Positions 1 through 32,000 of a stretch of 32,000 nucleotides of DNA are shown one piece after another. A model generated the notes under the pieces. The model was not told the DNA's origin, did not search any database, and was given only the letters and a program-made list of their open reading frames with translations. This DNA is from Wallemia ichthyophaga EXF-994 (Eukaryota > Fungi > Basidiomycota). The stretch lies in contig NW_008806274.1 of NCBI RefSeq assembly GCF_000400465.1, forward strand, positions 56,925 to 88,924, read 5' to 3'. How positions within the stretch are numbered: position 1 is the first letter of the stretch; every line of letters begins with the position of its first letter. Both the position numbers and the translations under genes were made by a program.

Positions 1-246
1 TTACGAGGCGCATACGTGAGAATGGTCTCTGAGGGCACACATGGCACACACGGCCCACAAAATGTCGATGGCAAAATTTCACTCCACGTCGAGTCGTTCG
101 TTAGCGCTTCGTGGATGACAATTTTCATCATTACGCTGATATACTTGGAGTGGTGGCTGATTAAGAGTTTCTATGAGTGCACTGGGATTAGAATAATCCC
201 GCGTCTCACCCCTTGGAGACCGTTCGATCGACTACAAGGGAAGTGA
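1..246 (+). CDS. Possible 3' end of an unidentified gene entering from the left edge
   Basis: Frame 1 is open from base 1 to TGA at 246 and includes a hydrophobic stretch (WMTIFIITLIYLEWWLI). An AT-rich terminator-like region (290-365) follows, convergent with PNO1. No family recognised; splicing ambiguous (possible donor GTGAGA at 16). Confidence 0.25.
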   Translation, partial: LRGAYVRMVSEGTHGTHGPQNVDGKISLHVESFVSASWMTIFIITLIYLEWWLIKSFYECTGIRIIPRLTPWRPFDRLQGK

Positions 247-402
247 TGAGGACTTGGGATAGGGTATAACAGATAACGACAACAAGCACGTCTTTAATAA
301 AGATACTAAACAACTATTCATGATGCACACTATTTTTAACTTTACTGTATAACAATAAAATATCCCATGACAAGAGTACAAAAAAGAAGGAGAGCGAAAC
401 AA

Positions 403-1128
403 CTAAAATCTCTGCTTGAGTCTAGCGCCGACGACTTTGAGGTGATTGTAAACCTTTCCTGGAGGACTACCCAAGATCAGGCTGCATATGGAATCCTTAC
501 AGAGTCTGCAGTTGTTGAAAGCGCCGAGAATGTGAATATGAGTGTCAGCGAGGACGATTCTAGTGCGTGTAGCATTCTCGAGCGCGAACTTGGTTTTGCC
601 ATTTTGACCAGCGATTCTGCCAATAGCGCGTGAGAGGTGGTCTCCCTGCAGCGATTTCACATCCTTCACTTCGAAGCTGTCGATGTAGAGGTCATCGAGT
701 CTAAGCAAGGCAATTGCATCCTCGACAGCAAAACCGAGGGCGTATGCCTTGACGAAATCGGCACCTTTCTGGAGGTGGCCGGAATCATTCGTGTGCTTCG
801 AGGAGCGCAGTTCAACGGCTCTTTTTTGAGGGTTCATGCGCACTTGCAGCTTGAGGAGGTCGACTAAAGGGCCGTAGATGTTCACCCAGTCTTTCTTGAG
901 CGGGGACATTCTGTGACCGGGTATGAGAACGCCTGGGAGAGTGAAATAGTGAGAAAAGATAAAAAGGCGAATAAAAATCCACTCACGCCTCGTCTGGCCT
1001 TTCAAATCAACAGAAGTGGATTGCGTCTTCTTGGCTGGAGCGAAGACGGGAACGTCTTGGGTGTCCATGGTTTCGTTGGACGTAGACACCATTGGTGTTT
1101 CTGTGTCGATCATAACAGAGTCGCCCAT
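403..1128 (-). CDS. PNO1: Pre-rRNA processing KH-domain protein Pno1/Dim2; one 54-nt intron (933-986)
   Basis: Motifs HRMSPLKKDW, GADFVKAYALGFAVEDAIALLRLDDLYIDSFEVKDVK and HLSRAIGRIAGQNGKTKFALENATRTRIV. Removing the GTGAGT..CCCAG intron gives TRRVLIPGHR. Confidence 0.95.
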   Translation of the reverse strand: MGDSVMIDTETPMVSTSNETMDTQDVPVFAPAKKTQSTSVDLKGQTRREWIFIRLFIFSHYFTLPGVLIPGHRMSPLKKDWVNIYGPLVDLLKLQVRMNPQKRAVELRSSKHTNDSGHLQKGADFVKAYALGFAVEDAIALLRLDDLYIDSFEVKDVKSLQGDHLSRAIGRIAGQNGKTKFALENATRTRIVLADTHIHILGAFNNCRLCKDSICSLILGSPPGKVYNHLKVVGARLKQRF

Positions 1129-1227
1129 TTGTAAATTTAAATTTTAGTGTGTGGATGGGCGGGAGTGAGTTGATAAGAGGATATTTGGGATAGTTGAAAA
1201 TATTCCAAGCAGAGCTAACACAACAAA

Positions 1228-2106
1228 TCATTTGAATTTATGCATGAATTCATCGTACAGGCGTTGGTTGTTCGGTGTGCTTATGCCTTTGATGCGTGCT
1301 TGGTTGATGATATAACCGTTGAGAAATTCAACTTCCGTGTGTGTTGCAGGCTTTCTACGCTGATGAATATCAGTGTGAGTGCTGTTATAGTTGAGTGCTG
1401 TTGTGTTTATTATGTTTTTGGTGTAAAGATGGGTTGAGTGGTGGTCTAGGTCTAAAACAGTGCAGCATTCATCGACTATGGAGTGTACGAGCTCATTGAA
1501 GTGGATCAACTCACCGTTTCTACAATTTTGTAGCGTGGCTAGCGCGTTTATGGCGCAATTGGCTGTGAGTTTGAGGTGTGCGGTGTGTTGGAAGGTGGGA
1601 GTGTCCAGGATGTGTACCTTGATGCCATCTAGCTGCGATAGGGTAGAAAGAAGTGAGTTTGAATTGTTATTGAGCTGTTGATTGGAATTGTACGCTGTTA
1701 CATTGAGTGTACCACCGTTGCTGGCTTCTGTGAGTATGCCATCTTGAAACGCAGCAGCCATACTGAGATTAGAAATTAGAATCTGCTGGCTATACTTGTT
1801 TATAGCCTTAGGCTCTAAAAATCCGAGTCCATTTTGCAAAAATAAGATGCTAGCGTCTGGTGCTAGTAGAGGGTGGATTGTTTCAAGTGAGTTTAAAGCA
1901 TCATTAGCTTTTGTAGCCACGACTAGCTTTTTAATAGGGTTATTGTGTGATTTATTAGGTGTAAAAAGCCCCTGTCTGCCATCAAACAAGGAATATCTAA
2001 TGAAACCCCCAAAAGACTTGAAATTACATGCATAATTTAAGCATTTCAAGTGGAATTTACACGCCAACAAACTACCAATAGCACCCATACCAATAATATT
2101 TATCAT
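1228..2106 (-). CDS. PAN5: 2-dehydropantoate 2-reductase (ketopantoate reductase, PanE/ApbA family), intronless
   Basis: N-terminal IIGMGAIGSL Rossmann motif, plus VVATKA, LFLQNGLG, KLTANCAINAL, NYNSTHTD and TEVEFLNGYI. Confidence 0.88.
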   Translation of the reverse strand: MINIIGMGAIGSLLACKFHLKCLNYACNFKSFGGFIRYSLFDGRQGLFTPNKSHNNPIKKLVVATKANDALNSLETIHPLLAPDASILFLQNGLGFLEPKAINKYSQQILISNLSMAAAFQDGILTEASNGGTLNVTAYNSNQQLNNNSNSLLSTLSQLDGIKVHILDTPTFQHTAHLKLTANCAINALATLQNCRNGELIHFNELVHSIVDECCTVLDLDHHSTHLYTKNIINTTALNYNSTHTDIHQRRKPATHTEVEFLNGYIINQARIKGISTPNNQRLYDEFMHKFK

Positions 2107-2107
2107 T

Positions 2108-2721
2108 TCAATTTAATTTAATTAATATCGTTGTACGCTGTGGGTGTTGGCTGGTTGGAACTGAGTGTGCGGATACTGTTGCCTTGTAGTTGAATCCATC
2201 CAACACGCTCTCAACAATTCCAGCTGTGAATGATTCTGTAGACAGATTCTTCAAATCGCTTGGAATACACACGCTGCGTGATAGAAGTGGTGTGTTATCT
2301 GTAATCATAAATTCATTTGAATTTTCCTTGGATCTTTCAAGGCTGTCTGCTGGCTTATTGAAGAGTGATTTCCATATCTTTGGGTTGTTTAGATGCGCTT
2401 ACATCTATCTAAATCGCTACACACCGGCGTATGAACCATCTGCAACACCTCAATCAAACTAGTTGGCTGCTTGGGATTCCTACTTGCGCCTTCCGCCCTC
2501 CATCTCATCAACTCCAACTGCCTCTGCCCAACTCGATATCCCAGCCAATTCAACTTACTCTCCAGCTCACCGATCCCATCCACTCGATTTAAATTATAAT
2601 TTATTATTTCCCCGAATAACAATGCCCAGCTACCTAACGCTACCTCTTGTGATTTCAACCCCTCCATCGCTTTTCAACAACGTCCATCTCCGCCACCAAT
2701 CTCATTCAATTTTCTACTCAT
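2108..2721 (-). CDS. TRS31: TRAPP complex subunit Trs31 (TRAPPC5); intron 2378-2424, probable first intron 2646-2696
   Basis: ALLFGEIINY..LGYRVGQR..LEL; the spliced junction reads HTP/IWKSLFNKPADSLERS..EFMITDN..SFTAGIVESVLDG..TTILIKL. The start at 2721 (MSRKLNEI/EVALGSW) is inferred; the alternative start is ATG 2667. Confidence 0.88.
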
Positions 2722-2753
2722 TTTTACCCGAATTTCCTTTTATCCTGTAGATC

Positions 2754-4795
2754 ATGATCCTGCGATCATTTTGCACTAAAAATCTCGTCCTCAAACCCAC
2801 TCGATGCACCGTACCTTTTACCCTATCAAACAATGGCAATCGGATACTCTCGAGACCATTGTCTTTGTCTTCTATCTTACCATTGCGTAGGTCTCCCAAC
2901 AACGCCCCAAAAATACGGATGCCCACTGCGAAACTCATCGACGTAATCAAAACTGAGCAATCAACCTTCTCCAAAGGCGTAATTTTCCTCGCCATCAGCT
3001 CATCAGTGTCGCTCATTATACCCGCCTCTATTGGTTCTCTCATTGACCTCTTTTCCGGTGCTAAACCGGATGCTTTCTTTGGCTACTCCCTTACCAGCGT
3101 GACGTGCGCTTTAGGAGGTTTATTCGCTGTTGGTGCAGCAGCCAACGCCGGCCGCGCCATGTTATTTCGTTTAGCTGGTCAGCGTATAGTGAACCGCTTG
3201 CGCGTTGACGCCTACTCAAATGCGCTCAAGCAAGATGTAGAATTCGCCGATAAAGGGAGTGGGGAGACTCTCTCTCGTCTCACCTCCGACTCAACAATCC
3301 TTACTGACTGCGTAACGCAATCTCTTTCCGACGGTCTGCGCGCGAGCGTGTTCAGTGTGTTTGGGCTGTGCGCCATGTTTTTCATCAGCAGCAAACTGAC
3401 GACGGTAATGTTAACGATAGTGCCCCCAATAGCTATCGGAGCGGTGTTCTACGGTCGCTACCTGAAACGCCTCTCGACAGCCTCGCAGGATGCTCTCGCA
3501 GACGCTAGTAACTTAGCCAACGAGCGTCTAAGCGCCTTCCGCACTATCACAGCATCCAACACACAGGATGGGGAAGCTAAGCGGTTCTCCAGAAAGATAG
3601 ATACTGTCCTGCAGCTAGGTAGGAGGGAGGCGATTGCGAGTGGTGTCTTTTTCGGCAGTACGGGGTTCTCGGGTAACCTTTCCATCCTCGCACTGTTGGC
3701 ATACGGTGGTCATCTTGTGGGATTGGGTGAGATTACTATAGGCAACCTCTCTTCTCTTCTCCTTTACTCGGCTTATGTGGGCAGCTCCCTCTCTAGCCTT
3801 ACCTCGTTCTATAGTTCTATGATGCGCGGATTGGGCGCCGGTGAACGCGTTTTTGCACTGATAGAACGTAAGCCGCAGATCAAACTGGGCGAAGGATACG
3901 ATTTGGCTAGTGTGCTCGGAGGCAAATCTAGCGGAACGGTGCGGTTCGAGCGCTGTGCTTTCACGTATCCGACGCGACCAGATGCGACGATACTGCGTGA
4001 TGTATCATTTGATGGTGAGTGTTGAGTGTTGAGAGTGGAGGGATAGTGAATCCTACCCAAGCAAGACTAGCACTAAGACTGAGACTGACACACCATACAG
4101 TCCCTCAAGGCCAGAGTGTAGCGATAGCCGGACCATCTGGTGCGGGCAAGACGTCGATCATAGCGTTATTACTGCGCTACTACGATCCAAACGGCGGGCG
4201 AGTGACATACAACGGTCACGACATACGCGCCTTCACACCTGAGAGCTGGCGAGAGATTATCGGGGTAGTAGACCAACGACCCGTGTTATTCGCGGGAACG
4301 ATCGAGGAGAATATAAAATATGGTACAGAAAATGCAAGTAGTTTCGACGTGTACAATGCAGCTATGCAGGCGAATTGCGAATTTGTCAAACAGCTTCCAC
4401 AAGGTTTCCACACTACAGTCACGCCGTCGTCGCTGAGCGGTGGACAGGTGCAGCGGATAGCTATTGCGCGCGCTCTCATCAAACGACCCGCTTTGCTGGT
4501 GCTGGATGAGGCGAGCAGCGCGCTGGACGCACAGAGCGAAGCGCAGGTGAATGAGGCTATAAGACGCATCCTCAACCAGTCTCAGACTACCGTTATCGTT
4601 ATCGCTCATCGGCTCTCGTCACTGCGTAGCGCGCAAAAAATAGTATGTCTTGAAGACGGCGTCGTTAGTGAGAGCGGTAGCTTTGAAGAACTAACTAAGA
4701 GCGGAGGCGGGAGATTCAGACGCCTGATGGCTGAACAGCTGTCGAGTGCGGCAGGCGGGGCTGGTGAGCTGCAGTATAGCCGCAAGGTGGAATAA
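2754..4795 (+). CDS. MDL1: Mitochondrial-type ABCB half transporter (Mdl1/ABCB10-like); intron 4015-4100
   Basis: Arg/Ser-rich presequence-like N-terminus and ABC-TM domain. Walker A GPSGAGKT, signature LSGGQ, Walker B LLVLDEASSALD, H-loop IAHRLS. The intron GTGAGT..CAG joins FD-V-PQG. Confidence 0.9.
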
Positions 4796-4911
4796 AAAGG
4801 GGTAGGATTTGTGAGGCTAGTGCTGTATATAGACATGTATAATGCTTTCAATAGTTTGACGCCAGCATCGAGAAGATCTTGCATCTTGCACAGCCACGGC
4901 GAGGATCGATA

Positions 4912-6843
<1,932 letters not shown>

Positions 6844-6897
6844 TGTAAGTGGAGGGTATGAGGAATAACCAAGACAATAAAATTTTCATTTCTTCCG

Positions 6898-7561
6898 TCA
6901 TGTCATCTTAAAGTCGTTGTACGCCGACGTAGTAGCTTGCTGGACGTTGTCGAGGGTACTTTCAGGGAGTGTGTCTATTTGAGTGGCGGGACACCCGCTG
7001 AAGAGGGCGTACGGGGGGATGACGGTGTTAGGAGGGACAACGGAGCCTGGAGTGAGTCTGGCGCAGTCCTTGATAACGACGAAACGACCCTGGGGAGAAG
7101 GATGTTAGGATAGGTGTATTAGATAAGTGCCACTCCACCCACCACCACACACCCGCGTCCAATGTCGACATAGGAACCTACGGCCGCGGCTTCCAACACG
7201 GAGTGTGCACCGATTGAAGTATAATCACCAATTTTCATCGGGTAGTAGCTGAAAGTGCCTTTGTATGTCTTGTACGCCGGCCGCACAACGCAAGCCTCAT
7301 CGAGGATGGTGTATTTACCAATATTCATGGCTATAGAGGGGGAAGGACCGGCGCGTTTAAGATCGCCGCGGATGATGACGTCGGCCTTTATAATTACGTT
7401 GCCCGAGAGGACTATGTTGACGGGTGCGCAGATGGTCGCCTTGCGGGAGATTCTGTTGCCTGTGTCCTGTGTGCTGGGAGATGAGCAAGGAGAATAACAA
7501 CACGGGAAGCTGCACCCACAGTCTCTATCCATAAAGAATCATTTTTGAATCGCGTCGTCAT
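6898..7561 (-). CDS. DCTN5: Dynactin subunit p25 (DCTN5); two introns with GTGGGT donors
   Basis: Spliced product MTTRFKNDSLWIETDTGNRISRK..IRGDL..RPAYKTYKGTFSYYPMKIGDY..CVV/GRFVVIKDCA..PPYALFSGCPA; hexapeptide beta-helix pattern. Confidence 0.9.
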
Positions 7562-7599
7562 GGATGTTGGCGGGCAAGGTGGGTTGATAACACACCGCC

Positions 7600-8757
7600 A
7601 TGGCCACACTCGCGGAAAAACGGAAACCATCGCTGAAAGTGGCTAAGCCCGCACAGCGATACAGACCTGGACAGAGACCGGTGCAGGCGGAGGGGAGCGA
7701 TGGCAGTGGGAGTGAGAGTGAGGATGAGGAAGAGGAAGACGGCGACGACTATGAGAACGAGAATGGGAATGAGAATATCACTGCTCTTGATACTATCGAT
7801 CAGGATATAAAGCCTGATATCAAGCCTGATACTCGTAACATGGCTATCAGCACAAATATCAAGGATTTGGATATCGGCAGAACTCAAGTCAAGCAAGAGT
7901 CTGAAACGGGCGATAACCAAGAAATTAGCCAAGAAAGCAGCCAAGAAAGCTCAGAAGAAAGCTCAGAAGAAAGCTCAGAAGAAGCCCCAGCACCCCGTCT
8001 TAAACCAACATTCATACCAAAGTGGGTGCATCCATCTACACACACAGGACCATCTAAGTAGCCACTAACTAGACGCGCTCGCGAGACCACCCTACAGCAG
8101 CAGAAACAGACCCAAGATTCAGAAGAAGCGCAAAGAAAGAGAGAAGAAGCAGATGAAGAGCGGAAACAGGCGTCGATTGATATGGTGGCTGACAGTATAC
8201 GCAGGGAGATGGCAGAGAAGGACGCTACACAGCTCATCCCTGATGTAGACGACACAGATGGTCTTGACCCACAGGCTGAATTCGACGCTTGGAGGCTGCG
8301 TGAATTGAAGCGTATAGAGCGACATGAGGTGGCTAAGAAAATTCGCGATGAAGAGATGGAGGAAATAGAGCGTAGACGCGCTATGCCAGAACACGAACGC
8401 ATCAAGCAAGACACTGCCCTCGCTGAACAGAAGCGCGACGAGAAATACAAAACCAGACAGGGCGGTACTTATATGCAGAAATTCTGGCATAAAGGTGCTT
8501 TCCATCAGGATATGGATGTCTTGAAGAGAGATCTTTCTGGACCTACGGAGAATCAAATCGACCTTGGTAAACTCCCGCAAGTGATGCAAGTGAGAGATTT
8601 CGGTAAGATCAAGCAGACAAAGTATAAGACGCTTAAAGACGAGGATACTAGTGTGCAGAATACTACTAAGAAGAAGCGCGATGACGTTGGTGATAGTAGA
8701 TATAGACAGCAGGAGGATATTGATCGGGAGGACAGTAAGCGACAGAAGGTGTCGTAG
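7600..8757 (+). CDS. MFAP1: Splicing factor MFAP1/Spp381-like; intron 8022-8072
   Basis: RYRPGQRP, acidic SDGSGSESEDEE, LKPTFIPK/RARET, PDVDDTDGLDPQAEFDAWRLRELKRI, YMQKFWHKGAF and LPQVMQVRDFGK..TKY. Confidence 0.9.
7919..7985 (+). repeat. 12-nt coding tandem repeat (about 5 units, SQE/SSEE) in MFAP1
   Basis: AGCCAAGAAAGC / TCAGAAGAAAGC units seen directly. Confidence 0.8.
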
Positions 8758-8854
8758 TTGTAGTACAGTCGCAATTGCAGTCACATTATGTACTTGTATT
8801 TATATTCATTGTCAGAGTGATGATGCAAAATAATTGAAAACCCCCTAAGCCCCA

Positions 8855-9703
8855 TTAAACACGGCTATTCTCCCCAGCTGGAACATTAAGTAGTATACCA
8901 TTACCACCACCATTTCCAGAAGGAAGGAAAGTAACATTTTGATTTGTGCCGTTGGACAATCTAGTAGCGATATCCTTTGAAGCTTCAATTCTTCTAAGAG
9001 TGAGTATAGCCTCACCATACTTATCCATAGCTTTGGAAACAGTCGACGCAGCTTCAGCTTCACCTTCACTCCTGATAATGTTAGCTTTTCTCTCCTGATC
9101 AGATTTCTCAACAACAAATCTAGCCCTTTCAGCTTCTTGCTGAGCAATTTGCTTCTGTTCGACAGCCTTTGTGAACTCTTTACCGAAAGTCATATGAGTG
9201 ATTGAGACGTCCTCCAATTTGATGTTAAACTCATCGGCTCTTTTGAGAAGATCATCGCGTATACGACTAGAGACAACCTCTCTTTGGGTGATTAATTCAG
9301 CGGCATCAAACTGAGCAACGATAGCCTTAAGTACTTCGTTACCGATCGAAGGCAGGACTCTTTCTTCATAGTCTAAACCCAAACCCTTATAAATTGTAGG
9401 CAGTCTTTCAATATCAGGTCTACTAAGGACTCTTAAAGTGAGAGAAACCATTTGTAAATCTTTGGAACCAGTTGTAGTGGCGATGTTGCGAGGCTTTATA
9501 CGGCAGTCATAGAGGATTGCTCTTTGTAGCCAGGGGATGAGCAAGTGAGTACCTTCACTAGTCGAAGTATCCTTAACACCAGAGAAACGATCGAATAGGA
9601 CAGCCTTGAAGCCACCGGGGACGTCGTAGATAGAGGATTGTAAGAATGAGACGCCAATAGCAGCGGGTACAAGTAATTTAGATAGTGCGTTTGGTAAGGC
9701 CAT
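8855..9703 (-). CDS. PHB1: Prohibitin-1, intronless
   Basis: YDVPGGFKAVLFDRFSGV, TTGSKDLQMVSLTLRVLSRP, LPSIGNEVLKAIVAQFDAAELITQRE and KQIAQQEAERARFVVE. Confidence 0.96.
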   Translation of the reverse strand: MALPNALSKLLVPAAIGVSFLQSSIYDVPGGFKAVLFDRFSGVKDTSTSEGTHLLIPWLQRAILYDCRIKPRNIATTTGSKDLQMVSLTLRVLSRPDIERLPTIYKGLGLDYEERVLPSIGNEVLKAIVAQFDAAELITQREVVSSRIRDDLLKRADEFNIKLEDVSITHMTFGKEFTKAVEQKQIAQQEAERARFVVEKSDQERKANIIRSEGEAEAASTVSKAMDKYGEAILTLRRIEASKDIATRLSNGTNQNVTFLPSGNGGGNGILLNVPAGENSRV

Positions 9704-9825
9704 TTTGGTGTTGGGAGTTGTTGATCGTTACTTGTTACTGGTTAACCGCCAACTACCACGTATAAAAGGTTTACTAGTAAATATTTCTAGTCTTTACATC
9801 AAATTAACACTATTAGTTCACAGTC

Positions 9826-10186
9826 ATGTCCGCAAAAATATCAAACCCAGAGTTGAAGAAGGTTGTCCAAGTGATTTGCTTGTAAATTACTAGCTAACAC
9901 TCAACAGTACATGGATAAGCGTGTTCTTGTAAATCTACAAGCAAATAGAAAGGTTACCGGGCAATTAAGAGGATTTGACTTGTTCTTGAATCTAGTGTTG
10001 GATGATGCACACGATGAATCTGTTGCGGGTGAAAAGAGCAAGATTGGTCAGACTGTAGGGGGTACAACATATCTATTAATCACTATTCACCAAAATCCCC
10101 AGGTTATCCGCGGAAACTCAGTAACTTCCATGGAATCACTCGAAGCAATCCCAAAGCAACGGACATGGGGACAAAGGCAGTATTAA
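9826..10186 (+). CDS. SMX2: Sm core protein SmG; introns 9862-9907 and 10055-10102
   Basis: Spliced product MSAKISNPELKK/YMDKRVLVNLQANRKVTGQLRGFDLFLNLVLDDA..IGQT/VIRGNSVTSME, containing the Sm1 and Sm2 motifs. Confidence 0.9.
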
Positions 10187-10279
10187 TATATTAATTAATT
10201 TAAATTTTAAAGTATTTTGTACATTTCATCCTTTTTACCTTCCCTTACGTTCAAACTCCCAATAGGTCAAAGAGCTCAA

Positions 10280-12160
10280 ATGAGAAGACCAATTTCACTC
10301 TACTTGCTGCAAGTTTCTTTGTCTATCGCAAGTCCAATAGCCAGTCCTATTACTATTCTCCACAAGGAACATCCCCCAGGCACAACTCTCTTCTATGTAC
10401 AACTCATTATCTCAATTTCCTTGGTTCTGTCTGGTGGCTTATTTGCTGGGTCAGTTAGGTTTCGATAAGCCATTTCCACTCTCACACCACTCCAGTCTCA
10501 CTCTCGGTATCCTCTCCCTCGATGACTTGAACTTGAAAGTCCTTGAAACTTCGGGCGAATCTCAAACTGAAAGGGATCACGCAAAGCGTTTAATTAACCT
10601 TTTGTCTCTCGGTAGACATTGGATTCTCTCCGTTCTCCTCCTCTCCAACTCGGTCGTAAACGAAGCACTTCCAATCTTCCTTGATAGCATCCTTGGCGGT
10701 GGTTATGTGGGTTTTACACTTGTTCGTATCGCTCATTTCTCATTCTCCCTCAGTCTGCCATTTTCATTTCCACAGCTTCTATCTTCATGTTTGGAGAGTG
10801 CGTTTTCTGCTATTCCCCCGTTTTAACCACTCTGACTCTCCCACTCCCACAGAATAATACCTCAGTCTATCTGCGCCAGACACGGCTTAGCCATCGGCTC
10901 CTTCTTCTCCCCTCTCGTCTTGATCCTCTGTTACCTCACCTCTCCAATCACATACCCCCTCTCAAAACTCCTTGATTTCATTTTAGGCTCTCAGCACGAC
11001 ACTACTTGTCAGTTTCTCTGTTTTTCTTGCCCTTTTGCATATGTCTCACCCATCCTCCAGACAAAAAGGCTGAACTCAAGTCTTTCTTGAATCTACACAG
11101 ATATGGCGTTGAGCCTTTACAAGACGACGAGATCAATATCATGGAGGCTTGCTTGTCACTTAATGAGAAGAAAGTCATGGACATCATGACCCCCATTGAA
11201 GATGTCTACAAATTATCAAGTGATCAAGTTGTCGATGGTGTTGTGATTGACAAAATCTTGCATCACGGTTATTCGAGAATCCCGATTCACACCCCTAACA
11301 ATCCTACACGCTTCATTGGTATGCTCCTAGTTAAGAAGCTCATCAAATATGATCCTGAAGATAAGTGGCTTGTCAGTGACTTTGCGCTGTGTGAGTTTGT
11401 TAAAAGCACTCAAGCTACCTGCTAATCTCTCCCCTTTAGCCGTCTTGCCAGAAGCTCTACCAAACATCAGCTGCTTCCAGGCCTTAGACTACTTCCAGAC
11501 TGGTCGTGCCCACCTTCTCGTGATTACTGAACACCCAGGTGATCTTCAAGGCAGAGGTGTGCTTGGTGTTGCGACTCTCGAGGATGTCCTGGAGGAGATT
11601 CTTGGGGAAGAGATTATCGACGAGTCTGATAGGTTAGTTATGTGTCTGGATAAAGCGTTTCAACTGACTTGGATAATTTGCCCACTCTTAGGATTATGGA
11701 TAATAGATCGAAAAGACGTGTCGTGCGCACCCACCAATACATCAAGGGTATCTATGAACGTCAGAAAGCAGTCAGGAGAGGCAGTTTACCAGAATCGAGT
11801 ACGAAGAGTACAAATTCTAGAGCAGAATCACCAGTCGCCAATTTCAGGAAGAAGCATGGCACGTCTACTCCATCCACCAGCACAATGGAGTATGCACGTC
11901 CATCTGCGACTGTGATGGACAGCAGTCACCCTATTAGTAGCACCAACACTAACACCAACACTAATACTAACAGCACTGTGGCCAATATGTCAAACGAGGA
12001 TCTAGTGGAGAACCTCACTGACGAGAATACAGCACTCATTAAAAGTCCAGCTGCTAGACATCCAACTAACAGTAGCAATAGAGCGAAATTCACAACTTCG
12101 GTTGTCGGTTCACCTACACACTCTGAAAGAGACAATAACAACTATGGATCCGTTGCTTGA
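10280..12160 (+). CDS. MAM3: DUF21/CNNM + CBS-domain membrane protein (Mam3-like); about 6 introns
   Basis: LVLSGGLFAGLTLGILSLD, LLLSNSVVNEALPIFLD, FG/EIIPQSICARHGLAIG, MTPIEDVY, HGYSRIP and GVATLEDVLEEILGEEIIDESD. Confidence 0.88.
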
Positions 12161-12328
12161 TATGCATTCTAACTTTATGATTTACCTTTGATATACTCGC
12201 AAACACGTATACACGCGCTTACTAGAAATTACTTTAACATTCAACCATTTTATTGTAAATAATGATGCATATTCATATACAGATTATAAATAAAATTATT
12301 AATATGGTGAACGCAATCAAGATGGTGG

Positions 12329-15300
12329 CTACTGCTCGTCTTGATCAGGCATGTGGAACGGGAATTGAGCAAATTGGTGCTGATCGTGCTGCTGCGAAGC
12401 AAGTTGTTGAGCAAATTGCTGAGCTTGCTGGGCCTGTTGAGCTTGTTGAGCCTGTATAATTTGCTGAGGCTGTAAGAATTGCGGTGGTAGTTGCGGTACT
12501 GCTGAAGCTTGAGGTGATGATTTGTTACCAACGTTGATCTTTACTTTAGATGCAGACGCAGACGCAGCATTGGTTGGAGTACCAGGCTGTGAAGTGCCAG
12601 GCGTTCCTGCCTGCGATTGCATTTGCGCTTGTCCTTGCCCTTGAGCTTGGGGAGTACCCAACCCACCAACATTATTAGCATCAAGTGTAGATGGCAGACC
12701 ACTCGCGAATCCTGGTGTTGCAGCTACTGTAGGTGTTGGTAACTGTGCAGCTGCACTAGGTGATGGCTGAGCATTAGGACCGTGGAATTGAGCCCACAGT
12801 GGACATTTTCTGTTTGTTTTCATGTGTCCTATTTGTCCACAGTTTCCACATTTACGCGTCGTGTCTGATTTAGTCGTTGTCTTCATCTGCAGTGGCTCTC
12901 CACCGGCTGACGTAAGCTGCTGGTTCTTGCGCTGCAGTCTACGCTCTTGGTTGCGACGCATCAGATTGATCTTTTCCTCAATCATCTTGGCGCGACGCTT
13001 GTCTAACTCTTCATCTCCCGTTGGCTCAATCTTATCGACGTCGAGTGATTGATCTTCGATGATTTGTCTCTTACGTACGTATGCACTTATTACTGCCGAG
13101 TCCTCAACTATTTCTGTCTGCCAGCTGCCGTTGATCTAGAACATTTGTTAATAGTACACGGCGTGCGATGTGAGTTACCCACCAATCTTCTTACTTTGAG
13201 CACTTTAGAGCCATGCTGCGACTTGGCCTTCTCTTTCTCTTCGTCTGCTTCCTTCTGCGCACGCTGGTGACTGGCGAATGCCTCCTCATCCCTCCTGTCG
13301 AGCTTTGGTGCAACTGGGTTAGAAAGCGCCTTGAATTGAGCTTTCCAAATTCTGGCTATCTCCTCCTTGTAAACTTTCTGCTGCTCAGCGACAGTATATC
13401 TATGTGCGTGTTTCGGCCTGTTCTCAATATCGGCTCTGACCTTCTCGGGATCTTCACCCGCTCTCAAAAAAATATCCTTCATAGACACTCTGATAAATGA
13501 GAATGCCTCACCCCTCCCACTCGGATCACCCTCTCCATATAGCTTAAGCATAGCTTTCGACTGGGTGGCATTGACGAAGTTCTTGGTAGTAATCCACGGT
13601 GCGAGTTGCTGCTCGATTGATAACTTGGTCTCATCACCTGCCGTCGTGTCCTGATTCTCATCCTCGACATTACCATAACCAGCATCGAGCAAGCGACGTT
13701 GACCGACTTGCATAGCCTCACACAAAGCCACGTACTCTGGACTTACGAGTTTCAAGATCTCTTCATTCTCCGGTATCTTGGCCGTTGGCTTGAGACGCCA
13801 GAAACCAGCGTGCTCACCCTTACGGTTGTATTCCATGAATTCTTTCAGACGCTGACGCATCTGCATCTCGTTTTGGTCCTGAAAGTATTTCCACAATCGG
13901 TCGAGAATCAGTCTCTCGCCCTTTGTGCGCTTTAACAGCTTGTATGCAATAGCCTGCAGTCTATACTTGGTGGTGTTGGTGATCATACGCGAGTGCGGCC
14001 CAGGCACTGCAGTAACGGGGTACGTCTGCCCAACGAGAAAGACGTTCTTGATTTCGCGTATAAAGTAGCACGTCTCGTTCTTGGATGTGGACCTGATCAC
14101 GAGGAAATCGGTGTGGTTTGGCTGGTGCCTGAAAAGGGGAGCTCTGATTAGGTTATTGTACAGCGTAGGAATTGTCTGACCCGAGTCTACAAAACCAAGC
14201 TTCATGAATGGAGACTCATCCGCAACGTCGAGCACGAACGGCTCACCAAAGTCAGACTTAGGCACATGGTCGTCGTGCTGGTCTTTTTTGCGGTAGTAGT
14301 TGACGAGCACACTGCCCATACCAAAGTTGGACATGATTGATGGATACTCCTCGGAATACTCCCATAATGCGTAGTTACTACCATCTTTGAGCGTGAGGTC
14401 TTTCGTCGTGTGCAACAACTCAGCTCCACCATCTACCTTGGCTGCGCGTCGCTTCTCTTTGTCCTTCTTCTTTTTGTTGCTACGCACCTTGGAGAAACGC
14501 TGCTCGACGTTGATTGGGAACATGAGAGTAGGACGATGGAAACTGCGTGCTTCATTCTTGCTTAAACGTGTCTTGTAGAATGGCAGTTGCAGCTTGAGGG
14601 CTGGGTATGCATGCTGGACGTCTATCTGAGAGAAAGTCTGTCTGATTCTGTGCTTAGGTGCTGTAACTGACTGCTCGTAAAGATGGTCATTGGAGAGGTT
14701 GAATGGATCAGCTGATGTAGATGTTATTGCATTTGCATTTTGTTGCTCTGTATCTTCATCTAACTCTTCAAACATGAGAGAAGGATCATTCATGTCGAGT
14801 GTGAGCTTTACGAAAGAGTCTTGTGGTTTCATCTTCTCATTGAATATGATAGATTGTGTCCAGTCTTGGTTCATCAGTGATCCGTTTGGTGGTAGAGTCG
14901 CAATCATCGGAATACCATTTTTGATATGTGGGGGAACTGGAGGTCCCGCACTCCACTTAATATTATCCTCCCAGTCAGCAAGATCGACCAAGCTGAGCTC
15001 CTTTGTATCGTTGACATGATCAGGTGTCTCTTTATGCTTGCTCTCAGAGTCGCGGTGGGTATTAGGACTCCAAACTCTACTGACAAGGTGGTCGAGATGC
15101 GTTGGTTTTGGTGCTGTTGGTGGTAAAGCGCGGTTGAAGAGATCTTTAGTAGACGGAGCTTGTTGGAAATGTACGTGTATGCTAGGTGGCTGGATAGATT
15201 TACGATTTGAGTTCATTTTGCGTCTCTTTTGCCCACGATTGGAGAATAGGTGAGTAAAGTTGAGTACCTTTTCAGCGTCGAATGCAGGGAAGATTTCTTT

Positions 15301-15848
15301 GACGTCGATCATTTTGGCATCTTGTTGGGTCGTAGGTTGTTGTGCATCGGGATCGACATCGACGTCGATATCGCGATCAACACCGTCATCAACGTCATCA
15401 TCGGCGTCGTCATCAGCGTCGACGTCCTCATCTGGATGATATGGCTGTTCATCAATGGCGTCGAAGTCGTCGTCGTAGTCGTCGTCTTCGCCTCTAGCTT
15501 TTAGTTGGCTGGGATGAATGACTTCATCAGGAAGATCCTCATCCATATCATCCTCCAAGTCATCACCGACGTTTGCATCAATTTGTTCATCGTTACCTGC
15601 ATCGTCTGCGTCTTCAGCGTCATCACCGAATAGATCATCATTTTCAATTTGATCCTTTGAAATTTTAGAAGAGCCACCTAAGCCAAAAGCTTTGAGGTAG
15701 CTGGGGTCGTAACCTTCAAGCTCACTTCCGATGAGATCGTTGAGTGCTAGACCACCGAGGGAAGAGATGGCAGAGGATTCATCCTAGGATTTGTGAGTGG
15801 GTGGAGTGCAGGTAGGTATTCACAGCCACTAACTTGATTATTCCCCAT
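12329..15848 (-). CDS. TAF1: TFIID subunit Taf1 (fungal type: DUF3591 region, C-terminal zinc knuckle, Gln-rich tail); introns 15784-15833 and 13136-13182
   Basis: FNLSNDHLY, LQLPFYKT, EYSEEYP..NFGMGSVLVNYYRK, YNNLIRAPLFRH, PGPHSR, GDPSGRGEAFSF and RKCGNCGQIGHMKTNRKCP. The start at 15848 (MGNNQ/DESS) is inferred. Confidence 0.93.
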
Positions 15849-16565
15849 TTCCTTGAATTAATCGATTCAAGGATGATGGACGTTGAGTGGAACGAGGAGA
15901 TGGAGAGAGATGGAGGTACAGCTGAATCTGTAGCAGCAGCAGTAGCAACAGTGATACTATTCGAATTAAATTGAATAAAGTATTTCATTTAAATTGATCA
16001 AATTCTCAATATTCATCTCAACGATATCAAGCTATTTGTGCTGGAAATTGGATAGTAGATATAGTGTTACGAGTAGCTTATCAATGATAGCATAGCAGCC
16101 ACACATGCCTAACACATCCAACAAACCCAGCAAACCCAAACAAAGCCATTCGAACGACGTGGAATTTTAGCGAAAAAGGAATTAACAGTATAATTATTGA
16201 AATAAAGTTAATTTGCACGTAAGTTTAATTAAACTGCATTCAAATGCACGCTCGGGTCGATTAACCGTGGAATCGCAGTGTCCGTAGATACCGCAGTGGC
16301 GTAAAAGTGATGTGAATTGGGTATATATTGAATTCAATACCCACTAAAAACCCATTAGATACAAATCACAGTCTCAACCAATTGATGACGCAATATCAGA
16401 TTTTAGTGCATCGATTTGGTTTAAAATTGGCTTAAAATGAATCGGAATGATCCGGTTTAATACAGATTCTTGTAGATTGTATTTTGATTAAAATTTAAAT
16501 ATAAATGATGTTACAAGTGATTCGGAGTTCGTCCAACTCTCTTCAACACCACCAACAAGTACGAT
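15849..16565. promoter_or_regulatory. Bidirectional promoter region between TAF1 and GND1, the longest non-coding gap in the window (717 bp)
   Basis: Lies between divergent start codons. AT-rich, with TATAAA at about 16500, a TGACGCAA near 16386 and a 14-bp palindrome at 16326-16339. Confidence 0.6.
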
Positions 16566-18189
16566 ATGTCACAAGAATCTGTCGCTGAGTGAGTTTAAAT
16601 GGTTTATTCAATAATCCCGTCTAACATAAATCCCAGTATCGGTCTGATGTATGTTGAGTGCATGTGCTGTGCTGATCACTTACTCACCCACTCACAGCGG
16701 CTTAGCCGTTATGGGCCAAAACCTAATCCTCAACATGGCTGATAAGGGCTATCAAGTCGCTGCTTACAATCGTACAACTTCCAAGGTTGACGATTTCTTA
16801 GCCAACGAGGCACACGGTGTGTCAAACACAGACACGAGAAGCCAGACTAACGGAATCACAGGTAAAGCAATCGTTGGTGCTCACTCTATTGAGGAATTCT
16901 GCAAGCAACTCAAGAGACCACGTAAGATTATTCTTCTCGTCAAGGCTGGTCCTGCTGTTGATTCTTTCATCGATCAACTCAAACCTTTCCTTGAAAAGGG
17001 CGATATCGTCATTGACGCTGGTAACTCTCACTACCCTGACTCTATTCGTCGCACTCAAGAACTCCAAAAGGAAGGCCTTCTCTTCGTTGGCTCTGGTGTC
17101 TCAGGTGGTGAAGAAGGCGCTCGTTGGGGTCCTTCCATCATGCCAGGTGGTAACCCAGACGCCTGGCCACACATCAAAGAAATCCTTCAAAAGACTTCTG
17201 CTCAAGTAAATGGTAATGAACCTTGTTGCGATTGGGTTGGTGATGAAGGTGCTGGTCACTACGTTAAAATGGTTCACAACGGTATCGAATACGGTGATAT
17301 GCAAGTCCTCGGTGAAGCTTATGATATCCTCCTTCGTGGTGTTGGTTTCTCTCACGATCAAGTTGCTGATGCTTTCAAGCAATGGAACTCTGGTGTTCTT
17401 GACTCCTTCTTGACTGACATCACTGCTCAAATTCTTGAACACAAGACTGACGGTGAAGCTACCGTTGATTCCATCCTCGATGCCGCTGGTCAAAAGGGTA
17501 CTGGTAAGTGGACCGGTGTCAATGCACTCGACCTCGGTACACCTGTTACCCTCATCGCTGAAGCTGTCTTTGCTCGTTGCGTCTCTTCATTGAAGGATGA
17601 GCGTCAAACTGCTGCTCAAAAACTCAAGGGACCTGCAAAGGAGCAATTCTCAGGTGACAAAGCTGCTTTCGTCAATGACCTCCAACAAGCTCTCTATGGT
17701 GCCAAGATTATCTCATACGCTCAAGGTTTCCTTCTCTTCCGTGAAGCTGCTAAGGAATACGGCTGGAAGCTCAACAACGCAGGTATCGCAAAGATGTGGC
17801 GTGGTGGATGTATCATCAAGTCAGTTTTCCTTGGTGACATCTCCAAGGCATACGAGCGTAACCCACAACTCGAGTCACTCTTATTCGATGATTTCTTCGT
17901 AAAGGCACTCGAAAACGCTCAAGCTGGATGGAGACGTGTGGTTGCACAAGCTACTCTCTGGGGTATCCCAACACCAGCACTCTCATCATCCCTCTCTTTC
18001 CTCGACTCTTACAGATCTGCTGACCTTCCATCCGCTTCCCTTATTCAAGCTCAACGTGATTTCTTCGGCGCTCACACTTTCCAAGTTAAGGACTCGGCCA
18101 AATCTGACAAATTCATCAAGGGTCAACCAAACCACTTGAACTGGACCGGTAGAGGTGGACGTGTTGCGTCATCTGCTTACGCTGCTTAA
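16566..18189 (+). CDS. GND1: 6-phosphogluconate dehydrogenase, decarboxylating; introns 16589-16636, 16649-16697 and 16817-16861
   Basis: Spliced product MSQESVADIGLIGLAVMGQNLILNM, plus GVSGGEEGAR, HYVKMVHNGIEYGDMQ, GQKGTGKWT, MWRGGCII and QAQRDFFGAHT. Strongly biased codon usage. Confidence 0.97.
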
Positions 18190-18393
18190 ACAATGATATA
18201 AAGAGATTTTTACTTTTATAATTAATGCAATGCTTTGCAATCTACATGTGAATAGTGATTAGTAATGCCGGCTGTAAGGATTAATGTGAATGCATTTCGA
18301 ATAAATATCTATCTATCTATAGTGTAAGTGTAGGTGTGAAGGAAAGGCATATCGTAAGACGTTAGACGTAACAAACTAAGTATAGATTACCAC

Positions 18394-19743
18394 CTAGGCG
18401 GGTTGCTTAGCAGCACCAGCATCAACGCCAGCATCTGTTTTAACCGCAGCCTCCTCTTGATCCTCAAGGTACATCTGATCAATCAGTCGATCTATGTCTG
18501 GGATTGCAGAGTATCTCAAACCGACTTCACCAAAAACAGATATCTGTCGATGGTGATGATCGATAGACACTATATTTTGAAGGAATGAAGGCTGTGTGGC
18601 ACGGTTTAAATCGTAAACCTGACCATTTCCGAGATGTATTCTAACTTGACCATCTTCGTACACTAACAACTCCCCAATTTCACCCTCAGCGTCGTCATCT
18701 TGGCTGATTTGGTCGAGTTTTGAAAGGTCAGGTTTGGTGTCAGGTTTTTTGTCTTGATCTTTCTTTGTGTCCTTTTCTTTTTCTTTATCGTCTTCATCTT
18801 GATTTTTTTCTTGATCAGCCCCAGCAAATGACACCCGCTTGTCGGTGTTTGCTTGTTTGGGTGGTGCAGAAAACTTTGGAAAAGTCTTTGGGAATTGAAG
18901 GAAGAGCATTTTATCCTCATCAGCATCTAAAGCAGCTGTAAAGTCGTAAGCAACGTCCTCAGTCTCATCTTCTTCTTCTGAAGCACTAAGATCGAGACCA
19001 CCTTTGGCTATATCTTCAACATCAGCCTGCTCAACGTCATCATCTTCATCTTGTTTCATCTCATCAACGTTTCCATCTGGATCAGGTTTAACTTTCGGTT
19101 TAATGTCTTTGTTCAGATGCTTTTTCTTCTTATCTTTTTTATTATCAAACTTGTAATGCTCTTTAGGTATAGAAGTAGGAGCATTTTGATCGAGAGATGC
19201 AACTTGTTGAATATCGATAATTTCCATACCTTCATCCTCATTTTCAGAGTATTGCTCGGGGTCATCTTTAACAGTAGCACCTCTATCACCTGCTAAGCGT
19301 GAAGGTTTACCAGCGCCGGTGAGTTGAGCAGATTCTTTCTGCATAGCCTGCCTATTACCACCAACGGTGATACCTGAAGCTTGAGCAGAACGAGCTCTAC
19401 CCATTCCAGCGTTCTTTGAAGGACCCATAGCGAAAGGACCGGATGCAGTCATTTGAACTTCACCTCTACCACGACCTCTACCTCGTGTAGAATCGCCTCT
19501 TCCTCTACCCCTTCCTCTACCGCTAGAAGGATCCGAAGTGGGTTCTGGCTTGACTTCTGTGGGCTTCTTTCGTGGTTGAATTTTAGGCGCAAACTTCATT
19601 TTAGCGGTGCCTGCTTTAGTTTGTGAGGAGTATTCATTGGTGCGTGTGGAGGTGGATGGATTTGGATTTGAGGTGTGCAAAGTGCCGATGTTAGCTGGAT
19701 TTGGATTTGAATTTGAGTTTTCATTTGGATTTTCATTTGACAT
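18394..19743 (-). CDS. RPC53: RNA polymerase III subunit Rpc4/Rpc53, intronless
   Basis: MKFAPK and RG repeats in the N-terminal half, LFLQFPKTFP, and the C-terminal GEIGELLVYEDGQVRIHLGNG..DLNRATQPSFLQ domain. Confidence 0.85.
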   Translation of the reverse strand: MSNENPNENSNSNPNPANIGTLHTSNPNPSTSTRTNEYSSQTKAGTAKMKFAPKIQPRKKPTEVKPEPTSDPSSGRGRGRGRGDSTRGRGRGRGEVQMTASGPFAMGPSKNAGMGRARSAQASGITVGGNRQAMQKESAQLTGAGKPSRLAGDRGATVKDDPEQYSENEDEGMEIIDIQQVASLDQNAPTSIPKEHYKFDNKKDKKKKHLNKDIKPKVKPDPDGNVDEMKQDEDDDVEQADVEDIAKGGLDLSASEEEDETEDVAYDFTAALDADEDKMLFLQFPKTFPKFSAPPKQANTDKRVSFAGADQEKNQDEDDKEKEKDTKKDQDKKPDTKPDLSKLDQISQDDDAEGEIGELLVYEDGQVRIHLGNGQVYDLNRATQPSFLQNIVSIDHHHRQISVFGEVGLRYSAIPDIDRLIDQMYLEDQEEAAVKTDAGVDAGAAKQPA

Positions 19744-19788
19744 GATGGTTCAATTGATAGCCCCAACGTATGTTATCTGCTTACGACC

Positions 19789-21700
19789 ATGTCAAGTTAG
19801 TTTTAAATTAATTGAAATTGAAAATATTCATAATCCTTATAATCCTTATAGGCCCTGGAAATAATTCAACCAACGACGACGAGGTTAAAGCAGATATCCT
19901 CAGAAGACACCTCGTTTCAAAGGAGCAAAGGCAGCGATCAAGTGATAATAATATCAATGACAATGACGATGACGACGATAACGATCTCGATAATGATCAT
20001 GACTCTTTCTCTGCTCCTCTACACGTCCCTGGTGCTGATATCACTCATCACCTATACGCATGGGAAAGGCAACATAGAAATTCTACTTCTATTAGACCAC
20101 GGAGCATGTCTTTCTCAAATGTTCAATCTGCTTTAGAGTCTCAATCTGAGAATGAAGTTGATCACTCTCTAGGCTATCTCAGGCATCCAGGTGGTTTTAG
20201 AAGGCAATATATTGCAAATAGAGCACGTGAAAGGGGCGTCGAACACCCTGAATTCGCAAATACCTCTTTTGTCGATTACTTAGCTTTATTTGGTCACTTT
20301 GCAGGTGAAGAATTGGAAGAATTGGAAGAATTAGATGAATCTGATGAGTCTCAACACTCTCAACACCCTCAAGAATCCTCCAGACTCCCTAGAAAACCAC
20401 GTGATGAACGTGATCCTCTAATTCCTAGACCTATCCCTGTTAGAAGAAGATCCACTTCTGCTGCCCGGCGCGGCACAGCAAGCATCACACAGGCTGTTTT
20501 GATGCTTCTCAAATCTTTCATTGGTACTGGCATTCTCTTCCTAGGTAGAGCCTTTCTCAATGGTGGTCTGTACTTCTCCACCGTTGTCATAATCATCCTA
20601 GCACTCGTAAACATGTGGGCATACCTCCTCCTCATACACACCAGCTACAAAGTACCTGGCTCGTTTGGTGACATCGGCGGTATCCTTTATGGCAATAAGA
20701 TGCGCTTGGCCATTCTCGCTTCAATTACCGTATCCCAGATGGGTTTCGTGTCTGCATATACCGTCTTCGTTGCTGAAAATCTCCGTGCATTCGTAATAGC
20801 AGTGAGCGAAAGTAACCTCAATCTGCCTACTCTTCTCTTCATTCTTATCCAGATTCCCATTCTCACACCACTCGCACTCTACCGCAACCTTACCAAACTC
20901 TCACTCACAGCGCTCATCGCCGACGTCTTTATCCTTTTCGGAATTATCTATCTCTTTAGTCAGGAGATAGCAGTGATCGCGAGCAACGGAATAGCCAAAG
21001 ATGTTGTTCTGTTCAACTCTGAGTCATACCCTCTCTTTATGGGTACTGCCGTATTCGCATTCGAGGGAATAGGGTTGATCATACCTGTAGTGGAATCGAT
21101 GCGTGAGCCACGGAAATTCCCATATGTGTTATCGGGAGTAATGATAGTACTTACTGCGCTATTTGCGAGTAGCGGGTTCCTTAGTTATGCTGCATTTGGG
21201 AGCAAGATCCAGACAGTAGTAATATCGAACCTGCCACAAGACAACCGCTTCGTGCAGTCAGTTCAATTTCTCTACTCTCTCGCTATTCTCCTCAGTATAC
21301 CTCTCCAGCTTTTCCCAGCAGTGCGTATCATGGAGGCTGGTATATTTGTCGAGAGCGGCAAATTCAGTAATAAGGTCAAGTGGAAGAAGAATCTCTTCAG
21401 ATTAGCTGTGGTGTTCGTTTGTATTGTCGTTAGTATTTGCGGTGCGAGCGATTTAGATAAGTTTGTCTCGCTTATCGGTTCAGGTGAGTTGGTTCTTTGA
21501 ATTGATTGGCTTCTCCTTCTCACACCTCATACCTCACAGTTGCGTGCGTTCCCCTCTGCTTCATTTACCCTCCCCTCCTCCATCTTAAGGCGTGTGCGCG
21601 GACGACTTTCGCTAAAGCCGCTGACATTCTCCTCCTCGTGTGCGGCGTCCAGCTCGTCATCTTCACCGCGTCACTCACTATCGCCTCTATGATGGACTGA
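19789..21700 (+). CDS. AVT3: Vacuolar amino-acid transporter (Avt3/Avt4-like, Aa_trans family); introns 19796-19851 and one after 21484
   Basis: LHVPGADITHHLYAW, HPGGFRRQY, LALFGHFAGE, MLLKSFIGTGILFL, GTAVFAFEGIGLIIP and IGS/VACVPLCFIYPPLLH. The first coding exon ATGTCAA gives MSSPGNN. Confidence 0.9.
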
Positions 21701-21923
21701 GACAGTTGTTTTGAGATATACATAGCTTGTTGTCATACTTAGTCATACGTAGTCTGTACCATGTATCTGGAAATTGTTACAATGAGATATAGAAATACCA
21801 AGTGAGAGTTGAGTGGTGATAAAAACGAGTGTCGATATCGAGTTTAGTTTGTGTACTTAGCCTAGTGTAGATAATCAGTGCGAAGAGCGTGAATAGAGAT
21901 TTTGGAATGTCCAATGAAAGAAA

Positions 21924-24264
21924 TTAACGTCTCTTAGAGAATGACTTTTGAAGTAGCAACAACACCCTATCTACATCCAGCTGAACATATTCCAAATCAA
22001 GCAGGTTGATTCCATCTTTCTGCTTTTCAAGGAGATCATCGATTTTGAGATCCATTTCGAGTATGGCCTTCTCCCTGCCTTTGTAATGAAGAGCGATGAT
22101 AAAAGTGCCTGGGGTTGGTGATGTAAAGTTAAAGTAGATGTTTGATCTTCTATTTTCAGGTACATTGCTTTGTTTGATAATATCCTCTTTCTCTAGTTGG
22201 TAGTGAGTGAAGCGGTACGGGCCGAGGATTTGAGACTTGGCAGTTTTCTTCTCCTTACCACCAACGGTAACGACGCCGACACCACCCGTTGAAGATTTAG
22301 CATCTTTCGACGAGTTAATGCGCACATTCGCCAGGTATGCTTTGTAGCTTTCGAGTTGTGAGCGGAGATAATTATTATGGTCGCAAATGGTCTTGTATAC
22401 GCTATCTAAGGATTTAGACTCAATGAGAACTTTTTCGCGTATGTTTCCGAGATGTGCGAGCTCAGCCTGTACCTCTTCCTGCATGAGGTTGTATTCATCA
22501 GCGCGGTCAATGATGCCGATCTCCTCGAGTTCGCGCAACATTTCTTTCACTTTGATCCCTTTCTTCACCAAGACGGGGTCTTTAGTTGTAGCAGCGCGCT
22601 CGGCTATCGCGGGCAAATCGACTGGTAGTCTGTCGGCACCCGGCATCGAACGGATCAGCTGGACAAAAATGGATTTGGCCTCCATATAGAGAATGTCGTT
22701 CTGCGTTACGTTGCTCTCGGCCATCAGAGCCGTGGTGAGATCTTGGATTGGCGTCTCCCATCTCGAGAACATGGGCAGATTGATCGTGCGGTTGTCTTTG
22801 CGGGGCACTGGTCCAGGCGATGGCCCTAATTCGTCTAGCAGTATTCTAAGATGTTGTTTGCTTTGTGGTGCCTGGAGTGTTAATTTTGGTGTCAGTATTG
22901 CGCATTCGCCATCCAAACACCCCACTCACAAGTATATCCATATGTTGGACAAGCAGGGAATGGGTATTGTATAATTCATTCAACGTTATATTTATCTGCA
23001 ACTCTTTCTTACTGAGAGCCATGTATTGGTCCATCTCGAGCTGATCGTAGAAATCACCAACCTCGCAGAGATTATTGAGGAATTGATTAATCCTCGCCTT
23101 GTTGTTCTCAACGAAAGGATTTAGCTGCATCATATACGCCTCTTTAGCGTAAGAAGGTTTATTTGCGAGATTCTGAAGCATCTTTGCGATCAGGGTGAGA
23201 GTGCGACGAGGGTGTTTAGCAGGGATGCCGTCAACGAGCATGTAAGCCTGTGGGGTGACAATAGCTGGGTTAATAAAGCGCAGAAAGAAGAAACCACCAA
23301 TCAGAGAGCAAATAGCGTAATCGGTAGCTTGTGGGTATTTTCTTCTAGTGAGAGAACGAATTTGTTTGCAGATCCAACGGATACCATAAGGAACGCTGTC
23401 GATGGAGTCGATGATAGTGTATAAGAAGGAGTTTGCAATTTCGATGAGCATAGTGATTCTAGGTCTAATGATGGCTTGTACGTCGGGGTTATCGGAGGCG
23501 ACTTCGGTGGAGACGCCACGAGACAAACCAGGAGGTAAGATGCCCTTTTCCTCTTCAATGGAGTTGAGCATTTGTTCATAGACTTTCAAGGGGTTTGTTT
23601 CGAGGTTCAAGTCCTTGTGTTCGATGAGGGAGTTGATGCGATCAGCGAGGACGCTCTTGAGGTAGGATTGGCCAGGACCTCTGCGTGTGTAGGTGGTCAT
23701 CATTCTTGAGACAGGGGTGTTAGCCCTGAGTAAGCTTCCGAACTCGGTAGCAGTCTCAAACTGAGCGGATAAAACGGATTGGAACATGGTTAAGAGGAGG
23801 TGCTCTTCACGAGACTCATATTGATTACCGTAGAGGGTGAACATGACAGTTTGTAAGAGTGTGTCGATTTCAGCGAGGCTGACGAGTCTACAGAGCACAG
23901 CGATATGACGAGGTTCAGATTGGAGGAGGAAGAAGAGGTTAGCGTATTGCTGTACTTTCTTATCATCAAGCCAACCAGCGTTGTCGTCGTTTTCCTCTAA
24001 AGTTGCAGCGACCTCTTCCTTCTCATCTGCAGCCATTCTGTTTTGGATAAGGAGGGCAATTCTACCGTCTAAATACCTAACATCCCTCTCTAGAACGAAA
24101 TTCTTCTTTGATTGGCTGGATATTTTAGACTTTAAATCTCGTAATTTCTTTTGAGCCCGTGCGAGGTCATCGTCGGCGTCGACGTCCTGCTCAGCGGCCA
24201 TGGAATAAAGAGCGGTAAATGACTGCCTTTGAGTATTTCTATTTACTTTAAAATCATTTGACAT
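21924..24264 (-). CDS. gap1: Ras GTPase-activating protein (S. pombe Gap1/Sar1 type, RasGAP + RasGAP_C); intron 22872-22929
   Basis: LERDVRYLDGRIALLIQNRM, LLRANTPVSRMMTTYTRRGPGQSYL, GGFFFLRFINPAIVTPQ and IAKMLQNLANK. Confidence 0.9.
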
Positions 24265-24305
24265 GTTGTTGGTGGTTGACGACCAAGAGCAATAGCAAGA
24301 GAACA

Positions 24306-24631
24306 ATGAACACAATCAATAACCCAATGGAAGACAAAAATATGATTATGAAATATTTATGTGCAGGTGGGTTGATAGGGGATTTTGGAATTATTCTAAT
24401 ATTGTTTAGACTGCGCTAGTCCAAATGAAATAAAACCCAGGGAACCCATTAGGTGTAGAGAGTGTGGACATAGAATTATGTACAAGCAGCGTACAAAGAG
24501 GAGTGAGTTGGTTTGTTTGACTAATTTTTACAGAACCAGGCTTATAAACTAATAGTGGTGGGTTCTAGTAATTTTATAACACCCAACACAACAACTAAAT
24601 AAATCCACAGATCCAATTCGATGCTCGTTAA
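24306..24631 (+). CDS. RPB12: Shared RNA polymerase I/II/III subunit Rpb12 (RPABC4); introns 24367-24409, 24503-24555 and 24558-24610
   Basis: Spliced product ..[44 protein letters not shown], with the CxxC/CxxC zinc ribbon and the conserved C-terminus. This model needs a 2-nt exon. Confidence 0.92.
24556..24557 (+). other. 2-nt micro-exon (TG) of RPB12
   Basis: Context AACTAATAG|TG|GTGGGT: branch-like CTAAT and TAG acceptor before, GTGGGT donor after. Two 53-nt introns flank it. It supplies the TG of the Met codon in KRMIQFDAR. Confidence 0.8.
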
Positions 24632-25738
24632 TTCATTTAAATTGCCAAACCACGCACAGCAACTACCACCAATCCAAGTATCCTACCCAACTCAACTCAC
24701 AACCTTCTCAATCAACAAAGATAGATATATTTTGTATAATAATTCTCAATTATCTTATTATAATGATGCTAGATTGAGTATTGGCAGTGACTTGAATTTT
24801 GGCGTTGAAGGGATGGTTTTCAATGAAAATATTGAACACCTAGACAACCTATTACTGGCAATTGATCATTATAAATTAGATTGGTGGTCTTATAACGTTA
24901 TCACCTTCAGAGGCATCCTCACTAAGCTAACAACGGCTTTGTACAACTACGATGACAACTGGTGTCTCAATTGTATGCTCATCCACAATTCCATATTTAT
25001 CAGCGACAATTCACCACCAGCTAAACCATCCTCAGAATGGCACAAAAGGGCCATGTACAATGGCTACGCCTTCGAAGGTCTAGCCACTGGTGCACCTCAC
25101 ACTCCGACAAACAATTCGGCTCAATGGGCAACTATCAATAAACTACGCTTTGGTAAACACAAGATTCTAACTGCAGGGGAAGTTGATTGTGCGTCTACCG
25201 ATCAATTCCATCAACAACACCTCTACACTCCCCATCAAGATGACTACATTGAACTTAAGACATCCATTCAAATCCAATCCCCCGCCCAACAAGACCGATT
25301 CGATCAGAAGCTGCTCAAGTTTTACTTTCAGAGTTATCTATTAGGTGTCCCAGTTAGTTTGAGTAAGGGTGAAAATATTCACTAACAACCACTTAGAAAA
25401 TAGTTGTCGGATTCAAAAACAAAAGCGGTATTCTAGTCGATGTGAAGGAGTACGATACGCTATCACTCCCTAATCTCGTTCGCGGGAGTAACTACGCATG
25501 GAACCACAAAACCTGCACTAGTCTTGCCGAAATGCTGATTGAGTTTGTGCGCGAGACCATCACGTCTATTGGGGATGAAAGCAAGATGTACAAAGTGTTT
25601 TACAGCGCAGCTGATCGCACAATCTCAATCCAAGTCACTCATCTCGATGACATCTCTTACCCCACTCCCGACCCTTTCCCGCGGTATGGCTTCATGCCTG
25701 CTCATTTGCATGCACGTATGCGCGAATGTGTGCGCTAG
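24621..25738 (+). CDS. RAI1: Rai1/DXO decapping nuclease; one intron after about 25352
   Basis: YPTQLTTFS, TFRGILTKL, MYNGYAFE, ILTAGEVDC, YIELKTS, KLLKFYFQSYLLGVP/KIVVGF. Confidence 0.88.
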
Positions 25739-25837
25739 TTTGCTAGTTTTCCAATATGCGCATATATATCCGTGTTATCGTCTTGTTCGACTATTACATT
25801 CCCGTTTCTATCCTTTTTCTAGAGCATTAGCACCCAC

Positions 25838-26779
25838 TCATTGACCTTGCACCTCTTTCACCCCCCACTCCCCATCAAATGACTTGATATCCCACTCAGA
25901 CACGCCAATACCACCGCCAAGCTCAATCCACTTATCCGACATCTTCTTTTTACGCTCATCGACGAAATCCATAAGCTGTGACCAGTATTTATCGTGATCG
26001 TAGACACTCAAATCGACATTCCCGCCAAAACTGTCCTCTAGCTGAGATTTATCTACCACATGCGAGACGTCATTCGAGAAGGACAGTTTCTCTCTGGTAA
26101 CGGGGTCGAGGAGGGGCGAGATAATTTTAAACATCCACGTGACGACGGCTGGAAGGTTAATAACGAAAGCAGTTCCCAGTGTTTCTGGGTAATGATCGGC
26201 TAGGGCATAAAGTACGCCTTTTGACGTGGCGAGCGACGGACCCTTAGCCTTCTTAGCGTAATTGATAAGCAGACTGACGGTTTCCACGCCTCTCGGAGCG
26301 CATATTTTAGCCAATTCGAGCATAAAGAAAGCATGATCAGTTTGCCGGGTGCTCTCCTCTGTGTTCTGTCTATCCGGCTTCATGTACCAGAGGGGGCGGG
26401 CCAAGTTATCGAATCCGCACAGGAGCTGCTTGCCCGTGAGCTGCTCGGGTGCTATATAGTCGCCGCTCATCAATTTGCCTCCCTCGTTGAGTCCTATAGT
26501 GCGACGCCAGATTAGGGTCTTTTGTAATCGCTCGATCGTCGTCACAGTGTTCCATCTCGTCGCTCGCAGATAGCGCAACATGCATTCTCTAGTTAAGAAT
26601 CGCTCTTCTACCCCGCTTATTCCCGCAGGAGTATTATCATTCTCGCTCATAGGGAGAGTGTTGAGTTGGCGCATCGCTGTTAGCACCAAATCATACTTTT
26701 CCTCTTGCTCACCCGTCAGCGCTGCTGGCTTTTGCGGCGGTTTTGCGCTGCTTGGTGGGTGTATTGGAAGATCGATCAT
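25838..26779 (-). CDS. Sec14/CRAL-TRIO lipid-transfer protein (Pdr16/Pdr17-like), intronless
   Basis: LTRECMLRYLRATRW, TLIWRR, GFDNLARPLWYMKP, HYPETLG, ISPLLDPVTREKL and QLEDSFGG. Confidence 0.88.
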   Translation of the reverse strand: MIDLPIHPPSSAKPPQKPAALTGEQEEKYDLVLTAMRQLNTLPMSENDNTPAGISGVEERFLTRECMLRYLRATRWNTVTTIERLQKTLIWRRTIGLNEGGKLMSGDYIAPEQLTGKQLLCGFDNLARPLWYMKPDRQNTEESTRQTDHAFFMLELAKICAPRGVETVSLLINYAKKAKGPSLATSKGVLYALADHYPETLGTAFVINLPAVVTWMFKIISPLLDPVTREKLSFSNDVSHVVDKSQLEDSFGGNVDLSVYDHDKYWSQLMDFVDERKKKMSDKWIELGGGIGVSEWDIKSFDGEWGVKEVQGQ

Positions 26780-26873
26780 GGCAGACGCGGTGAGAGGTGC
26801 GTGTACATATATATAAACATAAATATCATTACAATGCCATCAAATTGAAAAAAAATCAAGCAAATCAAATGAC

Positions 26874-28548
26874 TCACGCTTTCCCGGAATATTCCCCAGA
26901 AGCGTAATTATCATTAGACATTCCCCCGATGCTCCTCTTCCTGGCCTCGATAATCTCCCTATACACTCCATCATGCCCATGGGCGTCTTTCGAGTCATGT
27001 GAATGCTTGATGCGTTTCAACTCGCTAACGAAGCTCGTTCCCCAGAAGGAGCTAGTATATTTACTAACGTATTTGAAAAGTTTAGCGTGCTTCTCAGCGC
27101 GTTCCTCCGCCGACATGGTGACAGCTTCATGGATGGCGGTAGCCATTTCAGCGATATTCCAAGGATTGACGATACGTGCGCCATGGAAAGACTGTGCAGC
27201 GCCTGCGAATTCGCTAAGTATCATAACTCCATGATTAGCGCATTGCGTGGAAATATACTCATAGCTGACCAGATTCATCCCGTCGCGCGTGCTGCTCACG
27301 AGACATGCATCGCTAATCGCGTACAGCGCGCAAAGTTCATCGAAAGTGAGTGACTTGTGCATAAAGTGAATGGGCATGAACTCGACTGTACCGAACCGAC
27401 CGTTTATACGACCTACTAACTCGTTCACACGCGCACGAAGCGTCTGATACTCCTCAACTCCTCCCCGTGAAGGAATCGCGAGTTGCACTAGCACTACCTT
27501 GCCAATCCACTCGGGGTGCTGCTGGAGGAATACTTCCAAGGCGTGCAGCTTCTGTGGTACACCTTTTATATAGTCGAGTCGATCTACCCCGCAAATTATC
27601 TTCACACCCTCGAATCGCTTCCGAAGTGCTTCGATACGTCGCACCACCCCAGGCGTCTCAAGCATCTCGATAAACTGACTGGGCTCTATGCCAATAGGGA
27701 AAGTGCCACAGTGGACGAAACGAGCACCGAATTGAACACCGTTGGGTAGGGCACTAAGACCGAGGATGCGGGTGCATGAGCTGAGAAAGTGCCTTGCATA
27801 GTCATATGTATGGAAACCGACGAGATCGCAGTGAAGAATACCAAGGAGAATTTCCCTTCTGACAGGTAGAATTCTGTAGATTTCCGAGCTGGGAAAGGGA
27901 GTGTGGAGGAACCAGCCAATTTTGACACCGTGTTTCGGGTGAACGTTGTCTACAACGACGCCATCAATACCTCTATGCAAACGATCGAGTTCTTTATGCG
28001 TTTCATGACCAACGTTGTTCTTCTCGATCAAACCACGAAGCATCATAGGCAGGAGCATAAGGTGGTAGTCCTGGACCCAGACAAGGTCACCGGAGCGGAC
28101 CTGGCTAGTGACGACCTGAGCAAACATGGCATTGGCTGCGCGATAAGCAAACCAGTTGGTCTCGTCAAAGTTCATTTCACCTGGGTGGTAGTGGAAGAGT
28201 GGCCAAATCATTTCATTAGCGAATCCATTGTAGTACTTGTCAGCGATGTTGTCTGGGAGGAAGACAGGCTGGCACGAGTATTCATCGCGCAGTCGCTGTG
28301 TAACGTGGTCGTGGTCAGCTTCGGGGATTTCGATGCCCAGCCAGCCAATCCAGGTGAAATCCATCTGCTTCTTGCAGCCACTCAATGCGGAAACCAAGCC
28401 ACCGCTGGATAACTTGAATTCATCTGAGTTGTCGTGTGAGCGTGTGTGTGCTACACGTGGTTCACTCACACTCCCCGTCAAATCTACGAGATACAGTCAC
28501 AGGGAGCCTGTTGGAAACAACGATAAGCCTATTGGTAGACGTGGACAT
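26874..28548 (-). CDS. TPS1: Trehalose-6-phosphate synthase; intron 28424-28469
   Basis: Spliced product MSTSTNRLIVVSNRLPVTV..SSGGLVSAL, plus WIGW, WVQDYHLMLLP, GWFLHTPFPSSE, GVDRLDYIKG, RDGMNLVSYE and LSEFAGAAQ. Confidence 0.96.
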
Positions 28549-28574
28549 TAGATGATGGTTGTTGACGATCAACG

Positions 28575-29778
28575 ATGAAAATCAAAGTAATTTATTTGAT
28601 TTTAACTATTTCAGCGGCCAGCGTAGCTGCTATGGCTGCTGTATTAGATCTCACGCCATCGAATTTCACCGACATCGTTGGTAGAGATAGCGGTGTTCTG
28701 GTGGAATTCTATACGCCGTGGTGTGGACATTGCAGTGGGTGGAAGTATCGCTGATTAGAGCCACACGCTTATAATTCAAAAGAGCAGCTAGAGCCGGTGT
28801 ACAATCAATTGGCAGATTCATTCGCCCATTCAAACCAAATACACATAGCAAAAATTGACTCAGACGAATATAAAAAGTTTGTTAAGAGATGGTCTATCAA
28901 TTCATATCCTAGTATGTCTGTTTTTGCCTTTTATATCTTCTAACTCTCTCACAGCCATTAAATACTTTCCACCAAACAATGGTCTTCCTGTTGACTACAC
29001 AGGAGATAGAGATATGAATGGTTTTATCTCCTTCATTAAACACCACTCTCACATACACCCACAATCATCACTCCCATCTCAATCATCGCGCTCCCCGGTT
29101 ATTGACTTAACCGATGATAATTTTCATTCTTTTGTTTACGCAGACGCCTCCCTCAACACACTCATACTCTTCTATGCGCCCTGGTGCTCTCATTGCAAAC
29201 GCATACTCCCCGCTTTCGACTCGCTCGGCATCTCTTTTTCCCGTGAAGACAGCTGTCAAGTGGCCAAGATAAACGTCGATGAGAGCTCAAATGCGGATAT
29301 TCAGAGGAGTTTTAAGATTGGCTCACTTCCCACTTTAAAGTTAGTCAAAGGGTCTGGTGAGGTACTCCATTACGACAAGTCACGTACCCTTGATGCTCTC
29401 GTGGACTACGTAAACACCCACTGCAACACCAATAGACAGATTGACGGTAATTTAAATGACAAAGCTGGCCTGGTGGAGGACTTGGACAGCTTAGTGGAGG
29501 TGTTTATGCGGGCAAGCGGTGAAAAGAGGTTGGAGATTGCTGAGACGACTGCTCAGGAGCTTGGTCAAGAGATGCACAGCTCGCCGCACACAATTTACCT
29601 CCGCATAATGTCTAAAATCATCTCCCACGACGCACACTACATTCCCCGCGAAATTGGCAGACTCGGCAGGCTTCTCGGCTCGCAAATGCTAGACACCAAG
29701 AGGGATGAAATTCAAATAAAAATGAATATCCTCAACCACTTTTCTCGCTACCTGCACATTCTCCACACTGAACTATGA
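28575..29778 (+). CDS. Protein disulfide isomerase, ERp38/TigA type (two thioredoxin domains plus an ERp29-like C-terminus); two introns
   Basis: Signal peptide [40 protein letters not shown], helical C-terminal domain, and C-terminal HTEL. Confidence 0.88.
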
Positions 29779-29892
29779 AAAACGTGATCATAACAAATTT
29801 TACAATTAATTTAAAGTGACGTTCATCGTGCCTATTTTCATCCCGATCATCCGCATTTCGTCTTCTCGCTTCCAACTCCATCACAAACCACG

Positions 29893-32000
29893 ATGACTGC
29901 AGAGGACACAGTCTACGTGAACTCTGAGCAGCAGCCGCTGCTCCATGAACATAGCAGCACCAGCACCTCTATCCGACGCAGCAAGAAATGCTACTGTAGC
30001 GTCTTGGGTGTGGTAGTTGCCGCATGTCTTTGGATCTGGCTACTCTTCTGGTTCCTGTCCGGCAATGCTCCACCCACTGGCATTCAACTTGGCCACATCA
30101 AGCCAAATGCCACTTACTACGACGAGAAGGGTGGCCGCACTATTCTCGTCGGTGATATCCACGGAATGCTTACTCCATTTGAGTGAGTTGGCGTGTTTCT
30201 ATTGGTTTTACCTTTTTTTTAACTTTTTTTTTTTTAGGAACCTCCTCTACGAATTAGACTACGATCAGGACAAAGACACGCTTATTGCGCTCGGTGATGT
30301 GATCGCCAAAGGTTCAAATTCCCAAGGAGTTTTAAACAAATTAGTTGAATTAGATGCACTCGCCGTGCGCGGCAATCACGACCAATTAGTCGTAGAATGG
30401 CGCGCTTTCCTCGACCAAGTGGAGAGTGTTAAAGGTGGTGAAGAATGGATCGCGATGGGATGCCCTAAGCGTCTCCGCCCAACTGGCGCGATGAAGCTTC
30501 CTAAGCACATGAAGACAAACACCCCTCACTTCCACATCGCACGTAACCTCACCCCGCACACCAAGGAGTTCCTCTACAACACCCCGCTCTACATCCACTT
30601 GCCTGACTACGACATGTACGCGGTGCACGCGGGTATGTTATCGGAGGACCCTACAAAGCCTCTCTCAACGTCCAACCCACCTTTCTTAAAGACAGGTCGC
30701 GGCGAGATTGACGTCTTCTCCATTCCCCAAAACAACCCAAAGAGTCTCGTTGAAATGCGCAGTATCGACTTGCACGGTAATCCTACACCAGACGACGATG
30801 CCGGGCCTGCATGGTACAACTACTGGAACTTCGACATGAGCGGTTGTCGCGAAGAGGACGGATGCACTCCTCAACGTGTTTCGTACGGTCACGCTGCCGG
30901 ACGCGGGCTCGACCTGAATGCATACACTTTCGGACTCGACACAAGATGCTATGGCGCGGGCAGACTCTCCGCACTCGTTCTCACTGCTGACAGAAAGGCG
31001 CAGACAGACTGTCACCGCAACCCACACCAATGCCACGGTGCATATGAAGACTACCAGGATGGTTATGAGGATGTGGACGTCTGTGGCGACTGCGAAGATT
31101 GCGATGAATACAGCTACAGCGGCGACTGCGACGATTGTGACGATTCGCTTGACTGCGACGACGACTACAACTACGACGACGACGATAACCTCGTAGCTAG
31201 CCGCCGCTGCTGCCACCACTGCTGCTGCTGCCACCACCGCCACTCGCACGGCCACTACAAGCACGGCAAACACGGAAAGAGTGGTAAGAAGGGCAAGAAG
31301 GGCAAGAAAGGCAAGCACGGTAAACACGGCAAGTCTGGCAAACACGGTAAACACGCTGACGATGGTGACGATGGTGACGATGGCCAAGATGGCGATGACG
31401 GTCAAGACGGCGACGATGGCCACCATGGCTTCCCAGGTCATCCAGGTCGTCCGGGACACGGCGGTCACAGTCACGACGGTTATCCAGGCTACCCAGGTCG
31501 TCCAGGCCACGGTGGTAACGGTGGTCACGGTGGACATGGCCACGATGGTGAAGATGGCGACGATGGCCGTGATGGCTACCCAGGTCGCCCAGGTCGTCCA
31601 GGCCACGGTGGTAACGGTGGTCACGGTGGACATGGCCACGATGGTGAAGATGGCGACGATGGCCGTGATGGCTACCCAGGTCGCCCAGGTCGTCCAGGCC
31701 ACGGTGGTAACGGTGGTCACGGTGGACATGGCCACGATGGTGAAGATGGCGACGATGGCCGTGATGGCTACCCAGGTCGCCCAGGTCGTCCAGGCCACGG
31801 TGGTAACGGTGGTCACGGTGGACATGGCCACGATGGTGAAGATGGCGACGATGGCCGTGATGGCTACCCAGGTCGCCCAGGTCGTCCAGGCCACGGTGGT
31901 AACGGTGGTCACGGTGGACATGGCCACGATGGTGAAGATGGCGACGATGGCCGTGATGGCTACCCAGGTCGCCCAGGTCGTCCAGGCCACGGTGGTAACG
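29893..32000 (+). CDS. Type II membrane metallophosphoesterase (Ppn2/ApaH-like) with a long Cys/His/Asp-rich and collagen-like repeat tail; intron 30183-30237; runs off the window end
   Basis: One TM segment, then motifs VGDIHG, LGDVIAKG, VRGNHD, VHAG, YGHAAGRGL and GLDTRC. The exon-2 frame (codons starting at 30239) has no stop up to 32000. Confidence 0.82.
31505..32000 (+). repeat. Perfect 96-bp coding tandem repeat, at least 5 full copies plus a partial one
   Basis: Units start at 31505, 31601, 31697, 31793, 31889 and 31985. Each encodes GHGGNGGHGGHGHDGEDGDDGRDGYPGRPGRP. Confidence 0.97.

Follow-up and report, generated by a model that had tools for sequence, protein, structure and literature searches.

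Evidence for a constitutive two-nucleotide exon in the RPB12 gene of Wallemia

How does the RPB12 gene of Wallemia ichthyophaga, which encodes the polymerase subunit Rpb12 (Rpc10, ABC10-alpha), keep its conserved C-terminus when its last two evident exons cannot be joined in frame? Here we analyse a 32,000-nt stretch of the genome of this halophilic basidiomycete (hereafter the window), in which this gene occupies positions 24306-24631 of the + strand. Exon 2 and the last coding exon are separated by a gap of 108 nt (24503-24610). A direct join of position 24502 to 24611 shifts the frame and leads into an unrelated tail of 55 codons that ends at TGA 24775-24777; a preliminary description of this DNA had stated the same, and reading the sequence confirms it. 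That description proposed that RPB12 requires an exon of two nucleotides, TG, in the middle of the gap, between two equal 53-nt introns. Every coordinate and string that it gave for the exon ends, the gap and the introns was verified, and the resulting model has four coding exons:

24306-24366, + strand: exon 1, from ATG to TGTGCAG, ending in phase 1
24367-24409, + strand: intron 1, 43 nt, GTGGGT...TTCTAAT (24395-24400)...TTTAG
24410-24502, + strand: exon 2, with the zinc ribbon CADC...CREC, ending AAG AGG A in phase 1
24503-24555, + strand: intron A, 53 nt, GTGAGT...CTTAT (24541-24545)...ACTAATAG
24556-24557, + strand: 2-nt exon TG, which completes a Met codon (A+TG)
24558-24610, + strand: intron B, 53 nt, GTGGGT...ACTAAA (24594-24599)...CCACAG
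24611-24631, + strand: last coding exon, 21 nt, ATC CAA TTC GAT GCT CGT TAA (IQFDAR and stop)

The gap contains AACTAATAG/TG/GTGGGT at 24547-24563, with 53 nt on either side of TG, and a canonical AG acceptor and GT donor directly flank the two bases (TAG/TG/GTGGGT, 24553-24563). With TG included, the frame is kept and the C-terminus reads RTKR-M-IQFDAR, as in the predicted protein ...YKQRTKRMIQFDAR; the mRNA junction predicted on inclusion is AAGAGGATGATCCAATTC (AAGAGG-ATG-ATCCAA), and on skipping AAGAGGAATCCAATTC (AAGAGGA-ATCCAA). Both introns of the gap are complete, and their length, donor and branch-like motif are typical for this genome. Their 53 nt are compatible with published mean intron lengths of 61 bp for W. 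ichthyophaga and 55 bp for W. sebi/mellicola (PMC3849046). Verified introns in the window have the donors GTGAGT, GTTAGT, GTATGT and GTGGGT, the last of which, used by intron B, is also found in RPB12 intron 1 and in one TAF1 intron. Candidate branch sites, CTTAT for intron A and ACTAAA for intron B, are found 11-12 nt before the respective acceptors. A chance origin of the AG-TG-GT layout is unlikely: among 20,000 dinucleotide-preserving shuffles of the 108-nt gap, any AG-NN-GT appeared in 7.7%, and AG-TG-GTRNGT flanked by two halves of 40 nt or more in 0.05%. Three other assemblies of W. ichthyophaga (four in all) carry exactly the same sequence here, which makes a sequencing error unlikely. 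We conclude, with a probability of about 0.93, that the third exon of RPB12 is a constitutive 2-nt TG exon between two ordinary 53-nt GT-AG introns. This reading, and with it the proposal that RPB12 needs the TG exon, is supported by five independent lines of evidence: the protein and its tail, the layout of the W. mellicola orthologue, the enumeration of splice paths, an assembled transcript and selection.

The zinc ribbon of the predicted protein matches Pfam PF03604 (Zn_ribbon_RPAB4) with 64.7 bits against a cut-off of 24 over residues 17-48, and the protein of the micro-exon model can be aligned up to its final residue, with no gaps, to the solved Rpb12 chains of S. pombe (3h0g_L), human (28jc_L) and yeast (1i3q_L). 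It carries the family tail RTKRxVxF(E/D)AR at its fixed spacing after the ribbon: the tail is ..RTKRMVQFEAR in Schizosaccharomyces pombe (3h0g_L) and ..RTKRLVVFDAR in human, and the fungal consensus RTKRMVQFEAR aligns with RTKRMIQFDAR of W. ichthyophaga without gaps. The protein thus resembles Rpb12/RPABC4/Rpc10 of S. pombe, yeast and human in both ribbon and tail, and differs from known Rpb12 by species-level substitutions only (Ile for Val, Asp for Glu). The methionine is at the predicted position in 100 of the 120 listed homologues, 55 of which end exactly in YKKRTKRMVQFEAR. The other 20, all annotated fungal proteins, end at RTKR or run on as RTKRS..; tails of the latter kind correspond to a reading through A/GT into an intron, which shows that an intron in the Met codon is widespread and often mis-annotated. 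The exact W. ichthyophaga protein, whether in its micro-exon, SEL, intron-retained or skipped form, was absent from a collection of 15 billion proteins.

The RPB12 locus of W. mellicola (L004) was found via the neighbouring RasGAP gene. It has the same AG-TG-GT that the preliminary description had proposed to look for in orthologues, within diverged introns: ACT AAG AGA A/gtgagtcg..(49 nt)..catttag/TG/gtatgtca..(47 nt)..aatatag/GTA CAA TTT GAT GCA CGT TAA. Intron identity between the two species is 38-55% at this gap. The two species share the donors, a CTTAT that precedes the first acceptor by 11-12 nt, and, before the second acceptor, a TAAATAAAT/TTAATAAAT stretch. Intron divergence is such that MAFFT places the micro-exon a few columns out of register when the two genomic loci are aligned, and the introns were aligned separately.

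We enumerated every GT/GC-AG path with at most three introns, none shorter than 20 nt, that preserves RTKR and terminates at the RPB12 stop. Ten such in-frame paths exist in W. ichthyophaga and exactly one in W. mellicola, that with the 2-nt exon, which is also the only path common to both species with the consensus Met. One rival, missed in the preliminary description, is a single 100-nt intron with GTTTGT (24511) as its donor and its acceptor at 24610, which would do without a micro-exon and give the tail RTKRSELIQFDAR. Such an intron is possible in length, obeys GT-AG and stays in frame. However, the tail, which is gapless across fungi, animals and plants, would become two residues longer, the donor is unlike those of the verified introns in the window, and splicing would have to bypass a strong GTGAGT donor 8 nt before it. 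No equivalent of this path exists in W. mellicola, and the cDNA of a congener (see below) has the M. The junction predicted for it is GAGTTGATCCAATTC (GAGTTG-ATCCAA), and we give this single-intron path a very slight chance.

Transcript evidence for the TG exon comes from a 5134-nt Logan contig, SRR23314750_69842 (L013). Its exons are about 92% identical to those of W. mellicola, and nine W. mellicola introns of 45-50 nt are missing from it, which identifies it as a spliced transcript assembly of another Wallemia species. On its - strand, RPB12 reads ATGAAC...GTGTGCAG/ACTGTGG...CGTACTAAGAGA A TG GTACAATTTGATGCACGTTAA. Intron 1 is removed, and at the second site a net 96 nt (49 + 47) are gone while two bases are kept, so that the sequence across the TG exon is CTAAGAGAATGGTACAATTTGATGCACGTTAA (AAGAGAATGGTACAA; AAGAGA-ATG-GTACAA). 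L013 therefore documents the TG exon directly, at the cDNA level, in a congener, whose two introns we infer from W. mellicola. The preliminary description had called for RPB12 cDNA as a check: TG is retained in that of the congener, and our searches found no RPB12 cDNA of W. ichthyophaga itself, a look-up via an RPC4 variant (P0126) returning genomic contigs only. A literature search for the SRA run of L013 and for transcriptomes of Wallemia gave no hits. JGI metagenome contigs contained no spliced RPB12 junction of either Wallemia species.

Public annotations treat this locus differently. The reference annotation (GCA_000400465.1) has no gene between RAI1 and RasGAP, RPB12 being omitted, and population assemblies as well as W. 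mellicola carry a model of 413 or 417 aa in which the zinc ribbon of RPB12 is joined to RAI1, the next gene:

24621-25385, + strand: first ORF of the neighbouring RAI1/Dxo-like gene, with its ATG inside the last RPB12 exon
window 24306-25400, L006/L008 1006-2438 (population assemblies), L007 1006-2123 (reference) and L004 2531-3926 (W. mellicola): loci of RPB12/RAI1 models, with RPB12 fused or omitted

The fusion model uses the weak donor GTTGGT (24507), 4 nt downstream of that of intron A, together with the acceptor at 24610, and thereby shifts into the RAI1 frame. A real or alternative product of this kind would have the junction GGAGTGA-ATCCAATTCG / GGAGTGAATCCAATTC and a peptide across KRSE-SNSM. 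Its models, with both PF03604 and PF08652, are public; we could reconstruct the path, and the frame relation holds in both species. L013, moreover, runs unbroken from RPB12 into RAI1, and could represent overlapping or shared transcripts. However, this same contig has the TG form, with RPB12 ending at its own TAA, from which we take the fusion to be an artefact. Its donors are weak and not conserved (GTTGGT versus GTCGTC), it would lose the conserved Rpb12 tail, and the RPB12 loci that we inspected in other fungi showed no such fusion. Since gene finders prefer long ORFs, an artefact is also the simpler reading, and we leave the fusion only a slight chance of being real. As a consequence, the W. 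ichthyophaga reference proteome lacks an essential subunit common to Pol I, II and III, which other Wallemia annotations show fused to Rai1. Both errors are traced to a 2-nt exon hidden from gene finders and aligners, and they distort analyses of orthology, completeness and domain architecture.

The RAI1 ORF matches Pfam PF08652 with 204 bits from ORF residue 22 onwards, which makes a start further downstream unlikely. Its ATG (G ATG CTC GTT AA) is 8 nt before the RPB12 stop, at 24621-24631, and this overlap is conserved in W. mellicola (L004, - strand, ~3650); the corresponding site of L013 is at ~461 on the - strand. In spliced W. ichthyophaga mRNA, the A-TG-A junction gives rise to a TGA that is in frame with RAI1 and precedes its ATG by three codons. 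W. mellicola and L013 have TGG at that site, and there the RAI1 frame is open upstream through RPB12 exon 2.

Codon differences bear on whether the locus is functional at all. Between W. ichthyophaga and W. mellicola, 21 are synonymous and 5 non-synonymous over 47 codons; between W. mellicola and L013, 7 are synonymous and none is non-synonymous over 56 codons. In the last exon, the changes from W. ichthyophaga to W. mellicola are TTC/TTT and GCT/GCA, both silent in the RPB12 frame, plus Ile/Val. This preponderance of synonymous changes indicates strong purifying selection on RPB12. The lack of a gene at this locus in the reference annotation would also fit a frameshifted pseudogene or an assembly error, with a functional RPB12 elsewhere. 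Against this, the sequence is the same in four assemblies, W. mellicola has the same structure under strong purifying selection, the locus is transcribed and spliced in a congener, and no second Wallemia RPB12 is present among the 120 listed homologues. A defective locus is thus vanishingly unlikely.

Given short introns (mean 61 nt), each intron would probably be recognised across itself (intron definition) and not across the exon. U1 bound at the second donor (-3 to +6, GTG/GTGGGT) would overlap the first acceptor and cover its G. Such an overlap would make simultaneous assembly on both introns unlikely and stepwise removal likely; introns A and B would most likely be excised in succession, whichever goes first. 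Removal of intron A first would leave ATG/GTGGGT, and removal of intron B first TAG/TGATCC, both of which should be functional sites; the corresponding partly spliced forms are predicted to be AAGAGGATGGTGGGT and CTAATAGTGATCCAA, respectively. A stepwise removal of this kind would resemble recursive splicing with two bases left behind.

The branch point of intron A is more likely to be the conserved CTTAT (24541-24545), 11 nt upstream of the acceptor, than ACTAAT (24548-24553), which directly adjoins the AG and has no conserved counterpart in W. mellicola. Two decoy AGs, ending at 24533 and 24539 (CAG, 24537-24539), lie before the likely CTTAT branch point, and the productive TAG is the first AG downstream of it. 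The preliminary description had pointed to a second branch/acceptor-like site ending at 24533. The string TGACTAAT..TACAG is indeed present, but as a decoy acceptor: its 31-nt intron would be shorter than any verified intron of the window, and the reading runs into a stop codon. The acceptor at 24539 was rejected as well, its reading likewise running into a stop codon. Some splicing could be drawn to non-productive acceptors by these upstream AGs and by a good ACTAAT that lies at 24520-24525.

To place the two introns among fungi, we fitted annotated proteins back onto their genomic loci in a sample made up, besides Wallemia, of Piptocephalis, Tulasnella, Coprinopsis, Malassezia, Tilletia and Pneumocystis. 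The position of intron 1 is common to every fungus examined, and exon 1 ends in the same way (TGTGCAG/ or GCTG/) in W. mellicola, Coprinopsis, Tulasnella, Tilletia, Malassezia, Piptocephalis and Pneumocystis. Intron A (A/TG) is present in Piptocephalis (Zoopagomycota) and in the Agaricomycetes Tulasnella and Coprinopsis (loci L010, L014 and L016), in all three of which the last exon begins TGGT. or TGAT. The occurrence of intron A in both Zoopagomycota and Agaricomycetes indicates that its position is old. Intron B (ATG/) is present in Malassezia and Tilletia of the Ustilaginomycotina (loci L011 and L015), and is either ancestral to several basidiomycete subphyla and lost in some, or was gained repeatedly at an ATG/GT proto-splice site. 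Pneumocystis has neither. Among the taxa sampled, introns A and B occur together only in Wallemia, which is what creates the 2-nt exon.

Viewed across subphyla, the C-terminal intron of RPB12 looks as if it had slid by 2 nt, and Wallemia may represent an intermediate or the ancestral state. We consider it unlikely that the 2-nt exon is more than a quirk of this lineage; there are two ways in which it might be. It may be the surviving ancestral basidiomycete state, from which Agaricomycotina lost intron B and Ustilaginomycotina intron A, in which case the apparent 2-nt 'intron slide' would be differential loss around a micro-exon. Secondly, RPB12 and RAI1, which overlap and are spanned by one transcript contig, may share a single transcription unit, with splicing at the micro-exon determining whether free Rpb12 or a fusion of the zinc ribbon to Rai1 is made. 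With both positions occupied, Wallemia provides a test case for intron sliding versus differential intron loss.

The genes around RPB12 in the window are ordinary housekeeping genes. Two of them, 6PGD and RPC4, gave the following features:

16637-16648: 12-nt internal exon of the 6-phosphogluconate dehydrogenase gene (6PGD), TATCGGTCTGAT, between introns of 48 and 49 nt (gene part 16566-16730)
18394-19743, - strand: RPC4, 449 aa, with exact matches in W. ichthyophaga assemblies, among them the reference GCA_000400465.1, scaffold KE007224.1, which assigns the window to this species

The 12-nt exon restores the conserved ADIGLIGLAVMGQN motif of 6PGD and gives the N-terminus MSQESVADIGLIGLAVMGQN; the 493-aa reference model appears to miss it. 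Its presence in the same window indicates that micro-exons are not unusual here. The RasGAP gene of W. mellicola has a 47-nt intron directly after its ATG (L004 4064-4110), which is absent from the L013 transcript; W. ichthyophaga is without this intron, ATGGCCGCTGAG being contiguous at window position ~24201. Population assemblies (L006/L008 1-906) combine trehalose-phosphate synthase (Glyco_transf_20) and CRAL/TRIO in one 844-aa model, and the reference (L007 1-906) keeps the two apart (window ~25838-28481); the combined model is probably another annotation fusion in a compact genome. Positions 31001-32000 have 61% G+C, compared with about 45% elsewhere in the window, and a 434-aa ORF at 30686-31990 on the - strand has no Pfam match.

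How does the TG exon compare with known arrangements in which an acceptor and a donor nearly coincide? These comprise recursive splicing at 0-nt ratchet sites (AG/GT) and fungal stwintrons, and in both stepwise removal is expected. Wallemia differs in that two nucleotides are kept in the mRNA and each intron is complete, neither interrupting the signals of the other. We therefore rejected the stwintron class, as both introns have their own intact signals and TG stays in the mRNA, and likewise a recursive splice site with a 0-nt exon, as the 2 nt between AG and GT are retained, although the mechanism may be similar.

Our literature search found no paper on a 2-nt exon for RPB12 or for Wallemia. 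The preliminary description placed an exon of this size near the physical minimum; this does not hold, as one-nucleotide exons are described in Arabidopsis (PMC4674806), in CYP621A of Fusarium (PMC12940212) and in Coprinopsis (PMC12230235). The Arabidopsis and Fusarium exons are reported to be, as in Wallemia, constitutive, frame-keeping and overlooked by standard aligners and gene finders; they are of 1 nt instead of 2 nt, and belong to other genes and other lineages. The closest parallel in kind is Coprinopsis cinerea, a long-read annotation of which lists 13 one-nt exons, 57 two-nt exons (in 50 genes) and 27 three-nt exons (PMC12230235). Like Wallemia, it is a basidiomycete with short introns and internal 2-nt exons, the omission of which breaks both the frame and the gene model. 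However, RPB12 of Coprinopsis itself, unlike that of Wallemia, has intron A only and a last exon of 23 nt. Tiny exons are thus already known in related fungi, and the RPB12 TG exon is a well-supported new case of modest novelty. What sets it apart is its place in a universally conserved polymerase subunit and its presence in at least two Wallemia species. It also offers a clean, conserved case in which to study how splicing proceeds when just 2 nt separate an acceptor from the next donor.
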